DNA of 64,000 bases from a virus (lineage: Duplodnaviria > Caudoviricetes). How positions within the stretch are numbered: the first letter of the stretch is position 1; the number at the start of each line of letters is the position of its first letter. The position numbers and the translations under genes are program-made. The notes below the pieces were generated by a model, which saw only the letters and a program-made list of their open reading frames with translations, was not told the DNA's origin and ran no database searches. The stretch lies in IMG/VR virus record IMGVR_UViG_3300015607_004593, positions 1 through 64,000 of that record, one strand, 5' to 3'. Below are positions 1-64,000 of the stretch, piece after piece.

Positions 1-456
1 AGAAAGAAGATTTGACCAATCCAATCCATCTAATTTTTCCCAAAAAGAACAAAAAGATGATAATTGAGGTTGTTTTGAAAGAAGATTTGACCAATCTTCA
101 CCATCTAATTTATCCCAATAAGAACAATATTTTGAAAATTGAGGTTGTTTAGAAAGAAGGTATGACCAATTTTCACCATTCAATTTTTCCCAAGATAAAC
201 AATGTTCTGAAAATTGAGGTTGTTTAGAAAGAAGGTATGACCAATTTTCACCATTCAATCTTTCCCATGGACAATCATCTATGAATTGAAAATAACCCCT
301 TTCTAAACACCAAACCCTATATTCTAAAGGAATTTCTTCTAAGATAGATTCAAGTGACTCCTGTTCACTTGCCCAAAATAAACCTCCTTTACAAGCTCTA
401 TCTTTTTTAGCTTGAGAAAGTAATTCTTCTTTTGAAGAAAAAACAAAGGTATTCAT
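1..456 (-). CDS. Trp-rich 24-aa repeat protein, paralog C (3' end runs off the window; not in ORF track)
   Basis: Manual translation from ATG at 456: MNTFVFSSKEELLSQAKKDRACKGGLFWASEQESLESILEEIPLEYRVWCLERGYFQFIDDCPWERLNGENWSYLLSKQPQFSEHC...; AGGAG Shine-Dalgarno upstream. Confidence 0.9.
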   Translation of the reverse strand, partial: MNTFVFSSKEELLSQAKKDRACKGGLFWASEQESLESILEEIPLEYRVWCLERGYFQFIDDCPWERLNGENWSYLLSKQPQFSEHCLSWEKLNGENWSYLLSKQPQFSKYCSYWDKLDGEDWSNLLSKQPQLSSFCSFWEKLDGLDWSNLLS

Positions 457-492
457 TTTATTTCTCCTAATTAAACAATTAAAGGTTTAAAC

Positions 493-530
493 AAAAATCC
501 TATCTCATTTAAGAGATAGGGATTAAAAAA
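493..530 (-). terminator. Probable intrinsic terminator
   Basis: ATCCTATCTC/GAGATAGGGAT hairpin flanked by A tracts, just after the stop of 535..1086. Confidence 0.6.
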
Positions 531-534
531 TAAC

Positions 535-1086
535 TTATTTCCTGAATTTTTCAAGCTGAGGTTGGAAATTAATCAGATACATCCAATCATCTTTATTCAA
601 TTTTTCCCATGGGCATTTATCTGAAAATTGAGGATTCTCAGAAAGTAGATAAGCCCAATCCTCACCATTCAATTTATCCCATGAACAAACTTCTGAGAAA
701 CGAGATTGTTTAGAAAGTAATTTTACCCAATCCCAACCATCTAATTTTTCCCAAAGACATCTATCTGAAAATTGAGGTTGTTGAGAAAGAAGATTTGACC
801 AATCTTCACCACTTAACTTTTCCCATGCACAATAAGAAGAAAGATGAGGATGTTCAAAAATTAATAAAACCCAACCATATCCATTGAATCTTTTCCAATC
901 GCAATCCTTTTCAAATTGAGAGTATCCTCTTTTCAAACACCATCGCCTATAGTGAAAGGGTAAATCTTTAAAAACAACATTCAAAGAACTTTGATTTTTT
1001 ACCCACATCAATCCACCTCGGCAAGCTCCATCTTTCTTAGCTTTATTCAAAAGTTCATCTATAGATGAAAAAACAAAGGTAGTCAT
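535..1086 (-). CDS. Trp-rich 24-aa repeat protein, paralog B2 (5 repeats)
   Basis: Family N-terminal domain plus WxKLxGxxWxxLLSxQPQFSxxC repeats; start reassigned to MTTFVFSS (ATG 1086, AGGA SD) by comparison with paralogs. Confidence 0.9.
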   Translation of the reverse strand: MTTFVFSSIDELLNKAKKDGACRGGLMWVKNQSSLNVVFKDLPFHYRRWCLKRGYSQFEKDCDWKRFNGYGWVLLIFEHPHLSSYCAWEKLSGEDWSNLLSQQPQFSDRCLWEKLDGWDWVKLLSKQSRFSEVCSWDKLNGEDWAYLLSENPQFSDKCPWEKLNKDDWMYLINFQPQLEKFRK

Positions 1087-1099
1087 TTTTAATCCTATC

Positions 1100-1585
1100 C
1101 TACTTTTTGAATGTTTCAAATTGAGGTTGATGTATAAGTAAATATTTCCAATCGTTATTGTTTAATTTTTCCCATTTACAAAATTCAAAAAATTGAGGTT
1201 GGCGTGTAAGTAAATATCTCCAATCCCCACCGTCTAATTTTTCCCATGAACACATATTTGAATATTTTGGATGTTTAGAAAGAATATATGCCCAATGCCA
1301 TCCATCTAAATTTTCTAATGAGCAAAGATTTAACAATTGAGGTTGTTTTGAAAGAAGGATTGACCAATCATATTCATCTAACTTTTCCCAAGGACAATCA
1401 TTTAAGAATTGAAAATAACCTTTTCTTAAACACCACAGTCTATAATCTAAGGGAATTTCTTTTAGAATTGTTTCTAAAGAATCTTTCTCCTTAGCCCAAA
1501 GTAAACCATATACACAAGCTTCATCTTTCTTTGCTTGTTCTAAGAGTTCTTCTTTTGAAGAAAAAACAAATCCTTCATTATTCAT
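1100..1585 (-). CDS. Trp-rich 24-aa repeat protein, paralog A2 (4 repeats)
   Basis: Same architecture; blocks near-identical to 1612..2529. Confidence 0.9.
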   Translation of the reverse strand: MNNEGFVFSSKEELLEQAKKDEACVYGLLWAKEKDSLETILKEIPLDYRLWCLRKGYFQFLNDCPWEKLDEYDWSILLSKQPQLLNLCSLENLDGWHWAYILSKHPKYSNMCSWEKLDGGDWRYLLTRQPQFFEFCKWEKLNNNDWKYLLIHQPQFETFKK

Positions 1586-1611
1586 GATTTACACCTTTAA
1601 AAAAAGAAAAC

Positions 1612-2529
1612 TTATTTCCTGAATGTTTCAAATTGAGGTTGATGTATAAGTAAATATCTCCAATCATTACCATCTAACTTTTCCCATTTACAAAACTCTG
1701 AAAATTGAGGTTGGCGTGTAAGTAAATATCTCCAATCATTACCATCTAACTTTTCCCATTTACAAAACTCTGAAAATTGAGGTTGGCGTGTAAGTAAATA
1801 TCTCCAATCCCCACCGTCTAATTTTTCCCATGAACACATATTTGAATATTTTGGATGTTTAGAAAGAAGATAAACCCAATCCAACCCATTCAATTCTTTC
1901 CAAGGATATTTACATATAAACTGAGGTTGAAAATAAAAAAGAACTGCCCAATCACCCCAATATAAGGTTTCCCAAAGACATCTATCAGAAAATTGAGGTT
2001 GTTTAGAAAGAAGGATTGACCAATCAAATCCTTTTAATTTTTCCCAAGGGCATATATTTGAAAATTGAGGTTGATGTGAAAGAAGATTTGCCCAATTCCA
2101 TCCATCTAAATTTTCTAATGGACAAAGATTTAACAATTGAGGTTGATGTGAAAGAAGATATGCCCAATGCCATCCATCTAAATTTTCTAATGAGCAAAGA
2201 TTTAACAATTGAGGTTGTTTTGAAAGAATATATGCCCAATACCATCCATCTAATTTTTCTAAAGGGCAAAGATTTAACAATTGAGGTTGAGAGGAAAGAA
2301 GAATTGCCCAATCCAATCTATCTAATTCTTCCCACACACAATCATCTAGGAATTGATAATAACCTTGTTTTAAACACCATATTCTATATTCTAAAGAAAT
2401 TTCTTTTAGGATTGTTTCTAAAGAGTTTTGTTTCTTAGCCCAATTCAAACCTTTTTTACAAGCTCCATCTTTTATAGATTGTTTTAAGAGTTCTTCTTTT
2501 GAAGAAAAAACAAATCCATCATTGTTCAT
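1612..2529 (-). CDS. Trp-rich 24-aa repeat protein, paralog A1 (10 repeats)
   Basis: Ten 24-aa units; exact 72-bp tandem duplication visible at 1651/1723. Confidence 0.9.
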   Translation of the reverse strand: MNNDGFVFSSKEELLKQSIKDGACKKGLNWAKKQNSLETILKEISLEYRIWCLKQGYYQFLDDCVWEELDRLDWAILLSSQPQLLNLCPLEKLDGWYWAYILSKQPQLLNLCSLENLDGWHWAYLLSHQPQLLNLCPLENLDGWNWANLLSHQPQFSNICPWEKLKGFDWSILLSKQPQFSDRCLWETLYWGDWAVLFYFQPQFICKYPWKELNGLDWVYLLSKHPKYSNMCSWEKLDGGDWRYLLTRQPQFSEFCKWEKLDGNDWRYLLTRQPQFSEFCKWEKLDGNDWRYLLIHQPQFETFRK

Positions 2530-2555
2530 GATTTACACCTTTAAAAAAAGAAAAC

Positions 2556-3257
2556 TTATTTCCTGAATTTTTCAAATTGTGGTTGAGAAGAAAGAAGGAT
2601 TGACCAATCCAATCTTTCTAATTTTTCCCAAGGACATCTATCAGAGAATTGAGGTTGTTTTGAAAGAAGGATTGACCAATCACATCCATCTAATTGTTCC
2701 CAACATGAACAAAATTCTGAAAATTGTGGTTGTTCAGAAAGAAATATTACCCAATCCCATCTATCTAATTTCTTCCAATGACATCTATCAGAGAGTTGAG
2801 GTTGTTTTGAAAGTAAACTTTCCCAATCTTCACCATCTAATTTATCCCAAAAACAAAACTCTGAGAATTGAGGTTGTTTCTGAAGAAGTAAACTCCAATT
2901 CCAACCATCTAATTTATTCCAATAACAAAAATCAGAGAATTGAGGTTGTTTCTGAAGAAGTAAACTCCAATTCCAACCATCTAATTTATCCCAATAAGAA
3001 CAAAAAAAAGAAAATTGAGGTTTCTCTTGAAGAAGTAAACTCCAATCCTCACCATCTAATTGTTCCCAATCGCAATTTTTCTCAAATTGATAATATCCTT
3101 TTTTTAAACACCATACTCTATATTTTAAAGGAATTTCCTTTAGAATTGTTTCTAAAGAATCTTGTTCTTTTATCCATTCAAAACTTTTATTACAAACTCC
3201 ATCTTTTTCAGATTGTTCTAAGAGTTCATCTATAGATGAAAAAACAAAGGTAGTCAT
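2556..3257 (-). CDS. Trp-rich 24-aa repeat protein, paralog B1 (7 repeats)
   Basis: Same architecture; start reassigned to MTTFVFSS (ATG 3257). Confidence 0.9.
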   Translation of the reverse strand: MTTFVFSSIDELLEQSEKDGVCNKSFEWIKEQDSLETILKEIPLKYRVWCLKKGYYQFEKNCDWEQLDGEDWSLLLQEKPQFSFFCSYWDKLDGWNWSLLLQKQPQFSDFCYWNKLDGWNWSLLLQKQPQFSEFCFWDKLDGEDWESLLSKQPQLSDRCHWKKLDRWDWVIFLSEQPQFSEFCSCWEQLDGCDWSILLSKQPQFSDRCPWEKLERLDWSILLSSQPQFEKFRK

Positions 3258-3333
3258 TTTTAATCCTATCCTACTTTTTGAATGTTTCAAATTGAGGTTG
3301 TAAGGAATATTATAGTCTGAAACAAGTATTATT

Positions 3334-5037
3334 TTATCTACAAGTAAAATTATTTTCTTGCATAAACTTCAAAGGAGATAAAAGATGGACGATAACATCA
3401 ACAGTCCACCCATTTCCTAATTGCCGATATTTTTCTTTTTCATTAACTCCATCAACATTAACAAAATAATCTTCAGGAACAGTTTGGAGACGACAACATT
3501 CTTTTACTGTCAACTTTCTGAAACCTGTTTCTTGTGTATTATCAATAATTAATTGACCAACAGACCTATTTTTATAATGATTTACACAACTTTTTGAATT
3601 ATTCTTTTCAGAATAAGAAGCAAGAAGAGTCACAGCTTTTGTTCTTTCTGAATGTCCATATTCTAAAATGTCATTAAGTTCAATATTATTATCGTCAATA
3701 TAATCAATAAAAGGTATGTTTGTCCAATAGTATCTTGATCTTAATTGTGCAGATACTTTTGCAGAATTTATCTTCTTTGGTTTTACTCCTAATTCATTTG
3801 AAATAATATCTTCATATTCTTTCTTCATCTTCACATTTTCTAAAAGAAAATAAGATGGTTTACACTCATGTAACAATCGAACATATTCAAAAAATAATTT
3901 ACTCCGATGATCATTAAAATTTAATTGGTTTCCCATAAAGGAAAATCCCTGACAATTATGGACAATTAAATTATTAACGATATATGAATTATCTTCTTCT
4001 ACTTCGATGTTATAAACATCATTAATTCCATTTTCAATAAATGATTTACTTTTAGTTAAATTATATGAAATGTAATTATCGTTACATTCAAATTTACTTG
4101 ATTTGTTTTGATCTTCAGAATAAGTTATTTCATAAGAATTCCTTTGATTAACAATTCTTCCTTTTATTACAGTTTTAGCATTTCTTTTTGTATAGCAGAT
4201 AGAAACACCTTCAAAACATTTTTGAATAGCTAATGCTAAAGTTAATGTTAATTTCTCACTAACTTTAGCATTTCTTTTATAAACATTCTGACCTAATGAA
4301 TTCTTTCTTACATGCCCATCACAATCCATATATCCATTGATGAATTTAATTAAACGATTTACAGGTAAATCTAAGATAAAATTAGGAATGAATTTATTGT
4401 GGGCAAGATGACCAAATTTTTCACCTAGTTCAACCCATTTTTTTCTATTAATAAAAGCATTGAAAACTGTTTTATCTTCAATATAAGAAAATCTATCATC
4501 TACTTTACTTTTGAAGTCGTCTATTTTATGTTTATCTTTTGTTATATAAGGTTGAACTGAACAATGCCAATAAAGTCCGTTATATTCTATTGCAAGATTA
4601 TGATTAGGGATGTAAATATCTAATTCTTTTGAACCTGATAAAATTTTTCTTGTTTTTTCAGAATTGCTATCAAGATATGTTTTACAAAAATCTTTAATTT
4701 CTTTTTCTTCTTTTGATTCTCTTGTGTTTGAGAATGAAGGCGGATAATTTGTTCCATATCTAGTTTGACAAGTTTTTATTTTCCTTTCTATTTGAGATTG
4801 ACTACCAAATGAACTTTCTCTCCCATATCTATAATCTAGTATAGATTGATTAGGTTTTAAGATTTTAAAGTCATTAAGAATTCTAATAAGAGTTGGATGA
4901 AAAATACCATAAAAATCTGCTATCTCTTGAGAAGTTAATGATATGTCTTTTAACTTAGTTTCTAATTCTTCTCTATCAAAAGAATTTAAAGAGATTTTAT
5001 TATGTGCAATTCTATCTCTTTTTTTATTTTATATTTT
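3334..5037 (-). pseudogene. Fusion reading frame: truncated Hef/Vsr-like endonuclease + C-terminal half of a LAGLIDADG intein + C-terminal part of a C5-cytosine DNA methyltransferase
   Basis: Frame of ORF 3334..4329 stays open to about 5037. It contains ELDIYIPNHNLAIEYNGLYWH, then KFIPNFILDLP...FINGYMDCDG, VYNIEVEEDNSYIVNNLIVHN|CQGFS, ENV, Q-x-R-x-R and RQLGNGW. MTase motif I and the intein N-terminus are absent. Confidence 0.75.
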
Positions 5038-5498
5038 TTAAACAATCTATTATAAAGGTCAATTCCTATATTCCATTTTTTCATTATATCATGAGGATGA
5101 AGATTATTAAAATAATCTTTTTCAAATTCTTCTTTTGAAGGGATATTTCCTGAATGATAAAATTTTTTAATTTCAATACCAAATCCTTTGAAAAGATTAT
5201 AGAGAGTTTTTCCTTGAAACGCAAATTCATCTGAAATTTGTTTTATTGTTTTTTCTTTTTCTAAATGTTCTTTTTCTAAAAATTCTTTTGTAACCCAAAG
5301 ATGAAAATTCATTGTTACCCAAAGAGCTTTTTCTTCAAAAGAAAAAAATGGATAATTAAATGCTTCATTGTTGATAAATGAAATTTCATCTTCAGTTAAT
5401 TTATACAACCATTGTTTTTGAAATTGTTTTCCTGAAGCATTTAATAATTTAGATTTAATTGAATTAAGAAAAGGAACTTTATCTATATTTTTTTTCAC
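4986..5498 (-). CDS. N-terminal part of putative homing endonuclease (HTH-like repeats), probably joined to 3334..5037 by a -1 frameshift
   Basis: Repeated 'KEFLEKEH...TIKQISDEF...LYNLFKGFGI'-type units continue in the -1 frame after an A7 run at 5019..5025. Confidence 0.6.
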   Translation of the reverse strand: MKKNIDKVPFLNSIKSKLLNASGKQFQKQWLYKLTEDEISFINNEAFNYPFFSFEEKALWVTMNFHLWVTKEFLEKEHLEKEKTIKQISDEFAFQGKTLYNLFKGFGIEIKKFYHSGNIPSKEEFEKDYFNNLHPHDIMKKWNIGIDLYNRLFKKYKIKKEIELHIIKSL

Positions 5499-5590
5499 AA
5501 AGCTATAACTCCTATTTTACATCATTATATGTAAATTTTATTTAAAATCAAGCTATATGATAAAAAGTGTTTAAATTTTTTAAGACAAAT

Positions 5591-5620
5591 AAAAAACTCC
5601 CCGATAAAGGGGAGTTTAAA
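5591..5620 (-). terminator. Intrinsic terminator after major capsid gene
   Basis: AAACTCCCC-GATAAA-GGGGAGTTT hairpin with U tract on the minus strand. Confidence 0.85.
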
Positions 5621-5642
5621 AAATAATTTATTTTTAAAATTA

Positions 5643-7004
5643 TTAGATTAAATTTAAAACTTTGAACTTTCTGTAGTAAACATTAGCACCGGCGGATAAT
5701 GACGTGAAAGGATTTGCTACAAATCCGTAACGGGTCTTAAATCCAATTGCTGGTTGGAAAGTAGTAGGATTAATTGACCTAACTAACTCTAAAGGAATAT
5801 ATGGACAGAAGAAAGCACCTGAATCATAAGCAGAATTGCCCTTATACCCTAAAGTAATATAGTCATAAGTACCAGTCCAATACGGGTCAATATAAACCTT
5901 ATAACGCCCGGCTAAAGTTCCAGCAAAGATATTTCCTGAATCATCAACTTCTAAATTGCCTTGCATTGCTGGTGCATAATCTAAGATTTGAGCCATGGCA
6001 AGTGCAGAAGCAACGTCAGAAGTACAAACAATGAAATTTGCTTTACCTCTTCTTGTTTCACGAGCAATAATATTTGCTTCACGTTCGATATGGAACATCA
6101 AACCTTTCCATTTCTCAACAGACCAACGACCATCGGAATCCGTATCAGCATCAAAGATACCTTTATAATCGGCTTTAGATTGCATACCGACTTTTGCGGC
6201 TCTAATAATTGAATAAAGAATTTCGCGATTAATTTCTAATGAGATTTCAGTAGAAAGAATATTTGTTAATTCTGATTCTACAGACATTCCTCTCATTTGT
6301 TTCAGGTCTTGTTCTAATTCAGTCGTATAATCGGCTCTTAATGCTCTTGATTTTGCAGTAACAGTGGTACGATCAATGGTGAAAGACATTTGACCAAATG
6401 CAGGGCCACCAGCTCCACCCCAATTTTCAGCATTAGTATTTCCAGCCGTATTTGCACCAAATCCAACTGCACCGAGAGTATTGTCATAAGTATCAATACC
6501 AACGCCGGGGTTGAACGTGGTTGAATTAGCTATAATGTTGTTATTAGAACCGGCTGAAAACATATCAGTGACTTGATCAGTACCAGGAAGTCCCGGCCCA
6601 CCTTGACCTTTACCTGAGTATTCAGTTCGTGGTGCATTGAAAAGAGCTTCGTCCCAATTTGCTCTTAAAGGATCATCAGCATATTGTGAACGCATTGCAA
6701 AGATTTGACCAACTGGGCCATTCATTGGTTGAACTGAACAAATGTCATAAGCAATGACAGAAGGCATAGTTCTACGAATAAGATTAATTAAAACAGGTTC
6801 CCAATTATTAATACCACCTGATGAAATAGAAGTTAGAGGAGCCGCCTCAGTTAAAAACGTCTGTTGAGTATTTTCTAATAAAACCCCGGTAACTTCTCTA
6901 CGATAATCATCTCTAATCTTTGGAAAAGCAGTATTATCAAGAATAGGTGCCCACTTTTTATCTTGTGTTTCAGTTAAATAAACCTTCATTGGTATTTTCT
7001 CCAT
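5643..7004 (-). CDS. gp23: Major capsid protein (T4 gp23-like)
   Basis: KWAPIL, LLEN, RRTMPSVIAYDICSVQPMNGPVGQIFAMR, TAKSRALRADYTTELEQDLK, FQPAIGFKTRYG. Confidence 0.98.
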   Translation of the reverse strand: MEKIPMKVYLTETQDKKWAPILDNTAFPKIRDDYRREVTGVLLENTQQTFLTEAAPLTSISSGGINNWEPVLINLIRRTMPSVIAYDICSVQPMNGPVGQIFAMRSQYADDPLRANWDEALFNAPRTEYSGKGQGGPGLPGTDQVTDMFSAGSNNNIIANSTTFNPGVGIDTYDNTLGAVGFGANTAGNTNAENWGGAGGPAFGQMSFTIDRTTVTAKSRALRADYTTELEQDLKQMRGMSVESELTNILSTEISLEINREILYSIIRAAKVGMQSKADYKGIFDADTDSDGRWSVEKWKGLMFHIEREANIIARETRRGKANFIVCTSDVASALAMAQILDYAPAMQGNLEVDDSGNIFAGTLAGRYKVYIDPYWTGTYDYITLGYKGNSAYDSGAFFCPYIPLELVRSINPTTFQPAIGFKTRYGFVANPFTSLSAGANVYYRKFKVLNLI

Positions 7005-7087
7005 TCCTTTTTTGTTTTCAAAATCTTTTAAAGTGATAAATCTATGAAAATAAATTATTAATTTTATTTATTTAGTAAAATTAAAAT

Positions 7088-8059
7088 TTATCTCATTTTC
7101 AGCATAGCATCTAAATAAGCCTGAATTTTTGGGTCTACATCGCCAGATTCTTTTTCTTGTGTAATGCTTGCCTTTCCTTCATTTAATTGCGTTTGAGATA
7201 TATTTTCTCTTGAAGAAGAATTTGAAGAAGCTGGGACTGTTAAAGATTCTTTCAAAAGGTGAATCTGATTCTTAAATTCTTCTGTAGTCTTAGCCTTTAC
7301 TGTTTCAGAAAGAGTTTGTAATCTTTCTTTATCAATATCCGTTAAATCTCTTGATTCTTCTTCAATAATTAATCTCTTATTCAAATCAGAAACTTTCTTA
7401 GAAAGAGTCTTAACCTTTGTATTTAAATCTACATTTGATTCATAAAGAGATTTTGACTTATCTTCTAATTCAGTAATAAGATTGATGTTATCTTGAGGAA
7501 CATCAATATAATTAGATTCAAATAATCTCTTAAGACCTAAAAGAACTGAATCTGAAATCTGATTCTTAACTCCACTCTCAATTCCAATCTTATTCTCTTC
7601 AACCCACTCATTAATAACATAATCAAGATAAGAATCTAAACGATCTTCCATTTCATCAATTTTCTGTTCTGAAATAAGTTCTAATTCTTGTCTCACATAA
7701 TCAGCATAGGAATCTACAGATTGTTGACTTTCCGTTAAGAATTTATCAACTTTATCCGTCAATCCTTTAACTTGTTCAGATACTTTATTATTGACTGAAG
7801 AATTAAAGATAACTTGAAGTTTTTCTTTTACTTCTTCTGTCAATAATTCATTTCCTGAATCTGAAGCAATTGTTTCAGATATAAGATTTGAATGGTCTAA
7901 AGTATCTGTAGTTTCTACTTCATAGTTCTCTGTGATAAGATGATTTTCTAATTTAGAAAAATTTTCCTCATCAAGAAGTTGAATAAATCTTGTTAAATCA
8001 TTCTTCTTTTTAATAAATTCTAATTGATCCATGTTTCCCTCTTTCCTTCCTTTTTTCAT
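7088..8059 (-). CDS. gp22: Prohead core scaffold protein (gp22-like); start may be Met at 8032
   Basis: LDSYLDYVINEWVEENKIGIE, GLKRLFESNYIDVP; position between gp21 and gp23. Confidence 0.92.
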   Translation of the reverse strand: MKKGRKEGNMDQLEFIKKKNDLTRFIQLLDEENFSKLENHLITENYEVETTDTLDHSNLISETIASDSGNELLTEEVKEKLQVIFNSSVNNKVSEQVKGLTDKVDKFLTESQQSVDSYADYVRQELELISEQKIDEMEDRLDSYLDYVINEWVEENKIGIESGVKNQISDSVLLGLKRLFESNYIDVPQDNINLITELEDKSKSLYESNVDLNTKVKTLSKKVSDLNKRLIIEEESRDLTDIDKERLQTLSETVKAKTTEEFKNQIHLLKESLTVPASSNSSSRENISQTQLNEGKASITQEKESGDVDPKIQAYLDAMLKMR

Positions 8060-8141
8060 AAAAATAGTAAATTTATTTAATAAATTTTTTAAGAAAATAT
8101 GTTATATAAAAAGTATTTATTAAAATTAAAACTGAACTCTA

Positions 8142-8798
8142 TTATAAAATAGAAAGAAATTTGTTGAATTGTAATAACATCTCTTCTTTTGTTTTTTTCG
8201 CAGATTGATGTTTTATAGTCTCTCTATAATCATCTATAAACATTTCTCTTAATAAACCTTGTCCGTCAACAACCCATTCTTTATTTTCTAAGATTCCATT
8301 AACAAAGGCATCTGGTGCAGAAGGTTCATAAACAATATCTGCGGCGGTACAAAGTTTAAAATTGTTTTGAACTTCATTAATTCCATTGATAGTTTTCACT
8401 GAACCTAATGCTCTTGTTGAAACTGCTAATTGAACTCCACCTTCTAAAAGAGCTTGAACAATCAAACCGTCAGGGGTATTTAAAATTCTAGCTTTTCCAA
8501 TCCAATTACATTCACCCTTAGACTTATTTAACATTTCCTCTCTCAGTTCAACAATAAGATGCGATGCCTTTTTCATATCAATAACAGGAGTAGGAGGATG
8601 ATTAAATTCACCTAATGCTCTATTTTTTTTAACCTTAGTTTGAATATATTCATCAATAGGATTTTTTACATTCTCATAGATATATTTTCTTTTGTTTGCG
8701 TTCACAATTCCGGTTTGAATAAACGGCCCAACAAGATAATGAAATTTATTTTCTTGATTGAAAGAAACATCTCTAAGTTGCTCTACGATTAATTTCAT
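8142..8798 (-). CDS. gp21: Prohead protease (gp21-like)
   Basis: GPFIQ...NANKRKY, RALGEFNHP, STRALGS, DIVYEPSAPDAFV. Confidence 0.96.
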   Translation of the reverse strand: MKLIVEQLRDVSFNQENKFHYLVGPFIQTGIVNANKRKYIYENVKNPIDEYIQTKVKKNRALGEFNHPPTPVIDMKKASHLIVELREEMLNKSKGECNWIGKARILNTPDGLIVQALLEGGVQLAVSTRALGSVKTINGINEVQNNFKLCTAADIVYEPSAPDAFVNGILENKEWVVDGQGLLREMFIDDYRETIKHQSAKKTKEEMLLQFNKFLSIL

Positions 8799-8829
8799 TG
8801 TTTTTGAAATCCTTTTCTTTTAACATAAT

Positions 8830-9297
8830 TTAAATTGGTTTTGTAGATTTTAATCCTAAAGATTTTCTTCTTTTCCAAGCTAATCTCATGTGAAAAGCTA
8901 CTCTCTTTTTAAATCCAAGTCCCTTAGATGCAATAGTTCTTAATCTTTTCTTTGATGATAATTTAAACCCTAACTTTTGAGTTGCAGTTTCTTGATTGTA
9001 ATGAAACTTCTTTCTAATAAACCCCGGACGTTTTTGTAAAATCCTTTCTTCATCCCCATGATAATTTAATGATCTAATGATATGACCTGCTTCAGATAAA
9101 ATCGCGGTTGTTTCATTTGAAATGAAAGGAGAAAAATTGATAGAAGAATCAGAACAAGAAATATCTTCAAAGAGAGTAGAAGATATTTTCATTTTTTGAT
9201 TTTTTTCTGCTCTTTCTCTTTTCTGATTTAATGAGTTTCTTATTAAATCTCTAAATGCCACAGAATCTTTATCTAAAGTCTGTATAATCTTTTCCAT
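8830..9297 (-). CDS. Probable prohead core protein (gp68-like)
   Basis: Synteny; basic C-terminus ending in RRKSLGL as in gp68-type proteins. Confidence 0.55.
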   Translation of the reverse strand: MEKIIQTLDKDSVAFRDLIRNSLNQKRERAEKNQKMKISSTLFEDISCSDSSINFSPFISNETTAILSEAGHIIRSLNYHGDEERILQKRPGFIRKKFHYNQETATQKLGFKLSSKKRLRTIASKGLGFKKRVAFHMRLAWKRRKSLGLKSTKPI

Positions 9298-9324
9298 TTT
9301 TGATTTACTCCTATTTTTTATTTT

Positions 9325-9513
9325 TTACTTTGGGGAGCATGTTTTATGCTGAATAATTGTAGAACCAATTTCCATTTTTAAATTTTCTATTTTTTCCAAT
9401 GATTTTTCATAGAGTTTTTTAAAAACAGCGGTTTTAAATTCTTTTTTTGAAGAATCAATATTTTTATCATTTTCATTTAAAAAATCTTTCAAGCGGACAT
9501 GTTTATCTTTCAT
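9325..9513 (-). CDS. Small prohead core protein (gp67-like)
   Basis: Synteny after the portal; size and charged helical composition. Confidence 0.5.
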   Translation of the reverse strand: MKDKHVRLKDFLNENDKNIDSSKKEFKTAVFKKLYEKSLEKIENLKMEIGSTIIQHKTCSPK

Positions 9514-9555
9514 AAATTTTTCTCGTTAATAAGATTAAAAAAAGTATTTTTATAA

Positions 9556-11166
9556 TCATAATGATTCTTTAGTTGGAGATTGTTCTCCTCCTCCTTCTTC
9601 TTCACTTTCTCCTTCATCTGGTGTTCCTAGCAACGATGAATCATTCTCTTCATCTCCACCAAATAAATCATCTCCACCTTCAGTATTATCATCAGTATTA
9701 TTTTTACTTGATTTATTTTCTTCAATCTCACTTAACATTTGTTCTTTTAGTATTGCAATCTTATCGTCTGTCAATCTTAAAATTTCTTTCCATATAAATT
9801 CTTTTGAAATAAATGTACCTTCTAATTGTTGTGCTTCATTAACCATAGAAATTCTTTCAGAAAGAATTTCTGCATCCTTTAATTCAGAATAATAAGAATC
9901 TCTTTGAAAATCTATAAAGAGAAAAGGTTTAATTCTATACCAATCAGAAGGAGTAATAATTGATTTTAAAATTAATTGCTTTCTTAATAAATCATAAAGA
10001 AAAAGAATAAATTTCTTTCTTTGTTTATCAATAAACCTTGAGAATTTTAATTCTTCTCTAATGATTGCAGAATCTTTTGAAAAAGTAATAGAAGCATCGG
10101 GTTGAAGTCTTGTCAAAGGTACATTTAAAGATTTATATAATTTTTCTCTGAAGTAAGTAACATCATCTAAATTTGAAAGATTTGTTCCTCCTTCTAAAGT
10201 TTGAATTTCTGTAGAACGAGTTCCACCGCGTCTAGGTAGCCAATAATCTTCCATCATTGAAAGTACATTCTTTTTATCAACAATTTCGCCCGTGGAAGGG
10301 TCATACACCATTTTGTTTCTATGCCTTGCAATTTGTTCTTTAAGATATTCATCTGCTTTATTTTTTGGTAAATCACCTGTATCTACATAAAATACTCTTC
10401 TTTCCGGCGCTCTTGCTAGACGATAAATGATAAGAGCCGATTCAATCATAGATAATTGATTTGCAACTTTCATTGATTTATGAAGAGGAGAAAGAATGAT
10501 TCCTGTTTTTGGGTCTACTAGACCTGAATTTGAATAAGCAATAGAATCACAAGAAATCTTAATGTCATTTTGACTATTAAAATCACCTGTTTCCGAATAA
10601 CTAAAATATTCATTAACATGCTTAATAACAGGAACATTCTTTTCATCTAAAACTCTCTCAATAATTTTTATTTTTTTAATAGTGAGAGCATCTAATTGTC
10701 TAACGTCTAAAATACCTGCTTTTGGATTTTTCATATCAATAAGGATATGAAAAAATATTCTTCCATCAACGTACCATCTACGGCAAAAATCATAAGCATT
10801 GTTTTGAAAATCTAAAAGATTTACAAGGTAATCAAATTCCTTTTTTATCTTATTTCTAAATTCTTTTTTATAAGGTAAATCTGAAATAACCAATGAAACA
10901 ATTGGTAAATTTTCTGAAGTAACAATCATTTCATTTATAATTTCTTCTATAGCTCTATCCACTTCAGGTATAAAAGAAAGTTCTCTGTATTTTTTTATTA
11001 ATTCTTTATCTGTTGTTACAGAAGTATTTTGTTCATAAGAAAATATAGAAGATAATGAAGTCCCGAATGATAAAGCGCCAGCATCTTCGTCCTTTGGGAC
11101 AATAGCCTTTAAATCTTCTAATTGATTTTTTTTCGGGTCTTTTATTTCCCAACCTAAAATTTTCAT
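9556..11166 (-). CDS. gp20: Portal protein (gp20-like)
   Basis: RRWYVDGR, IYRLARAPERRVFYVDTGDLPK, EDYWLPRRGG, REELKF. Confidence 0.98.
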   Translation of the reverse strand: MKILGWEIKDPKKNQLEDLKAIVPKDEDAGALSFGTSLSSIFSYEQNTSVTTDKELIKKYRELSFIPEVDRAIEEIINEMIVTSENLPIVSLVISDLPYKKEFRNKIKKEFDYLVNLLDFQNNAYDFCRRWYVDGRIFFHILIDMKNPKAGILDVRQLDALTIKKIKIIERVLDEKNVPVIKHVNEYFSYSETGDFNSQNDIKISCDSIAYSNSGLVDPKTGIILSPLHKSMKVANQLSMIESALIIYRLARAPERRVFYVDTGDLPKNKADEYLKEQIARHRNKMVYDPSTGEIVDKKNVLSMMEDYWLPRRGGTRSTEIQTLEGGTNLSNLDDVTYFREKLYKSLNVPLTRLQPDASITFSKDSAIIREELKFSRFIDKQRKKFILFLYDLLRKQLILKSIITPSDWYRIKPFLFIDFQRDSYYSELKDAEILSERISMVNEAQQLEGTFISKEFIWKEILRLTDDKIAILKEQMLSEIEENKSSKNNTDDNTEGGDDLFGGDEENDSSLLGTPDEGESEEEGGGEQSPTKESL

Positions 11167-11211
11167 TTATGAATGTATTCCTTAATAAAATTAAAAAATA
11201 AAATTTAAAAC

Positions 11212-11219
11212 TATTTATA
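11212..11219 (-). promoter_or_regulatory. T4-type late promoter TATAAATA
   Basis: Exact T4 late consensus about 45 bp upstream of the portal gene. Confidence 0.75.
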
Positions 11220-11242
11220 AAAACATAAACTTAAAGAATTAG

Positions 11243-12376
11243 TTACAAAGTTAAATAGAGTTCTGATAATGAAATTGTTTTTTCTTCCCCACTTTCTATA
11301 TCCTTAACAGTAATATTTGTTTCTTCATGTAGACATTCATCAATAAACAAACAATTATGAACATTCACACCATTGGCAATAAATGAATGAACATCTTTTA
11401 CATCTGTTAAATCAACAACAGTTGTATTTTTATTATAATTTAAATCTATTTCAGAAATGATTGCTTCTGTTGAATGAAGAAGTGTTCCGAAAGATTCTTC
11501 AGGTAAAAATTCACTAGCTTGTTTGAATATCCCAAGTTTTTTATCTTTGATAAGATGGTCTTTTGTGCAAATTAAAGAAGTTTCTTTTTCATTGAAAAGA
11601 AAAGGAAGGAATGAAATTTTTATAACTGGTTTATAAGAAACAGAAAACCCTGAAAAATCTTTGAAACCATCTGAAGTTAAAACTTGATAATCGTTATTAG
11701 GATAAAACCCATTAGGAATAACATCTTTATAATGAGTATCTATAAAATCTCTAATCCTTCCATATAAAATTTTTCCAGGTTTTTTTGAAACCGTTATAAA
11801 AGAATCTATAGAGACACAAGAAATAGGCATACCTCTGATGTTTGAAGAAGAAGATGCAGAAGCTAATACTTTAGAACCATTTTCAAGAACAATATAAGTT
11901 TTTGACCATTCTAAAACTCCCTGTTGAAGAAATTTAGGTAAGTTTTGATAAGCTAACTTTATTCGTGAAAGAATATCAATGGCTGTTGATGCTTTATTTG
12001 CTAAGATTGCTACAGTCTTTGATGAATTAAAAAGGACATAATGAAGTATAAAAATTGCAGAGATTGTTGAATTATGAGAAAGAATATTATTTGTAAAATA
12101 CCTTTCACCTTCTACTGAAATATCAAAACATTCTTTTTCTCCAATACTTTCTACAGAAACTACTTTTGATGAAGAATATAATGAATTATTAATTTTAATA
12201 TTTTTTTCAAAAGAATCCTTTGCAAAAATTTCATCATCATTATCTTGAATAAGTATATGTTCTTCTGCACACTCTAAAGTATTTCCATCCTCAAAAACTA
12301 ATCTACAGGAAGGAATATTAGTTAATTTAATTATAGAATTTAAACATTCAAAACCTGAAGGTGTTAAAATTTTCAT
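11243..12376 (-). CDS. gp17: Terminase large subunit middle fragment flanked by split-intein halves (IntC 102 aa / extein 84 aa / cis mini-intein 155 aa / CLFIDE / IntN 30 aa)
   Basis: Extein STISAIFILHY...AILANKASTAIDILSRIKLAYQNLPKFLQQGVLEW...ENGSKV...IRG...CLFIDE is the gp17 ATPase from just after Walker A Lys to Walker B; intein ends SHN|S and VHN|C; C-terminal CLHEETNITV...ISLSELY. Confidence 0.9.
   Translation of the reverse strand: MKILTPSGFECLNSIIKLTNIPSCRLVFEDGNTLECAEEHILIQDNDDEIFAKDSFEKNIKINNSLYSSSKVVSVESIGEKECFDISVEGERYFTNNILSHNSTISAIFILHYVLFNSSKTVAILANKASTAIDILSRIKLAYQNLPKFLQQGVLEWSKTYIVLENGSKVLASASSSSNIRGMPISCVSIDSFITVSKKPGKILYGRIRDFIDTHYKDVIPNGFYPNNDYQVLTSDGFKDFSGFSVSYKPVIKISFLPFLFNEKETSLICTKDHLIKDKKLGIFKQASEFLPEESFGTLLHSTEAIISEIDLNYNKNTTVVDLTDVKDVHSFIANGVNVHNCLFIDECLHEETNITVKDIESGEEKTISLSELYLTL
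11354..11818 (-). mobile_element. Cis mini-intein in TerL fragment
   Basis: C1 (CVSIDS), block B ICTKDH, terminal FIANGVNVHN followed by Cys. Confidence 0.9.
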
Positions 12377-12414
12377 TTTGTTTTTTTTTCCTAAAAAGAG
12401 AAAATATAAATCAT

Positions 12415-12450
12415 AAAAAAACCTAGAAACTTTTTTGTTTCTAGGTTTTT
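12415..12450 (-). terminator. Intrinsic terminator after tail sheath gene
   Basis: AAAAACCTAGAAAC...GTTTCTAGGTTTTT inverted repeat. Confidence 0.75.
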
Positions 12451-12480
12451 ATTTAAAAATTAAAAACTTTCTTTTTTATC

Positions 12481-14913
12481 TTATAAACCTTCAATTTCAG
12501 TAAATGACATTGAAGAATCTGACCTAACTCCTACAAAGTCCAAATAAATGAAATTGATACTTCTTGATGGTTTAATAGCAAACAAGCTATGGAATTCATT
12601 TCTATCAATAACTTCAGGGCCATTATTATCTGAATCACAAGTAATTCTAAATCCACCCTTTTGAATTCCTCTTCGTGCCTCAACGTCTCTAAAGATAGGC
12701 GTTGTGGTCATTTTGTAAATTTCGCGGGTTGTTTCATCATTGAATTCAAAGAGGAAATATTTTGAAATCTTAGAAACTGCTTTCTTTAGATAAATGAACA
12801 ATCTTCTTACACCAATACGAGAGAAAGCTGAGGGTTTTAAGGTTGTAGTCTTATCACCTAATAAAATAGTTCCTTCTCCCACAAAGGATACAACAGGATT
12901 AATAGATGCTTGATACAAATCATCTCTTTCTCCTGATAACTCTGCACCTGAGAAAGCAACAATACCGAAGTCTGCACCTGGGTTCCATGCTAATTTAGTA
13001 ACATTAGCAACTTTTCCTCTGTTAAATCCGGCTGGCGACCACCAAGGATCGTTTGTATAATCAGTTCGCGCACAAAGACCGGCAATGTCAGGATTTAAAG
13101 GCAACCAATGGAAAGTGTCATTGTATCTATCATATTGATACTTCCATCCTGAATCCATGACTGCATAAGTTGAATCATAACCAACTGCATTTTTATAAGA
13201 AATAACATCTTCTAACTCTTTTCCTCTATTATCTAATACTGCTTCTAAAGGAGGAGAATAGAACATTACACAATCTTGTCTAACTTCAACAACATTAGAA
13301 ATTACCCAATTCACAATAACTGGATTTAGGTATTGTCCCATGATAATTAATGAAACATCAACTGAATTTGGATTTCTGAACAAATAGAATCCATTAATTA
13401 CAGTTGCTAAATTTTCATCATTCAAAGTTCCAATATCATTATCGGAAACCCCTGAAGCTAAAGAAATCTTTGAATAGATGTTATTAGGATTATCATTTGG
13501 GTCTTTTGAAACTTTAACAGTGATAACGTTATCACCTGAAGCAACAGTAGAAATTATTCCAGGAATGATAGTAATCTTATTCAAAGAATTATTTCTTGAG
13601 AATTCAGATTGTTTTAAAATTCTTCTTATACCTGAAGCCTTCTTTTCGTACACAACATCAATATTTTGAAATTGAGATAGAGTTGTAGAAGGTAAAGCTA
13701 CATCATAAGCAGTTGCCGTAACAGCCTTAGTTTCTGCTCTTGTAATTACAATCGTAACAATACCATGCTCAGTTAATCTATCAGCATCAATAGTGAAAGT
13801 ATCACCAGAAAGGTCAACAGTATAATCAGAAGATAAAAGAGTTTCAGGAGTAGATGCTGAATCTCCAAGGAAAGTAACTACAAAGGTATCTCCAGTTATA
13901 ATATCAACTGAAGAAGTAGTATCAACAATAACAGTTTGTGTTGCAACAGGAGTTACATCAAAAGTTAATGTTTTAGTTTGAGTAAATGTTACATTACCGG
14001 ATGCTGAAACAACTTCAGGTTTCAAAAGTAAATTTGAACCAGAAATACTATAAAGAGTAGGTTGAATTGTTGAAGTAGACCCGCCGGTAGGAGTATAGGT
14101 TAAAGCTCTTGTTGCTGCTGTAATAACTGAACCTGCTGTCAAAGCTACCGTAATATCTGTAATAGAAACATTATGAACAATTTGTTTTCCAGAAAGAATA
14201 TCTGAAATATTTTTCTCTCCTACCCAAATATAAGAAGAACCATTATTAATTGCAGTCTTATAATACTTAGATGAACCATCGTATTTTCTTGCACCCGGAA
14301 CAAAAGACAATCCTTCAAATTTTTCAATAATAGAAAGATAAGAGTCTGTTTGCCATTTCTCTCCAGTATCTAAAACTACTAAAGAAAATTCTCCATCGGC
14401 AGGAGGATAATCAAAGGCCGTTTTATAAGCCCAATGAGGGAATGAATATTTATCAGCAATTGAAATAGCAATAGAATTTCCAAGTGCAGAAGGATATTTA
14501 GCAGCAAAAGCTACATTCGCCAACAAACCTGAATTTCTTCTTGATTCAAACTCTTTATCATTTTTAATGATTAAATCTGTAACTGTAGAAACTACTCCAT
14601 CAATAATAACTGCATTTGCATTTCTTGCATTATCGCCAACTAAACGAACAACCTTTAGATTATTACCATAGACAAAGAAATTTGCCATAGTAAAGAAATC
14701 TTGATAAGTTGATTGTTTAGGATTAGTAGTATCAATAGTTGGTTTATAGAACTTTGATACAATATCGTTCTCAGAAAATAAAGAAACTAACTCTTCACAT
14801 CTTCCCCATTCTGAAGCAATAACGGTTGCAGCAGTTGTAGTAGAAATGCTTGGAGAAGAAAGAGAATAATCCTTCTCTGTACTTAAAATACCCGGACTTA
14901 ATAAGTAAGCCAT
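12481..14913 (-). CDS. gp18: Contractile tail sheath protein (gp18-like) with a Thr/Val-rich insertion
   Basis: LLSPGI, DSGWKYQYDRYND, DIAGLCARTD...WWSPAGFNRG, RIGVRRLF, FEFNDETTR, IKPSRSINFI. Confidence 0.97.
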   Translation of the reverse strand: MAYLLSPGILSTEKDYSLSSPSISTTTAATVIASEWGRCEELVSLFSENDIVSKFYKPTIDTTNPKQSTYQDFFTMANFFVYGNNLKVVRLVGDNARNANAVIIDGVVSTVTDLIIKNDKEFESRRNSGLLANVAFAAKYPSALGNSIAISIADKYSFPHWAYKTAFDYPPADGEFSLVVLDTGEKWQTDSYLSIIEKFEGLSFVPGARKYDGSSKYYKTAINNGSSYIWVGEKNISDILSGKQIVHNVSITDITVALTAGSVITAATRALTYTPTGGSTSTIQPTLYSISGSNLLLKPEVVSASGNVTFTQTKTLTFDVTPVATQTVIVDTTSSVDIITGDTFVVTFLGDSASTPETLLSSDYTVDLSGDTFTIDADRLTEHGIVTIVITRAETKAVTATAYDVALPSTTLSQFQNIDVVYEKKASGIRRILKQSEFSRNNSLNKITIIPGIISTVASGDNVITVKVSKDPNDNPNNIYSKISLASGVSDNDIGTLNDENLATVINGFYLFRNPNSVDVSLIIMGQYLNPVIVNWVISNVVEVRQDCVMFYSPPLEAVLDNRGKELEDVISYKNAVGYDSTYAVMDSGWKYQYDRYNDTFHWLPLNPDIAGLCARTDYTNDPWWSPAGFNRGKVANVTKLAWNPGADFGIVAFSGAELSGERDDLYQASINPVVSFVGEGTILLGDKTTTLKPSAFSRIGVRRLFIYLKKAVSKISKYFLFEFNDETTREIYKMTTTPIFRDVEARRGIQKGGFRITCDSDNNGPEVIDRNEFHSLFAIKPSRSINFIYLDFVGVRSDSSMSFTEIEGL

Positions 14914-15039
14914 TTGATCGAAACTCCTTTTTCATTTTTGTTTTAAAAATGTTAATTATCTTCCTTAAAGCACATCTTTCATACATCATTTTAATTCTTT
15001 TTTTAAAGGAAGATGAAAACCAAAATTTTTTATAAAAGT

Positions 15040-15047
15040 TATTTATA
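15040..15047 (-). promoter_or_regulatory. T4-type late promoter TATAAATA
   Basis: Exact consensus upstream of gp18. Confidence 0.7.
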
Positions 15048-15332
15048 AAATAAAAAAATTAATCTACAAAACTTTAACCAAAGAAAAAACCTAAGAGTTA
15101 GAAAAGATTCTTTATACCTTTTCACTCTTAGGTTTTTGTTTTAAAAAAACCTCAATTCATTTTCTTTTTTTCTATTTAATCTTCTTCCCAAAATCTATTT
15201 TTTACAGAAATTTTATTTTTTGGTTTTTTATAAGGTTCTCTTCGTTCTATTAAAAAATTATCTGAGATATTAAACAAATTATTTTTCTTTTTCTTATCTG
15301 TATATCTACTATTCTTTGGTTTTTCAAAAAAA

Positions 15333-16082
15333 TCACATACTTTCTCTTGATTCATTTTCTTTTTCAGTCTGCTTCTTTAAAGGATGTTTATTTGCTAAAT
15401 GTTTATAGGATACTTTAGTGAATCCAATTAATTTTTCTAATTCACGTTTCAGCCATATCAACGTCTCAGGGTTTATGATGTTTTTATTGTAAAGAAGAAT
15501 AAAATGTGAAAAATCAGATTTAGTATCTATCCTTTCTGTACCTGTTCTTATAAAATTAATTTTTTCTGTTTCTGAGAAAATAGAAGATAAAGATTTTTGA
15601 AAGAAATATTCATCTGAAGTAGTTATTGTTAAGTTATGGTAAAAAACAAAATCAATAATATCTCCAACTCCTAATTTCAGGAGAGAAGATTTTAATAAGT
15701 TAAAATCTTCATCAGAATAAATTTTTTTATCTTCATCCGTCATATTCTCATAGGATTCTTGAAAAGCAAAGGCTAATAGTTTAAAGGCTTTAAAAACTAT
15801 TGGTTTCAATTTTTGAAAAGGAGGCGTTGTTGAAAATTGTCCTAATGAAGAATAAACTTTAATTTGAATCCCTGATAAAATTTCTGATGTAGTTTTACCA
15901 ACATCATCAGAATTAAGACGTAAATCTTCTTTTATATAAGATATATAATAATCTTCTGGAAAGATTGAATCTATATCCTTTATCTTTACTATAACAGATT
16001 TTATCTGTTCTTCACTATCTGTAGAAGATAGTGAAGATGATGACCTCAACATAATAGATTGAATGAAATTATTGTCTAACAT
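15333..16082 (-). CDS. Hypothetical protein
   Basis: 249-aa ORF tightly coupled to the upstream gene. Confidence 0.7.
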   Translation of the reverse strand: MLDNNFIQSIMLRSSSSLSSTDSEEQIKSVIVKIKDIDSIFPEDYYISYIKEDLRLNSDDVGKTTSEILSGIQIKVYSSLGQFSTTPPFQKLKPIVFKAFKLLAFAFQESYENMTDEDKKIYSDEDFNLLKSSLLKLGVGDIIDFVFYHNLTITTSDEYFFQKSLSSIFSETEKINFIRTGTERIDTKSDFSHFILLYNKNIINPETLIWLKRELEKLIGFTKVSYKHLANKHPLKKQTEKENESRESM

Positions 16083-16084
16083 TT

Positions 16085-16675
16085 TTAAGTTTTTGTTTTA
16101 ATCCGATTTATCTCAGAAGAAATAAAATCTCTTCTCTCTTGTTTATCCCTAGACATTACCTTTATTACTTTTCCTTGAAAACATCTTTTTGAGAAAATAA
16201 TATCAAATAATTCTTTTTGTTTATTTATAAAATTAATATCTACTATCCTAATACCATCATCTTCAATATGAGGAATTTCTGAGACAAAGAAAATAGATGA
16301 ATAAAAACGTAATGAATATTCTAAACATCTCATATAATAATTATCTAAGATAGATTTACTTTCTTGATTCTTATCAAAGGAATCAAGAATTAAAGAATAG
16401 TAGATATAAAAATCAATGAAAGACCTTTCTGTTAAAAATACTTCTTTAGAAGAAACAAAACTTTCTTCTACATCTCTTTTATAAAGAAAAAGTGTTTCAT
16501 GAAATTTTATTGTATTCTCAAGTGAAGATGAAATGTCTTTTGTAGTCATATTCATCTTTTTCATAACTTCACGAGCAAATTGATTTTGAATTTCTTTGTA
16601 TCCAAAATCATTTTTCAATGAAGATAAGATTGTTCCTTTCCCACAGGAAGAAGGGCCACAGATTGAAAATAGCAT
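16085..16675 (-). CDS. P-loop nucleotide kinase-like protein (AAA_28 type)
   Basis: GPSSCGKGT Walker A, ERSFID, EDDGIR. Confidence 0.8.
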   Translation of the reverse strand: MLFSICGPSSCGKGTILSSLKNDFGYKEIQNQFAREVMKKMNMTTKDISSSLENTIKFHETLFLYKRDVEESFVSSKEVFLTERSFIDFYIYYSLILDSFDKNQESKSILDNYYMRCLEYSLRFYSSIFFVSEIPHIEDDGIRIVDINFINKQKELFDIIFSKRCFQGKVIKVMSRDKQERRDFISSEINRIKTKT

Positions 16676-16735
16676 AAGAAGTTCTCTTTTTAAGATGTTA
16701 AAAAGAAGGGATTTTAAATCACTTTTACTATTATA

Positions 16736-17182
16736 TTAAACATCTGTTGAAAGGTAAAGAAGAGATTCAGATTTTCTCCTTTTCACCAAACCGGCTAAAA
16801 CAACCCCGTTGTCTTTGTTCCAAAGTAAAAATGAATTTGCTGCTTTTTCAAATTGCCCTTGGTTATGAAAACGAAGAACGGATGATTTTTTAAAATTACC
16901 TAATCCTATGTTGTAAGCAAGTGAAACCATAGCTGAAAATTGATTTTCATTTGTTGAATAGGATAATAGTTTATTAACTCCGTCTTGAAATTTATCAATA
17001 TCAGAATCAAACAATTCATTTGCTTTTTCTTTTGAAATAGTAAGACCCAACTTAACATCAGGCCCGGTATGCCCATAACCTATGGTAAGAACTTTACCTG
17101 TATCAAGATATGTCTTTAAACGTAAAGATTCATAAAATTTAATAATGTTTTTTCCTGCTTCGTTGATGCTTAAATTTTTCAT
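16736..17182 (-). CDS. GH24 lysozyme (endolysin)
   Basis: Catalytic E-x8-D-x5-T (YESLRLKTYLDTGKVLTIGYGHT), NQFSAMVSLAYNIG, GLVKRRKSE. Confidence 0.95.
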   Translation of the reverse strand: MKNLSINEAGKNIIKFYESLRLKTYLDTGKVLTIGYGHTGPDVKLGLTISKEKANELFDSDIDKFQDGVNKLLSYSTNENQFSAMVSLAYNIGLGNFKKSSVLRFHNQGQFEKAANSFLLWNKDNGVVLAGLVKRRKSESLLYLSTDV

Positions 17183-17222
17183 TTAATTTTTCCTAAATTG
17201 TTAATTTTAATATTTTCATAAG

Positions 17223-17399
17223 TTTTTGTTTTTAAACATCTTTTCAAAAAAATGAAAATTTTGAAAAAAAAGAGTACCTAGACTACCACCCCTTAAAAAA
17301 ACGTAAAAATGACCCTCATAAGTCTTTGAATTAAAACAAGAAAAAAATTAAAAAAATTCATTTTTTAGCAAACCTAGACTTTTTTAAAAACCTAAAAAA
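17223..17399. repeat. Dispersed ~170-bp non-coding repeat, copy 1
   Basis: Near-identical to 58597..58770 (shared GAGTACCTAGACTACCACC, AAAACGTAAAAATGACCCT, TAAGTCTTTGAATTAAAACAAG, CAAACCTAGACTTTTTTAAAAACC). Confidence 0.92.
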
Positions 17400-17426
17400 T
17401 TTCTTTTCTCTCTTTGATTACTTTTC

Positions 17427-19406
17427 TTAAATTATTTCATTTATAGAAGTAAAATTATTCACTAAAGAAAGAGAAAGAATTCTATCCATCTTAGATTCAA
17501 ACAATTCTGATTTATGAGAAATAACAAATATAGAAGTATCTAAAGAAATCCTTTCTAAAAGTCCAATGACAAGTTCTGTTGATTGAGGGTCTAAAGAAGA
17601 ATCAGTAATTTCATCACAGAAAAGAATATTTGCATTTAATGAATTCTTCATCTTGGAAATCTCTCTCCAAGTAAACAACAAAGCTAAATCTATTTTCATT
17701 TTTTGACCATCAGAAAAAGATTCATAAGAAAAATTATCTCTATATCTTGATTTAATAATCTCATTAAAATTTTCATCAAAACGAAAATCAATAGAAAGAT
17801 TTAACTCTTCTAAAAAAATATTTAATAAATTATTAATCTTTGGTAGATATTCTTTTATGATAAGAGTCTTTACACCATCATCTTTTAATAAAAACTGACA
17901 GAACTCATAATAATCAGTTTCTTCTATTAAATTAATTAATTCATCCTTTTTTTCATTTAATAAATTATTTTTAATAAAAATTAATTCTTCTTCTTTTATA
18001 ATATCTACATCTAAAGATAAAGTAGAAGAAGATGTTATTAATTCATTTATAATTGATATATAAGAGTTCTTTTCATTTAACAATCTTTCTTTTAAAGAAA
18101 TAATAGATTTATAATAATCTAATCCTTTAGATACTTCTTTATAAAAAGAGGATAATTCATTTAATGATTCTTCTAAAGAAGAGATATGTTTATCAGTATT
18201 GATTATCTTTTCATTTAAAACTAATAACTTTTCTTCTTTCATTTTATCATTAATAACTTGAGAACAAGTAGGACAAGAATTATTTTCTTTATAGAATAGT
18301 TTTGATTGTTCTAATTTATTCTTCTTATCTATATCTCTATTCTTAGAATAGATAAGTTTATTTTCTTTTTCTTTAAAATTTCTTTCTAAGACTTCTATAT
18401 TACCAAACTTTTGTTCTATATTCTTTAATTCTTGATTCTTTTCTTCTAAAGAAATATCTAAATCTTTTATCTTTTGTTGAAAAAGAGAAATCTTTTCTTG
18501 ATTATTTTCTTTATTTTTTTCTATCAGTAAAAGAGTCTTTTGTATTAACTCTTTTATATAGGATATTTCAGAAGTAAGTTCTTTTATTTCAATCTTTTTT
18601 TCTTTTATTTGTTCTAATAATTCTTGAGATTTATTCTTTGCTGTTTGATTCATCAAAGAAAAAATATCTATATGAAGAAGTGATTCAATAATTTTTCTTC
18701 TATCTGCTTTAGCTAATTTCATAAAAGGAATATAATTTCTTCCTCCTACTACAATAACTGTAGTAAAGGTTTTAAAATCAGTTCTTAATATTTGTTCTTC
18801 TAAGTATTTTTGAAAATCTTTACTCCTAGAATCTTGTTTTAATATGGTTCCATTCTGTTCTATTTCAAACCTTGATGGTTTCAATCCTCTTTTCACTACA
18901 TAAGAATTTCCGAAGCAATCAAACTCAACTTCTACAAGACAATCTTTCTCATTGATAGAATTGATAAGTTGATTTAAATTTACTCCTCTTGTTGTTTTTC
19001 CAAAAAGACAAAAAGTTAAAGCTGTATGAATAGAAGAATTATGAGAAAGGATTCCATTAGAATAAAATCTCTTTTCTTTAGAAGCTAAAGAAACATCATA
19101 CATTTCTTCTTCTATTCCTAAATTTTGAACATAAATTACTTCTTCTATTCCATTTTTAGTTTGGATTGCTGATTCAAAAGGAACTAAGTCTTTTACAAAG
19201 ACTTCATTCATAAAATGATCAAATACAATATGATTATCAGCACATTCAATAAAAAGTCCTGATTCAACTACTATTTTATATTTTTTATAAGGAATAGTTT
19301 TATGAACGTAATCTATATCCACCCAACCTTCATCGGTTTCTATTTCTAAATCTTCTAATGAAAAAGAAGAGGTAAATTTTCTTTCAATTGAATTTGATAG
19401 GGACAT
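17427..19406 (-). CDS. gp46: gp46 (Rad50/SbcC-like ATPase), C-terminal piece preceded by a 123-aa IntC
   Basis: IntC ends FYSNGILSHN|S at 19038; then ALTFCLFGK, LINSIN, CPTC zinc hook, FSDGQKMKIDLALLFTWR, CDE Walker B, VISH. Confidence 0.95.
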   Translation of the reverse strand: MSLSNSIERKFTSSFSLEDLEIETDEGWVDIDYVHKTIPYKKYKIVVESGLFIECADNHIVFDHFMNEVFVKDLVPFESAIQTKNGIEEVIYVQNLGIEEEMYDVSLASKEKRFYSNGILSHNSSIHTALTFCLFGKTTRGVNLNQLINSINEKDCLVEVEFDCFGNSYVVKRGLKPSRFEIEQNGTILKQDSRSKDFQKYLEEQILRTDFKTFTTVIVVGGRNYIPFMKLAKADRRKIIESLLHIDIFSLMNQTAKNKSQELLEQIKEKKIEIKELTSEISYIKELIQKTLLLIEKNKENNQEKISLFQQKIKDLDISLEEKNQELKNIEQKFGNIEVLERNFKEKENKLIYSKNRDIDKKNKLEQSKLFYKENNSCPTCSQVINDKMKEEKLLVLNEKIINTDKHISSLEESLNELSSFYKEVSKGLDYYKSIISLKERLLNEKNSYISIINELITSSSTLSLDVDIIKEEELIFIKNNLLNEKKDELINLIEETDYYEFCQFLLKDDGVKTLIIKEYLPKINNLLNIFLEELNLSIDFRFDENFNEIIKSRYRDNFSYESFSDGQKMKIDLALLFTWREISKMKNSLNANILFCDEITDSSLDPQSTELVIGLLERISLDTSIFVISHKSELFESKMDRILSLSLVNNFTSINEII

Positions 19407-19473
19407 TTTATTTTTTTATGTTTAGTAATATAAGAATCTTTAGTTTACTTAATCTAATTAGAGAATAGTTATT

Positions 19474-19716
19474 TTATCTATTTTTATTTTGTATATGATT
19501 TTGTTTTGCATATTCATATAGTTCTCCAAGAGACACAGTGAAAAGTTCTAATGTATTTTTATTTCTTATAGTTACTAACGTATTTTTATCTAAGCATTTT
19601 CCAAATCCATTTGTTCCAAAGATTGCTGTTTTTGAAACCTTATCTAATTCTATTACTGATGGAATGTTCCCAAAAGAAAGAAAATTTTTAATGCTTAATT
19701 TTTTAAAGTGTATCAT
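19474..19716 (-). CDS. gp46: gp46 N-terminal piece (40 aa) plus 40-aa IntN
   Basis: FKKLSIKNFLSFGN...GTNGFGK (Walker A) | CLDKNTLVTIRNK...VSLGELY. Confidence 0.93.
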   Translation of the reverse strand: MIHFKKLSIKNFLSFGNIPSVIELDKVSKTAIFGTNGFGKCLDKNTLVTIRNKNTLELFTVSLGELYEYAKQNHIQNKNR

Positions 19717-19720
19717 TTTT

Positions 19721-20803
19721 TTAAATTTCTAAGGTTTGAGATTCTTGATAGATAGAATGAATTATTGAGATAAGTTTATCCTTATCTAATTTTAATTTTT
19801 GATTATCAAATAAAGTATGAATATATTTTTCTATATAATAAAATGTATCTTTTGATTCTATTTCTTTAAAGGAAATAGAATCAATTAAAAGTTGTTCCTG
19901 ATTAAGATTTTGTTCTTGGATAATTAATGAATAAGGATTTACTTTTTCTATTAAAGAAACAAAGGAATTTAATTTTGACTTATCAGAAGATTCAGTAATA
20001 TATATCTTTATATGTTTTGATTTTAAACTTTCTAAATCAAATTCTTTTTCGGATGTTTTGATTTCATCAAATTTAATTTTTTCAAAGATAGTAATAGGAT
20101 TGTTGATATATTCTATCCTTAATGTTTCAGTATCTAAAATAGCAAATCCTTTCTTATAACCACAGTCAGACCAAATAATTTCATAAGGATTTCCTATATA
20201 ACAAACATTTTTAACTTGCGACCTTAGATGAAAATGACCTGAAAAGATAGAATGATATTTTTCAAGAAATGAAATATCTAATTGTGATTCTTGACAATAC
20301 AATCCGGGTGTCATCAAAGCCCCTGATATTTCAAGATGACTAAAAAGAATAGAAGAAAATGAAGAAGAAAGAAATCTTTGAATTTCATTTTCATTAGATG
20401 AAGTAATCCAAGGAATTAAATCTAACTTTTTTGAATCTATTTCTATGGTTTCAGGAAAAGAATTAATAAGATGAAAACCAAATTTCTTATCGAGAAGTAA
20501 TGATTTTTGAATTGAAACAGTATTTTCATTTCTAAAGAAAATATCATGATTTCCTGAAATAAAAAAACAAGTATACTTCTTCAGCCGGTCGAAAACATTT
20601 TCATTCCATGAATTTAAAATATTTAAATTTACTTGTTTTCTGTATTCCCCTAAATCACCAAGATGAATAATTGTTTCAATGTTATTATTTTCAAGATAAG
20701 GAAAGAATATTTCATCAAAAAATCTTAAGAAGAATTTATTGAAGATAGAGCAATTATTTCTTGCTCCCATGTGAGTGTCTGTGATTAAAGCTATCTTTGC
20801 CAT
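19721..20803 (-). CDS. gp47: gp47 (Mre11/SbcD-like nuclease)
   Basis: DTHMG, HLGD, GNHD, SHLE, SGHFH, YIGNPYE. Confidence 0.96.
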   Translation of the reverse strand: MAKIALITDTHMGARNNCSIFNKFFLRFFDEIFFPYLENNNIETIIHLGDLGEYRKQVNLNILNSWNENVFDRLKKYTCFFISGNHDIFFRNENTVSIQKSLLLDKKFGFHLINSFPETIEIDSKKLDLIPWITSSNENEIQRFLSSSFSSILFSHLEISGALMTPGLYCQESQLDISFLEKYHSIFSGHFHLRSQVKNVCYIGNPYEIIWSDCGYKKGFAILDTETLRIEYINNPITIFEKIKFDEIKTSEKEFDLESLKSKHIKIYITESSDKSKLNSFVSLIEKVNPYSLIIQEQNLNQEQLLIDSISFKEIESKDTFYYIEKYIHTLFDNQKLKLDKDKLISIIHSIYQESQTLEI

Positions 20804-20899
20804 TTGATATTATTTTTTCTTTTGATAAAGATAAAAAAGAAACCGATAGAAGATAAAATGATTCTATCGGTTTTTTAAGAAGAATTAAAAATATTTTTA

Positions 20900-21742
20900 T
20901 TATATGCCTAAAGTCACTTGATGCCTTGGAGAATACATAAAACCATACTTACAACAAATTTCAACAGCAAGTTGAGAATTTAAAAGGAAATTTTCATTGT
21001 TAATTCCTCCTTCACCCATTAGAAAAATATTTTCAATATCTATTCCTTCATTCATATAACCTTTGATGTAAGAAAATAATTCATCTTCATTATAATAATG
21101 CCTTGAGATAACAAAATTTAAAATTACTTTTGATTTCTTTACACGATTCATTGTTCTGACTGCATCTGATCTAAATGTTTCAAAAAACGGATGTCCTGAG
21201 TGTCTTAGTTTTGGAGAAACAGAAAAAGTAAAATCTATTGATGATTCATTTAAACCATCAATGAACTCGTCATGTAATAAAAGAGTTCCGTTCGTTTCAA
21301 ATGTAATTCTATTCAGTTTATTTTCATCTAAACGTGCAATAACTAAACCTAAAGGCATTTGTTGAAGTAAAGGTTCTCCACCTGTAAAAACAACATCAAA
21401 TTGACAAAATGCTTTTTTAGAATGTCTTTTTTGTATCTCAGATATTAATTCATCAGGTTTATAATCCTTTGAAAAAGATTTAAATTCTGGATAGACAGAA
21501 AAATAAGAATCACACCCGGTTCCAAGAGCAGGAAGATCATCAAGTGTTTTAAAATGAATTATATTTTGACTAATTATCTTTATCTCTTTGTTCCTATATC
21601 TAACAGTTTCTTTGAGTCCCTCAACCCCTAAAGATGGGCATCTAAGATTACAACCAAACAAACGAACAAAGATTGAAGGTTTTCCGGCATGAATTCCCTC
21701 ACCTTGGATTCCAGAAGTAATTTCAGAAACTTTAATTTTCAT
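20900..21742 (-). CDS. queE: 7-carboxy-7-deazaguanine synthase-like radical SAM protein
   Basis: SEI..GIQGEG...GKPSIFVRLFGCNLRC...GCDS, TGGEPLLQ, FETNGT, SVSPKL, SPRHQV. Confidence 0.85.
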   Translation of the reverse strand: MKIKVSEITSGIQGEGIHAGKPSIFVRLFGCNLRCPSLGVEGLKETVRYRNKEIKIISQNIIHFKTLDDLPALGTGCDSYFSVYPEFKSFSKDYKPDELISEIQKRHSKKAFCQFDVVFTGGEPLLQQMPLGLVIARLDENKLNRITFETNGTLLLHDEFIDGLNESSIDFTFSVSPKLRHSGHPFFETFRSDAVRTMNRVKKSKVILNFVISRHYYNEDELFSYIKGYMNEGIDIENIFLMGEGGINNENFLLNSQLAVEICCKYGFMYSPRHQVTLGI

Positions 21743-21781
21743 TTGAACTCTTTATCTCTTTTTGATAAGAAGATTGAAAAA

Positions 21782-22402
21782 TTAAAACCAACAGGACATT
21801 TCTTCTATAAGCAATTCAACCTTAGTCTTTTTTACAACGATTGCTACATTTACTTTTTCATGTTTAAAGGGTATATACTTTTTATTTTCTTTCTCGTTCT
21901 TTGATTGAGAAGAAGAAGAAATAAAAGATTCTTCATTAACCATAAGAGGGTATTGCGTATCTTCATTACCTAATAGATTTGATGAATTATCTAATGAATT
22001 TTCTATGATATTCATAAAAGGATAACCATTTTCATCAAATTGCATAGCTTTCAATTTTATATTTTGATTATGTTTTTCAGCTTTTATTCTTGTGATAAAC
22101 GCAAATTTCATAATTTCTGTAAAATAACCAAAAGGATTTGAACCTTTATTTGGGTCATAATTATGAGCATACTTTAAACAACATTCCACTCCATCTTGAA
22201 TGCAGTCATCAATAAATGTATAACCCCTAAAATTTGCTGAAGTAGCTAACTTATTAGCTAATAGTAAAAAACATGAACCTAATTCATCAGACATTTTCCC
22301 CGTTTCTTTAAATTTAGCAAGTAAAGGAATTAATGTTTTATTTGAAAGGTAATTAAATTTCTTTGGAGGTTTAACAAATCTTGTTTTTTTATTGACTATC
22401 AT
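21782..22402 (-). CDS. gp55: Late-transcription sigma factor (gp55-like)
   Basis: NFRGYTFIDDCIQDG, NYDPNKGSNPFGYFT...AFITRIKAEK. Confidence 0.93.
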   Translation of the reverse strand: MIVNKKTRFVKPPKKFNYLSNKTLIPLLAKFKETGKMSDELGSCFLLLANKLATSANFRGYTFIDDCIQDGVECCLKYAHNYDPNKGSNPFGYFTEIMKFAFITRIKAEKHNQNIKLKAMQFDENGYPFMNIIENSLDNSSNLLGNEDTQYPLMVNEESFISSSSQSKNEKENKKYIPFKHEKVNVAIVVKKTKVELLIEEMSCWF

Positions 22403-22411
22403 TTTATTTTT

Positions 22412-22900
22412 TTAAAAATTTCCTAAAAACATTGTTTTTATTCTATTCAAAATAGATAATACCATTTGATATTCCAAGAAATAAATCTTATCTGATGTAA
22501 TGACAACTGTTGCATCTTTATCCATTGCTTCTTTTAAATTCTCAAATGTCCATTGTTCTAAAATAGTTTGAAAGTCTGAAGGTTCAAAATTTGGAGATTT
22601 TTCATTCCATGCAATATTATAATTTCCTTTTGGAAATATAACATATCTTCCATTATTATTCAATGTTATTAATTCATGATAATCAGAAATGAATGAAGGG
22701 TGTGATTCTTTTTTTTCAACAAGCAACTGAAAATTCTTTCTTTCATTTGTTCTTAGTAAAGGAACTTTACTTTGTTGAAAATCAGATAAGTAATGTTTAC
22801 ATTCTCTTTGAATATAAGCTATTTGAGTAAAAGCAGAATTAATGATTTGCCTTGATTGTCTTTTTAATCGTTCTTTGTTTAGTTGCATAACTGAACTCAT
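22412..22900 (-). CDS. Hypothetical protein
   Basis: 162-aa ORF with GAGGAG SD. Confidence 0.7.
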   Translation of the reverse strand: MSSVMQLNKERLKRQSRQIINSAFTQIAYIQRECKHYLSDFQQSKVPLLRTNERKNFQLLVEKKESHPSFISDYHELITLNNNGRYVIFPKGNYNIAWNEKSPNFEPSDFQTILEQWTFENLKEAMDKDATVVITSDKIYFLEYQMVLSILNRIKTMFLGNF

Positions 22901-22951
22901 TATAATAATAAACTCCTCATAATAATAAACTCCTCAGAAAAAAAATAATTT

Positions 22952-24922
22952 TTAATCAATTAAATTAAACATATTAGTCCAAAAATTATTAGTTCTATCT
23001 TGAATAGATTCTAAAGAATCTTTAGGTTCTAATTTATATTCTAATTCAAAGATTAGAGAATCAGGAAATGATGAAGTTCCTCTATCATCAATAATATATT
23101 TTATCTTATTATAATTATCTCTTCTTGAAACAGAAAGAAGAGTAAATGAAGAAGAAGGTTTTAAAATTATTTCTTCTTCATCATCATAATCTGAAACACC
23201 ACCCACATACAAAATAGATGAATCTTTGGGTAATTTAATTACAAATAGATAACCAGGATAGTCTTTTTCATTTAAAGAAAATAAATTGGCAACATCTATA
23301 GATATAGATGTTGAAAGGAAAGAAGGACAAGAAACTTCTTTTCCTATATAATAAAATTTCTTGAAAACTGATTCATCAGAAGATGAGTGTTTTAAAGCAA
23401 ATCTTAATTGTTCTTGAAATTTTCCGTTTGTATCACTTGAAATAGGTAATTCTGGATTTCTGCACCAAACATCAGAAATATATTTTGAATTGTTTTCTAT
23501 GCGAGTCCCTCGATAAAGGATGATAGGTTTATCAAATTTAATTTCATCGGATTTATAGGCATTAAACAATGAAGAAATAATTTCTTTTGTTTTATTAATA
23601 ACTAAAGTGTTTGTTTTTGGTGGAGAAGCTTTGACATTTATTAGATTACAACGTAAAGAAATAAAAGATATTAGATTTTTAACTTTTTCTTCAGGAATTT
23701 TTTGTTTTAATTCATCTTTAGGTATCAAAGAATAAAGATTAAGATGTCCTGTTGGAATACTTAAAACTGAAGAAATAATAAAGTCTGTTGAGAGCATTAA
23801 ATTCACAGATTTATAAAAATTATCTGAAGTATATAAATTTACAAGACTACGATGATATTCATTAGGAATAGCTTTTTCAAATTTTTTACTTTGTTGTTGT
23901 GTAAAAGAATAAAAGATATTATTTCCATATTCACTTGGTATAGAATAATCTATTATTTCTTTTTCTGTTAAAACAGAAATAGATTCTTGTTGTTGTTCTT
24001 CTTTCTCTTTAGGTTTTTCTTCAGAAGAAGAGGTTGTTTCTTTAGTTGAAGAAATTTCTTTATTTTGAATTTGATTACTATTTTCTTGAGGAAATTCCTT
24101 AACATTCTCTTCAGTAGATTTTGAAGAAGAATTATTTTCATTTTCATCATTTTCATTTGAAGAAGGTTGTTCATCTACATCATGAAATTTTAAATTGGAA
24201 ATATTTTCTCCTTCTTTACTAGGTGAATCTGGTTTAACTTTTGAAAATGGTAAATGATTTTGAAACAAGTTCAGAACAATGTCTTCTTTATCAGCAGAAA
24301 AGAATTCTGCAAGTCCATCTAATATTTCCTTGTCTGAATTTTGTTCTAACTCAGTTTGTAATGCTTGTTTTATATCACCTTCAAAATTTTTTTTCTTAGT
24401 GTGTAAATAAAACTTTTGAAGAGATTGTTCTCCTATCGTATCAAGAATCTTTGATATTGGAAAATTCTTTCTGATATAGATAGCATAATTAATCTTTCCC
24501 AAAAAAGGGTCTTTATCTGTTACATGGGATGAATAAACGGCTCTTAATTTTAAAGAAAGTTTTTTGAAGAAAAGATTTAATTGAGAATAATCAACATGAG
24601 GAATAATCCATATCGCTTCTTTATTTTTTAAATTTAAAAGACTATTTGAAAAATAAAACAGTAATAAATCCTCTTTATTTTCCTTTTGTACTGTATCAAA
24701 AAGTTGTTTCCATGCTTTTGCCCACCAAATAATATTGCTTTTACTAATCTTTAAAGTTTTTGAAGATGAAACATTAGAATTGGTAGCATAGGGTAAGATA
24801 CAACCGGATTGACCAGTTTCCGATTGAAATGAAAAGGTAATAAATCCTATTCCTGGGAAAAAGTTTTTCCCTGAGAAAATAGATTTTGAAATAGATTCTA
24901 AGTAAAGGTCAAGATATTTCAT
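22952..24922 (-). CDS. Alt/VIP2-like mono-ADP-ribosyltransferase
   Basis: R-S-E triad in the C-terminal domain: LYRG, FLSTS, DEEEIIL; low-complexity acidic linker. Confidence 0.8.
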   Translation of the reverse strand: MKYLDLYLESISKSIFSGKNFFPGIGFITFSFQSETGQSGCILPYATNSNVSSSKTLKISKSNIIWWAKAWKQLFDTVQKENKEDLLLFYFSNSLLNLKNKEAIWIIPHVDYSQLNLFFKKLSLKLRAVYSSHVTDKDPFLGKINYAIYIRKNFPISKILDTIGEQSLQKFYLHTKKKNFEGDIKQALQTELEQNSDKEILDGLAEFFSADKEDIVLNLFQNHLPFSKVKPDSPSKEGENISNLKFHDVDEQPSSNENDENENNSSSKSTEENVKEFPQENSNQIQNKEISSTKETTSSSEEKPKEKEEQQQESISVLTEKEIIDYSIPSEYGNNIFYSFTQQQSKKFEKAIPNEYHRSLVNLYTSDNFYKSVNLMLSTDFIISSVLSIPTGHLNLYSLIPKDELKQKIPEEKVKNLISFISLRCNLINVKASPPKTNTLVINKTKEIISSLFNAYKSDEIKFDKPIILYRGTRIENNSKYISDVWCRNPELPISSDTNGKFQEQLRFALKHSSSDESVFKKFYYIGKEVSCPSFLSTSISIDVANLFSLNEKDYPGYLFVIKLPKDSSILYVGGVSDYDDEEEIILKPSSSFTLLSVSRRDNYNKIKYIIDDRGTSSFPDSLIFELEYKLEPKDSLESIQDRTNNFWTNMFNLID

Positions 24923-24971
24923 AGTTTTAAACCATCCTTGTTTTTTATAGTAAATTTAAAGTATATCTTTT

Positions 24972-25226
24972 CTACTTTTGAATCTTTGGTAAAGTTCCAA
25001 AACAAACATCTGACATATCATTTGATGAATTAATTTTTGATTTCAATTTATTTTTCTTTTCATCATTAGATGATTTTTCAACTTTACTTTCTTTTTCATT
25101 ATCAGGATTATTGTTTTCTAAAGAAGAATCTTCTTTCTCCTGTTCTGTTGTTTCTTTATCATTTTCTTTTTCTTCTTCATTTTTATCTTCTTCGGAAAGA
25201 AGAATAAATTCTTTAAACGTTTTCAT
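24972..25226 (-). CDS. Small charged protein with capsid-targeting-like N-terminus (candidate internal head protein)
   Basis: MKTFKEFILLSEE resembles the T4 internal-protein leader MKTYQEFIAE; late promoter upstream. Confidence 0.65.
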   Translation of the reverse strand: MKTFKEFILLSEEDKNEEEKENDKETTEQEKEDSSLENNNPDNEKESKVEKSSNDEKKNKLKSKINSSNDMSDVCFGTLPKIQK

Positions 25227-25277
25227 ATTGTTTATTATCTCTTGTAATAGAATAGATTAATTTTTAATGTTAAATTT

Positions 25278-25285
25278 TATTTATA
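25278..25285 (-). promoter_or_regulatory. T4-type late promoter TATAAATA
   Basis: Exact consensus upstream of 24972..25226 and the Alt-like gene. Confidence 0.75.
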
Positions 25286-25369
25286 AAATTTTAAGACTTT
25301 AGGAATTTTAAAAACAAAAGAAAACTACAAGAAATGATTGTAGTTTTCTTTTTTCTTATAAGGGAATGT

Positions 25370-25540
25370 TCATTCAGAGAGACATATAAAATCCTCATCT
25401 TTCTGAAGTTCATCCCTAAAAAATTCAGCCTCTTCCTTTGTTTCAAATGGGTCTAAACATGAATCCCACCATTCCCCGTTTTCATCCCTAAATCCTACAT
25501 AAAACCCTTCTTTGAATTCAACGATTTCATAGGTTCTCAT
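25370..25540 (-). CDS. 56-aa acidic early protein (not in ORF track)
   Basis: MRTYEIVEFKEGFYVGFRDENGEWWDSCLDPFETKEEAEFFRDELQKDEDFICLSE; own GGAG SD, promoter and terminator. Confidence 0.8.
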   Translation of the reverse strand: MRTYEIVEFKEGFYVGFRDENGEWWDSCLDPFETKEEAEFFRDELQKDEDFICLSE

Positions 25541-25574
25541 AGTACATCACTCCAATTGAATTTACAGGAAAATC

Positions 25575-25603
25575 ATTATAGCAATTTTTAAATGGCGGCA
25601 CAA
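25575..25603 (-). promoter_or_regulatory. Sigma70-type early promoter
   Basis: TTGTGC-N17-TATAAT. Confidence 0.7.
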
Positions 25604-25619
25604 GTCTAAAATTTTAAAT

Positions 25620-25675
25620 CAAAAAAACCCTCACAAATCTATGTGAGGGTTTAAGAACAAAATTTTATTTTTTTC
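25620..25675 (-). terminator. Terminator/repeat copy 1 (paired with 26253..26310)
   Basis: AAACCCTCACA...TGTGAGGGTTTAAGAACAA hairpin duplicated on both sides of the 25677..26156 cassette. Confidence 0.8.
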
Positions 25676-25676
25676 T

Positions 25677-26156
25677 TTACCTGAATATTTCAAATTGTGG
25701 TTGTTTAGAAAGAAGGTATGTCCAATCTAAAACAATCAATTTTTTCCAATCACAATATTCTGAAAATTGGGGCTGATAATAAAGAAGATTTGACCAATCC
25801 CATCCATCTAAGTTTTCCCAGTAAGAACAAAACTTTGATAATTGAGGTTGTTCAGAAAGAAGAATTGACCAATTAAATCCACTCAATTTACCCCAAATAC
25901 AAAACTCTGAAAACTGGGGTTGAGATGAAAGAAGATTTGACCAATACCATCCATCTAATTCTTCCCACACACAATCATCTAGGAATTGATAATAACCTTG
26001 TTTTAAACACCATATCCTATATTTTATAGGAATTTCTTTTAGAATAGATTCTAAAGAATCTTTATCATTAGCCCAAAGTAAACCTTCTTCACAAGCTCTA
26101 TCTTTTTCGGCTTGTTCTAAGAGTTCTTCTTTTGAAGAAAAGACGAAGGTAGACAT
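25677..26156 (-). CDS. Trp-rich 24-aa repeat protein, dispersed paralog (4 repeats)
   Basis: Family N-terminal domain and repeats; 63 bp identical to 2320..2382. Confidence 0.9.
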   Translation of the reverse strand: MSTFVFSSKEELLEQAEKDRACEEGLLWANDKDSLESILKEIPIKYRIWCLKQGYYQFLDDCVWEELDGWYWSNLLSSQPQFSEFCIWGKLSGFNWSILLSEQPQLSKFCSYWENLDGWDWSNLLYYQPQFSEYCDWKKLIVLDWTYLLSKQPQFEIFR

Positions 26157-26187
26157 TTCAATTTTCTCCTCACTTTAAGTTAAAATA

Positions 26188-26216
26188 ATTATACGAAAAT
26201 TCCTAAAACGACTCAA
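26188..26216 (-). promoter_or_regulatory. Sigma70-type early promoter
   Basis: TTGAGT-N17-TATAAT. Confidence 0.7.
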
Positions 26217-26252
26217 GACGTTGTGAGGAATTTAAAAAAAATATTTTTAAAC

Positions 26253-26310
26253 CAAAAAAAAAACCCTCACAGAAATTTGTGAGGGTTTAAGAACAATGAA
26301 ATTTTATTTT
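26253..26310 (-). terminator. Terminator/repeat copy 2
   Basis: AAACCCTCACA...TGTGAGGGTTTAAGAACAA. Confidence 0.8.
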
Positions 26311-26703
26311 TTAAAAACAATCTTGAAACTCTTCTTTATCCTCATATTCAAACAAAGAAACTTTCTCTGAATAGTATCCGTTTGATACTCCGCACCATCT
26401 AACATCAACCCATCCCTTGATGGTTGCAAATTTGTAAAAAGTCCACGTTTGATGTTCGTTATCATCACATCCACCCTTTTCTTGAGTAGATTCTTCAGCA
26501 ACTAAAATCGGATTTCCCTCTAATGATGATAACTCTCCAGCAATTTCTTCTATGGTCACTTCTTCACAGCATTCTTGCTCGTGAAAAAATGCAAACACTT
26601 TCCCACCCTTTTCAAAAAAGGCTAAACATTTTCCCTCTCCATAAGAGGATACTTTAACAAAGGTTTTTCCTAAGAGAGTTTGGATATAAATTTGCTTTGA
26701 CAT
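26311..26703 (-). CDS. Conserved phage hypothetical protein
   Basis: HEQECCEEV...WTFYKFATIKG.V.VRW.G.SNGYYSE motif set common in phages. Confidence 0.8.
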   Translation of the reverse strand: MSKQIYIQTLLGKTFVKVSSYGEGKCLAFFEKGGKVFAFFHEQECCEEVTIEEIAGELSSLEGNPILVAEESTQEKGGCDDNEHQTWTFYKFATIKGWVDVRWCGVSNGYYSEKVSLFEYEDKEEFQDCF

Positions 26704-26744
26704 TTAACTTTCCTCTTGATTGACTGTTTGTTTACCGTGAAAAC

Positions 26745-26773
26745 ATTATACAAAAATTTAAGGTTGAACACAA
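26745..26773 (-). promoter_or_regulatory. Sigma70-type early promoter
   Basis: TTGTGT-N17-TATAATGTTTTCAC. Confidence 0.7.
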
Positions 26774-26779
26774 GTATTT

Positions 26780-26989
26780 TTAAAAATATTTTAAAAAAAT
26801 CCTTATCATGGAAACGATGATAGCTAAAGGTAATCCTATGAATAATATAAGTAAAAATAATGAGTTACAAAATACCTTACAAAAAGGTGAGATAAAATAA
26901 TCTCCTTTAAAATAATAATAACACTTTTTATTTTCCTTTTTGCTTTCATCATTTGTATCTTTTATACAATCATTCTCATTCTTAACCAC
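26780..26989 (-). CDS. Possible small membrane protein (start uncertain)
   Basis: Hydrophobic C-terminal helix; the track ORF to 27073 overlaps nrdJ. Confidence 0.4.
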   Translation of the reverse strand: MVKNENDCIKDTNDESKKENKKCYYYFKGDYFISPFCKVFCNSLFLLILFIGLPLAIIVSMIRIFLKYF

Positions 26990-29900
26990 ATTTACTCCAT
27001 CCACAATCTTGACAAGATAAACATCCTTCCTTGTAAATGAATTGATGCGAACCACACTCAGGACAAACTTCACCCTTTACCTTTGTTCCTTCTGAAATAT
27101 ATTTTTTCAACATTCTTTTGACTCCATTCTTCCAATTGGTAATAGATTCTGAATTATCAATCTCAAGAGAATCAATCAAAGAAATAACATTAGGTAAAGG
27201 CATACCATGTCTTAAGATACCAGAAACTAATCTTCCTATGTTCCAATATTCTCGGTTAAATGCCCTTGAAAGACCTTTGAATTCTTGGACAAAACCATCT
27301 TTATCTACCCAAACTAGATTATAAATGTTTTTAGATAAAGTTTCTGATTTCTCTTTAACAATTTTACCTTCTGTGACATAAGAAGGAATGTAAACAAATT
27401 CCTGTGGCCCTGTAAAAACTTCATAGGGTTTATTATCCAATAAACCTAAGAATCCAATCCATTTATCTCCTTTATTTGAAAATCTAATAATATCACAAGG
27501 AAGTGATTTTCCTCTCTTTGGTGCATGATTTTCTTTGAAGATATTAATTTTATTTTCTTCATTTGAAGAAGAATGAAGCAATACTCCTGAACGACATTTA
27601 TCTCTATAGACAGTTATTCCCTTACAACCCGATTTCCATGCTTCAAAGAAATAAGATTCTACAACATCTTCAGAAGCAGTCTCAGGCAAATTTCCTGTTG
27701 AAGAAATTGAATGATCAACGAATTGTTGTATTGCTCCTATCATTCTTACTTTTTCAAGAGGGTCAATTTCATTGGCCGTTGAATTATAATAAGGAGAAAG
27801 TTTAATAAGTTCAATCATTTCTTCTTTATTAAGGTGGTCAAGATAAGAACAATGATGATTAATTGTTGCCCAATCTTGAAACTTAGGATGAACTACATTA
27901 TATTCTTCCCAATGATCACCAAGTTCATCAATAAAATGTGTTGTAGACGTTTTATCATTAGGATTAATCTTTCTTCGTCTCACATAATAAAGTGAGATAA
28001 CGGGTTCAACTCCTGATGATGTTTGAGTCAACAAAGAAACACTTCCAGCGGGAGCAATAGTTAAAGATGAAATATTTCTCCTACCAAATGTTTTATATCT
28101 TTCTCTCAATTCAGGCATTTCTTCTAAGTCTAAAACACGATTAAGAAAAGGATTATCTTTTTCTTTCTCATAATTCCATATTGGAAAAGAACCACGTTCT
28201 TCGGCCATCTTTACAGAAGAAACTAAAGAATAATAAGCTAACTTAGAATGAACTAATGTTGAAAACTCTGTAGCCTCTTGAGTAGCATAACGAAGTCCAA
28301 GAGCGGCTAACATATCAGCTTCAGCAGTAATACCTAAACCAGTTCTTCTACCTGATTTCAATTTATGATGAATTTCATTCCAAAGAGACAATTCAATAAG
28401 TTTTATTTTCAATTCTTCAGGGTCATGATTTTTTATCTTTTCAATAATCTTTAAAATCTTTTCTTCTTCAAGGTCAACAATATCATCCATGAGCCTTTGG
28501 GCAATTTCTACATGTTTCTCAAACAAAGAGAAATTAAAGGTTGCCCTTTTTGTAAAGGGTTCCTCAACAAAAGAATAAAGATTAAGTAAAAGTAAACGAC
28601 AAGCATCTCCAACAGCTAAAGGAATTTCACCACATGGATTAGTTGTTACTGTTTTGAAACCTTCATCAGAATAACAGTCAGCGGGAGATTCAGAAATTAC
28701 TTTTGACCAAAGAAAAATTCCTGGTTCACCTGATTTCCAAGCATTGTGTACAAGCTTTTTCCAAATAGGAAGTGGGTCAATCTCCCGCGAAATAATAGGA
28801 TTATCGGAATCAATTGGAAACTTTTGAATAAAGGGTTTCTTGTTCACAATAGCATCTAAAAATTCATCCGAAAGTTTTACAGAAATATTTGCTCCCGTTA
28901 CTTTCTTTAATTCTAATTTGGCATCAATAAAATCTTCAGCATCTGGATGTTTAACGTCAATAGATAAGAGTAATGCACCCCTTCTTCCAGAGTTATGAAC
29001 ATAGAAACAATTTCCAAAGAAAAGATGTTCTTTTTCTAATACTAAATCATAAACTTCAACCAATTCATCATCAAACATTCCTTCGATTGTTTCAACATAA
29101 TCTTTAAATAAAGTAATTTTATTATCTAATCCTAATTCCTCTTTTAATTTAACACATACTGAATAAGAAAGATGTTGTTTACTTGAAGAAATATAATCAT
29201 GTTTTCCTGCATTTGTATTAAAATCCTTTGTTGTATAAATTGATGATGTCCAATCATTCCTCTTTTCTTGTAAAGGAAAAGAATTTACTTTAATAGATTC
29301 TACCATCAAAGAATAAAACAATTTTTGATTTTGTGACCCGTCAATTGAAAGTAAATAGAGAGTTTTCCAATTTTCATTTTTACGAACTTTGGTATGAATC
29401 TTACTTCTAATTCCCCATGAGTAAAAAATTTGTTGAATTAAAAGTAAAAAGTTTTTAGATGTAGAAGTCATTGAAAAGGATTTCTTTCCTTTCTCGAAAC
29501 ATCCATCAGCATCAAAAAAACCAGAAATAAAGGAGAAAACGATTTCTTTCTTTGCCGTTAATAAAAATTCAGGAAACTTTATTGAATGACTCTTTTCCTT
29601 TAGACAAAAATCATCTTGCAAAAACTTAACAATTAATTTTGAATGAATTTTCAATTTTTTATAAGTTTTTTTGTCTTGTATCTTTGCATCATAATTGAAT
29701 AATTTTTTAACAATAATTTTATTCTTTTCTATAACTTCATCCCATGATGAAGTTATTTCAATTTCACAAGCATTGTCTGTATATCCATTCCCATAACAAT
29801 TGCCAAGAAAATAAGCAAATTCTTCATCTAGTATATTAGGGAAAGTTATATCAGTATTAAGTCTATTACTATGATTAGTGAATGAAGAAACATAATCATT

Positions 29901-32900
29901 AACATTTAAAATAATATCTTTTCCGTTCCAACCTTCACCAATAATAGCAGTAACATCATCTCCTTCAGACAAATCCTTTAATTTCTTTTCACCTTCAATA
30001 GTATGAATAACATGGTCAAGTGAACAAATTATTTCATTTCCATACTTTGATATTAATTTTGAAACAGATTTATTATTCTTAATAACATCAATAACAGTTA
30101 CAAATCCATTCTTTGTCCAAACCTTTGTTCCTTGTTTAATATCTTTAATTTTTACTAAACCATGTTCCGTTAAAACTAAAGTATCACCATATAAACATTG
30201 TGCTACTTCTCTTGTTGTATTTGAGTATCGTTCCATAAAAGGAACAACCCCGGTAGCTGTTATTGCAGCATTATTAACAGGTGAATCTTTTGGACGAATA
30301 TGAGATAAGTCTAATCCAACTCCACAATTGTGAATATTAACTAATCCAAAATTTCCTGAATAAAAATTATTAGTTTCTTCTACTTCTAAATCAATATAAT
30401 TTAATGATGTTTCATCATTTAAAATTGATGTTATAAAAATTCCCTGATTTATTTCATTATATTGTTGATTGTTAATAAGATTATTGTTTAATAATTCTAA
30501 TTTCTCAATTTTATCATCATTAACCATAAATGATTTAATTAGGTTAATAATATTAACTTCTGAACAATGAATCTTAATTCCATAAAGTTTATGATGCTTA
30601 GTATTCTTTGGAATTCTTTCAAAAGACTTAAATGATACTCCAATTGATGATAAAAATGACGACACACCATCAATAATAGATTTTGCACAAAGTTCTAATG
30701 AAATTTCATTTGAATCATTAATTGTTCCATCTGTATCAATTAAACCAGCAATAAATGGAATCCATAAATTATTTTGAACAATAAATGAAGGTATTTTTGC
30801 TGAATATGTTTTTCTTCCTGTTTGATTGTCAAAATATTTTTCAATAACATCATTTATATTAGAATGATTATTTGAATATTCCCAAACATCTACTTTATAA
30901 GCTTTCTGTTTAGATTTAATATAATTACTTTTTGATTCAGTTAATTCATTAAGAATATTTGCATAATGTTTTACTACATTTTCATTATTGTTTAAAATTC
31001 TCATACGAAGTTTCAAAGAAACATGTTCATTTGTCTCTTTGTCTGTTTTTTGTTTAATTTGTCCACAAGTTCCGTCACCAATATGTGAACCAATAAACCA
31101 ACCAATATTACTTAATGAAGTATCAAAATTTAATTTAATATCTTGAAGTTCAGGTTTTATTCCTACTTCACCCAAAGAAATGTCTCTTACATTCTTGTAT
31201 TCATAATTTTCATTTTTAATTAAAATAGGATGATTCTTTGAAGTCTTTAATTCAGTTCCATTACTAAAGATAATCTTTACTCTATCTTCTTCATTTACTT
31301 CAGACTTAAATTTATTCAATACTTTCTTAAATTCACTTTTCTTTTTTTGTAAATTAAACGATAAAATATAATCTCCAATTTCAACATCTTTTAATTTAAT
31401 GATTCCTTTTTCTAAAGTACAAACATAAGAATCTTCTTCTACACACCTACGTTTCATTAGGTGGGCAAGCTCTTGATCAAGTTGAAGAATCCCACCATAA
31501 GAATCGGAATTATTTCCGACAACGTTGCAATTATGACAAATTACATTGTTCACTACATAGGATTCATCATCTTCTACTGACAAATTATATACCCAACCAG
31601 TAAATTCCTTTTGTTCTTTTTTAAAGTTTTTTATTAGCCTGATAGTTTCAACATCATTACTTTCATCAATATAAGGGATAAGTCCATTAAATTCTAACTT
31701 TTTTTCTATTCTATCATCATCATAATTCTTTTTTGAATGTTGACGAAGTTCATTTGAAAGATAACCAGACAAATACATATTTGTTGCATCTTGATAATTT
31801 TTATTTTTTGCTAAGGTATTATTAAATACATATCCTAAAGATATTGCTAATGCTTGTAAATTATTAATAAGTGTTTTGTTTGTTATAGTTAATTTTATCG
31901 AACCATTTCTACAAACACAACCATTTGAATCAAGAACTCCTAATAAAAATGATTTTTTTATTTCATAAGAAGAATGCCAAATTAAATCAGGAATCTTTTT
32001 ATTTTCAAATCCTCTTCCACAAATTTCACTAAAAAAATCAGCAAGAATTTTATTACCTTTTCTAACATTATTAAAGTTTTGTTTATTAATATCACCGTTA
32101 ATATAAAAATCACATCCAAATTTATTTTCAAGAATTTGTTTGATAGTTAATAAATTTTTTTGATCTTTATTTGAAAAGGTTATAGTAATTCCTTTTAATT
32201 TCTCACCATCTTTATGATTTGAATATACACACCCATCTCCAATGAACACACCAAGAACATAAGCAAAGTTTTCATCGAGATTTATAAACCTATTGATAGA
32301 ATGACTATTTTTTTGTGAATTTGATCCCCATCTACCAATAAATTTTGTTTTTAATGAAATTTTAGATTGATCAAGAATAATTTCTTGATCATGTCTTTGT
32401 TTTACAAAATTTAAAAGATCAAATGTATAATCATTAGTTTCATGTTGAAAATTTAATAACATTAACTTTTGATTATTTTTAGATTCAACCCAAATACCAT
32501 TTCCATTATAAAATGGATGTTCAGGTGTCACTTCAATTGAATTTGTTAATAATGAAGAAGTATAAACATCTATATTTCCTTGATAATAACGGGACATAAC
32601 ATTTACAACAGCTTTCCATAATCCTTTATGTGAAAGAACAAAATCTCCAATTTTTACTTCTGAGATTTTTTTATATCCTTTATTTGTCAAAACAAAATTA
32701 TTTTCTGTGAAACAATTCCCTAATGAAGTCAAATGTTCATTGTTCCCGATTCCAGCCATGGGTGAACCTTGAGGAACAATGTATCTAAAATCCTTAAAGG
32801 TAGAATAAATTTCTTCTTCAGTTAAAGGATTATCGTATTTTTGTTCAATTCTAGCAAATTCCTTTGCCATTCTTTTGTGCATATCATCAGGAGATTTTTC

Positions 32901-33020
32901 TAATAAATTTCCTTCTTTATCTTTAAGAAGGTATTTGTTGACACAAACATCAGCAGCTAAAACATCATCATTAAAATAAGATTTTGTTGCTTTTAAAACT
33001 TCATCTCTTGAGTAAATCAT
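26982..33020 (-). CDS. nrdJ: Class II (B12-dependent) ribonucleotide reductase with three inteins; about 842 aa after splicing
   Basis: PQGSPM, SLGN|C, SGRRGAL, TNPCGEIPL, TIAPAGSVS, TSSGVEP, KGITVYRD, C-terminal CPECG...CQDCGWSKCG. Confidence 0.95.
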   Translation of the reverse strand: MIYSRDEVLKATKSYFNDDVLAADVCVNKYLLKDKEGNLLEKSPDDMHKRMAKEFARIEQKYDNPLTEEEIYSTFKDFRYIVPQGSPMAGIGNNEHLTSLGNCFTENNFVLTNKGYKKISEVKIGDFVLSHKGLWKAVVNVMSRYYQGNIDVYTSSLLTNSIEVTPEHPFYNGNGIWVESKNNQKLMLLNFQHETNDYTFDLLNFVKQRHDQEIILDQSKISLKTKFIGRWGSNSQKNSHSINRFINLDENFAYVLGVFIGDGCVYSNHKDGEKLKGITITFSNKDQKNLLTIKQILENKFGCDFYINGDINKQNFNNVRKGNKILADFFSEICGRGFENKKIPDLIWHSSYEIKKSFLLGVLDSNGCVCRNGSIKLTITNKTLINNLQALAISLGYVFNNTLAKNKNYQDATNMYLSGYLSNELRQHSKKNYDDDRIEKKLEFNGLIPYIDESNDVETIRLIKNFKKEQKEFTGWVYNLSVEDDESYVVNNVICHNCNVVGNNSDSYGGILQLDQELAHLMKRRCVEEDSYVCTLEKGIIKLKDVEIGDYILSFNLQKKKSEFKKVLNKFKSEVNEEDRVKIIFSNGTELKTSKNHPILIKNENYEYKNVRDISLGEVGIKPELQDIKLNFDTSLSNIGWFIGSHIGDGTCGQIKQKTDKETNEHVSLKLRMRILNNNENVVKHYANILNELTESKSNYIKSKQKAYKVDVWEYSNNHSNINDVIEKYFDNQTGRKTYSAKIPSFIVQNNLWIPFIAGLIDTDGTINDSNEISLELCAKSIIDGVSSFLSSIGVSFKSFERIPKNTKHHKLYGIKIHCSEVNIINLIKSFMVNDDKIEKLELLNNNLINNQQYNEINQGIFITSILNDETSLNYIDLEVEETNNFYSGNFGLVNIHNCGVGLDLSHIRPKDSPVNNAAITATGVVPFMERYSNTTREVAQCLYGDTLVLTEHGLVKIKDIKQGTKVWTKNGFVTVIDVIKNNKSVSKLISKYGNEIICSLDHVIHTIEGEKKLKDLSEGDDVTAIIGEGWNGKDIILNVNDYVSSFTNHSNRLNTDITFPNILDEEFAYFLGNCYGNGYTDNACEIEITSSWDEVIEKNKIIVKKLFNYDAKIQDKKTYKKLKIHSKLIVKFLQDDFCLKEKSHSIKFPEFLLTAKKEIVFSFISGFFDADGCFEKGKKSFSMTSTSKNFLLLIQQIFYSWGIRSKIHTKVRKNENWKTLYLLSIDGSQNQKLFYSLMVESIKVNSFPLQEKRNDWTSSIYTTKDFNTNAGKHDYISSSKQHLSYSVCVKLKEELGLDNKITLFKDYVETIEGMFDDELVEVYDLVLEKEHLFFGNCFYVHNSGRRGALLLSIDVKHPDAEDFIDAKLELKKVTGANISVKLSDEFLDAIVNKKPFIQKFPIDSDNPIISREIDPLPIWKKLVHNAWKSGEPGIFLWSKVISESPADCYSDEGFKTVTTNPCGEIPLAVGDACRLLLLNLYSFVEEPFTKRATFNFSLFEKHVEIAQRLMDDIVDLEEEKILKIIEKIKNHDPEELKIKLIELSLWNEIHHKLKSGRRTGLGITAEADMLAALGLRYATQEATEFSTLVHSKLAYYSLVSSVKMAEERGSFPIWNYEKEKDNPFLNRVLDLEEMPELRERYKTFGRRNISSLTIAPAGSVSLLTQTSSGVEPVISLYYVRRRKINPNDKTSTTHFIDELGDHWEEYNVVHPKFQDWATINHHCSYLDHLNKEEMIELIKLSPYYNSTANEIDPLEKVRMIGAIQQFVDHSISSTGNLPETASEDVVESYFFEAWKSGCKGITVYRDKCRSGVLLHSSSNEENKINIFKENHAPKRGKSLPCDIIRFSNKGDKWIGFLGLLDNKPYEVFTGPQEFVYIPSYVTEGKIVKEKSETLSKNIYNLVWVDKDGFVQEFKGLSRAFNREYWNIGRLVSGILRHGMPLPNVISLIDSLEIDNSESITNWKNGVKRMLKKYISEGTKVKGEVCPECGSHQFIYKEGCLSCQDCGWSKCG
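28992..30197 (-). mobile_element. NrdJ intein 3 (402 aa, LAGLIDADG endonuclease)
   Basis: Q|CLYGDT ... FISGFFDADG ... FYVHN|S. Confidence 0.93.
30327..31445 (-). mobile_element. NrdJ intein 2 (373 aa, LAGLIDADG endonuclease)
   Basis: R|CVEEDS ... FIAGLIDTDG ... VNIHN|C. Confidence 0.93.
31530..32714 (-). mobile_element. NrdJ intein 1 (395 aa, LAGLIDADG endonuclease)
   Basis: N|CFTENN ... VTPEHPF ... LGVFIGDG ... VICHN|C. Confidence 0.93.
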
Positions 33021-33064
33021 ATTTTTTTATTATTCCTAAAAAAGTAAATTTAAAGATAAATCTT

Positions 33065-33478
33065 CTAATAAAGTTGAATTATTTTGATTCCATTTCCTCT
33101 TAAGAAATCTAATCCTGATAAATCTCTATAAGAGTGTTTAAAATAAACTTCACTGATTCCTGAACCTAATATCATCCTTGAACAAGATGGACACGGGGAA
33201 TGGGTAATAAAAATACTAGAATCTTTTAATGAAATTCCTGTTTTTGCTGAAAAGAGAATAAGATTTTCTTCAGCATGAATAACAAAAGGAAGTGTTTTTC
33301 CTTCTGAATCTTCACAAACATTGTTCATTCCGGGTGGAGTTCCGTTGAACCCACAAAGAATAATTCTTTTTTCTTTTACAGCAACGCACCCTACTTTTAA
33401 TCGTTGTGCGTAAGATAAATTAGCCGTTTCAAAGGAAACGGCCATGAAATATTCTAACCATTTTTTTGATAAAGTCAT
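33065..33478 (-). CDS. cd: dCMP deaminase
   Basis: GFNG, HAEEN, PCPSC. Confidence 0.93.
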   Translation of the reverse strand: MTLSKKWLEYFMAVSFETANLSYAQRLKVGCVAVKEKRIILCGFNGTPPGMNNVCEDSEGKTLPFVIHAEENLILFSAKTGISLKDSSIFITHSPCPSCSRMILGSGISEVYFKHSYRDLSGLDFLRGNGIKIIQLY

Positions 33479-33505
33479 TTTTTTCTTAACATAAGTATTA
33501 TTTTT

Positions 33506-33730
33506 TTAATTTTCTTTTAAAACTTCTATGGTGCCATCTTCATAAAGGATGGTTGTTACTACAGGAACGATTGCTGAAATTTCAGCAAACTCTATGGAAG
33601 GTTCAAAGGAACAAATTGAAAATGAAAACGAATCTGAATTATTTATTTTTCTAATAGTAGATTCGGCATCTGTGAATACTCTAGCTTCAATAATAAATCT
33701 TTGATTCTTTGAACAAAAAGTATAAAACAT
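33506..33730 (-). CDS. Hypothetical protein
   Basis: 74-aa ORF with GAGGTG SD. Confidence 0.65.
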   Translation of the reverse strand: MFYTFCSKNQRFIIEARVFTDAESTIRKINNSDSFSFSICSFEPSIEFAEISAIVPVVTTILYEDGTIEVLKEN

Positions 33731-33760
33731 GATTTCACCTCTCTTTTTATTTTTTCTTTC

Positions 33761-34291
33761 TCAATTATCGGTAAATTTACCAAATATAATATTTTCTTTC
33801 GTGTTTAAAATAGTCTTAGATATTGTTTTATTTTCATCATTCTTATGGTTAAGAGAATATTCAGTTATTTCTTTAATAAAATTATCATAAGTTTCTTTTG
33901 TTTCTTTATTGCACTCTCCCATATAACTTATATCACTTCGTCTTAAGATAATATAATTATCTTCCATAAACTGATTAAATCTAACAAATTGTATGTTTAT
34001 ATCAGTATGACTTATAAATTCAAGTATACGAAGAGGTTCAAAGAACATAAGTTTAAAAGAATAATCTGCATAATTCTCTATCAAATCATCATCATCTACA
34101 ATGAATGTAGCAGAAATAAATTTTTCACCTGAATTTAATTGAACAAAATATATTCCAATAAATCCTTCTTTTTCATCAATTTCATCAATTTCATCGGTAA
34201 TATTTTCAATAATCTCATCATTCCTATCAACCACATCTTTTTCATGATTTTGTTTAATTAAAATCTCATTAAGATACTGTTCTATATTCAT
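33761..34291 (-). CDS. Acidic hypothetical protein (possible Sm-like fold)
   Basis: VQLNSGEKFISA motif; ATGA overlap with the upstream gene. Confidence 0.65.
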   Translation of the reverse strand: MNIEQYLNEILIKQNHEKDVVDRNDEIIENITDEIDEIDEKEGFIGIYFVQLNSGEKFISATFIVDDDDLIENYADYSFKLMFFEPLRILEFISHTDINIQFVRFNQFMEDNYIILRRSDISYMGECNKETKETYDNFIKEITEYSLNHKNDENKTISKTILNTKENIIFGKFTDN

Positions 34292-35019
34292 GTTCTAAAA
34301 TATTCTTTCCAAAGTGATGTTTTAAAAATATCTTCAGAGATTTCTGAAGTATGAAAATAATAAAAATCTGGTGTATAGAATATAATTTCATTTCCTGAAA
34401 GTAAAGCAGATTTTAAATCGTCTGACCTAAATGCAAGTTGGTCTAAAAGAGGAAAAATATCCTCATACTTTCCATCTTGAATATTTTTTATAATATCTTT
34501 ATTTCTTTTTAGGATTATTCTTAATTCCTTTCCTTCTTTCCTTGTAGGAAAGTTCCAATTCTCTTTCTCAGGTGAATTAGAAAGAACAATATTCTTTAAA
34601 AATAAATTTAGATTAGTAACAAGAGGAGACCAAAAGAATCTAAGGTTAAAGATAGGAAAAGCAAAGATACTTTCCTCAGTTAAAGATTTTGAAGTTGAAT
34701 AAGAAGGAAATGTTTTTACTTTAGTAAGTAAACGTCCTATCTTAGTTTTGTTAATGATAGTGTAATTATCTTTTTGAGAAAATCCAAAAAAATAATTTTG
34801 CCAAGAGAATGATTTTTCTCTTAAGGCTTCAGGAACAGAATAGAAACCATTACCCATCAAATAAATGAATTTTCTTGTTGCCTTCAATTCATGAAGCAAA
34901 AGAGGAGATACATATTTCCTAATTTGTTCAACGGCAAAATAAGTAAAGTCTTTTCTTTCATTCTCTTGGAAAGAAAGAAAAGACTGTTCAAATCCTTCAG
35001 GGATTATTTTTTTTATCAT
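34288..35019 (-). CDS. Hypothetical protein
   Basis: 243-aa ORF with ATGA overlaps at both ends. Confidence 0.7.
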   Translation of the reverse strand: MIKKIIPEGFEQSFLSFQENERKDFTYFAVEQIRKYVSPLLLHELKATRKFIYLMGNGFYSVPEALREKSFSWQNYFFGFSQKDNYTIINKTKIGRLLTKVKTFPSYSTSKSLTEESIFAFPIFNLRFFWSPLVTNLNLFLKNIVLSNSPEKENWNFPTRKEGKELRIILKRNKDIIKNIQDGKYEDIFPLLDQLAFRSDDLKSALLSGNEIIFYTPDFYYFHTSEISEDIFKTSLWKEYFRT

Positions 35020-35159
35020 ACATTTATTTTCTTTTTTCGGTCATAAGAACCTTTACCCTTTTTTGATTTAACAACAATCATCTGAAATCTAGGAGTCCTA
35101 AGACTCCTAGCAACAGGTGAACGCTTTGTTTTATACGAAGGCGAGTACCCCGTTTTCAT
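35016..35159 (-). CDS. arfA: ArfA-like alternative ribosome-rescue factor (47 aa; start uncertain)
   Basis: PVARSLRTPRFQMIVVKSKKGKGSYDRK matches the ArfA P.F...V...KKGKGSY.RK signature. Confidence 0.7.
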   Translation of the reverse strand: MKTGYSPSYKTKRSPVARSLRTPRFQMIVVKSKKGKGSYDRKKKINV

Positions 35160-35685
35160 TGTAATCATCGCAAATACCATCCTCTTCTTCATCATTCCAG
35201 TCATTTTTCTTTCTTGGATAAGAAAGATAGAGCTTTCCTATCATAGTATCTGAATCCGGTTTCAGTGTAAACCCGAATTGCTTGACAAGAGAGCATATTT
35301 TTCGATTGGAAACAAGACAAGACATTTCAACGAATTTTAATTCTAATTCTTTAGAAAGAGAAATAAGTTCAGACATAATCTTTTTTCCTAATCCTTTGTT
35401 TTGTTGATTATCATCTACAGATATTGCAATTTCTCCACCACCATTCATGTCCAAGGTCAATTGTCCTAATCCTATAACATTTTGGTTTCTATCTTGAAAT
35501 AGAATCCAATAATGATCAAATTTAAAGTTTGTCTTGAATGAAGAAACCCACTCAGAGAGCATTTCTTCAGACCTATAATTGAAGAATCTCTGTTGATTGG
35601 AATTTCTATTCAAACGAATGAAGTGATTAGCAACTGCATCACAATGACCTTTAAACGTTTCCTTCGTTAAAAGGATTTGTTTCAT
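35131..35685 (-). CDS. GNAT acetyltransferase
   Basis: EIAISVDDNQQNKGLGKK acetyl-CoA motif, N-x6-K-x-FGF; start set at MKQILL. Confidence 0.85.
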   Translation of the reverse strand: MKQILLTKETFKGHCDAVANHFIRLNRNSNQQRFFNYRSEEMLSEWVSSFKTNFKFDHYWILFQDRNQNVIGLGQLTLDMNGGGEIAISVDDNQQNKGLGKKIMSELISLSKELELKFVEMSCLVSNRKICSLVKQFGFTLKPDSDTMIGKLYLSYPRKKNDWNDEEEDGICDDYNENGVLAFV

Positions 35686-35727
35686 TATTAATTTTCCCAA
35701 TAATTGATAATGGTTGTGAAGGTAGTA

Positions 35728-35892
35728 TTACAGGGGTTTTAGTTCTTTTTTCTCTTCTTTCGGTGCGGGTTTTAGAACCCACAACGCAATAGATAAAAGA
35801 ACTATATTTCCTATGGTTAAAGTTCCAGTCCTGAAGAACTTTACACCAAGAAAAATTATGATGAAAATTGCTATAAGTTCTAAGATTAACAT
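35728..35892 (-). CDS. 54-aa two-helix membrane protein (not in ORF track)
   Basis: MLILELIAIFIIIFLGVKFFRTGTLTIGNIVLLSIALWVLKPAPKEEKKELKPL; first gene after the promoter TTTACA-N17-TATAAT at 35936..35964. Confidence 0.65.
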   Translation of the reverse strand: MLILELIAIFIIIFLGVKFFRTGTLTIGNIVLLSIALWVLKPAPKEEKKELKPL

Positions 35893-35979
35893 TTTCTTCT
35901 CACTTTCAAAGTTACTTTACACTTTTGATACATGAATTATAACACAGGCTTACGAAGATGTAAAATTTGAGGATGGAAA

Positions 35980-37188
35980 TTACCTCAACAATGCTGCAAC
36001 CGCGTCTGGATTTTCAGCCCAATGTACTTTTACACACTCTTCTATAACTTTAATAAATTCTTTTTTTGCTTGAAGCTCATTTAAAACTAAATTTGATGCC
36101 CTTATTTTTTCTGAAAATTTCTCTAATTCAGGAACTGGTTTTCTTTTTGTAGTTATGAGATTTCTCATTCCTGAGAGAATCATAATGGTTTCAATTTTAG
36201 ATGTATTTTCTTTAAAATCAACATAAAGAAGATAATGAGGCGCGTCTATATTTGTAGAAGAAAGAGAGAAAATTAAACTTGTATGTCCTGATTTTTCAAT
36301 AGAAAGAGTAATATTAGGATTTAGATTTACACTTTTTCCATGACAAAGATTAACTTTCCAAGACTTTAACATCTCAGGAAGAATAACATTTACAGGAGAA
36401 ATAGATTTTATTGTTGATTGAGCTTCTAAGAAAAAAGTTCTCAATCCATAAGTAGATGAAGAATTGAAAAGAGTTTCTTTTGCACCTTTCAATAATCGTG
36501 CAGAAGCAGCAAAAATAAATTTTGATGTATAATCATTAATATAATTTTTATTAGAAATGGTATCTCTTCTTTCACCTTTCAAAATAGAATTTATCCCGGC
36601 AATAGCTTGATTTCCTTTCCCAATAAAATCAAAGAAACAAACAAGATTTAAATTTTTAGGAGATTCTTTTTCTAAAAGAAGAGAAGATGAAAAAGAATTA
36701 AATGCACCAGACCCGGATAAAGAAACAACTAAGAAAGAATCAACATTAAAATTATTCTGTAAAAATTGAATAATTGGCGGCATAGATTTATCTGTTCTCT
36801 TTCCTTCAAAGACTTTTCTTAGAACAAGGTAAAAGGGTTCTTCTTCTAATTTTATTTTTGCATTTGTATCAAGATGATAAAATGATGAAAGTTTTTTCTT
36901 AATATCTTCAGAAAAGAAAACTCTAGCAACTAATGACTCTCCATTATCTTTTACTTGTAATTTTTCAAATCTAAGGTCTGTTGAATTAAACTTCGTAGGA
37001 AGATTAGGATAATTTTCTCTCAGAGTTTTAATTTCTTCATAATGAAATCTCATATATTTTTTTGCAGACATATACTTATCTGCAAAATCCTGAGACATTA
37101 AAGAATGAGCAACAATAGATAAACCAGTACCTACAGTTACCCTTGCCAATTTCCCTAATGATGAAGCAATCGCATTTGAAACAGCCAT
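35980..37188 (-). CDS. Hypothetical late protein (possibly virion-associated)
   Basis: 402 aa; TATAAATA at 37236..37243. Confidence 0.7.
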   Translation of the reverse strand: MAVSNAIASSLGKLARVTVGTGLSIVAHSLMSQDFADKYMSAKKYMRFHYEEIKTLRENYPNLPTKFNSTDLRFEKLQVKDNGESLVARVFFSEDIKKKLSSFYHLDTNAKIKLEEEPFYLVLRKVFEGKRTDKSMPPIIQFLQNNFNVDSFLVVSLSGSGAFNSFSSSLLLEKESPKNLNLVCFFDFIGKGNQAIAGINSILKGERRDTISNKNYINDYTSKFIFAASARLLKGAKETLFNSSSTYGLRTFFLEAQSTIKSISPVNVILPEMLKSWKVNLCHGKSVNLNPNITLSIEKSGHTSLIFSLSSTNIDAPHYLLYVDFKENTSKIETIMILSGMRNLITTKRKPVPELEKFSEKIRASNLVLNELQAKKEFIKVIEECVKVHWAENPDAVAALLR

Positions 37189-37296
37189 TAAAAACCCCTT
37201 TCTTTCTTTTTAATTTTTTTTAGAAACTATAAAAATATTTATAGTTTTTTCAAAAATCAAAAGAAAGAAAGGGGTAATTAAAAAAAGAATTATTTT

Positions 37297-37740
37297 TTAA
37301 AGAACTTTAAACTCTTTAGAAAATTTGTAAATAAAATTATCGAACAAATTTTCCTGAAATTTTTCTCTATTTTCTTTTAAATAGAGTTCTGTATCATCAA
37401 TCATCTTTCTATATTCTTCAATCAAAGTAACATCCTCAATAAAATACCATTTTTCCAAATACTCCTTTATAAATTGATGAAAACAAACCAATTTTTTGAT
37501 ATACGGCGGTGTTTTAAATTGACTCATATTATCTAAGTAAATGAAAGTATTAATAAACATTTCTTCCTCTAATACTCTAATCCTTTTGTTTTTAGAAAAC
37601 CAAAAACGTGGTCGTATATCATCTAACTTATTATAAACTTTCATTTTAAAACATGAAATCCTGTGATTAATGTTATAAAGTTCCTTCTCGATTACCTTTC
37701 CAATTATTTCACATCTTTCATTCGTCATCTTTAATGTCAT
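37297..37740 (-). CDS. Hypothetical protein
   Basis: ORF track. Confidence 0.65.
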   Translation of the reverse strand: MTLKMTNERCEIIGKVIEKELYNINHRISCFKMKVYNKLDDIRPRFWFSKNKRIRVLEEEMFINTFIYLDNMSQFKTPPYIKKLVCFHQFIKEYLEKWYFIEDVTLIEEYRKMIDDTELYLKENREKFQENLFDNFIYKFSKEFKVL

Positions 37741-37760
37741 GGTTGTATCTCTAACCTTTC

Positions 37761-38261
37761 TTAAATTGTTTCTTCGAGAGAAATGTCAAGGTAATTTCTT
37801 GACATGAATTTAATGAATAAAGCAAAACAATCATTAGATAAATCATTTATCCAATTTGTGCGGTATCTTTCTATAGTTTTTTTCGGATGAGTGAATATCT
37901 CATTTTCACTTTCCGAAAATTTAACAACAATATATTCTTTCCCTTTACTTAATCTTGCATCTAAAAATTGAGATAGTACATTACTCCAAGAGTGCAAATA
38001 AGAAGGAAATAAAAATTTTTCTTTATTACTATCCACGAATAAGCTGATAAATTCTTTTTGTTGTTTAAGATTTTCAGATATACACCATTCACTTATAAAG
38101 AAACTATTAATCTTAGAGTCAAAAATACTTTCAATTCTCCTTATAAAAATATCCCTTAAGTAAAAGGAATTAATTAAACTAATTTCATGACAATAAACAT
38201 CTGAAAGAATAGATGATTGTAATTCAGCAAAAGAAACAAACAAACGATATTCAATCTTCAT
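37761..38261 (-). CDS. Hypothetical protein
   Basis: ORF track. Confidence 0.65.
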   Translation of the reverse strand: MKIEYRLFVSFAELQSSILSDVYCHEISLINSFYLRDIFIRRIESIFDSKINSFFISEWCISENLKQQKEFISLFVDSNKEKFLFPSYLHSWSNVLSQFLDARLSKGKEYIVVKFSESENEIFTHPKKTIERYRTNWINDLSNDCFALFIKFMSRNYLDISLEETI

Positions 38262-38347
38262 TTTTTCACACTCAAGGTTTACAAGAAAAACAACACGAAA
38301 AAGGTATGGGTTCTATCCCTATACCTTTTCTATTTTAAAAACTACAC

Positions 38348-38995
38348 TTATCCGACGCTTTTACGAAGTTCGGTTACTGTTTTCCCCGTGTTCTGCATTA
38401 ACTCATTCAACCATTCGGGGATTCTTCCCGCCTTGTAAATTTGGTCGGGGTTGTTGGGATTTACAATCGGACTCCATGCAGTTTCTCCAAAATTCCGTTG
38501 CGCCTTTTCACCACTTGAATGTTTCAAGGAAGTGGTATGATTAGCATGTTGACCGGAGAGTGAATGAAGTTCTTCATTCAACTTAGCCATCGCTTCCTTG
38601 ATGTCATTTATCCTTTTCATTTTTAATGTCTCTAATCTTTCATTTGCTAACTCTATGAAGTTTTCAATCTCCTCAAGCTCAAATGACATTAGCATTTGAA
38701 TCATCGGATTTTTTGTATCAACAATTGAATCAGTTGCCGGTTCAACTACTGATTCAACTACCGATTCAACAACCACTTCAGTTGCCGGTTCAACTACTGA
38801 TTCAACTACCGATTCAACAACCACTTCAGTTGCCGGTTCAACTACTGATTCAGTTGCCGAAATTGTATCAAAGATTAATTGATCAACTTCTGCTTCAGTT
38901 AGAGACACAAATCGGTCATCAAACTGCCGCTCAAACGGCACCATTTCTTTGGTCTTGGATTGAGTCTTGGTTTGAGTCTTGGTTTGGGCTTTCAT
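38348..38995 (-). CDS. H-NS-family-like protein with internal tandem repeats
   Basis: Coiled coil ELEEIENFIELANERLETLK followed by NPNNPDQIYKAGRIPEWL, similar to the H-NS C-terminal NP..P..TW.G.GR.P.WL; own promoter at 39042..39070. Confidence 0.65.
   Translation of the reverse strand: MKAQTKTQTKTQSKTKEMVPFERQFDDRFVSLTEAEVDQLIFDTISATESVVEPATEVVVESVVESVVEPATEVVVESVVESVVEPATDSIVDTKNPMIQMLMSFELEEIENFIELANERLETLKMKRINDIKEAMAKLNEELHSLSGQHANHTTSLKHSSGEKAQRNFGETAWSPIVNPNNPDQIYKAGRIPEWLNELMQNTGKTVTELRKSVG
38730..38859. repeat. 48-bp coding tandem repeat (~2.5 copies; VVEPATEVVVESVVES)
   Basis: CAGTTGCCGGTTCAACTACTGATTCA at 38731, 38779 and 38827. Confidence 0.95.
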
Positions 38996-39041
38996 CGTAT
39001 TCTCCTACTTCTTAGGTTGATTGTTTTGCTACGGTGAAAAC

Positions 39042-39070
39042 ATTATAGATGATCCTTTTACAAAATACAA
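39042..39070 (-). promoter_or_regulatory. Sigma70-type early promoter
   Basis: TTGTAT-N17-TATAATGTTTTCAC (same downstream motif as at 26745). Confidence 0.7.
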
Positions 39071-39213
39071 CTATCATCAATGTTTTTTTATTGTTGTACT
39101 AAAACAACAAAAATCAATACACTATTGATTTTTAAAACAATTTAAGGAAATAAAAAATCTACCTTCAAAAAATAATTATGAAGGTAGATTTTTCAAAGGA
39201 AAAATTTTAAAAA

Positions 39214-40638
39214 TTAGAATTTAAAATCAGAAAAAGAGGATTTTCTACCTTTGAAGTGTGACGAATCAACTTCAGGTGGTTTTTCTTTGGAATCCTCTTC
39301 ATCATCCGAGGATTTCCCTAAGAATGAATAAAGTTCATCATCATCTACTGAATAAAGTCTCATTTTTGGTCTATCAACCCCTAATAAGAATCTTCTATGT
39401 CTAGTTAAATCATCATATCTATTCTTAAGTTGAGTAAAAAGAATCCTATTCATTTGGTCTAATTGTTCATTCCTAAAACCTGCTAAAACAATATCAGCCG
39501 TATGCGTAACACCTATTGATTCAGAAATCCCGTCTAAACCCATATCTTGCTTTTCCATATTTCCCCTATTAACTTGAGAAGATGAAAGAGCGGCTAAATC
39601 ATATTCCATTGCTAAACCCCTAATTTCTTCAGCAACAGACTTTAGGTTTGTATTTGTATTGATTCCTGAATAAGCTTTATATCGTGAAGAAGCACAAATA
39701 TTAAGATAATCTATAATCATTAAATCAATCTTTACATTTTTCTTTGTTCTTAATTCTTCTAAGATATGTCTAAAGTGTTCAGAAGTTGCCGACCCGGTAG
39801 GAAATTCTTTGATGAATAATTTACCTTTACAGAATTTCTTTGCTTTATTCATTTTAGAAAGATATTCTTCTCGTGAAAGAAGAGGTATATCATTATGATC
39901 TATATCTAATATATTTGAATCTATTCTTTGACGAATACGTTCTGCTGCCATTTCCATTGTGAAATAAACTACATTAAACCCTGCTTTCATTGCAGTAGTA
40001 GCAAAATGACATTTTGAAAGAGATTTTCCTGCATTTGTTGACATTAAAAGAATAGAAAGAGATTTTCTTGGTAATCCTATATCATTTGTTATTTTGTTTA
40101 AGATAGGAATATCAAAAGGTATTCCTGATTCTTTCTTAGAATAGAAATCATATTGCTCTTCATCATCTAAAGAATAATCTATACCAATCTTTGTATCGAA
40201 TGATATTGAAAGAGATTCTTTCAAAAGTTCAGGAATAGAGTTTCTTGTTAAATCTTTAGATTCCCCCTGATAAATTTCAATAGACTTTTGAATTGAATTA
40301 TAGATTGATTGATCTTGACAAAAAGATTCAGTCATATCTATAAGAAATTGAGTAGATTTTTCTTCCCTTAATGAAAATAACTCTTCATCAATAACTTTAG
40401 AAAGAATTTTAAAATGTTCATCAGAAAAATGTTGAATCTTTGGTTTTAAAGAAATAATAAGACCTTCTTTTGAAGGTATAGATGAATACTTTGAATGATA
40501 CTCTTTTAATGTAGAAAAAAGAATCTTTGTAACTTGTGTAGTAAAATATTCTTCCTTCAAATAAGGAAGAACTTTAATTCTAAATTCTGAATTTGTAATT
40601 AAAGAAGATAATATTAAATTTTCTTTTATTTCAGACAA
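39214..40638 (-). CDS. gp41: Replicative helicase (gp41/DnaB-like)
   Basis: TNAGKSL, TMEMA, IKEFPTG, IDYLNICASSR, AEEIRGLA, QLKNRY. Confidence 0.96.
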   Translation of the reverse strand: MSEIKENLILSSLITNSEFRIKVLPYLKEEYFTTQVTKILFSTLKEYHSKYSSIPSKEGLIISLKPKIQHFSDEHFKILSKVIDEELFSLREEKSTQFLIDMTESFCQDQSIYNSIQKSIEIYQGESKDLTRNSIPELLKESLSISFDTKIGIDYSLDDEEQYDFYSKKESGIPFDIPILNKITNDIGLPRKSLSILLMSTNAGKSLSKCHFATTAMKAGFNVVYFTMEMAAERIRQRIDSNILDIDHNDIPLLSREEYLSKMNKAKKFCKGKLFIKEFPTGSATSEHFRHILEELRTKKNVKIDLMIIDYLNICASSRYKAYSGINTNTNLKSVAEEIRGLAMEYDLAALSSSQVNRGNMEKQDMGLDGISESIGVTHTADIVLAGFRNEQLDQMNRILFTQLKNRYDDLTRHRRFLLGVDRPKMRLYSVDDDELYSFLGKSSDDEEDSKEKPPEVDSSHFKGRKSSFSDFKF

Positions 40639-40772
40639 AATAAGCTACCTTTTTATTATAGTTTTATACTGATAGAGTAAAATCATAAATGGTCATAAAA
40701 TCCTAAAGAATTCTATAACTTTTAATTCCAAATCAACTAAGGATAACTCCAAGTTAATTTGTATTAAAAATC

Positions 40773-40934
40773 TCATTTTTTTCTTTTCACTTCTATGCTT
40801 TCTAAAACAGGAATAAGTTTCCTCTTAAAATCTCCTCTCAAAGAGGATTCATAAATTTCCTCATTGGTCATTTTCCGAAAACTAATCTTTCGTATAATTT
40901 GAAAATATTCAGTTTCTATTTCTTCTAAAATCAT
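40773..40934 (-). CDS. 53-aa hypothetical protein (not in ORF track)
   Basis: MILEEIETEYFQIIRKISFRKM... starts 3 nt after the previous stop. Confidence 0.45.
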   Translation of the reverse strand: MILEEIETEYFQIIRKISFRKMTNEEIYESSLRGDFKRKLIPVLESIEVKRKK

Positions 40935-40937
40935 ATT

Positions 40938-41321
40938 TTATGTCTTTGCAACAATATAGCCATTGATAAGAAGTGTGAAATTTTTTAAAAGATGTAATCT
41001 AATAAAATTAGATGAAGAAAGAGAATCAAGAGCATGAATCTTTCTTAGTTCTGTTAATAGTCCATAACAAGCTACTTCATCATACTTTTCAGGAATTTTA
41101 AAATTATAACCTTGTGAGGTTTTTATCAGAAATTTTTGGTCATGGCAACAAAATATTGTATCGTTAAGGTCAAAAACTAATCTATTAAGTCTTTTAAACT
41201 CAGTAGTTTTATTTTGTACTTTAGCAGGCCCATAGATAGTTGAAACAGTTTGACCTATCTCAATATCGTTTAATGACACAAGCCCGTCAGGAGTTAAAAT
41301 TTTTGTTGAGGGGTGAAGCAT
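40938..41321 (-). CDS. Free-standing degenerate Hint (intein-like) domain protein
   Basis: MLHPSTKILTPDG...DIEIGQTV.T.YG..KV, IFCCHDQKF, LINGYIV; lacks Cys1, block-B His and terminal His-Asn. Confidence 0.75.
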   Translation of the reverse strand: MLHPSTKILTPDGLVSLNDIEIGQTVSTIYGPAKVQNKTTEFKRLNRLVFDLNDTIFCCHDQKFLIKTSQGYNFKIPEKYDEVACYGLLTELRKIHALDSLSSSNFIRLHLLKNFTLLINGYIVAKT

Positions 41322-41433
41322 AATGTTTTCTAATCCTTCCTTGAGACGTTTAATAAAAATAAATCTATCCTACCTTGTTATTATAGAGAATAGATTTATT
41401 TTTTAAGAAAAAGTTTTTTAATAAACTGAATTA

Positions 41434-42927
41434 TTAAGTTTCTGTCTCTTCCCAATAATCAGTATTTTCATCTTCATCATTTTCATCTTCACTATTAGCT
41501 AAAACAGCACCATAAAGAAATTTAGTTGAAATTATTTTATCTAATTTTTCCATAAGGTCGTTTGTAAAAAATAATTCAGGATTTCGATTGATTTCTTTTT
41601 TGAAAACCTTCTTATCTGAAGAAGGAAAAATAAATCTATTACCTACAGACTTTACTAAGTCTGCTGAAACCATTTCATCTAAGATACCATGATAAAGAGA
41701 GAGTCCTGAAGAAAAATTGATAAAAATATCAACAGTAGAACCTTCTCTCGTAAACCTAGATTTTTCCATCTTACAATGGACAATGTTTCCTACAAATTCA
41801 GTTCCTTCTTTTTCTTTTCTTTTTGAAAGTAAACAAATAGTTGATGAAATATATTGTCCACCTGAATTATGAGAAAGTACACCATTAGAAAGAATATAAT
41901 GATGACCATCCTTTACTTCAATATCGTAGACTTCATTTCTTCCAATACTTTCAATTTTTATGATTTGAGCATTTTCATTATAAAGAGTATCCTTCGTATC
42001 TAAGTAGATTCCTTCCTTTAAATCCTTTGCTTTTATCCAATCTCCTTTGAATCTAAATTTGTGTTTCTTACTACAAACAATCGTTGAATCATCAAAAAAT
42101 GTAAGTCTGATACAATCTGGATTTGGTTCTATTAATGTAGAAGGATTCCAAACAGTAGAAACTTTACTAGCCCCATATTCAGTTTGAACTAAATCTCCCT
42201 CTTGAATTTCTTCAATACAACGAAGTGTCCCATCAGCCATTAAAATTTGAGTACCTTTCGATAAACATCCACCACCTACAACAGCTTGAGGGTAAAGTCC
42301 ATTTTGAGACATATAAATGTGATTAGTAACAATGAAAGGAACATTTAAAATTCCAAGTTTTAAAGATATGACCCTAAAGATAGATTTGATTAATTTTGCT
42401 CTTGTCATATCTTGAGTTTCTTTTCCTTCCGTTGAATCACTTACTTCCTTTACTGTAGAAAGATTTCCTAATGAATCTAAACAAATAAACAATTTTAATT
42501 CTTCTCTTTCTTTCTCAGGAATTTTTTCATATTCTTCTAATATTTGAATAGTTTGAAATCTTAATTCTTGGGCAGTAAGAATTGGACAAAACAAAACCCG
42601 TGAGGTATCAATTCCAAAATTTTCCATGGTGTCTTTTCTTTGAGCGGATTCAGTTTCAAAGAAAACAACATTTGCTTTTGGATACGTTTTTAAAAACCTT
42701 GAAATCATTGTTAGAAGAATAAAAGATTTCCCAACCCCAGGTGGCCCTGCAAGCATTGAAACTTTATTATCAGGAAATCCCTTAAACATTGAACCTGAAA
42801 TAGCAGCATTTAATAAGAAAGAGCCGGTATCAATAAACCCTGAAAGGTCGCCAACAATTCCATCTGACACAACTGAAGAATTTTTATTTCCAATCTTCTT
42901 TTGAACCATCTTTAGAAATAATGACAT
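41434..42927 (-). CDS. uvsX: UvsX/RecA-like recombinase with mini-intein
   Basis: IDTGS, AGPPGVGKS, DSLGNL, DMTRAK, VTNHIY, KSRF. Confidence 0.96.
   Translation of the reverse strand: MSLFLKMVQKKIGNKNSSVVSDGIVGDLSGFIDTGSFLLNAAISGSMFKGFPDNKVSMLAGPPGVGKSFILLTMISRFLKTYPKANVVFFETESAQRKDTMENFGIDTSRVLFCPILTAQELRFQTIQILEEYEKIPEKEREELKLFICLDSLGNLSTVKEVSDSTEGKETQDMTRAKLIKSIFRVISLKLGILNVPFIVTNHIYMSQNGLYPQAVVGGGCLSKGTQILMADGTLRCIEEIQEGDLVQTEYGASKVSTVWNPSTLIEPNPDCIRLTFFDDSTIVCSKKHKFRFKGDWIKAKDLKEGIYLDTKDTLYNENAQIIKIESIGRNEVYDIEVKDGHHYILSNGVLSHNSGGQYISSTICLLSKRKEKEGTEFVGNIVHCKMEKSRFTREGSTVDIFINFSSGLSLYHGILDEMVSADLVKSVGNRFIFPSSDKKVFKKEINRNPELFFTNDLMEKLDKIISTKFLYGAVLANSEDENDEDENTDYWEETET
41866..42267 (-). 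mobile_element. UvsX mini-intein (134 aa)
   Basis: GGG|CLSKGTQILMADG ... CSKKHKF ... NGVLSHN|S. Confidence 0.95.
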
Positions 42928-42964
42928 ATTTTATTTTCTTTTTTTATCATAGTTGATTTGTTTT

Positions 42965-44083
42965 TTAAAAAAGGTCAGACATGGAAATAGTTTCTTTTTC
43001 TTTCCATCCAACTGCCGCTAAAAGAGTTTTTATAGGATTCATGTAGCCAATTTGAAAATGCCTCTCAAAATCAATCATAGTTTCTAATTTTAATTCTTTT
43101 GGTGGGTCAGAAGATGACCAAGCAATAACATCTTCTTTTATGATATTTGGAAGTTTCAAATAAACATATTTAATTTTTTCTCCCTCTTGAATAGGTGAAT
43201 ATTTTGTCTCAAGACGATTATCCTTCAACCATTTATTAAATCGTAATGAACCCCTAACATGTAAAGGAGTTTTTGGCTCATAAAGAAAATTATTAGTTTG
43301 AGAGGAAGAAGAATATTTTTTAAGACCATTAACTGTTTTAGGAAATGCAATCTTTGAAAAATCTTTTTCTGAATATATCTTATTCTCACAATCATTAATG
43401 ATTTTAATTAAATCGTTATTAGAATGAGTAAAAAAATAATCAATAGTTTCTTTAATAAGATTTCTCATAAGTTGAGGAGTAGAAGATTTAACACATTCTA
43501 TTCCCATAATCTTCTTTTTAGGTTCTGAATACCTGATTCCCTCTTTATCATAAACATTCATAATGTAATGTTTCTTTCCTGTGATAATGATTGAAGAGCA
43601 AATATTCTCTCTTTTCATTCCCAAGATTCCTTCATTACCATTAAATCTTTTTTCAATATCCTTTAGAATTGAATTAATTTTCGGTAAAATTTTCTCCTTT
43701 GAAAAGAAATCTAAGAAGTTAATTCTTTCTTCTAAAGAAGAAAAATCTTCACCACATTGTGTTTTGAAAAGATTTGAAATATCTTCTAAGTTAATTCCAA
43801 TAGAATCTGTATCTGAAAGAATACATCTATCTTTATTATCTTTCAAAGATAGAGATAGAAACTTATTAACTCCTTTCTCCAATAATTGAATGATAACCTT
43901 TCCTGTAAGAGTAATAGCTTCTGCATTTTTAACATCAAAATAACGAAAATATTGATTTCCTAATGCTCCATAACCAGCATTTGCTAAAATTTTAAAGGAC
44001 TCTTGAGTTACAGACAATTCTGAAATTTCTCTTTCAAGATATTTCTTTCTTTCTAATAATTCTAATTTTCGGTTTTTATTCAT
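42965..44083 (-). CDS. gp43: Family B DNA polymerase, C-terminal subunit (gp43B)
   Basis: KILANAGYGALGN (motif B), SDTDS (motif C), KKHY, KIMGIECVKSSTP. Confidence 0.95.
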   Translation of the reverse strand: MNKNRKLELLERKKYLEREISELSVTQESFKILANAGYGALGNQYFRYFDVKNAEAITLTGKVIIQLLEKGVNKFLSLSLKDNKDRCILSDTDSIGINLEDISNLFKTQCGEDFSSLEERINFLDFFSKEKILPKINSILKDIEKRFNGNEGILGMKRENICSSIIITGKKHYIMNVYDKEGIRYSEPKKKIMGIECVKSSTPQLMRNLIKETIDYFFTHSNNDLIKIINDCENKIYSEKDFSKIAFPKTVNGLKKYSSSSQTNNFLYEPKTPLHVRGSLRFNKWLKDNRLETKYSPIQEGEKIKYVYLKLPNIIKEDVIAWSSSDPPKELKLETMIDFERHFQIGYMNPIKTLLAAVGWKEKETISMSDLF

Positions 44084-44116
44084 CTTAAATGTTTAAAAAA
44101 TTAAAGTAAAATAAGT

Positions 44117-44359
44117 TTAACATATTTGTTTAAAAAAACAATTAAAAAATCTCCTTATGATATATGACCTAACTATTGAAATTAAAGTAAAAAATATAGT
44201 AATTGATATATTAGACATTAATGATATATGAATATCATAAAATCTAAAAATAAAAGATTGAGAAAAAAAGGAAATAATTAATCCAATTACTACATTTACT
44301 AAAGATTCTAGTAAAGAATGAAACTTAGATTGATTTCCTTCTGTTATCTTTGTAGAAAT
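44117..44359 (-). CDS. Two-TM membrane protein with non-canonical start (ATT or ATA); not in ORF track
   Basis: QSKFHSLLESLVNVVIGLIISFFSQSFIF...NISITIFFTLISIVRSYIIRRFFN; open frame without ATG/GTG/TTG at its start; GAGGAG 8 nt before ATT. Confidence 0.65.
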   Translation of the reverse strand: MSTKITEGNQSKFHSLLESLVNVVIGLIISFFSQSFIFRFYDIHISLMSNISITIFFTLISIVRSYIIRRFFNCFFKQIC

Positions 44360-44820
44360 AAAAGCTTCTCCTCTTTTCTTCTTTCTTGTAATCCTTTAAT
44401 AACCCTTCCTTTTACAAAAACCCATGCTGAGAATTCTTCAGACGCTTTTTCATAATTACCTCGCTTTAAATGAATAAGCATTTTTGAATTTTTAAAAGAA
44501 GGAATTCCTATATTATAAATTAAAGAAATTAATGAAGAAGATTGATTTTTAGAAAGATTAATTAAATTTTCATTTTTCAAGAATAAAGAGATTTCATTAA
44601 TTTTTTCTCTCAAAAGTTTTTCTGCATCAGAACAAGACATTTTATTTTGTTTTAAACCTACAAAACCATAACCTATTGTCTTTCTCTTTTCTAAACCCAA
44701 ATAGGATTGTGTCTTACATTTTTCTTTTCTTTTAATAAAATCTTCTGTTGTTATATTTTCAGCACATAATGAGGAAGAAGAAATAAAGAATGATATTGCT
44801 AAAATAATAATCTTTTTCAT
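44344..44820 (-). CDS. Second GH24 lysozyme-like protein with N-terminal signal peptide
   Basis: MKKIIILAISFFISSSSLCA leader; KTIGYG, NQ..SLISLIYNIG, GLQERRKEE. Confidence 0.85.
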   Translation of the reverse strand: MKKIIILAISFFISSSSLCAENITTEDFIKRKEKCKTQSYLGLEKRKTIGYGFVGLKQNKMSCSDAEKLLREKINEISLFLKNENLINLSKNQSSSLISLIYNIGIPSFKNSKMLIHLKRGNYEKASEEFSAWVFVKGRVIKGLQERRKEEKLLFLQR

Positions 44821-44893
44821 AAAAGAAATTTTCTCCAAGAGTTAAATAAAAAGGAATCTATTTTAGAAAAATTAAGAAGAGGAAAAAAAGAAC

Positions 44894-45766
44894 ATGGAGC
44901 GTAAATCATTCAAAGAATTTGCACTTTTAGAAATGGCCTTTCCTGTAGGAAAATCATCTACTGATTTTCAACCAAAAGAAGGAAATTATGTTTCAGCAGA
45001 CATTCAACAAGCCTTCCTAAAAATTGGAAAAAGGGTAGGAAAGGGGTCATCACGAATTGCAATTCAAGTTGAAGTTGAACCTTCACAATTTGAATCAGAA
45101 TTACCCTTAGATATAGTTCCAAATTCTAATGGAAAAATTGATACTGTGTTTAAGATTGCCCTGAGTGCAAAAGGAATATCACAAAATCAAGCGGAAATAA
45201 GAGCATTTAAAACAATGAAGAATAAATTTAAACTTATTCTTCCAATCTTAGATTATGCCTCAAATCACACACCAATAAAGGTTGGCACGGAATCTTTTTC
45301 TCATTGGGTTTAATTTCCCCTTGTTACTCCTTTGAAAAATTCACCAAAGGGATTGAAAGAATTAAACTCTCATTTTATTGAAATGTTTGGAAATATTTCT
45401 AAATTAAAATTGAAAGAAGATTATTTTAAATTTATTTCACCTGTAACTGGAAAAAAGAAACAATTTGGTTTTGAAATATTTGGCTCTCCTTCGTTTATCA
45501 AAGAATTTTCAAAAATAAAACCCCAAGAAGGAGTTATTTCGTCTGAACAAATAGCAAATTTAAAATCACTTTATTCTTTTTGTTCTACAACAGGAATAAC
45601 CCCAACAGATTTTTCAAATCCTGAAAATTGGGGTTTAATAGGAGATAAGTTATATATCTTAGATTATAGATTTGATCAAGATACTTCTGAAATATACAAT
45701 AATACAAATTTAAAGGTAAAGATGAATGTTGCTGCTGATGGCAGTATTACATTAATTAAGAAGTAA
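44894..45766 (+). pseudogene. Protein-kinase-like gene interrupted by an in-frame TAA at 45311..45313
   Basis: ORFs 44894..45313 and 45332..45766 share a frame; GKGSSR Gly loop, VFKIA, QNQAE, DFSNPENWG, ILDYR. Confidence 0.75.
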
Positions 45767-46016
45767 CAGTAGTAGTATCATCATCTTCTTCATTGTTTTG
45801 TAATTTAAATTGTTTTCCTAATTTATTTTGTAATCGTTCTTTTAAAAGTGAGGAAGCAGAAATTATTTCTGCATGTTTTTCTACATACAACGGCCCTTCT
45901 TCAAAAAAGATAGAACCACAATTACCTACTACAAGACAATAAATCTCATATTTTAAAACTAATTTGTTTAAATCGTTATCCCAAACTAATTTACGTTCTA
46001 CATTCGTAGATAACAT
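45756..46016 (-). CDS. Hypothetical protein
   Basis: 86-aa ORF directly after gp43A. Confidence 0.6.
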   Translation of the reverse strand: MLSTNVERKLVWDNDLNKLVLKYEIYCLVVGNCGSIFFEEGPLYVEKHAEIISASSLLKERLQNKLGKQFKLQNNEEDDDTTTVTS

Positions 46017-46031
46017 CTTTTAATATCCCCT

Positions 46032-47531
46032 TTAGAGATTAGAAAGCTCTTGATTAATTTGTTCTAATTCTTTCTCATATTCATTCATCATAGATTTTGC
46101 TTTTTTTCTCTCTGACATAAGATAGAACATTATCTCAGGAATAAACCCCTTTTTATTTTTTGAGAAAAATTGACCGTTTGCCGAAAAGGTTAAATTATTT
46201 TCTTTATGTATTGTCAAGTTATCTAATTCACCTGATAAAATCCTTTCAACAAGATTACAATTTTGAATGTCTTTATCTATAATTCTTCTTTGAATTGTTT
46301 CAGGTGAAATATTTAAAAATTGAATAATTGAAGGATAAAGAGAATTCAAGTCATAAGAAACAACATCATTGTATTTTCCCGGTAATACTTCTTTAACATA
46401 AGCACCCTCAAATGATTCATTCTTTCCTTTTGGAGATAGTTCAGGAACAACAATATTTTTTGAAAAAAGAGCATTATAACAAAGAGAATCCCATGTTTTT
46501 ACAGGAGAAAATACATCTATAAAATTTTGTTTTGCAGTAAAAGAAAAAGACATAGCTAATGAAAACAATCCTAATTTTTTTTCTAATCTATAAACCAAGG
46601 CTACGTCAATAAGATTATAAAGAATAAACTTTGAAGGGTTCTTTTCCCAAAATTCTTGAATAGATTGATACTCGGAATAATCTAATTTATTTTGTCCCAA
46701 TTCAATTTCAGCAATACTATCTAATTTATAACTATCTCTTGGTTTCAGAACAAACTTTTTATAAAGGTCAATATAATCTAAATGAGGATTTCCAAAAAGG
46801 TCAATAACAATTTGTTTTCTACCATTGATCATCTTTTCTTTAACATTGCTTAAATTCCAAAATGAAAGAGAGTTAGCTTCTTTCTGTGAAAGAACCTTAG
46901 CAATTCTATAGTAAAGATAAGGAATATCAAACAATTTAGTATTCCATCCTCCTATAATATCAAATGATTCTTTTTTCCAATAAGATAGAAATTTCCTTAA
47001 TAACTCTTGTTCTGAAGAACAGAATACTAAATTCAAAGAAATAGTTTCATCTTTCCATTCTATTTCTAATTTAGATGAAGAAAGAGCAAAACAAGTAAGT
47101 ATCATTGTCTTTGTTGAAAGACAAGAAATGACTGTTATCATTTCTTTTGCTTCTTCCACAGAAGGAAATCCAAATTTTGATTCACACTCTATATCAAAAA
47201 TACCAATATTGATTAATGATTTATCATACTTTTCTGAAAGTTTCTTTTGATTGATATATTGATTTTCTATAGGAGAATCACCAAGGATTGAAAATTCTTT
47301 TCCAAAATCCCTTTTAAAATCATTCATTTCTGAAAAAGAATTAAAATGAATTTCTTTTGTATTCTCCCCAAAGATAGTTTTAAATTTTGAAGTACCATTC
47401 TTATCTTTTATAAAGAGAGAACAAGAAATATCATCCCCACCTGTTTTATAAGAAAAAGGATATGATTCATCATCATATCCTCTTACATATAATTTATCAA
47501 AATGTCTATCTACAGACGTAAAAAATGCCAT
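46032..47531 (-). CDS. gp43: Family B DNA polymerase, N-terminal subunit (gp43A)
   Basis: FDIEC (ExoI), GWNTKLFDIPY (ExoII), YNLIDV (ExoIII), YDLNSLYPS (motif A); ends in the fingers helix. Confidence 0.95.
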   Translation of the reverse strand: MAFFTSVDRHFDKLYVRGYDDESYPFSYKTGGDDISCSLFIKDKNGTSKFKTIFGENTKEIHFNSFSEMNDFKRDFGKEFSILGDSPIENQYINQKKLSEKYDKSLINIGIFDIECESKFGFPSVEEAKEMITVISCLSTKTMILTCFALSSSKLEIEWKDETISLNLVFCSSEQELLRKFLSYWKKESFDIIGGWNTKLFDIPYLYYRIAKVLSQKEANSLSFWNLSNVKEKMINGRKQIVIDLFGNPHLDYIDLYKKFVLKPRDSYKLDSIAEIELGQNKLDYSEYQSIQEFWEKNPSKFILYNLIDVALVYRLEKKLGLFSLAMSFSFTAKQNFIDVFSPVKTWDSLCYNALFSKNIVVPELSPKGKNESFEGAYVKEVLPGKYNDVVSYDLNSLYPSIIQFLNISPETIQRRIIDKDIQNCNLVERILSGELDNLTIHKENNLTFSANGQFFSKNKKGFIPEIMFYLMSERKKAKSMMNEYEKELEQINQELSNL

Positions 47532-47572
47532 AAGTTTTATTTGTTTCCTTTTTCTAAAATTATTTTTAATAA

Positions 47573-47794
47573 TTACTCAACTTGAGAAAAACTTTTCTGA
47601 CAATGGGGACAAATTATAAGAGAAAGTTCATCTTCTTTCAATGTTTTTTTCAATTGCCTAGTTTCTTTGATAAGAAGTTTTAGAAACCTTTTTTCTTTTT
47701 CTTTAAGATTCTTTTTATTATTTAAATATTTCCTAATTTTTTTCTTTCTGGATTCTAATTTATCTTTAAAAATTTTAAACATAGCTTTGTTCAT
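47573..47794 (-). CDS. Small basic protein with C-terminal CPHC
   Basis: ORF track; GAGG SD. Confidence 0.6.
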   Translation of the reverse strand: MNKAMFKIFKDKLESRKKKIRKYLNNKKNLKEKEKRFLKLLIKETRQLKKTLKEDELSLIICPHCQKSFSQVE

Positions 47795-47884
47795 ATCTTT
47801 CCTCTTTCTTTTTAAAGAAAGTAAACAAATAAAAAGAGTAGAGAAAGAAAATGAAATTCCCTTATTCTCTACTCTTTCTTTATC

Positions 47885-48070
47885 TTAAAGATAAGAAACT
47901 AACTTAGAAGTAAAATCAGTTAGATTGATAACACCGTAAAAACCTTTTTGATGATTTTCTTCTATGAAGTTTCTCACTACTTCATTCTTTGATTCTTCGT
48001 CACCTTCACCAATTTTAACACCTTTGAAAAAAATATCAAACCAATACTTTTTCTTGTTTTCCGTAAGCAT
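47885..48070 (-). CDS. Hypothetical protein
   Basis: Start reassigned to MLTENKK (AAGGAG SD). Confidence 0.6.
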   Translation of the reverse strand: MLTENKKKYWFDIFFKGVKIGEGDEESKNEVVRNFIEENHQKGFYGVINLTDFTSKLVSYL

Positions 48071-48083
48071 CTTAACTCCTTTT

Positions 48084-48578
48084 TCAACGATTCCATTTAG
48101 AATTTTCGTCATCTTCATCATCATGATTATCAAACACAGAAGCTAATGAAGAATAAGGTTTATGATTAGGATTATAAAATCCTAAATGATATTTTGCAAC
48201 TAATCTCCAATGAGATTTTTCTTTTGAAGAAACAATCTTTAAAAGTTTCATGTAATGGTCTTGAACAGGAAACTTATCAGGAGAAGCAATGGTTAATAAA
48301 CCCCAATCCTCTAATAGTTTTGCTATCTGATTTCTCCTATTCTTATCAGTTTCATCTAATGTTGATTCCTTTCCATCTAAAAGAAATAATTCTTTGAAAT
48401 GGGTAATGTATGTTTTTCCATACAAGGATAAAAGATGACATGACTGATAAAGGATTGTCTTTCCTCTTGGAGATACACCTAAACGAGTTAATGTTTCTTT
48501 AACAATTAAAGTTTTACTAGGTTCAACTTTAACTTCTAAAAAGGTATCTAAAATACTTTGTAATTCATTTACGTTCAT
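48084..48578 (-). CDS. regA: Translational repressor RegA
   Basis: KETLTRLGV, LYQSCHLL, HFKELFLLDG, RRNQIAKLLEDWGL. Confidence 0.95.
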   Translation of the reverse strand: MNVNELQSILDTFLEVKVEPSKTLIVKETLTRLGVSPRGKTILYQSCHLLSLYGKTYITHFKELFLLDGKESTLDETDKNRRNQIAKLLEDWGLLTIASPDKFPVQDHYMKLLKIVSSKEKSHWRLVAKYHLGFYNPNHKPYSSLASVFDNHDDEDDENSKWNR

Positions 48579-48662
48579 AGTTACTTTTCTCTCTCTCTTT
48601 TTTCACACAATGAAGTTTTAGAAATTTAATAATTTAAAGATTAATTCTTAAGATAAACATAT

Positions 48663-49094
48663 TTATTTTTTACTTTTTTGCAATCCTCCTTTCATAAAAC
48701 TTAGAGATTGTTTTTCTTCATCTGATAATAAAGAATAAATGACTTCTGATTCTTTTCTTGAAACATTTAATTGTTTTGATATAAGGATTATAGATTCTTG
48801 GGGTGGTGGTGGTTTAAACCACTTTGAATAACGACTTTTCTTTGTTACTCCAAATAGATAAAAATCCATTTGCATTTCTTTATCTAAAAAATTAAACTCA
48901 TTCATTTCATTTGCAAGAAATAAAGTCTCAGGAAACTTAGAGAAGAATTTTCTAACCATAAAAGAATCAAATAAATCTATATCCCCTTCCGTTAATTCTT
49001 TTGTTTTTGAAAGAGCATTGATAACATCAAACAATCCTCTTGGTTTTTCTTCTTTCTCTCCGATTTCATTCTTCTTTACTTTTTTAGGATTCAT
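48663..49094 (-). CDS. gp62: Clamp loader small subunit (gp62-like)
   Basis: FMVRKFFS.FPET...ANEMN, QMDFY...KKSRYSKW, KGG; synteny. Confidence 0.9.
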   Translation of the reverse strand: MNPKKVKKNEIGEKEEKPRGLFDVINALSKTKELTEGDIDLFDSFMVRKFFSKFPETLFLANEMNEFNFLDKEMQMDFYLFGVTKKSRYSKWFKPPPPQESIILISKQLNVSRKESEVIYSLLSDEEKQSLSFMKGGLQKSKK

Positions 49095-49326
49095 ATTCTA
49101 TCCATGTTGAACGGTCTGAATCTCTATTCTTCTTTTCTAAAATTCTTATATAACACTTAACGACTGTATTGGATTCATGAGGCATCATTACATCTTTCCA
49201 ATAAAAAAATCTTTCTTTTCTTAAAAAGAAATTTAAAATTTTTTGAAAAAAGGTAAATTGTTTCTCTTGAGCAACAAATAAAGTTTTATCACAATTTGAT
49301 ATAATTCTATATTGTTTTCTTTTCAT
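49084..49326 (-). CDS. Hypothetical protein inserted between gp44 and gp62
   Basis: ATGA overlap with gp44. Confidence 0.6.
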   Translation of the reverse strand: MKRKQYRIISNCDKTLFVAQEKQFTFFQKILNFFLRKERFFYWKDVMMPHESNTVVKCYIRILEKKNRDSDRSTWIEYES

Positions 49327-50720
49327 TTAAATCTTACCTCAGAAAGAATTTCAGTCAAACAAGCTAATAGATTGATTGATTTATCCATCATTGATGGGTG
49401 TCTAAATTCATATTGAGCTAGAGCTAAAATTATAGCAGGTAAACACTCAGGTTGTACAACTGATTTTAATTCTTTATAAAAATTTTTATAGAACATTTCA
49501 AAATTCATGTCTGAATTTTTTTCTACCCACTCTACTATTGAGTTAAATCTCTTTTCTTTCATAAAGAAAAGAATATCTTTAAAATCTAATTCTTTAGAGT
49601 AAGTTAAGAGTCCTTCATCAATCTTTCCTGAAATAGAATACTTTTGTAATTCATTTATAATTCTTCTAAAATCAGGAAAGTATCTATTGATTAATTCAAC
49701 AACCACTTCTTTTTTAAATTCAATATTCTCATTCTTTAAAATATCTTTAACTCGGTGAAAGAATTTTGTTTTTAAATCCTTATAATCTTCTTTAGGCCAT
49801 GTAAAGTCTATCACAGAACACCGTGAAAGAAGTTGAGGCATCATCTTCTCGATATAATTACAAGAGAAGAAAAATGTTATTTTTGAGTATTGTTCTATGA
49901 ATCCTCTTAAAGCCGTTTGAGTAGGCATAAGCATAGCATCACATTCATCAAAAATAACAGCCTTTGACCTTCCTTCTAAAGAAAGTGTAGTTACAAACGA
50001 AGTAACATCTTGTCTCAAAACTTCTATTGACCTTTGTTCAGAAGAATTGATAAAGAGATATTCAAAATCTAATTGATTACAGAGGGCTTTGATGCAAGTT
50101 GTGTTGTGATGAACAAATCCATTAGGCGTCACATAAAGATGGGGACTTTCGATAGAAATATCATAAACATCTCCAAAAGGAATTTCTTCTTTATATACAA
50201 TCTTTGAAAAATCACCAAGTAAAACATTATAAACATCTTCTGCTTCTTCAGCAAAAACAAGACCTTTAGATGAAGAAACAATATGTTTTCTTCCACAAAT
50301 AAAAGGATTCAAGTCATCATTAAAATGTAGTTTTATTTTTTTATCTTGTTTCTTAATCAATCCTTCTATTGGAACCCAAACATTTTCAGGAGTCTTTACA
50401 AAAACCTCTTCTTTATCAAATTCCTTTAATTCATTATAAGGAACTTCATCCATTTCAAAATAACTGAATAAATGTTCTAATGTAACTGTTATTTCTTTTC
50501 CTTTATAAAATTTATCTGAAAAAATAATATCTATTTCTTCAAACGGGTCTAAACATTTTCCACTTCCACCATTCGGTGAAGAGAACATTAGATTTGGACA
50601 ATGACCTGAGATAACAAAATTTTCAAGTGTTTTTTTAATAGCTTCAGGAAAAATACAATCTTTAATTTGTTTAGGGCGATACTTTTCTACCCAAATACGT
50701 TCATTAAGATTTACAGACAT
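49323..50720 (-). CDS. gp44: Clamp loader ATPase (gp44-like) with mini-intein
   Basis: WVEKYRP, GSGK|..|TT, FDECD, LSRC, FPDFRRIINELQ. Confidence 0.96.
   Translation of the reverse strand: MSVNLNERIWVEKYRPKQIKDCIFPEAIKKTLENFVISGHCPNLMFSSPNGGSGKCLDPFEEIDIIFSDKFYKGKEITVTLEHLFSYFEMDEVPYNELKEFDKEEVFVKTPENVWVPIEGLIKKQDKKIKLHFNDDLNPFICGRKHIVSSSKGLVFAEEAEDVYNVLLGDFSKIVYKEEIPFGDVYDISIESPHLYVTPNGFVHHNTTCIKALCNQLDFEYLFINSSEQRSIEVLRQDVTSFVTTLSLEGRSKAVIFDECDAMLMPTQTALRGFIEQYSKITFFFSCNYIEKMMPQLLSRCSVIDFTWPKEDYKDLKTKFFHRVKDILKNENIEFKKEVVVELINRYFPDFRRIINELQKYSISGKIDEGLLTYSKELDFKDILFFMKEKRFNSIVEWVEKNSDMNFEMFYKNFYKELKSVVQPECLPAIILALAQYEFRHPSMMDKSINLLACLTEILSEVRFK
50103..50555 (-). mobile_element. gp44 mini-intein (151 aa) in Walker A
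   Basis: GK|CLDPFE ... CGRKH ... VYDISIESPHLYVTPNGFVHHN|T. Confidence 0.93.
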
Positions 50721-50856
50721 TTTTATTTCCTTTTCTTCTTTTCAAAAAAGATAAAAGCATTATATAACAAAAAATAAAAAATCCTAGAATTTTCTAGGAT
50801 TTTTGTTTTTAGAAAACTACCTAACCTTGTTGTTGGTTTAGGTAGTTTCAAAAAAA

Positions 50857-51555
50857 TTATTGATTATGATTATTCAAAGCCTTATTCAGCTTTGATAATG
50901 TTTTAAAGTTGAAAAAAAATCTACAAACATTTACACCATTCTTTGGGATATTTCGATAACCCCTAGCTTTATCAATAACACTTGATACTGCACTTAAAAC
51001 CCACATTATCGTACTATCCTTCCAATAAGAATTAATGAAAGGAAATTCACCTTTAACAATGGTTAAAAAATCTAAAGCATCTAAACTTAGAATTGGATGA
51101 ATATAATCTTTCCAAAAAACCCTAAACTCTTCACTTTGATTGAAGAGAATGTAAGCCTTGGGTAAGGTGGTCGGCATAGTAAACCCAAAATTTGGATGGG
51201 TATGCTCACCATCAACTTGCTCATAAACTTTTCTCCTAAGAAACTCTAATTTAGGAAAAACATAATTATCACCATAATCAAGTGATTGAGGTGAGAAACA
51301 AATAACACATTGAATCATTTTCTTGTTTTCTTTTTTATCCTCATGGTCAAAACCATAAGTAACTGATGGTTTATCAACATTTTTATTATTATTGGTATCA
51401 GGTGTATTAAAACTGATACTCTTTAAAACAGTTTGAAATGCTTCTTCATAAGCCGTTTCTCCTTTGCACAAAAGATGCTCAGTCCATTCAACCGGCAACT
51501 TATGTGATTGGAGTTGGAAAGAAATAAGATTACGAATCAATTCTGACTGTGACAT
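50857..51555 (-). CDS. Hypothetical protein
   Basis: 232-aa ORF; promoter TTGCAT-N17-TATACT at 51733..51761. Confidence 0.7.
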   Translation of the reverse strand: MSQSELIRNLISFQLQSHKLPVEWTEHLLCKGETAYEEAFQTVLKSISFNTPDTNNNKNVDKPSVTYGFDHEDKKENKKMIQCVICFSPQSLDYGDNYVFPKLEFLRRKVYEQVDGEHTHPNFGFTMPTTLPKAYILFNQSEEFRVFWKDYIHPILSLDALDFLTIVKGEFPFINSYWKDSTIMWVLSAVSSVIDKARGYRNIPKNGVNVCRFFFNFKTLSKLNKALNNHNQ

Positions 51556-51806
51556 AATAATTCACTCACTGTTGATGAAAAAAGAAAAAAGTTTAAACCC
51601 ACTAGGAAAAAAGAATCCTAAAATGTTTAGGAATTCACTCCTATCTTATCTTTACGCAAAGTTTCGTAAAGATGAAAAAAAAGTGTAAAAATCATTTTTC
51701 TAGTTTTAGACCTACATTCTTCAACTGAACCAAGTATACAAAAATACAACAACCGATGCAACTATTTTTTACCAACAAAAAAAATAAATTTTTACACCTT
51801 TCGTTC

Positions 51807-52838
51807 TTAAAAAGAAACAATTCCCTCCACATTCCACATCAACCATTCTCTAAGCTCTTCTTCAGAAAGAGAAAGAATAAAAGTATTAAAATTTTCAATT
51901 GTATGAAATCCTGACTTTAAAATGCTTATGAAATTACCTAATTCTTTCCCTTTAAGTCCTGTAATATCAGAAACTTTTTGACCATAAAACTTCTCCTTTA
52001 CTTTCCTTGAAATGAAAAGTTTTTCTTTTGCATTATCATAACTTTCTTTAAACCCCGGAAAACTCAGAAATGCCTTTTCTTTCCATTCTTCAACTTCTTT
52101 ATATCCACCTCTTTCATCAAACGATTCCCAATGATAATGATTTAATATACTTTCTTTTTCCTTACACCAAGAAAGAAATTCATTATAAACTTTTCTCTTT
52201 CTATCTCTTACCCTAGAAGTATGGCATCTATTGTGTAAAAGATATATATCAGGTGAAAAGAAAGGAGAAGAAGCAACAAATTTAAAAATATCTTCAAGGT
52301 TATCAAATCCCTTTGAATAAACTTCATAATCATAATCAAGAAATTCTAATATTTTTTTCCAATCCTTAGAAACAATGATTTCTTGAAAAACATAATTACC
52401 AACCCTTACAATAAAAATTAATCCCCTATGAGAAAACTTAAATCCTGTTTTATGAAATACCCTACCAATTAAATTTGAAATGTCTGAGAAAGAAAAATAA
52501 TGTAAAGAAGTTTCCATATCTTCTGTATTTGTAAAGATTAAATCTAATTGAAAATCTTCATTAACCTTCAAAGAAACAACATGATTATTATTTGAAATCT
52601 CATGAGGAATAAAAAGTTTCTTAAAAAAAGATAAGTATTCTTCTCTTTTAGAAGAATCTATTAAAATATCCATATCCCCAAATGTTTCTTTTTCCCTAAA
52701 AGAAGGAATAATCTTAAAATCTTCTTCTTTATAAAATTCTTCTTCTTTCAAATGAGTTAAAATAACATTCATAATTTCGTTATACTCTTCTTTAGAGTAT
52801 CTCTTTAAACCTTGAAATACATTTCCACCCATCTTCAT
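51807..52838 (-). CDS. Pol-beta superfamily nucleotidyltransferase-like phage protein
   Basis: GGN start, SFREKETFGDMDIL (DxD), FQLDLI third Asp. Confidence 0.65.
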   Translation of the reverse strand: MKMGGNVFQGLKRYSKEEYNEIMNVILTHLKEEEFYKEEDFKIIPSFREKETFGDMDILIDSSKREEYLSFFKKLFIPHEISNNNHVVSLKVNEDFQLDLIFTNTEDMETSLHYFSFSDISNLIGRVFHKTGFKFSHRGLIFIVRVGNYVFQEIIVSKDWKKILEFLDYDYEVYSKGFDNLEDIFKFVASSPFFSPDIYLLHNRCHTSRVRDRKRKVYNEFLSWCKEKESILNHYHWESFDERGGYKEVEEWKEKAFLSFPGFKESYDNAKEKLFISRKVKEKFYGQKVSDITGLKGKELGNFISILKSGFHTIENFNTFILSLSEEELREWLMWNVEGIVSF

Positions 52839-53039
52839 TCTCTCTTATATTCTTAAAATAACAATTGTTTAGACAACACTCAAGACGTAGGGTTATATAA
52901 GTAGTATAACCAAGTTCTAGCTTCCTTATTAAAACTATAGTTAAACAACTCTTATATAACCCTATTGATAGCATTCCCAATTTTATTTTTCTTAAATTCT
53001 TAATTTCTTTTCAATGTACTTCTTTTATATTATACAAAG

Positions 53040-53615
53040 AAAAGAACTGATAATTGAATTTAAGAAAAAATAATTACTTTTCTTTTTATTCTCTCTTATA
53101 AAGAGAAAAACCTCTTAAAGAAGAAAAAAGAAAAGTAATAAATTAGAAACTCTATCCAAGATTTTAGAAGATTTGTTGTTCATAAATTTCCTTTTTTCTC
53201 TTTCTCTTCTCTTTTTACAAATCTTCTAAAAAACTTACTTCTATATTTTATCAGGTCGGTTTTTACTGTTCTTCTTCTTTCTTTTCTTTAAAAGAAAAGG
53301 GAAGAAAGAAACACTCAGACCGCCATAGTTATGTCCTCAGACATAACTATAACTGAGATATTCTTAAAGATAAGAATTATAACCCCTTTCAGGAACCTGT
53401 TTTAAGATTAATCGAAGTGGCCTAATCTGCACGGCGTCTTGACGCGAAGCGATTTTTATTAACCGTGTCCATGTCGAAATCGGTCTTTCTAATGGATGCT
53501 TTTTATAGTCCGCTCTTTTTAGACTGAGATTGCTTTTCTTTTCCATGTATGAGGCACAATCTTAAGACCCTTATTGTAGGACAATGAAATAATAATGTCC
53601 CCCTCTATTTTTTCC
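53040..53615. other. Hairpin-rich non-coding region (candidate structured RNA or origin)
   Basis: Consecutive inverted repeats, e.g. ATAGTTATGTC-CTCA-GACATAACTAT, TTTTAGAAGATTTGT...ACAAATCTTCTAAAA, CACGG..CCGTG, GGACA..TGTCC. Confidence 0.5.
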
Positions 53616-53706
53616 TTGAGGTAAATTGTTTTCTTTTGGGTTTTTTGTGAGAAGAGAATTGAGAACACCAAAAAAAACAATCTTTTTTTATTTAGAAAAT
53701 AAAAAT

Positions 53707-54153
53707 TTAACTTTTGGTTTTCTTTTCAAGAATAGATTTTATTTTTTCTAAATCTTTCTTCATTTCCCAAATAGTTTCAGCCATCTCAAAGATACTTTTG
53801 GCATGATATTCTTTGTTCAGGTATCCTTTATGGAAAAAGGTTTTTATTAAGAATTGAATTTCTATTCTTTTTTCAAGGTCGTCTACAACGAGAAGATGAA
53901 TATCTTCTTCTTCCTCATTCTTCTTCTTTAAAGACCAAATTTCAAGAACTCCCCCAAATCCTTCTTTTTTGAAGAAAATCTTTTCTAGGAAAAACCCTCG
54001 TTCTAAGATTTGTTCTCTGTCAGAGTATCGTAAAGGATATTGACAAAGGAAATCCCAATCTGAACCTTCCTTTGCATTGTTGAAAAACCGTGAACCTGTA
54101 ATAACCCATGAAGGAAAATCATCCATCAAAGTTTGTATAATTGAAGGAATCAT
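53707..54153 (-). CDS. Minimal nucleotidyltransferase-like protein
   Basis: ITGSR...SDWDF (GS + DxD). Confidence 0.7.
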   Translation of the reverse strand: MIPSIIQTLMDDFPSWVITGSRFFNNAKEGSDWDFLCQYPLRYSDREQILERGFFLEKIFFKKEGFGGVLEIWSLKKKNEEEEDIHLLVVDDLEKRIEIQFLIKTFFHKGYLNKEYHAKSIFEMAETIWEMKKDLEKIKSILEKKTKS

Positions 54154-54284
54154 TTTTTTTAATCCTCTTTTTAATTAAGTATTATTGATAACAATAAAAA
54201 AGAGAGAGAAAAAGAAAAACTTTTTCTCTCTCTTTTTTTACTAAGATTTAGATAAGGTCAAGATTACAACAATACATCTTTTCT

Positions 54285-54545
54285 TCAGAAACAAAAAGAA
54301 GTATTGTTGTTGTTGTGATATTTTGCTACTAATTTCATACGAGAAGGTTTTCTCATATTTGAAGATTCTCGCTTTGGGTTTGAGGTTCGATGGCGAGAAT
54401 ATGAAATATGAAATTGATTACAGATTCCACATTTGTAGACCATCATATTCCTTTCTGTTGCAGAAATAGACGGAACGACAGCCCATGCTTGAGGTGCTGT
54501 CTCATAAGAAATCTTTCCAGAATCACAAAACGTAATCTTCTTCAT
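54285..54545 (-). CDS. Small Zn-binding phage protein
   Basis: C.SGK.SY...YKCGICNQFH; promoter TTGATT-N18-TATAAT at 54654..54683. Confidence 0.65.
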   Translation of the reverse strand: MKKITFCDSGKISYETAPQAWAVVPSISATERNMMVYKCGICNQFHISYSRHRTSNPKRESSNMRKPSRMKLVAKYHNNNNTSFCF

Positions 54546-54728
54546 AGCAAAAAAGAACTCCTAGAGAAAAAAAGAGAAAGAGAAAAAACTTACCTACCAA
54601 AAAAATCAAACTTCACCTTTCTGAATCAAAAATGTGATTTTTTCAGCAATTTCATTATAAATGAAAAAAGGTGAGGAAATCAAGTAAAATTTCCTCACCC
54701 TAAGAAAAAATTTTTTTGCTTCCTCTTT

Positions 54729-55022
54729 TCAGATTTCAGAAATCACTTTCAAAGAAATATTTTTTCTCCTATCCACAACAATTTCACAGTCAGACACTTT
54801 GTTACATCTAAGTAATTCTTCTGCTGAAATCTCAAAAGCTACGCATCTTATGTATCTTTCTGGAATGAATGATGAATTGTTGAATTTCCCATCTCGTACT
54901 CTTTCTTGAATAAAAGAAAGAGAAGGGGAAAAATATTTGAATCGTTTTTTAGAAAAATCAGGACTCTTTTTTTTCATAGTTCTTATGAATTCTTCTTCAC
55001 TCATAGCTCTAAAAACTTTCAT
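54729..55022 (-). CDS. Hypothetical protein (possible small ADP-ribosyltransferase-like fold)
   Basis: VFRAMSEEEF...KYFS start. Confidence 0.55.
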   Translation of the reverse strand: MKVFRAMSEEEFIRTMKKKSPDFSKKRFKYFSPSLSFIQERVRDGKFNNSSFIPERYIRCVAFEISAEELLRCNKVSDCEIVVDRRKNISLKVISEI

Positions 55023-55033
55023 GAAATTCTCTC

Positions 55034-55597
55034 TTAAAAATCTTTTGGAAAAGAAAGAATTGATTTCACGGGATAACCATCTATTTCTTCTATCTCTGAA
55101 CGATTAATCATAACCATGATAGAAATATCTTGAGTATATCGTTTAACTAAATTTAATGATTTTCTTATAGCCTTTCCTGTAACAAAGACATCATCAACAA
55201 TGAGAACTGATTTATTTCTTAAATCACACCCAACATAATCTCCTTTTTCTCCATGTTGTTTGAAATTTTCTTTTCGGTCGAAAGCAAAAGAAAGATTGTA
55301 ATCTTTATGATTGTCACCAAAAATATATGAATAGAGACATGCCGATGAAACAAGAATGATGCCTTTTGTAGCAACGCCAAAAATAACATCCGGTAAAACT
55401 TTCATTTCATGGATTTCCGTCCAAATGACAAATCCTAATTCAACAAGTCCCTCTGAATCTGAAAATTTTGAAAAATCAAAATAGAAAGGTGAAATCTCAC
55501 CTGAATTGAGAACGAAATTTCCTTCTTTTAGAAGTACATTTCTGTCATTGATTTTTGTTTTCAAATAATTGGATACTTTAGAGCCATTCATTGTCAT
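55034..55597 (-). CDS. pyrE: Orotate phosphoribosyltransferase
   Basis: GNFVLNSGEISPFYFD, FGVATKGI, DRKE..QHGEKG, VLIVDDVFVTG. Confidence 0.92.
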   Translation of the reverse strand: MTMNGSKVSNYLKTKINDRNVLLKEGNFVLNSGEISPFYFDFSKFSDSEGLVELGFVIWTEIHEMKVLPDVIFGVATKGIILVSSACLYSYIFGDNHKDYNLSFAFDRKENFKQHGEKGDYVGCDLRNKSVLIVDDVFVTGKAIRKSLNLVKRYTQDISIMVMINRSEIEEIDGYPVKSILSFPKDF

Positions 55598-55610
55598 GAT
55601 ATTGTCTCTT

Positions 55611-55907
55611 TTAGAGAGTATGGTGAGAAAAAAGATTTATTGTTTTTGAATCATTCCACATGACAAATTTTATATCTTTAGAATCTTTAAAAGAAAAGAA
55701 ATATTTTTTCTGTATCTTTCCCCTAAATGTCATACCTATTGATTGAGGTATTTTTTCAATAAAAGAAAGAAAAAAATCTTCTACTTTTTTACACTCCTCT
55801 TCTGATGCTCCTTTTTCAAATTTAATTCTAACATTACCTGAAGAAGTAACTGTTAGTCTAAAGGATTGGTTTACATTATAAATTCTTACTATCGAAGAAA
55901 TTTTCAT
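55611..55907 (-). CDS. Hypothetical protein
   Basis: ORF track. Confidence 0.6.
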   Translation of the reverse strand: MKISSIVRIYNVNQSFRLTVTSSGNVRIKFEKGASEEECKKVEDFFLSFIEKIPQSIGMTFRGKIQKKYFFSFKDSKDIKFVMWNDSKTINLFSHHTL

Positions 55908-55954
55908 CAGTCTTTCTCACTTTTTGCTTAGTTCAAAGAAAAGAAAAGAAAAAT

Positions 55955-56245
55955 TCAATCTTCCCAAAACGTATCAACAAAATCTTTCATAGCTTTCAAT
56001 TTTTTTTCAGTGATATTTTGTTTCTTCAATTCCTCTTTGATTTCTTCTAAGGATGAAGATTCATCATTCAACAATCTCTCGATATTAAAGAGTATAGCAG
56101 AAAAATCAAGGTGTGTCATTTCAAGGTAAATAAAAATACTTCTATCCAAGAGTGAAGTCTTAAAATCCTTTTTTATACCTCCATTTGTTTTTTGAATAAA
56201 TTCTTCATAAAAATCTCTATAGATAGTAAATGCAGGATTTATCAT
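55955..56245 (-). CDS. Hypothetical protein
   Basis: ATGA overlap. Confidence 0.6.
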   Translation of the reverse strand: MINPAFTIYRDFYEEFIQKTNGGIKKDFKTSLLDRSIFIYLEMTHLDFSAILFNIERLLNDESSSLEEIKEELKKQNITEKKLKAMKDFVDTFWED

Positions 56246-56562
56246 ACTTTATTTTCCTTATTCATTACATCAGACGGAATTAAAGAATATTGTAATTGAA
56301 TTAATTTTGCATATTCATTCAAATGGTGAGGTTCACCCACTAAAGAATAAAGTGAACATCGTAATAGAGCCATAGACCATCCCATATCCTCATGAAATAC
56401 TGTATCTGTTTCCTTTGGGAATATTCCTTTGTTGATTAAACTCTGAAGAACTAAAATATAAACATCATCAACAATTTTATCTAAATGTTTTTTAGTTAAT
56501 TGTTGATTATTTTTATTGTTATTGAGCTTTGGAAGTTGAAACTTTAGAATATTTTTTTTCAT
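56242..56562 (-). CDS. Hypothetical protein
   Basis: ORF track. Confidence 0.6.
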   Translation of the reverse strand: MKKNILKFQLPKLNNNKNNQQLTKKHLDKIVDDVYILVLQSLINKGIFPKETDTVFHEDMGWSMALLRCSLYSLVGEPHHLNEYAKLIQLQYSLIPSDVMNKENKV

Positions 56563-56655
56563 TTGTTTCTTATCTTAAAAAGGAGAGAAAAAAATTACCG
56601 ATTGATTCGGTAATTTAATTTTACACCAAATGAAAAATTTTTAAAAGGAATTTTT

Positions 56656-58116
56656 TCAGTTTCCGGTTTTTATCATCTCTTCATAGCATTGTGTCGAATA
56701 ATTAATAATCCAAGAAAAATATTCATCTTGCCAAAGAGTAGGAGAAGTTGATGCTATCAGAATATAAAGAAACCATTCCATTGAAAGAAGATTTGCTTCT
56801 TCTTTATCACCAAAATAATCATTTCCCATTAATCTAAATTCTATAAACCCTTCACCATTCTTATTGTATTTTGAAAAATTGATAGACATTCTTTTCTGAT
56901 TACTTATAGCCGTCTTTAAAGTATAAATGTAATGTCTTTTTAAAAGGTCATCAATCGTTAAGGGTCGTTTAAATGATCTAGTTAGAGTTTTAATTGAATC
57001 TTTAACACTCACTAATTGAGAAACACAATATTTGTTAAACTGTCGTCCAATTCTTCTTAAGAAAAAATTATCTTGCCCTAAGATAACTAATTTTAAAAAA
57101 TCTATTTCAGAATTTTGTTTTGCATCATTGAAAGAAACTGAAAAATGAACTCCTGTAGATGTATTTGTCTTAGGTTCAAATCCTGCATTTGAAAGGCATT
57201 TCTTTGTTCTAAAGAAAATATCTCTAAATGATTTTGCCGAATATGTTTTTGAAATAATTTCAATAGGAATAAAATTTGATGATGGAATCTGATTTAAAGA
57301 TTCATCTTCTTCTAAAGTCCAAGCATTGTGATAATCTTTTTTAAATTGGATTGATGATTTTCTTTTTGTCCAATTTACCTTTGTATCAAATTCATCCTGA
57401 AGAACAGAAGAAACTTTTGAATAAAAAATATCTTTATCATTTTTATTTTTAGAAGAAGGTGAAAAGGTATCCGTTGATACAGTTTTTAATAGATAACCTT
57501 CATCATCTATATAATAGTTAGAACCATCTAAGAAATTAAAATCTTCTAATAAATCTTCTATTTTAAATTCAGAAGATAAGAATGTTGAGAATGAATATTC
57601 TTCATCATCTCGATATTGTTCTGCAAATTCATCTTGCAATTTTCTTTGAATTTCTAATTTCTTTTTTTGTCGCTTATTTTCATCTTTTTCATTTTCTTTT
57701 TTCAATTCATCATTTACATCATTTATATCAATCATTTCATACATTCTTTCTTGAAACCATTTATCATATTCTCTCTTTAATCCTTTATAAGAAAGATGAT
57801 GATTATTTTCAGGAAAATGACTCATTAAGAAATTTAAATAATTTTCTGGAAATATTTCTTCTAGGTCTATTCTCTCAATGATTTTTTTATTAGATAAAGA
57901 TTCACTATCCTTTAGATAACATTCAAATTCAAATCCTATTTTCATAGAAGAAAGAGAATCAAGAATTTGTTTTGCTATTCCTTCCTGTGATGTAAAGGTA
58001 TTATCTGATATATCAGATGAAAAAGTTTTTCTTAATTGTGATAATTCACCAGTTTTAAAATTTTTATAAATTGGATTTTGTTTTATTTCTAAAAGAAATC
58101 TCTGATAATCTTTCAT
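56656..58116 (-). CDS. Putative amidoligase (COOH-NH2 ligase type 2-like)
   Basis: IGFEFE, EEDESL, IEIIS, NTSTGVH, SINF, IEFR. Confidence 0.75.
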   Translation of the reverse strand: MKDYQRFLLEIKQNPIYKNFKTGELSQLRKTFSSDISDNTFTSQEGIAKQILDSLSSMKIGFEFECYLKDSESLSNKKIIERIDLEEIFPENYLNFLMSHFPENNHHLSYKGLKREYDKWFQERMYEMIDINDVNDELKKENEKDENKRQKKKLEIQRKLQDEFAEQYRDDEEYSFSTFLSSEFKIEDLLEDFNFLDGSNYYIDDEGYLLKTVSTDTFSPSSKNKNDKDIFYSKVSSVLQDEFDTKVNWTKRKSSIQFKKDYHNAWTLEEDESLNQIPSSNFIPIEIISKTYSAKSFRDIFFRTKKCLSNAGFEPKTNTSTGVHFSVSFNDAKQNSEIDFLKLVILGQDNFFLRRIGRQFNKYCVSQLVSVKDSIKTLTRSFKRPLTIDDLLKRHYIYTLKTAISNQKRMSINFSKYNKNGEGFIEFRLMGNDYFGDKEEANLLSMEWFLYILIASTSPTLWQDEYFSWIINYSTQCYEEMIKTGN

Positions 58117-58122
58117 AACTCC

Positions 58123-58467
58123 TTAAGACTCCTTCGTAGAAAGTATCTTTTCAATTTTTTCCCAAACTTCATTGCCATAAGTATTTTTTACAATCATTTG
58201 AAATTGTGCATTTACTAAAAGTTTCTTTGCAAACATTGGAATTAATTTAGGTGGAACTTTCATGATAAATCCATGTCTCTTTGATTGAATAGGATTACCG
58301 TCAACCCATGATTGAATATAAGCAATGAATTCAGAGGGGGATTGAGAAAGATGAACCTCAGTTTCTAAATCAAAGGCTTTAGATTCATTTCTATCTTGGA
58401 CAAGGATATGAGGCATTTCTAATAAAAGACTTTCAAATAAAAATTCTAAGTAATTTGTTTTTTTCAT
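58123..58467 (-). CDS. Hypothetical protein with capsid-targeting-like N-terminus
   Basis: MKKTNYLEFLFESLLLE. Confidence 0.65.
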   Translation of the reverse strand: MKKTNYLEFLFESLLLEMPHILVQDRNESKAFDLETEVHLSQSPSEFIAYIQSWVDGNPIQSKRHGFIMKVPPKLIPMFAKKLLVNAQFQMIVKNTYGNEVWEKIEKILSTKES

Positions 58468-58596
58468 AGGTTATATACTTCTTATTTTCTCTTGATTGTT
58501 TATTTTTTATTTTTGAAAGTAAAGTTGAGGAATAAATTTATTTAGAATTTATCTAAGTTTAATTTGTTGAAAAGAAAGAGATTTAAAATATTTAAC

Positions 58597-58770
58597 CTTT
58601 TGTTTTTCAAGAGTTTTTTAAAAAAATGAAAATTTTGAAAAAAAGAGTACCTAGACTACCACCTCGTAAAAAAACGTAAAAATGACCCTTGTAAGTCTTT
58701 GAATTAAAACAAGAAAAAAATGAAAAAAATTCATTTTTTGACAAACCTAGACTTTTTTAAAAACCAAAAA
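58597..58770. repeat. Dispersed ~170-bp non-coding repeat, copy 2
   Basis: Direct repeat of 17223..17399. Confidence 0.92.
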
Positions 58771-58814
58771 AAGGGTGAGAAGAAATCTCACCCTTTTCAT
58801 ACTTACCTACTTAC

Positions 58815-59207
58815 TTAAATTTCAAAATACTCCCATCTTGACTCCTCATTATTAAAAACATACAAAAATTCACAATTTGCTTTTTGTGCTGACCTCTTTA
58901 ATTCATAGTAAGTATAATATTTCCTAGCTTGAGTGCCCTTATCTCCCCTATCTCTCCCGTAAGCAACCGTGTGTCCTTTCACTGGTGAAGAGAAGGTATG
59001 ACCTTCAGGCTTCTCTATTGAGGGATAAAGTGCTGATAAATCCCCTAAAGCTAGAAGTTCTTTGATTCTTTCTACGTTTGCAAAGGAGCTAGTCAGAGTA
59101 GGAAGCATCGCTTCAGGGTATCCATCCCAGTGGCAATAAATTGACGTGTAATAGTCAGTACCATTGGTTCCGGTCTGCTTAAGAGCAATCATTGAACGTG
59201 TTGCCAT
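58815..59207 (-). CDS. Conserved phage early protein
   Basis: MATRSMI...IYCHWDGYP...LGDLSAL...YGRDRG; promoter TTGATC-N17-TATAAT at 59280..59308. Confidence 0.8.
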   Translation of the reverse strand: MATRSMIALKQTGTNGTDYYTSIYCHWDGYPEAMLPTLTSSFANVERIKELLALGDLSALYPSIEKPEGHTFSSPVKGHTVAYGRDRGDKGTQARKYYTYYELKRSAQKANCEFLYVFNNEESRWEYFEI

Positions 59208-59406
59208 TGTAGCAATCTCCTAGAGAGTTTAAAGGTTTGGTTCCTTTTTTAAAACTTCCTTTCCCTAAACTGCAAAAAGATTATAATCTTTTTTTTAAGA
59301 TTGATCAACCTTTTTTTTGAAAAAATAAAAAAAATCCTACCTCGAAAATGTTACACTCCCGAAGTAGGATTTTGAAGATTATTTCTTAAAAATAAAAAGC
59401 ATGTGA

Positions 59407-60272
59407 TTAAGGCTTATCAATAACTCCACGCCCATTGCAATGAGGACAATTAATCAAAGGTCTATTAATAATTCCCATCAATTCATCTAAAAACTCCTGA
59501 ACCTTATTTTTTAAATCTTCAAATGACTTTCCCGTGATAGGTTGTATCACTGGATAGTTTTGATAGGCTTTAGGTGCCATCTTAAAAATTTCAACATCCC
59601 TAGTGTCAATAATGTTGTTATTTACATGACAACCATCATTGTCATTCTTATTAAAACTTGGAATGTGTTTCTTAACAGCAAAACAAAAATCATAATCTGA
59701 AGAAACAAAAGCAACTGATTTATCAATATGAGTTTTGATGTATTCTCTAGTATGATTAAACATCCACAATGAATCAAGAGTAGATGATGTATCTTGTAAC
59801 AAATCAGGATTTGTTATTATTTCATCTATAAGATTATGCTTGATGTTTTGAAAAGGAGCTTTTACAAAATTCCAATCTGTTTCTTTTGTTGCAATACATT
59901 CAATACTAAATTCCTCTTCTTTAAAATTTTCAGGAATGATTTCATAAACAGGCTCATAAAGGTTGAAAAGAGGATGTTCAAAATCATATTCTGTATCATT
60001 TTCATAACACCACTTTTCAAAAAAATCAGATGCTAATGTCTTAAAGGTATAGATTCAGATGGTGTATAATCATCATTCAAAGTATAAGAAATAATAATAC
60101 TTTGTTTAAAAATAATTTATTCTACTTTCTTAGGTATAGAAGATACTTTAACCCAATTATGCTTAAATGTTTCTTCAGGTTGTTGTCCATCAAATAGAAG
60201 ATTACTTAAAGGAATAAATTTAGTATTATTCTTAGAATAAGAAAGAAAAACAGATGAATGGGTATAAATCAT
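59407..60272 (-). pseudogene. Disrupted phage gene (in-frame stop near 60118, frameshift near 60045)
   Basis: Frame of 59407..59802 is open to about 60054; the upstream frame reads LLFDGQQPEETFKHNWVKVSSIPKKVE*IIFKQSIIISYTLND; C-terminal CPHCNGRG. Confidence 0.65.
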
Positions 60273-60294
60273 ATCAAAATAAAGCATGAAAAAA

Positions 60295-60453
60295 TTAAAC
60301 CTCTTTGTTTGTTTGCATTAAAAACTTTTTTTCTTACTTTCTTTTAAAAATTTTCTTAATCTTTTTCTTAAAAAGAAAAAAGATAAATCTAGGAAAGTAA
60401 ACGATTAAAAAATAGATAACTACTAAGAAAATTAACCAATCAATAATTATCAT
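60295..60453 (-). CDS. 52-aa membrane protein (not in ORF track)
   Basis: MIIIDWLIFLVVIYFLIVYFPRFIFFLFKKKIKK... Confidence 0.5.
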
Positions 60454-60493
60454 AGGGAATTTATAATCCTAAGTTAAGTTAGATAAAATTTTT

Positions 60494-60799
60494 CTACAGG
60501 AAACTATTTTTAGAAATAATAAAATTAATTTTTTCATCTAGTTCTTTTCTTATATCAGGAGGGTAAATATCAACGAATAATTCATGTATAGTACTTTTAA
60601 TCTTTTTTTCAGACCATCCTGCTTTTAAAGCATCTTGAGTAAAATGAACCCATGATATAACAAAATTATATTTTTGCGTAATATCATAAATGACTTGAAG
60701 GGGTAAACCATAAGTATCATAAAGTAAAAAAATATTAGAAATTACATTAAACCCTTCTTTTGTTTTCCCAACTACATCAAAATTAAATTTCTTTTTCAT
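60494..60799 (-). CDS. Stand-alone AlaRS-fragment-like protein
   Basis: FLLYDTYGLPL matches the AlaRS F.LYDTYGFP motif. Confidence 0.65.
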   Translation of the reverse strand: MKKKFNFDVVGKTKEGFNVISNIFLLYDTYGLPLQVIYDITQKYNFVISWVHFTQDALKAGWSEKKIKSTIHELFVDIYPPDIRKELDEKINFIISKNSFL

Positions 60800-60868
60800 T
60801 TTTTTTCCTTTATAAAAAGAAAAGTCTATACATCTCTAAAAAGAGAATATATAGACCTTTTAAAGAAT

Positions 60869-60943
60869 TGGTAGGCGCGGATGGAATCGAACCATCTTAG
60901 CCGGATTAAAAGTCCGGTACTTCACCGAAAAAGTTTCACGCCC
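60869..60943 (-). tRNA. tRNA-Lys(UUU)
   Basis: Cloverleaf with CCGGA-CTTTTAA-TCCGG anticodon arm, GGTTCGATTCC, encoded CCA; atypical A8 and D-loop. Confidence 0.88.
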
Positions 60944-60948
60944 AAAAT

Positions 60949-61025
60949 TGGCGTCCCAGGAGAGATTTGAACTCCCGACCCACATCTTAGAAGGATGTTG
61001 CTCTATCCAACTGAGCTACTGGGAC
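60949..61025 (-). tRNA. tRNA-Arg(UCU)
   Basis: ACATC-CTTCTAA-GATGT arm, TAGCTCAGTTGGATAGAGC D arm, CCA. Confidence 0.96.
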
Positions 61026-61054
61026 AATTTTAATTTAAATTATTTATTTCAATT

Positions 61055-61131
61055 TGGTGGCCCTTGTAGGATTTGAACCTACAACCAAAGAATTATGAGT
61101 TCTCTGCTCTAACCACTTGAGCTAAAGGGCC
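61055..61131 (-). tRNA. tRNA with CAU anticodon, most likely tRNA-Ile2 (lysidine type)
   Basis: GGCCCTTTAGCTCAAGTGGTTAGAGC...CTCATAA...GGGCCACCA resembles proteobacterial ileX rather than Met tRNAs. Confidence 0.85.
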
Positions 61132-61180
61132 ATTCTTTTTTCATACTGTTTTTGTTCTTACATCAAAACAGTATGAAAAT

Positions 61181-61209
61181 ATTTTAAATCATCCCGATGA
61201 AAAAAGCAA
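61181..61209 (-). promoter_or_regulatory. Sigma70-type promoter for the tRNA cluster
   Basis: TTGCTT-N17-TAAAAT. Confidence 0.6.
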
Positions 61210-61238
61210 CCCCTTTTTAAACATTTTTCATTTTCCCC

Positions 61239-61502
61239 TCACTCCACATATTGAGCGCAAATAACCGGCGTTGTTTTTATCTTAGGTGCATTTCCTAGCA
61301 AAATAACTTCCGTTTCATGTGGATAAACCCAAAGATTAATCCACTCAGAATTTTGTTTACAATCTTCCTTTTCACTATAAATTCTAGAGATTGTTGGATG
61401 CGTTTTTCTTGCAACCTCTTCAGATTCAGCAATGACTTTAATAAAAATAAATCCACGTTGTGTGGGATTTTTTCTATTAACTTGCCACAAAAATAAATTC
61501 AC
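61239..61502 (-). CDS. Hypothetical phage protein
   Basis: VIAESEEVARKTHP motif; GAGG SD. Confidence 0.65.
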   Translation of the reverse strand: MNLFLWQVNRKNPTQRGFIFIKVIAESEEVARKTHPTISRIYSEKEDCKQNSEWINLWVYPHETEVILLGNAPKIKTTPVICAQYVE

Positions 61503-61532
61503 TTTTTTATCCTCTTAAAAAAGAAAAAAAGA

Positions 61533-62210
61533 TTAATCAAAAAGAAAAGAATCTATTTCTTCAGCAATCTCTTTAGGCTTAAGAATAAATTCTATACCTG
61601 TTCCTTTGATTTGAGGAGAAACATTTAAATCAATAGCTAATAGATTTCCAGATGAAGTTTCCTCAACAAAATCTATAGCTAAAAGAGGAAAAGAATTTCT
61701 TTCTTTCATGATTGAAGAAGAAAGGTCAAGGTAATAATGTTCAATTGGATTGAGAATTTGAATATCAACATTATCTCCACAATTTGATCTCCACTTGTCT
61801 GAAGATTGATAAGAAAGCCAAAAAATATGTTGTCCTATAAAAAGTAATCTTATTGAAATAGGAAAATCTCTAGGTTGAATAAACTCGGAAGCAAAGTGAT
61901 GATTAAATTCTTTAATATCATTTTCATTGGGGTAAACAAGTATTTTTCCTTCACCTTGATGAGAAGATTCATTAAGATAAATGACAAGTGGTGTTCCTTC
62001 TGGTAATTCTAATAATAAATCTTTAACTTTTCCAAACCTTGGAGTAAGAATATTTCTTTCTTTAAACCAAGTAAACATCTCACTTCTACTCATTCCACCG
62101 AAAGAGTTTCTTTGAAAGATATTATCTGTCTTTCGTCTCATTGGTCTGATAGAATCAATAAACCAATGGTCATAACAATCTCTAAAATCAGACTCAAGAA
62201 TTGCTCTCAT
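61533..62210 (-). CDS. ATP-grasp-like protein
   Basis: HQGEGK, ASEFI, AIDFV...AIDLNVSP. Confidence 0.65.
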   Translation of the reverse strand: MRAILESDFRDCYDHWFIDSIRPMRRKTDNIFQRNSFGGMSRSEMFTWFKERNILTPRFGKVKDLLLELPEGTPLVIYLNESSHQGEGKILVYPNENDIKEFNHHFASEFIQPRDFPISIRLLFIGQHIFWLSYQSSDKWRSNCGDNVDIQILNPIEHYYLDLSSSIMKERNSFPLLAIDFVEETSSGNLLAIDLNVSPQIKGTGIEFILKPKEIAEEIDSFLFD

Positions 62211-62237
62211 TGTAATAGATACTCCTCAAAAAATGAT

Positions 62238-62774
62238 TTAAGAAAACAACAAAGAATAAACTTTAGAAACATCACAAGCATCTACTTCCACAAAAGGAAT
62301 TGAAAACTCAAGCAAAATAGATTTTAATTCTTCATCTATCTTCTTTGCTTCTTCTTCCGTTTGCAATCTTCCACGTTGTTCATATATTTCATCTTTATTT
62401 CTTCTTAAAAAGAAATTAACATTATCAAACTCATGATAAGAAGAAATGATCATTTCTTCTGTTTTTTGTTTATCTGAAACATTATCAGGATAAAATCTAT
62501 TGTAATAGATTCCAAGAGCTATCGGTGAATCTGTAATAATGAAATCTACATGGTCTTTTAGAATAGAAATCTTTGAATATTGTTTCCTAGAAACATAATA
62601 TTGATTCTTTAATGTTTCATAATCCTTTTTCCAAACTAATGTCTTAGCGTATTCAGGAACAAATTCAGCAACATGTCCATTCATTTTTAATTTAGCAAAC
62701 AAAAGACATGAAGTGATGGTTTTTCCTATTCCCGGCCCACCAAAAAAATTAATGACTTTTGTTTTATGAGACAT
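62238..62774 (-). CDS. P-loop kinase (NadR/AAA_28-like)
   Basis: GGPGIGKT, PEYAK, ITDSP, GRLQ. Confidence 0.85.
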   Translation of the reverse strand: MSHKTKVINFFGGPGIGKTITSCLLFAKLKMNGHVAEFVPEYAKTLVWKKDYETLKNQYYVSRKQYSKISILKDHVDFIITDSPIALGIYYNRFYPDNVSDKQKTEEMIISSYHEFDNVNFFLRRNKDEIYEQRGRLQTEEEAKKIDEELKSILLEFSIPFVEVDACDVSKVYSLLFS

Positions 62775-62821
62775 CGAAATTTACTCCTCTTGATAAGTTT
62801 TAGTTGAAGTTAAAAAAGATT

Positions 62822-63634
62822 TTAGTCTAAAGAAAAGTATTCAGTAAAATCATCTTCACTCATCTTTGTCCAATCAGTAAAGATTGAAAGTTGAGGTTGT
62901 TTTTGAAGAATAAGTTTCCAATCTTCACCATTTAATTTATCCCAATTACATAATTCAGAAAATTGAGGTTGTTTTTGAAGAAGTATACACCAATCATAAC
63001 CACTTATACTCTCCCAATTTGAAAAGAAAGAAGAGAATTGAGGATTGTTGGAAAGAATATGCACCCAATGAATATCAGACAATGTTTCTTTTCTACAAAA
63101 AGGAAAGAAGTCAGGATGTGCTTTAAGTAGGTCAATCCAATAACATCCCTTTATTTGTTTCCAATTACAATAAACATTAAACTTAGGTTGTTTTATTAGA
63201 AGTTCAACCCAATGCCAAGGGTTTAATGTATCCCAATTGCAATGAATATGCAAATGAGGTTGTTCAGTTAATAATTTCAACCAATCAGAACCTTCAAAAT
63301 AATTCCAATGTTTGAATTTTTTACTTAGATGTGGTTGGTGTACAAATAACGTTGCATAATTTTCACCTACACCTATACTCCAAAAATCAGGGTTGTATTG
63401 TTCACATTGAACAATATATTGAGGTTTTTCAGAAAGCAACATTATCCAATTCCAATGAGAAAAATCTTTCCATGGGCAATTTTTCTCAAAAAGAGAATAA
63501 TCATTACAAAGACACCAAACTCTAAAATCTAAAGGCATCTCTTCAGTCAACAACATCTCTAAAGGTTTTTCTCCTTCTTCTTTAGAAGAAGAGGTAGAAT
63601 TTTCAAACAATTTTTGAAAGGTTGAATTAGTCAT
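62822..63634 (-). CDS. Trp-rich 24-aa repeat protein, divergent paralog (~8-9 repeats)
   Basis: EMPLDFRVWCL then W..L.G.DW..LL.KQPQFS..C repeats. Confidence 0.85.
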   Translation of the reverse strand: MTNSTFQKLFENSTSSSKEEGEKPLEMLLTEEMPLDFRVWCLCNDYSLFEKNCPWKDFSHWNWIMLLSEKPQYIVQCEQYNPDFWSIGVGENYATLFVHQPHLSKKFKHWNYFEGSDWLKLLTEQPHLHIHCNWDTLNPWHWVELLIKQPKFNVYCNWKQIKGCYWIDLLKAHPDFFPFCRKETLSDIHWVHILSNNPQFSSFFSNWESISGYDWCILLQKQPQFSELCNWDKLNGEDWKLILQKQPQLSIFTDWTKMSEDDFTEYFSLD

Positions 63635-63754
63635 AACAATTTATCCTCTTTCTTTCGTTTCTTTGTTTTTCAAACAATCATTGAATTTTAAAACCAAAAA
63701 AACCCTTAACTTATTTTATCATGAATAAGCTAAGGGCAATGGTTTCTCCAACTA

Positions 63755-63973
63755 TTACACAATCAAATCAAAAGTTTGATCGCGTTTCTTGATATTGCGC
63801 GAAACAGGATTAATCGGCTCTACTTTACAGAAAAGAAAAGATTCAAAAATCGTATCGGGTAGTTTCTCTTTTAAAAGCATCTCAAATACTAAAGGATTAC
63901 CATGATGCTGGTAAGTTACTTTGTATTTGAATTGTTTTTTAACAGCGGAACAACCTTCTTGGAGATTTTTCAT
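63755..63973 (-). CDS. Hypothetical protein
   Basis: ORF track. Confidence 0.55.
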   Translation of the reverse strand: MKNLQEGCSAVKKQFKYKVTYQHHGNPLVFEMLLKEKLPDTIFESFLFCKVEPINPVSRNIKKRDQTFDLIV

Positions 63974-64000
63974 CTTGAGTGGTTTACTCTTCAGGTTGGT

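What the first reader, a model, noticed from the sequence alone, without database searches (positions are those of the whole stretch)
1..3300. Expanded family of variable 24-aa Trp-repeat proteins: a candidate phage repertoire of modular binders
Seen: five tandem paralogs here (the array runs off the window) plus copies at 25677 and 62822. Most have a conserved ~63-aa cap (FVFSS.EELL..A.KD.AC..GL.W....SLE.IL.EIPL.YR.WCL..GY.QF; only its second half is kept at 62822), then 4-10 units of W-E-K-L-D-G-x-x-W-x-x-L-L-x-x-Q-P-Q-F-S-x-x-C-x, and usually a terminal QPQFE.FRK cap. Framework residues are nearly fixed. Positions 7/8, 10/11 and 14/15 vary most; that spacing places them on one side of an alpha helix. 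Repeat number also varies (5, 4, 10, 7, 4, ~9). Inference: a capped helical solenoid with a diversifying binding surface, analogous in logic to ankyrin, VLR or TALE arrays. The 25677 copy has its own early promoter, so host defence proteins or nucleic acids are plausible targets. I cannot assign the repeat to a named family.
Basis: partly seen in the sequence, partly recalled or inferred. Interest (0 to 1): 0.88.

Follow-up and report, generated by a model that had tools for sequence, protein, structure and literature searches.

The report
Phage binder library from immune-sensor repeat
A large wastewater phage keeps about 20 shuffled, fast-evolving copies of a small helical repeat protein whose repeat is otherwise the sensor tail of NLR-like immune receptors in some bacteria; this looks like a variable library of protein binders, most likely aimed at host defences, but no target is known.

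Summary
Observation confirmed. Sister assemblies extend the array to about 18 genes, with whole-unit gains and losses, mosaic tracts, pseudogenes and NAD-salvage (NARP2-like) genes just beyond it. AlphaFold gives a confident alpha-solenoid; Pfam, PHROG, NCBIfam, PADLOC and PDB do not name it. New here: the same 24-aa repeat is the C-terminal, sensor-position domain of TIR- or Schlafen-NB-ARC NLR-like proteins in Lentisphaeria and Kiritimatiellae, and varies there at the same positions. Best reading: a recombination-diversified repertoire of intracellular protein binders on an NLR-sensor scaffold, probably anti-defence (0.45). A simple decoy of the host's own sensor is weaker, because phage ArfA points to a beta/gamma-proteobacterial host and the repeat was found mainly in Verrucomicrobiota. 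Nucleic-acid reading is unlikely (mostly acidic proteins). No target, host or expression is shown. The scan's notes hold this family only on this same stretch, not on other DNA.

The parts
2556..3257 (-). Paralog 1, 233 aa, cap + 7 units (209 aa, 6 units, in sister assemblies L001, L002, L007)
   Evidence: model
1612..2529 (-). Paralog 2, 305 aa, cap + 10 units
1100..1585 (-). Paralog 3, 161 aa, cap + 4 units; shares a 96-nt identical tract with paralog 2
535..1086 (-). Paralog 4, 183 aa from the ATG at 1086, cap + 5 units
1..456 (-). Paralog 5, cut by the contig end; 186 or 210 aa in sister assemblies, where the array runs on for 13 more family genes
3223..3300 (-). Recombination scar: 78 nt identical to 1052-1129, i.e. 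the last codons and stop of a lost paralog plus the start of paralog 1
497..523 (-). Intergenic hairpin with T-run, then a Shine-Dalgarno site; variants recur between most array genes in sister assemblies
25677..26156 (-). Dispersed paralog, 159 aa, cap + 4 units
26188..26216 (-). Sigma70-like promoter site of the dispersed copy (10 of 12 consensus matches; function not shown)
26261..26288 (-). Terminator-like hairpin upstream of the promoter
25625..25652 (-). Near-identical terminator-like hairpin after the gene, followed by the next promoter-like site (PeSL-like cassette)
62822..63634 (-). Diverged dispersed paralog, 270 aa, half cap, about 8-9 partly degenerate units
5643..7004 (-). Context: T4-type major capsid protein gp23; the array lies downstream, after an HNH-like gene and a C5 DNA methylase (3334-4329)

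Best explanation
The array is a diversifying repertoire of intracellular protein binders. Each gene is a phage-type cap plus 2-10 units of a 24-aa helical repeat that stack into an alpha-solenoid (modelled). W1, L4, W9, L12, L13, P17, F19 and C23 hold the fold; positions 7, 11 and 15 line up as a stripe on the outer side of helix A (inferred from helix geometry) and form a tunable surface. Unequal crossing-over and gene conversion between near-identical units, caps and spacers change unit number, swap units and add or lose genes (shown), and point changes at the stripe are favoured (estimated). The same scaffold and stripe occupy the sensor position of bacterial NB-ARC NLR-like proteins (shown), so it is a recognition module. 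Without an ATPase or effector the phage proteins can bind but not signal. Made from host-type promoters (inferred), they most likely bind and block host defence proteins that differ among host strains (inferred; no target identified).
For: AF2 pLDDT 95.9, regular two-helix repeats. HMM from the seven window proteins alone hits 1548 clusters, top hits E 1e-268 to 1e-115, many of them TIR/Schlafen-STAND-repeat proteins; 25 of 144 listed representatives carry the STAND region; its fold matches Apaf-1 and plant NB-ARC, E 5e-10; one lies among TIR-STING, TIR-Sel1 and NACHT genes. Inside single NLRs the framework is fixed and 7/10/11/15 carry 2.6-2.9 bits. 60-63% of residues at 7 and 11 are aromatic, aliphatic or Cys. 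Allelic unit gain/loss, identical tracts up to 113 nt inside different genes, alleles of one gene that differ by whole units, a nonsense allele and a frameshift. Array size is 2 in a related phage (capsid 87% identical), 5 in another, about 18 here. NadM-Nudix + NAMPT genes follow the array in both related phages; NARP2 is a known counter-defence (10.1101/2024.02.11.579819).
Against: No target, host or expression is shown. The bacterial carriers are not shown to defend or to sense through this repeat. Most bacterial carriers are stand-alone repeat proteins, not NLRs, and the STAND share is inflated by ranking on score. Omega depends on the model: a simpler count gave only 1.1-1.2 at 7/11/15, sites were chosen after seeing the data, units recombine, and only 12 null runs were made. 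NARP2 neighbourhood may only mark a variable region.
Confidence: 0.45

Rival explanations
1. Binder repertoire, but for host takeover or host range: the targets are housekeeping proteins (polymerase, ribosome, chaperones) that vary among host strains.
For: Same structural and selection evidence. The phage carries other takeover-type genes: ArfA, an H-NS-like gene, an ADP-ribosyltransferase. The repeat is also fused to sigma-region-2-like, sigma54-activator and kinase domains, so it is a general scaffold.
Against: Conserved housekeeping targets do not readily explain about 20 paralogs with fast turnover; the bacterial context is rich in defence domains.
Confidence: 0.15
2. Sensor mimic: the proteins act on a host NLR that has this same repeat, either by masking the phage protein it senses or by jamming the receptor as a dominant-negative fragment.
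For: Same repeat and same variable stripe as the NLR tail; phage units are on average 15 of 23 identical to the best NLR unit; NAD-salvage neighbours fit a TIR effector; the array lies next to gp23, a known STAND trigger (PMC13581612).
Against: The phage encodes ArfA, limited to beta/gamma-proteobacteria (PMC6881298) and not found in four repeat-bearing PVC genomes. The repeat was found in 47 of 301 Verrucomicrobiota, 1 of 301 Bacillota and no plasmid. None of 80 other gp23 loci has it. Proteobacterial genomes could not be searched.
Confidence: 0.13
3. Phage-against-phage weapon: like the bacterial sensor, the proteins bind core proteins of competing phages or satellites and block them.
For: STAND sensors bind conserved phage proteins (PMC13581612); a binder of that origin would be pre-adapted; diversity would track competitors.
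Against: No effector is attached or adjacent; pure sequestration needs high amounts; no direct evidence.
Confidence: 0.1
4. Largely neutral accordion: a dispensable repeat gene amplified by recombination in a hyperplastic region, with variable positions merely being unconstrained surface.
For: Pseudogenes and scars; PeSL-like cassettes drive shuffling in T4-type phages (PMC2839356); simple counts give omega near 1 at the stripe; only 2 copies in a related phage.
Against: Framework under strong purifying selection (omega 0.15) across about 20 genes; ML omega 1.7-2.1 at the stripe while other exposed sites give about 1; parallel arrays in unrelated phages.
Confidence: 0.12
5. TALE/PPR-like reader of DNA or RNA, one base per unit.
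For: Tandem near-identical units; the best Foldseek rows are designed PPR proteins, but at E 0.1 and TM 0.3.
Against: Most paralogs are acidic, pI 4.4-6.5, net charge down to -13; three or more positions vary freely rather than a small code; many genes have only 2-5 units.
Confidence: 0.04

Closest known systems
Bacterial NLR-like antiviral STAND proteins (Avs; Lee et al. 2026, PMC13581612)
   Same: The bacterial carriers have effector (TIR, Schlafen/AlbA_2) + NB-ARC-type STAND + helical-repeat tail; the phage proteins consist of that tail repeat.
   Different: The phage proteins lack ATPase and effector. The 24-aa repeat is not TPR, WD40 or FGE; the paper's main text does not mention these taxa (supplement not held). 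Defence by these carriers is untested.
Fungal NLRs with high internal conservation (HET-D/HET-E WD40 sensors; PMC12222747)
   Same: Near-identical repeats under concerted evolution, unit gain and loss by unequal crossing-over, a few hypervariable codons under diversifying selection that form the binding face.
   Different: Other fold and kingdom; here the logic runs in a phage multigene array with no signalling domain.
Ankyrin-repeat proteins, including viral ankyrin expansions
   Same: Capped alpha-solenoid of short helix pairs; best structural rows are ankyrins (Z 7.5, rmsd 3.7-3.8). Virus use of ankyrin families against host immunity is recalled from general knowledge.
   Different: 24 against 33 residues, 3-5% identity, no ankyrin motif or Pfam hit; Z under 8 is a generic level for repeats.
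DUF4116 (PF13475) helical repeats
   Same: Closest predicted-structure neighbours among named families: E 6e-4, TM 0.43; TM 0.49-0.50; also found in viruses.
   Different: No sequence hit to PF13475; different consensus; function of DUF4116 itself not established.
PeSL cassettes of T4-type hyperplastic regions (PMC2839356)
   Same: Sigma70-like promoter plus stem-loop terminator units flanking small genes (25677 copy; array spacers) that can mediate shuffling.
   Different: Here recombination also runs inside coding repeats and all shuffled genes are paralogs.
Diversity-generating retroelements
   Same: Produce variable binding proteins in phages.
   Different: No reverse transcriptase motif in the contig and no adenine-specific codon pattern.

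Membership tests
NLR / antiviral STAND (phage proteins themselves) | STAND NTPase domain with Walker A/B | tested here: not met
   No Walker A and no Pfam hit in any phage paralog
NLR / antiviral STAND (phage proteins themselves) | N-terminal effector domain | tested here: not met
   Only a 63-aa helical cap with no family hit
NLR-like STAND (bacterial carriers of the repeat) | Effector + NB-ARC-type STAND + C-terminal repeat architecture | tested here: met
   TIR_2 or SLFN_AlbA_2, AAA_16/NB-ARC, then 12-24 units; profile hits Roq1, AfsR; fold hits Apaf-1, NRC
NLR-like STAND (bacterial carriers of the repeat) | Defence-island context | tested here: inconclusive
   P0053, P0051 and L135 lie among TIR/STAND genes; L024 and L027 lie among housekeeping genes
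NLR-like STAND (bacterial carriers of the repeat) | Ligand-triggered anti-phage activity through the repeat | not testable with these tools
   Needs plating and co-expression assays
HIC repeat sensors (HET-E type logic) | High identity between units with hypervariable codons under diversifying selection | tested here: met
   Phage omega 1.7-2.1 at 7/11/15 against 0.15; NLRs 0.8-3.6 against 0.1-0.3, above 1 significantly in one of five; NLR unit identity 58-76%, below the 80% or more of HET-E
HIC repeat sensors (HET-E type logic) | Unit-number polymorphism by recombination | tested here: met
   233/209 and 210/186 aa alleles; junction tracts of 55 and 63 nt; short-read assemblies only
Ankyrin repeat | 33-aa repeat with ankyrin sequence motif | tested here: not met
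   24-25 aa period, no Pfam or PDB sequence hit
Ankyrin repeat | Ankyrin-like fold | tested here: inconclusive
   Z 7.5, rmsd 3.8 over 198 residues, not above the generic level; no Foldseek hit at E 0.001
DUF4116 | PF13475 HMM match | tested here: not met
   No hit at E 0.1; structural TM 0.43-0.50 only
TALE / PPR nucleic-acid readers | 33-35 aa repeats with a two-residue base code and a basic groove | tested here: not met
   24-aa units, broad variation, mostly acidic pI
Diversity-generating retroelement target | Reverse transcriptase and template repeat nearby | tested here: inconclusive
   No YxDD-type motif in 205 ORFs of the contig, but the genome is incomplete
Diversity-generating retroelement target | Variation confined to adenines of AAY-type codons | tested here: not met
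   Position 7 is mainly TGG, GAA, TTG; position 15 AAA, GAA, TCT
Phage anti-defence protein | Suppresses a defence system | not testable with these tools
   Context only: host-type promoters, NARP2-like neighbours

The most novel reading that the evidence does not exclude
Phages have taken the same repeat that some bacteria use as an NLR sensor, removed the signalling parts, and run it as a germline, recombination-built, antibody-like library against host immune proteins, so that both sides of the arms race evolve the same three-residue stripe on the same scaffold.
Probability: 0.35. Interest if true: 0.92.

Novelty: new variant of a known kind. Interest (0 to 1): 0.76.

Why it matters
Known phage anti-defence proteins are mostly one-off small genes, and the known phage diversity generator (DGR) acts on surface adhesins (general knowledge). 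A multigene, recombination-diversified family of intracellular solenoid binders would be a different strategy, close in logic to fungal HET-E sensors. The finding also defines an unnamed repeat (1548 clusters at 50% identity) as the sensor-position domain of a group of NLR-like proteins in Lentisphaeria and Kiritimatiellae, and names three residues per unit to mutate. That makes sensor specificity testable and offers a small, regular scaffold for protein engineering.

Tried and rejected
Family libraries: no hit in Pfam, PHROGs, PADLOC, NCBIfam or PDB sequences. No match among 50,697 annotated phages or 72,556 plasmids. Foldseek against PDB gave nothing at E 0.001; this does not show a new fold. 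Co-folding of paralog 1 with the phage's own gp23: no answer, counted neither way. Sequencing runs: no RNA holder listed. Laid contigs show one joint that skips genes 1-3 at depth under 4 through the 78-nt repeat, and L005 skips seven family genes through a 58-nt overlap while L003 of the same sample holds several of them: either could be assembly shortcuts, so they were not used. gp23 adjacency is not general: 0 of 80 distant gp23 loci. A capsid-targeting signal was considered: the cap N-terminus does not fit this phage's MKTFKEF-type starts and the cap occurs in non-T4 phages. The cap was found only in front of this repeat, so it is not shown to be a general module. One search was circular (A2 contains NLR segments) and was ignored. 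Literature searches found no description of the family; the Lee et al. supplement was not held.
Full report
Setting. The window is the first 64 kb of a 221,970-base contig of a T4-like phage, GC about 28%, with gp23 at 5643-7004 and gp22 at 7088-8059. The best cultured capsid matches listed are 45-48% identical. Runs that hold it are wastewater metagenomes of at least three studies. The contig is incomplete: it starts inside the array, and the DNA that follows the array in sister assemblies is not in it.

Observation. Unit counts match. Over 70 distinct internal units, W1, L4, W9, L12, L13, P17 and C23 are nearly fixed; the most variable positions are 7, 11, 10, 22, 15 and 21, while 8 and 14 are mostly D and S.

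The array is larger and is turning over. Assemblies 99% identical to the window (L001, L002, L005) continue it. A composite gives 18 family genes of 2 to 10 units, one with a nonsense codon and one frameshifted. Paralog 1 has 7 or 6 units and paralog 5 has 6 or 5 in different assemblies, with junction tracts of 55 and 63 nt. Gene 6 has two alleles that differ by whole units. Eight gene pairs share identical tracts of 60 nt or more, up to 113 nt inside the repeats. The last codons of a lost gene sit in front of paralog 1. All this rests on short-read assemblies; alleles with novel units cannot be collapse artefacts, simple skips can. A related phage (capsid 87% identical) has two capped genes at the same place, another phage five in tandem, and small unrelated phages carry two to four. 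In both T4-like relatives the locus is followed, within 1-3 kb, by NadM-Nudix and NAMPT genes, the make-up of the NARP2 counter-defence pathway (10.1101/2024.02.11.579819; one search gives the pathway's role, the two-enzyme make-up is from memory).

Structure. AlphaFold gives pLDDT 95.9: a four-helix cap, then per unit a short turn, helix A (positions 6-15) and helix B (17-22). Structural searches return ankyrins at a generic Z of 7.5, nothing significant by Foldseek and DUF4116 proteins at TM 0.43-0.50. On a helical wheel the core residues 9, 12, 13, 16 centre on 0 degrees and 7, 11, 14, 15 lie at 140-240 degrees.

Selection. Using the four most variable sites of the window genes as the prior set gives 2.09; a tree built without the tested sites gives 2.79; twelve simulations under omega 1 with 0-100% converted units gave 0.64-1.77. 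A simpler count with extreme local frequencies gave 1.1-1.2. I take diversifying selection as likely, not proven. Codons do not fit a retroelement and no reverse transcriptase motif was found.

What the repeat is. A profile of the seven window proteins alone matches 1548 clusters. Many top matches are 1000-1800-aa proteins with TIR_2 or Schlafen/AlbA_2, an AAA_16/NB-ARC ATPase, and then 12-24 units of the same repeat at the C-terminus; 25 of 144 listed representatives have the STAND region, a share inflated by score ranking. The region matches Roq1 and AfsR by profile and Apaf-1 and NRC proteins by fold. P0053 lies among TIR-STING, TIR-Sel1-FGE and NACHT genes. The C-terminal repeat position is where STAND proteins sense phage proteins (PMC13581612). 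Within one such protein the framework is invariant and 7, 10, 11, 15 are hypervariable, with omega 0.8-3.6 at 7/11/15 against 0.1-0.3. This is the pattern of fungal HET-E sensors (PMC12222747). Named carriers are Lentisphaeria and Kiritimatiellae; 47 of 301 genomes of that phylum match, 26 at E below 1e-28, against 1 of 301 Bacillota. Most bacterial carriers are stand-alone repeat genes, some near restriction- or retron-like genes, some at the locus where a relative has the full NLR. The repeat is also fused to DUF7666, sigma-like, GmrSD, kinase and sigma54-activator domains. The cap was found only with this repeat, and in phage-like contigs wherever context was checked. The direction of transfer was not determined.

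Host. The phage uses sigma70-type promoters (7 upstream against 0.84 by shuffle) and Shine-Dalgarno sites (56 of 169 genes against 8 in a control window), and sigma70-like sites also lie inside the array. It encodes ArfA above the Pfam cut-off, a factor limited to beta- and gamma-proteobacteria (PMC6881298) and not found in four repeat-bearing PVC genomes. The host is therefore more likely a proteobacterium than a Lentisphaeria. I could not search proteobacterial genomes; plasmids, many of them proteobacterial, gave no match. This weakens the neat decoy model and favours a general binder scaffold.

Mechanism. Shown: capped solenoid genes, unit and gene turnover, identity of the repeat with the NLR tail, shared variable stripe. 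Estimated: omega above 1 at the stripe. Inferred: early cytoplasmic expression, protein binding through the stripe, targets among host defence proteins. Mostly acidic paralogs argue against nucleic acids. I give 0.45 to anti-defence binders, 0.15 to takeover binders, 0.13 to a same-repeat mimic, 0.10 to phage-against-phage use, 0.12 to a neutral accordion and 0.04 to a base-reading code; about 0.8 in all that these are variable protein binders.

Verdict. Real, unnamed in the libraries searched, and not found in the papers searched. It works like HET-E-type sensors and viral ankyrin expansions, and is a member of neither. New variant of a known kind; interest 0.76.

Noticed in passing
L005:15412-18478; L142:11303-14179: NadM-Nudix plus NAMPT (NARP2-like) downstream of the array; NAMPT is in two pieces in L005 (166 + 307 aa) but whole in L142. 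Missing from the window's contig.
   Followed up: partly
L024:1696-4815 against L022:7737-9134 and L045:10813-12150: At what looks like the same chromosomal locus one genome has a full TIR-STAND-repeat gene and two relatives have only the repeat part.
   Followed up: partly
L014:807-8524: TIR-STAND gene with two units, then a stand-alone 483-aa repeat gene, then a second STAND-repeat gene: possibly a split or multi-part sensor.
   Followed up: no
L018:6341-6561: A distant T4-like phage (capsid about 35% identical) has an uncapped repeat gene two genes after gp23.
   Followed up: partly
window:35016-35204: ArfA ribosome-rescue factor above the Pfam cut-off; used as a host clue.
   Followed up: yes
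window:38348-38995: Weak H-NS C-terminal domain hit (E 0.003, below cut-off).
   Followed up: partly
window:22952-24922: Alt/ModB-like phage ADP-ribosyltransferase (Pfam ADPrib_exo_Tox, E 7e-7).
   Followed up: no
window:26982-33020: Class II-like ribonucleotide reductase of 2012 aa that appears to carry three inteins.
   Followed up: no
window:3334-4329: C5 DNA methylase ORF preceded by an intein C-terminal remnant; its N-terminal part lies in another frame or is lost.
   Followed up: no
window:60869-61131: Three tRNA genes (Lys, Arg, Met); a fourth (Gly) lies outside the window.
   Followed up: no
P0027, P0028, P0031: Sigma-region-2-like N-terminal domain fused to 2-3 units of the repeat (recognised by eye, not tested).
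   Followed up: no
P0019: DUF7666 phage domain fused to five units of the repeat.
   Followed up: partly
L132:655-3079 (outside the window): ThyX-like gene next to PurM; the same pair occurs on a related phage-like contig beside a weak ROS/MucR hit.
   Followed up: partly
L040:18806-19750: Retron-like reverse transcriptase start seen near stand-alone repeat genes and GmrSD-like genes in a Verrucomicrobiota genome (by eye).
   Followed up: no

Follow-up and report, generated by a model that had tools for sequence, protein, structure and literature searches.

The window analysed here is a stretch of 64,000 bp, corresponding to bases 1–64000 of a 221,970-bp virus record (G000) with a CheckV rating of 100% complete. 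Between its tail sheath and portal genes lies an open reading frame that carries the middle piece (M) of a large terminase (TerL), in which terminase segments (exteins) alternate with inteins. An N piece and a C piece, both outside of the window, were located using the full-length TerL of Vibrio phage vB_VmeM-32 and phrog_2. The features, with coordinates on the record and with slashes marking intein and extein borders throughout, are:

9556..11166, minus strand: portal gene, gp20-like (Pfam Portal_T4, E 3e-152), downstream neighbour of the M piece
11243..12376, minus strand: TerL middle piece, 377 aa, in the order IntC(a), extein, cis intein b, CLFIDE, IntN(c), stop
11246..11335, minus strand: IntN of split intein c, aa 348–377, 30 aa, CLHEETNITVKDIESGEEKTISLSELYLTL, followed by a stop at 11243–11245
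11336..11353, minus strand: extein CLFIDE, 6 residues, the Walker B strand and catalytic Glu, aligning with the hhhhDE of intein-less TerLs
11354..11818, minus strand: cis mini-intein b, aa 187–341, 155 aa, CVSIDSF...ANGVNVHN, +1 Cys, without an endonuclease domain
11819..12070, minus strand: TerL extein M1, aa 103–186, 84 aa, beginning STISAIF, from the residue after the Walker A Lys up to Walker B
12071..12376, minus strand: IntC of split intein a, M aa 1–102, ending TNNILSHN, with Ser103 as the +1 nucleophile
12417..12450, minus strand: terminator-like hairpin in the interval from sheath to M piece, a 14-pair stem and then a T run
12481..14913, minus strand: tail sheath gene, gp18-like (Pfam Phage_sheath_1/1C), conserved upstream neighbour of the M piece
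188378..190948, plus strand: TerL C piece, 856 aa, a 117-aa IntC(c), CAFIPSN...KIIVVS, cis intein d, then TSNGLNHYY...
195196..195564, minus strand: TerL N piece, 122 aa, TerL up to the Walker A Lys (...SSRQTGK), a 36-aa IntN(a), stop

The segment lengths assigned to the M piece by the initial annotation (102, 84 and 155 aa, CLFIDE and 30 aa) were exact to the residue, and its placement of the gene between gp18-like and gp20-like genes agrees with Pfam matches on both sides. Terminase_6N (positions 12–110) matches residues 104–198 of the M piece, and the extein aligns with residues 166–257 of T4 gp17 (PDB 3ezk) far beyond chance (E 3e-18). For the intein segments, Pfam recognised the C-terminal end of an intein splicing domain at residues 67–102, and cis intein b was the second match to a purpose-built IntC/HINT model (i-E 3e-14). 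A TerL protein query of the 64-kb window returned no second TerL extein, as had been claimed, and the one further match was the intein half of a split gp46 gene. A second Terminase_6N match (42613–42753) was rejected as the P-loop of an intein-bearing UvsX/RecA-like gene rather than a TerL.

It had been predicted that the remainder of the genome would hold a TerL N-terminal part ending RQ.GK with a short IntN and an IntC joined to a TerL C-terminal part starting just past Walker B, whereas an intact gp17 and missing partners would mark the gene as a relic. Both partners are present, the first ending in RQTGK and 36 aa of intein (extein/IntN(a) border ...HSIILSSRQTGK/CVSGETKITIKDDEGIEKEILISELYERLLLSLTEN) and the second comprising IntC(c) (117 aa, end EFISKN), a 32-aa extein, a 381-aa intein and a final extein of 326 aa, where the first extein starts at CAFIPSN, the residues after Walker B in T4-type TerL. 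Cis intein d (381 aa, CVTKDTF...NIVGHQ) lies in the motif III region (KIIVVS/TSNG) and contains a LAGLIDADG-like remnant (Pfam). Searches of the 222-kb record with the TerL protein, phrog_2, Terminase_6N/6C, TerL_ATPase, Terminase_3 and GpA_ATPase revealed no other terminase. The whole-genome search with the Terminase_6C family was empty because the domain is weak in the C piece (21.1 bits, just under the 22.6-bit cut-off); the protein query did detect this piece. The M, C and N pieces are located at 11.2–12.4 kb (minus strand), 188.4–190.9 kb (plus strand) and 195.2–195.6 kb (minus strand), and there is no homing endonuclease gene next to any of the three, the neighbours being the sheath, the portal and unrelated genes.

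Exteins joined in silico, N(1–86)+M(103–186)+M(342–347)+C(118–149)+C(531–856), form a 534-aa TerL. This product aligned end to end with two intein-less TerLs from IMG/VR contigs (L018, 549 aa, 42% identity; L036, 555 aa), with 0 gaps at the four junctions, which are positioned past the Walker A Lys (RQTGK/ST), ahead of Walker B (PIS/CLFIDE), past the Walker B Glu (IDE/CAFIP) and in the motif III region (IIVVS/TSNG). The N piece extends the match to T4 gp17 (PDB 3ezk) over residues 86–167 and, by alignment, Pfam and PDB matches, the spliced product has the colinear ATPase and RNase H-like nuclease layout of a T4-type TerL (gp17). The proposal of the initial annotation that TerL is encoded as three separate polypeptides is upheld by the partner pieces in the record and by this exact colinearity at the junctions. 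Its splicing count stands for the two trans reactions, but two cis reactions (inteins b and d) would be needed in place of one, for a total of four rather than three, because the C piece holds the additional 381-aa cis intein.

Both IntC halves resemble the CatC chain of PDB 6DSL ('Consensus engineered intein CatC', 6DSL_B; IntC(a), aa 1–102, E 4e-5; IntC(c), E 3e-6), IntN(a) matches the CatN chain (6DSL_A, E 0.009) and IntN(c), 55% identical to IntN(a), is of the same sequence type as CatN and IntN(a). The matches of IntC(a), IntC(c) and IntN(a) therefore place both pairs in the atypically split (short-N, long-C) family. Further, IntC(a) matches residues 30–128 of the gp41-1 intein and so is short of just the first ~29 residues of the HINT fold. 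The IntN halves are short, with RQTGK/C, 35 aa and a stop in the N piece and IDE/C, 29 aa and a stop in the M piece; the IntC halves are long (102 and 117 aa), form the N termini of their fragments and each possess a block B His, a block F Asp, a terminal Asn and a +1 nucleophile. Cys1 is present in both IntN halves, and the +1 residue is Ser at site a and Cys at site c. The catalytic set of IntC(a) consists of His40 (block B), Asp85 (block F), His101-Asn102 and Ser+1, and that of IntC(c) of SLDH, block F, Asn117 and Cys+1. Two ends are unusual: IntC(c) terminates in SKN, with a penultimate Lys rather than His (Lys is also found there in relatives), and cis intein d terminates in HQ, with Gln rather than Asn, before a +1 Thr. 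The C piece of a relative (P0128) has the same ends (TKN/C and VGHQ/T), which are therefore features and not damage.

A protein search covering 5.8 billion proteins identified middle pieces with the IntC...DE-IntN layout in 16 protein clusters from independent samples. Five of these share the full architecture (P0001–P0005; 99, 63, 61, 48 and 48% identity), while 11 are shorter (214–241 aa) and consist of IntC, the 84-aa extein, hhhhDE and IntN; these 11 of the 16 are missing cis intein b and the sequence closes up exactly there. In the alignment of middle pieces, at 47–63% identity, His40, Asp85, Asn102, Glu347 and Cys348 are invariant (16/16) and His101 and Ser103 nearly so, and the residues of the splicing chemistry are likewise kept in homologues of the C and N pieces. 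N pieces with the RQxGK and IntN ending occur in other records (P0122–P0124, P0126). Rough dN/dS estimates (Nei-Gojobori, dS mostly saturated) were 0.03–0.10 for the exteins (0.05–0.10 for M1), 0.22–0.57 for IntC(a), 0.16–0.28 for cis intein b, 0.22 for IntC(c) and 0.49 for cis intein d. The IntN(c) of P0002 and P0003 are identical proteins (dN 0, dS 0.31), and that of this phage compared to P0002 gave a dN/dS of ~1 over just 30 codons.

The order of sheath gene and M piece is repeated on contigs of relatives from six independent samples (ENA, JGI, Logan), and identical M-piece proteins occur on contigs of independent samples from the same three sources. No further TerL part was detected near the middle pieces of relatives, either in loci of 13–21 kb (tblastn) or within 10 kb. 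The C-piece homologue P0128 (887 aa, 60% identity over the first 150 aa) co-occurs with the M homologue P0002 in runs SRR31712301 and SRR31712310, on different contigs, and is ~6 kb from two tail-tube paralogues; the C piece of this phage is ~4.5 kb from tail-tube homologues (182.6–183.9 kb), one of them 87% identical. The M and C positions are shared with a relative, and the dispersed three-piece layout is therefore older than the divergence of the two phages. The endonuclease of intein d is eroded here (LGLIISEG, FDSKH) compared to P0128 (LGLYIAEG, LFDGDG).

Among the best 120 homologues of the M piece, there were 73 contiguous TerLs, 14 of a two-piece type (IntC(a) start, running to the C terminus), 16 middle pieces with sites a and c, 4 middle pieces ending with an IntN at QEFE/C, and 13 with other or unresolved ends (4 with an IntC start and no Walker B, 9 with an N-extein and mostly an early stop). 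A profile-free scan with IntC(c) and its extein recovered 543 representatives (E <= 1e-3), including many C pieces of 437–500 aa and also ‘second middle pieces’ (P0156, P0174, P0180, P0186), with IntC(c), the motif III region and an IntN at QEFE/C, which probably imply four-piece terminases. Relatives in IMG/VR are similarly varied: L012 is a contiguous TerL with cis intein b alone, L016 has an IntN at site b, L011 combines IntC(a) and cis intein b with another cis intein five residues downstream, and L040/G001 and L043/G002 have an adjacent, ‘fractured’ layout. By these varied states, the TerL of uncultured T4-like phages has at least five intein sites, any of which may be empty, cis or split. 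Across many environments, at least 20 protein clusters have the multi-piece design with a middle piece (16 with Walker A and Walker B sites, 4 with Walker A and QEFE sites).

With a probability of roughly 0.8, a single T4-type large terminase is made in this uncultured T4-like phage from three separately encoded polypeptides joined by inteins, a reading that draws on the observed anatomy, exact colinearity, catalytic-residue conservation, purifying selection and recurrence in other phages. We infer the splicing, its order and the correct pairing of both split inteins. The two short IntN tails would dock on their long IntC partners, as in Cat, AceL-TerL and GOS-TerL, and each docked pair would complete a HINT fold and then trans-splice, at GK/STIS in Walker A and at IDE/CAFIP past Walker B. 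The two cis inteins would self-excise at PIS/CLFIDE and VVS/TSNG at any time, and in the predicted 534-aa product Walker A, Walker B and motif III would exist after splicing alone. Most likely, cis inteins at hot-spot sites were split and the pieces later scattered by genome rearrangement, and the pieces have most likely been retained because the gene is essential and not because the split is useful in itself.

It is very unlikely that the intein halves are dimerisation modules only, holding the fragments together non-covalently without peptide bonds. Atypical IntN/IntC pairs do bind tightly before they react, as is established for split inteins. For NrdA, moreover, a phage enzyme in fragments has been described that comes together through interaction domains and not by splicing (PMC3045599). 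Residues with a role in the chemistry alone (IntN(c) Cys1, block B His, terminal Asn, +1 Ser/Thr) are however invariant or nearly so (n = 16), and such an assembly would leave Walker A and Walker B interrupted by HINT domains of >130 aa inside the ATPase core. Nor is it at all probable that the pieces are the relic of a decaying fractured terminase in a phage that is defective or packages its DNA with another enzyme. The eroded homing endonuclease domain of cis intein d and the lack of an accompanying endonuclease gene would suit decay, but all three ORFs are intact, their exteins are under the purifying selection given above (dN/dS 0.03–0.10), terminase searches with five families found none but these pieces in a record rated complete, and the same architecture is found at 48–63% identity in several lineages and many samples.

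A chimeric contig, with pieces from different phages or strains, is hardly credible. Between the C and N pieces there is a 3.3-kb block of 50–59% GC (genome, 28.6%) with disrupted TnpB-like ORFs; it had no match to phage records (megablast), and either an insertion of foreign DNA or a join made in assembly could account for it. At 151.4 kb the 221,970-bp record also has 19 consecutive N. Against an artefact of this kind, a sheath gene on one side and a portal or tube gene on the other flank the M piece in independent contigs of six samples, a relative has its C piece ~6 kb from the same tail-tube paralogues, other TerL parts are absent from contigs near any middle piece, and the three pieces match one another exactly at their junction residues.

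AceL-TerL and the consensus Cat intein are reportedly atypically split inteins and, to our knowledge, the atypically split TerL inteins described so far belong to two-piece systems with a single split intein. The dnaE of Trichodesmium has two cis inteins and one split intein and is encoded in two pieces with the canonical long-N/short-C split. The terminase described here is likewise an essential gene with both cis and split inteins, but in three pieces with a short-N/long-C split. As in GOS-TerL, AceL-TerL and Cat, an IntN of 30–36 aa ends one ORF and an IntC of 102–117 aa, holding block B plus blocks F and G, opens the partner ORF, with a T4-type gp17 as the host protein; unlike in these systems, a middle fragment of 90 residues is flanked by two split inteins, and there are two cis inteins besides. 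Judging from relatives, the split site of the known TerL cases would be QEFE/CEFLG.

The fractured genes of Dassa et al. 2009 (PMC2677866), in which the N half, a free-standing endonuclease gene and the C half are adjacent on one strand, were reported together with a split terminase intein (GOS-TerL) that has an unusual C part of 122 residues. This phage shares with the fractured genes an essential enzyme broken by a split intein, with fragments under purifying selection, but its pieces are at 11, 188 and 195 kb, on both strands and without an adjacent endonuclease gene; the adjacent layout is that of the two IMG/VR relatives above and not of this phage. The order N-IntN, IntC-M-IntN and IntC-C is also that of engineered tandem trans-splicing (PMC12707363, PMC7210297, PMC7090010), though here it is natural, within one protein and with two related inteins of the same family, whereas the laboratory schemes mix inteins of different proteins. 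These papers on tandem or three-segment trans-splicing describe an engineered scheme and leave a natural counterpart unmentioned, and three-segment assembly is likewise an engineered scheme in papers on atypically split inteins. Within the full-text literature searched, of which subscription-only papers are not part, Dassa et al. 2009 alone combines intein, gp17 and trans-splicing, and multi-piece terminases do not feature in a 2025 survey of actinophage inteins. Natural three-fragment ligation of a TerL is most likely common in metagenomes, yet no description of it was found in the full-text literature. As far as these sequences go, what is new is the tandem arrangement of atypically split TerL inteins with pieces dispersed over the genome; the intein family itself is known.

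Three-fragment ligation with two orthogonal split inteins is a common laboratory trick that the searchable literature treats as man-made, and nature appears to apply the same trick to an essential enzyme whose three ATPase motifs are all interrupted. If the predicted splicing is true, these phages would provide natural evidence for closely related atypically split inteins functioning in parallel and without cross-talk, a supply of pairs of this kind whose IntN segments (30–36 aa) are within reach of peptide synthesis, and a system in which to study the ratcheting of an essential gene into pieces by selfish elements. It would also be a warning for annotation, as TerL-based phylogeny, completeness estimates and packaging-type calls would miss or mis-size such terminases.

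The T4 late promoter TATAAATA had 0 copies upstream of the three pieces and only 8 in 222 kb, and being this rare is uninformative on co-expression; scans for sigma-70-type promoters were at or below the level of shuffled sequence. An 18-mer, GAAAATTTAAAAAATAAA, has just two exact copies in 222 kb; one precedes the C piece by 62 nt and the other the N piece by 20 nt, which may be used as a lead towards a shared signal only. The idea that the split is adaptive, with the meeting of three products gating packaging by dose or timing or guarding against premature nuclease activity, is improbable. It would be in keeping with the 18-mer upstream of both pieces, with all three ATPase motifs being complete after splicing only, and with pieces in different regions and on both strands, which could be transcribed at different times. 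Besides the scarcity of the late-promoter motif, it is opposed by the interchange of one-, two-, three- and probably four-piece versions among close and distant relatives, which is a better fit to selfish elements spreading neutrally than to a regulatory design under selection.

Searched with a purpose-built IntC profile, the genome has precisely three IntC halves at protein N termini (TerL-M, TerL-C and the C part of the split gp46), so that three related split inteins have to coexist in it. IntN(a) and IntN(c) share 55% identity and each have a net charge of -5, compared to 32% identity and net charges of -9 and +7 for IntC(a) and IntC(c), and in all 16 middle pieces IntC(a) is acidic or neutral and IntN(c) mostly acidic, with a basic IntC(c) in the nearest relatives. 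These charges would disfavour self-pairing of the M piece (IntC(a)/IntN(c)) and favour the c pair, and would even favour docking of the N piece on the C piece (IntN(a)/IntC(c)). Net charge was rejected as an orthogonality code, as it accounts for the c pair alone (-5/+7) and leaves the a pair (-5/-9) unexplained. Assigning cognate pairs from IntN similarity was rejected as well, the site-a and site-c segments being one sequence type across relatives, with 27 of 44 site-c IntN segments scoring nearer to the site-a IntN of the phage analysed here. As the IntN of the two sites are inseparable by similarity, mis-pairing is possible and its products may include an N-C joining that skips the M piece, cyclised M and concatenated M. 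That the three atypically split inteins (TerL a, TerL c and gp46 at Walker A) have co-evolved to be orthogonal and, in addition, that the meeting of three products gates packaging is doubtful; if true, this would be natural regulatory trans-splicing and a ready-made set of short IntN for three-segment protein semisynthesis.

The topology of the M piece, IntC...IntN, is of the type that cyclises if the halves are compatible. When the M piece was modelled with AF2 (16-row alignment; mean pLDDT, 77.6), IntC(a) reached a pLDDT of 80–95 and the IntN(c) tail was a confidently predicted strand-strand-helix (pLDDT 76–86) that follows a low-confidence linker at residues 343–350.

The intein content of the phage genome is unusually high. 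The third atypically split intein of the phage interrupts gp46 (Rad50-like) at Walker A, GK/S (the slash marking the break), and cis inteins reside in other genes of the window:

Inteins in the window outside the terminase
17427..19406 and 19474..19716 (-), gp46 (Rad50-like), two ORFs, Walker A break by a split intein
26985..33026 (-), ribonucleotide reductase large subunit, 2014 aa, approximately three cis inteins, two with LAGLIDADG/Hom_end domains
41434..42927 (-), UvsX/RecA-like protein, mini-intein
49326..50741 (-), gp44 clamp-loader subunit, intein N-terminal to the AAA domain

The N-part ORF of gp46 (80 aa) has a C-terminal end consisting of GFGK and a 40-aa IntN, the short intein half, and the C-part ORF (659 aa), located 67 nt downstream, opens with a 123-aa IntC, the long half, ending ILSHN/SS. 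In many TerL pieces from other phages, the IntC of the Walker A site (site a) is closer to this gp46 IntC than to the phage's own IntC(a).

Amongst the terminase middle pieces, two close metagenomic proteins, P0002 and P0003 (contigs L127 and L130), show 95% identity across their exteins, 82% across cis intein b, 100% across the IntN of the post-Walker B site (site c), and only 53% across IntC(a). Based on these sequence comparisons, the intein half at site a seems, in this pair, either to have been swapped or to be evolving independently of the remaining gene. A NUMOD3-like endonuclease ORF (284 aa) lies directly upstream of the M piece in some contigs (L129, L131).

Further TerL architectures were found in other phages. 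‘Second middle pieces’ of 230–254 aa from metagenomes (P0156, P0163, P0172, P0174, P0180, P0186, P0238, and P0255) consist of the IntC of the post-Walker B site, CAFxP...motif III...QE(F)x, and an IntN at the QEFE/C site; combined with the Walker A splits, these imply that the terminase of some phages comes in four pieces. The classical adjacent fractured layout, with an N piece, an endonuclease-like ORF, and then IntC plus the rest of TerL, is present in a phage whose complete genome of 144,840 bp carries direct terminal repeats (locus L040, genome G001). One in-frame TAG within this IntC and another within the N piece suggest that TAG is reassigned in this genome and decoded as an amino acid:

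Coordinates for the fractured TerL with in-frame TAG in the 144,840-bp phage
L040 3160..3162 and G001:C1:56356-56604

In the full record, features beyond the window accompany the TerL C and N pieces:

Features near the TerL C and N pieces (whole-record coordinates)
about 191,200..194,400 (L010 5200..8400), GC-rich block, 3.3 kb, between the C and N pieces
188299..188316 (+), 18-mer GAAAATTTAAAAAATAAA, copy 1, 62 nt upstream of the C piece
195584..195601 (-), 18-mer GAAAATTTAAAAAATAAA, copy 2, 20 nt upstream of the N piece

The block has 50–59% GC, compared to 28.6% for the genome, and carries a TnpB/IS605 OrfB-like gene as two rearranged parts, of which one is an HTH_OrfB_IS605 ORF and the other a TNB domain joined to a DUF1351-like N terminus. 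Megablast returned no match to the block amongst phage records; the block may be inserted foreign DNA, or it may reflect a join made in assembly. The two 18-mers are the only exact copies in the 222-kb genome, and the motif is absent upstream of the M piece. Likeness around the copies reaches approximately 37 nt at 76%, and the 18-mer is a possible shared regulatory site of the C and N pieces.

Follow-up and report, generated by a model that had tools for sequence, protein, structure and literature searches.

The locus

The window analyzed here is a 64,000-nt stretch of DNA (IMGVR_UViG_3300015607_004593:1-64000) forming the start of a 221,970-bp virus record with a G+C content of 28.6%. The record is that of a T4-like myovirus, and CheckV rates the genome as complete. 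On the minus strand, an open reading frame (ORF) of 377 aa at positions 11243-12376 is flanked by the portal gene (9556-11166) and the tail sheath gene (12481-14913). It consists, in order, of an intein C-half (IntC(a)), a segment of the terminase TerL as extein, a contiguous mini-intein (intein b), the extein hexapeptide CLFIDE, and an intein N-half (IntN(c)).

All five elements are encoded on the minus strand. IntC(a) (aa 1-102; 12071-12376) carries a block B His40, a block F Asp85, and a terminal His101-Asn102; it sits at a P-loop site, SRQTGK/S (slashes mark splice junctions), and its C-terminus, ILSHN, is followed by Ser103. The TerL extein segment (aa 103-186; 11819-12070) starts at the Ser/Thr that follows the Walker A lysine and stops just short of Walker B. 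It aligns with residues 166-257 of T4 gp17 (E = 3e-18) and is also matched by Pfam Terminase_6N and PHROG 5989. Intein b (aa 187-341, 155 aa; 11354-11818) begins with CVSID, ends with VNVHN, and is followed by Cys+1. The hexapeptide CLFIDE (aa 342-347; 11336-11353) is the Walker B motif, aligned to IYIDE in gp17, and IntN(c) (aa 348-377; 11246-11335) begins directly after the Walker B glutamate, at IDE/C, and ends at the stop codon. Once intein b is left out, the extein comes to 84 + 6 = 90 aa (9850 Da as a linear chain). An earlier note on this DNA had recognized an IntC-extein-IntN order with halves of 30 and 102 aa around a 90-aa extein; that topology, from HN/S103 to IDE/C348, is present as it described, and the lengths are exact.

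Intein b should splice in cis. It shows an intein fold in AF2 and Foldseek analyses, it is missing from 11 homologous middle pieces, where the sequence runs uninterrupted, and contiguous inteins occur at the same site in two further sequences (L004 and L013). When the AF2 model of the entire ORF was submitted to Foldseek, the matches were the VidaL, gp41-1, and Cat inteins and the gp17 ATPase; such a search confirms folds and is blind to a circularly permuted intein completed in cis. The C-terminal junction of intein b is only six extein residues (CLFIDE) away from Cys1 of IntN(c), and steric hindrance by the folded intein b may hold up trans-splicing at site c for as long as intein b is in place, which would put the reactions in a fixed order.

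A terminator-like hairpin is located between the sheath gene and the ORF at window positions 12419-12452 (CCTAGAAAC ... GTTTCTAGG plus a T run, minus strand), so the ORF may rely on its own promoter or on read-through. Counting both strands, the 222-kb genome contains just 8 copies of the T4 late-promoter octamer TATAAATA, including those at 11218-11225 and at about 15040-15050, upstream of the portal (-53) and sheath (-134) genes, respectively. A scan of the whole genome placed no exact TATAAATA upstream of any of the three TerL pieces described below.

Residues 1-101 of IntC(a) align with positions 17-111 of CatC (PDB 6dsl_B; E = 1e-5), and residues 4-102 align with positions 30-128 of the contiguous gp41-1 intein (E = 6e-7), indicating that IntC(a) corresponds to an intein minus its first ~29 residues. 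The 30-residue tail of the ORF, IntN(c), has the length and pattern of the segment that IntC(a) is missing. Both halves are conserved: His40, Asp85, and Asn102 of IntC(a) are invariant across 16 homologues, with His101 conserved, and IntN(c) is kept in 15-16 homologous middle pieces, with an invariant Cys348 and a conserved hairpin-plus-helix pattern.

Partner pieces elsewhere in the genome

A phmmer search over all six-frame ORFs of the 222-kb genome recovered two further TerL pieces, both outside the window. The N-piece (122 aa; genome positions 195196-195564, minus strand) reads ...SSRQTGK and then continues into a 36-aa IntN(a) (CVSGETKITIKD...). The C-piece (856 aa; genome positions 188378-190948, plus strand) begins with a 117-aa IntC(c) (...EFISKN), which is followed by CAFIPS. 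It also holds a fourth, large intein (intein d) that ends in GHQ, with a C-terminal Gln, and is followed by Thr+1. IntC(c) matches CatC (E = 5.5e-6) from the same CatC starting position as IntC(a), and the penultimate His is absent from its C-terminus, EFISKN. The two IntCs are 32% identical. The two IntNs are identical at 16 of 29 positions (55%) and share their hydrophobic positions; IntN(a) falls within the sequence cloud of site-c IntNs, as near as the orthologous IntNs of other phages. Differences between IntN(a) and IntN(c) include a one-residue insertion in the loop, Ile/Glu at hairpin position 17, and Leu/Ser at position 22.

Judged by their sequences, the halves at the two ends of the ORF are parts of two different, putative atypically split inteins, of the same type as AceL-TerL, GOS-TerL, and Cat. 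The fold and motifs of this type are found in both IntC(a) and IntC(c), and the split falls at the expected position, with IntNs of 30 and 36 aa and blocks B, F, and G in the IntC. Atypically split inteins have been described with an IntN of about 25-37 aa containing motif N1 only and an IntC of about 100-122 aa (PMC2677866). The ORF halves (30 + 102 = 132 aa) are also comparable to those of Cat, which measure 30 + 104 aa (PMC11766414).

Terminase profiles span the pieces consecutively: the N-piece accounts for positions 90-171 of PHROG 5989 and the ORF for positions 158-266. Joining the five extein blocks in silico gives a protein of 534 aa in which Walker A (SRQTGK-ST) and Walker B (LFIDE-C) are both intact, and residues 5-530 of this product align with residues 8-538 of a contiguous 551-aa TerL at 45% identity (E = 6e-159). 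A tblastn search of the genome with this 551-aa TerL matched only the three genes, in colinear, essentially non-overlapping blocks. No other TerL copy was found in the genome by tblastn or with PF03237. The extein between Walker A and Walker B is 59-62% identical to contiguous TerLs over the same stretch. The presence of both partners, their colinearity, and the lack of a second TerL together identify the ORF as the middle member of a three-piece terminase with four inteins.

The TerL pieces map to 11 kb, 188 kb, and 195 kb on both strands, a spread of ~184 kb, and each of the three genes has its own start and stop codon, as in fractured genes (Dassa et al. 2009). We also considered whether the pieces could be pseudogene debris and rejected this on the basis of the intact reading frames, the conserved catalytic and Walker residues, the status of this TerL as the only one, and the CheckV-complete genome. 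Transposase-like ORFs (PHROG 506 / 13964 / 12300) are located between the C-piece and the N-piece at genome positions 191714-192745 and 193903-194415, both on the minus strand (also numbered L089:5714-6745 and 7904-8416), and the C-piece is on the strand opposite to its neighboring genes. These two observations suggest rearrangement as the process that dispersed the TerL pieces.

At least seven inteins are present in five proteins of this phage, gp46 included. The gp46 intein, the third one in this phage with an atypical split, served as a comparison pair: the N-piece (19477-19716, minus strand) has a terminal 40-aa IntN, and the C-piece (17427-19406, minus strand) has an initial 123-aa IntC (ILSHN/S) that is 34% identical to IntC(a). 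UvsX (41434-42927, minus strand), an ORF matched by the IntC(a) query at E = 5e-9, carries an intein after ..VVGGG, and the gp44 clamp-loader subunit (49323-50720, minus strand) has an intein directly after its P-loop GSGK.

Net charges of the intein halves

The earlier note had counted 7 D/E versus 2 K/R in IntN(c) and 18 versus 9 in IntC(a), and for gp46 4 versus 6 in IntN and 23 versus 11 in IntC (net +2/-12); all of these counts are exact. From them it had proposed that like charges prevent the ORF from cyclizing itself and that both missing partners should consequently be basic. With the partners in hand, the prediction proves right for IntC(c), which has 15 D/E versus 22 K/R (net +7), and wrong for IntN(a), which has 9 versus 4 (net -5). 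In this phage, the cognate net charges (IntN/IntC) are -5/-9 for pair a, -5/+7 for pair c, and +2/-12 for gp46. Cognate pair a thus has the same charges as IntN(c) x IntC(a), the cis pair, and a block on the latter cannot stem from like net charge: if like charge barred association, the P-loop intein could not work either.

The same picture emerges from other phages, where cognate net charges are +1/-17 (L093 a), -1/-10 (L093 b), 0/-10 (L098 c'), and +3/-16 (L003 a); the second IntC of L098 has a net charge of -15, and its matching IntN lies off the contig. Opposite net charges are seen in pair c and gp46 and are not seen in pair a, L093 b, or L098 c'. When the three IntNs and three IntCs of this phage are arranged as a 3x3 table that includes gp46, a rule based on charge only disfavors one true pair and favors two wrong ones: IntN(a) x IntC(c), which would bypass the middle piece, and gp46 IntN x IntC(a).

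Among the middle pieces with sites a and c (n = 16), IntC(a) is acidic in 15 and neutral in one, and IntN(c) is acidic in 15. The 53 candidate site-c IntCs, which were chosen by regular expression and probably include a few false junctions, comprise 41 acidic and 12 basic sequences (median net charge -6), so the basic IntC(c) of this phage is not typical of its class. The family norm is an acidic IntC with an about neutral to acidic IntN, and in the other three-piece phages co-resident pairs lack charge contrast. Net charge is not the selectivity code between co-resident halves.

Occurrence in other phages

Middle pieces with the IntC-extein-IntN layout were present in 20 of the 120 protein clusters listed, 16 of them with halves at sites a and c and four with halves at sites a and e. 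In L093, the three TerL pieces (sites a and b) follow one another, separated by free-standing ORFs. L098, a 2.5-kb fragment, contains a middle piece, free-standing ORFs, and the start of a C-piece, with the N-piece off the contig. In scans of IMG/VR, most matches were TerLs that are contiguous or in two pieces, and none was an a/c middle piece; the N-piece used as a query recovered only 5 relatives.

None of the cultured-phage records covered at least 80% of the ORF. In the Serratia phage vB_SmaA_3M (Ackermannviridae, NC_048736.1), a tblastn match to ORF residues 3-191 (36% identity) lies within a single annotated TerL gene of 735 aa; from the gene annotation, we read this match as a contiguous P-loop intein.

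Discussion

We consider it probable that the ORF encodes the middle of three polypeptides that together form the only TerL of this phage, and that its two intein pairs are selective without the use of a net-charge code. At site a, IntN(a) of the N-piece, encoded ~184 kb away, would combine with IntC(a) and join the P-loop; at site c, IntN(c) of the ORF would combine with IntC(c) of the C-piece, with ligation occurring just after the Walker B glutamate. These two trans reactions, together with two cis reactions (intein b in the ORF and intein d in the C-piece), would yield the 534-aa TerL. We infer that both pairs splice and that each pair ignores the other. Their selectivity most likely stems from how the ~30-aa IntN hairpin and helix fit into IntC bodies that are only 32% identical. 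In this phage, charge may provide a kinetic aid, in that the acidic IntN(c) would be taken up faster by the basic IntC(c) than by the acidic IntC(a).

The order of the halves in the ORF is that of SICLOPPS constructs, in which an IntC, an extein with a +1 nucleophile, and an IntN with Cys1 are present in one chain. The difference is that SICLOPPS uses both halves of one intein, whereas the ORF halves come from two inteins with different sites and with partners encoded elsewhere. The SICLOPPS-like order would then be a side effect of having two split sites in one gene and not a device for making rings. Another parallel is engineered three-piece ligation with the gp41-1, IMPDH-1, and NrdJ-1 inteins, where the middle fragment is likewise flanked by the IntC and the IntN of two pairs (PMC11168065). 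Engineered middle fragments require orthogonality between those pairs to avoid mis-ligation and cyclization (PMC11168065). The ORF differs from the engineered sets in being natural and in having both pairs from one atypical family, with IntNs that are 55% identical.

Three other readings of the locus were considered. The alternative offered by the earlier note, a natural intein-made cyclic protein, here taken as a functional product with a cyclic backbone that is the purpose of the ORF, draws on the order of the halves, Ser+1, and Cys1, all of which are as cyclization needs. We regard it as extremely unlikely, since the extein, with 59-62% identity to the matching stretch of contiguous TerLs, is the indispensable part of the only TerL between Walker A and Walker B, and since both cognate partners exist and bear the flanking parts of TerL. 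Homologous middle pieces with an IntN at other TerL sites, always colinear with TerL, also argue against a ring as the purpose of the gene. That acidic like charges on IntC(a) and IntN(c) evolved against self-cyclization, with cognate halves recognizing one another by opposite charge, is somewhat less remote and still very unlikely. Pairs c (-5/+7) and gp46 (+2/-12) fit this idea, IntC(a) and IntN(c) are each acidic in 15 of the 16 a/c middle pieces, and canonical split inteins do carry opposite local charges on their halves and use this local complementarity (PMC2677866). However, cognate pair a (-5/-9) cannot be told from the cis pair by charge, two wrong pairs would be preferred, both IntCs of L093 and of L098 are acidic alongside available IntNs that are about neutral, and 41 of the 53 candidate site-c IntCs are acidic. 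Furthermore, the halves of atypical TerL inteins are reported to associate via clustered hydrophobic residues, according to a review that cites Stevens 2018 on this point (PMC11766414).

The reading that comes nearest to the preferred one is that orthogonality is imperfect: IntN(c) docks with IntC(a), within one chain or between chains, a certain amount of 90-aa by-product, cyclic or concatenated, is tolerated, some N-piece-to-C-piece mis-ligation is allowed as well, and enough TerL is made regardless. We consider this unlikely, though clearly more credible than the two readings above. Cross-reaction between the halves, cis cyclization included, is chemically plausible from the sequences because the IntNs are 55% identical, with equal net charge, and because cross-reactivity has been reported for split inteins: an engineered IntC of the S1 type works with IntNs that share only 40-50% identity with its native one (PMC3443213), and the GOS-TerL and AceL-TerL IntNs are interchangeable according to a review (PMC11766414). 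In L091, the site-a IntN is identical to the first 30 residues of the site-c intein at 17 of 30 positions, which gives no hint that IntNs of one genome are selected to diverge. In P-loop ATPases, the Walker A lysine and the Walker B glutamate are neighbors at the ATP site, which would presumably allow the two ends of the extein to meet. In the AF2 model of the ORF (mean pLDDT 77.6, pTM 0.44), IntN(c) is ordered (residues 351-377, pLDDT 76-86); however, the junction segments are of low confidence, with pLDDT <50 for residues 343-350 and for both splice-junction segments of a 230-aa homologue (P0007, pTM 0.48). Other considerations point toward tighter selectivity: the layout is widespread and conserved in many phages, which argues that any losses are small; the IntCs are only 32% identical; and the acidic IntN(c) should go faster to its basic cognate IntC(c). 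That IntN(c) and IntC(a) actually react in infected cells to release a cyclic or concatenated 90-aa ATPase-core fragment beside full TerL strikes us as very unlikely, a little more so than the charge-based reading. If true, it would represent a natural intein-made cyclic protein, possibly with its own role, for example in titrating TerL assembly.

With the preferred reading of a three-piece TerL, the closest known relatives are AceL-TerL and GOS-TerL with their consensus Cat (PDB 6DSL), and the "Terminase" fractured gene of Dassa et al. 2009 (PMC2677866), which share with the ORF both a T4-like TerL host and an atypical split. The insertion sites are not the same: those of this phage are the P-loop (GK/S) and Walker B (DE/C), whereas the AceL-like IntNs of L053 and L070 follow ..QEYN and ..EFE and precede CEFLGS-type sequence, far downstream of the phage sites. 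We take this far-downstream position to be the native AceL site in TerL. A second difference from the AceL-TerL type is that two such inteins are present in one phage gene, so that one chain bears an IntC together with a non-cognate IntN.

In the part of the intein literature that we covered, we found no description of a natural IntC-extein-IntN protein, which is a weak indication of novelty. As far as we know, previous descriptions of a middle fragment that combines the IntC of one intein with the IntN of another concern constructs engineered for three-piece ligation. The natural versions reported here are many, occur in an essential phage enzyme, and use split inteins with very short N-halves (30-36 aa). 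If co-resident pairs ignore each other, they would constitute ready-made, co-evolved orthogonal pairs for peptide-protein ligation, and IntNs that are 55% identical yet orthogonal would narrow the determinants of specificity down to a few residues. If the pairs cross-react, the phage would have to tolerate or make use of a cyclic by-product. Either way, a net-charge rule is not the code, and this matters for choosing or designing orthogonal atypical inteins.

In the fractured genes described previously (Dassa et al. 2009, PMC2677866), a free-standing endonuclease gene separates two halves on the same strand; the TerL pieces of this phage are dispersed, use both strands, and lack such an endonuclease gene in the intervals. 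Free-standing ORFs do occupy the gaps in the relatives L003, L093, and L098; in L003, this is a 432-aa ORF (L003:3251-4549) between the IntN and IntC halves. Directly upstream of its site-a-fractured TerL, the same IMG/VR relative also has an intein-free, truncated TerL-like ORF of 232 aa (L003:2098-2796). In L010, a 145-kb IMG/VR contig, the IntC of a two-piece TerL (L010:2923-4695) is broken by a frameshift or stop after aa ~80, reflecting either a sequencing error or a decaying intein. In the metagenome contig L091 (L091:8554-9954), the site-a IntN runs in frame, with no stop, into a C-terminal extension of ~270 aa with zinc-finger-like CxxC motifs, which may represent an IntN fused to a gap endonuclease.
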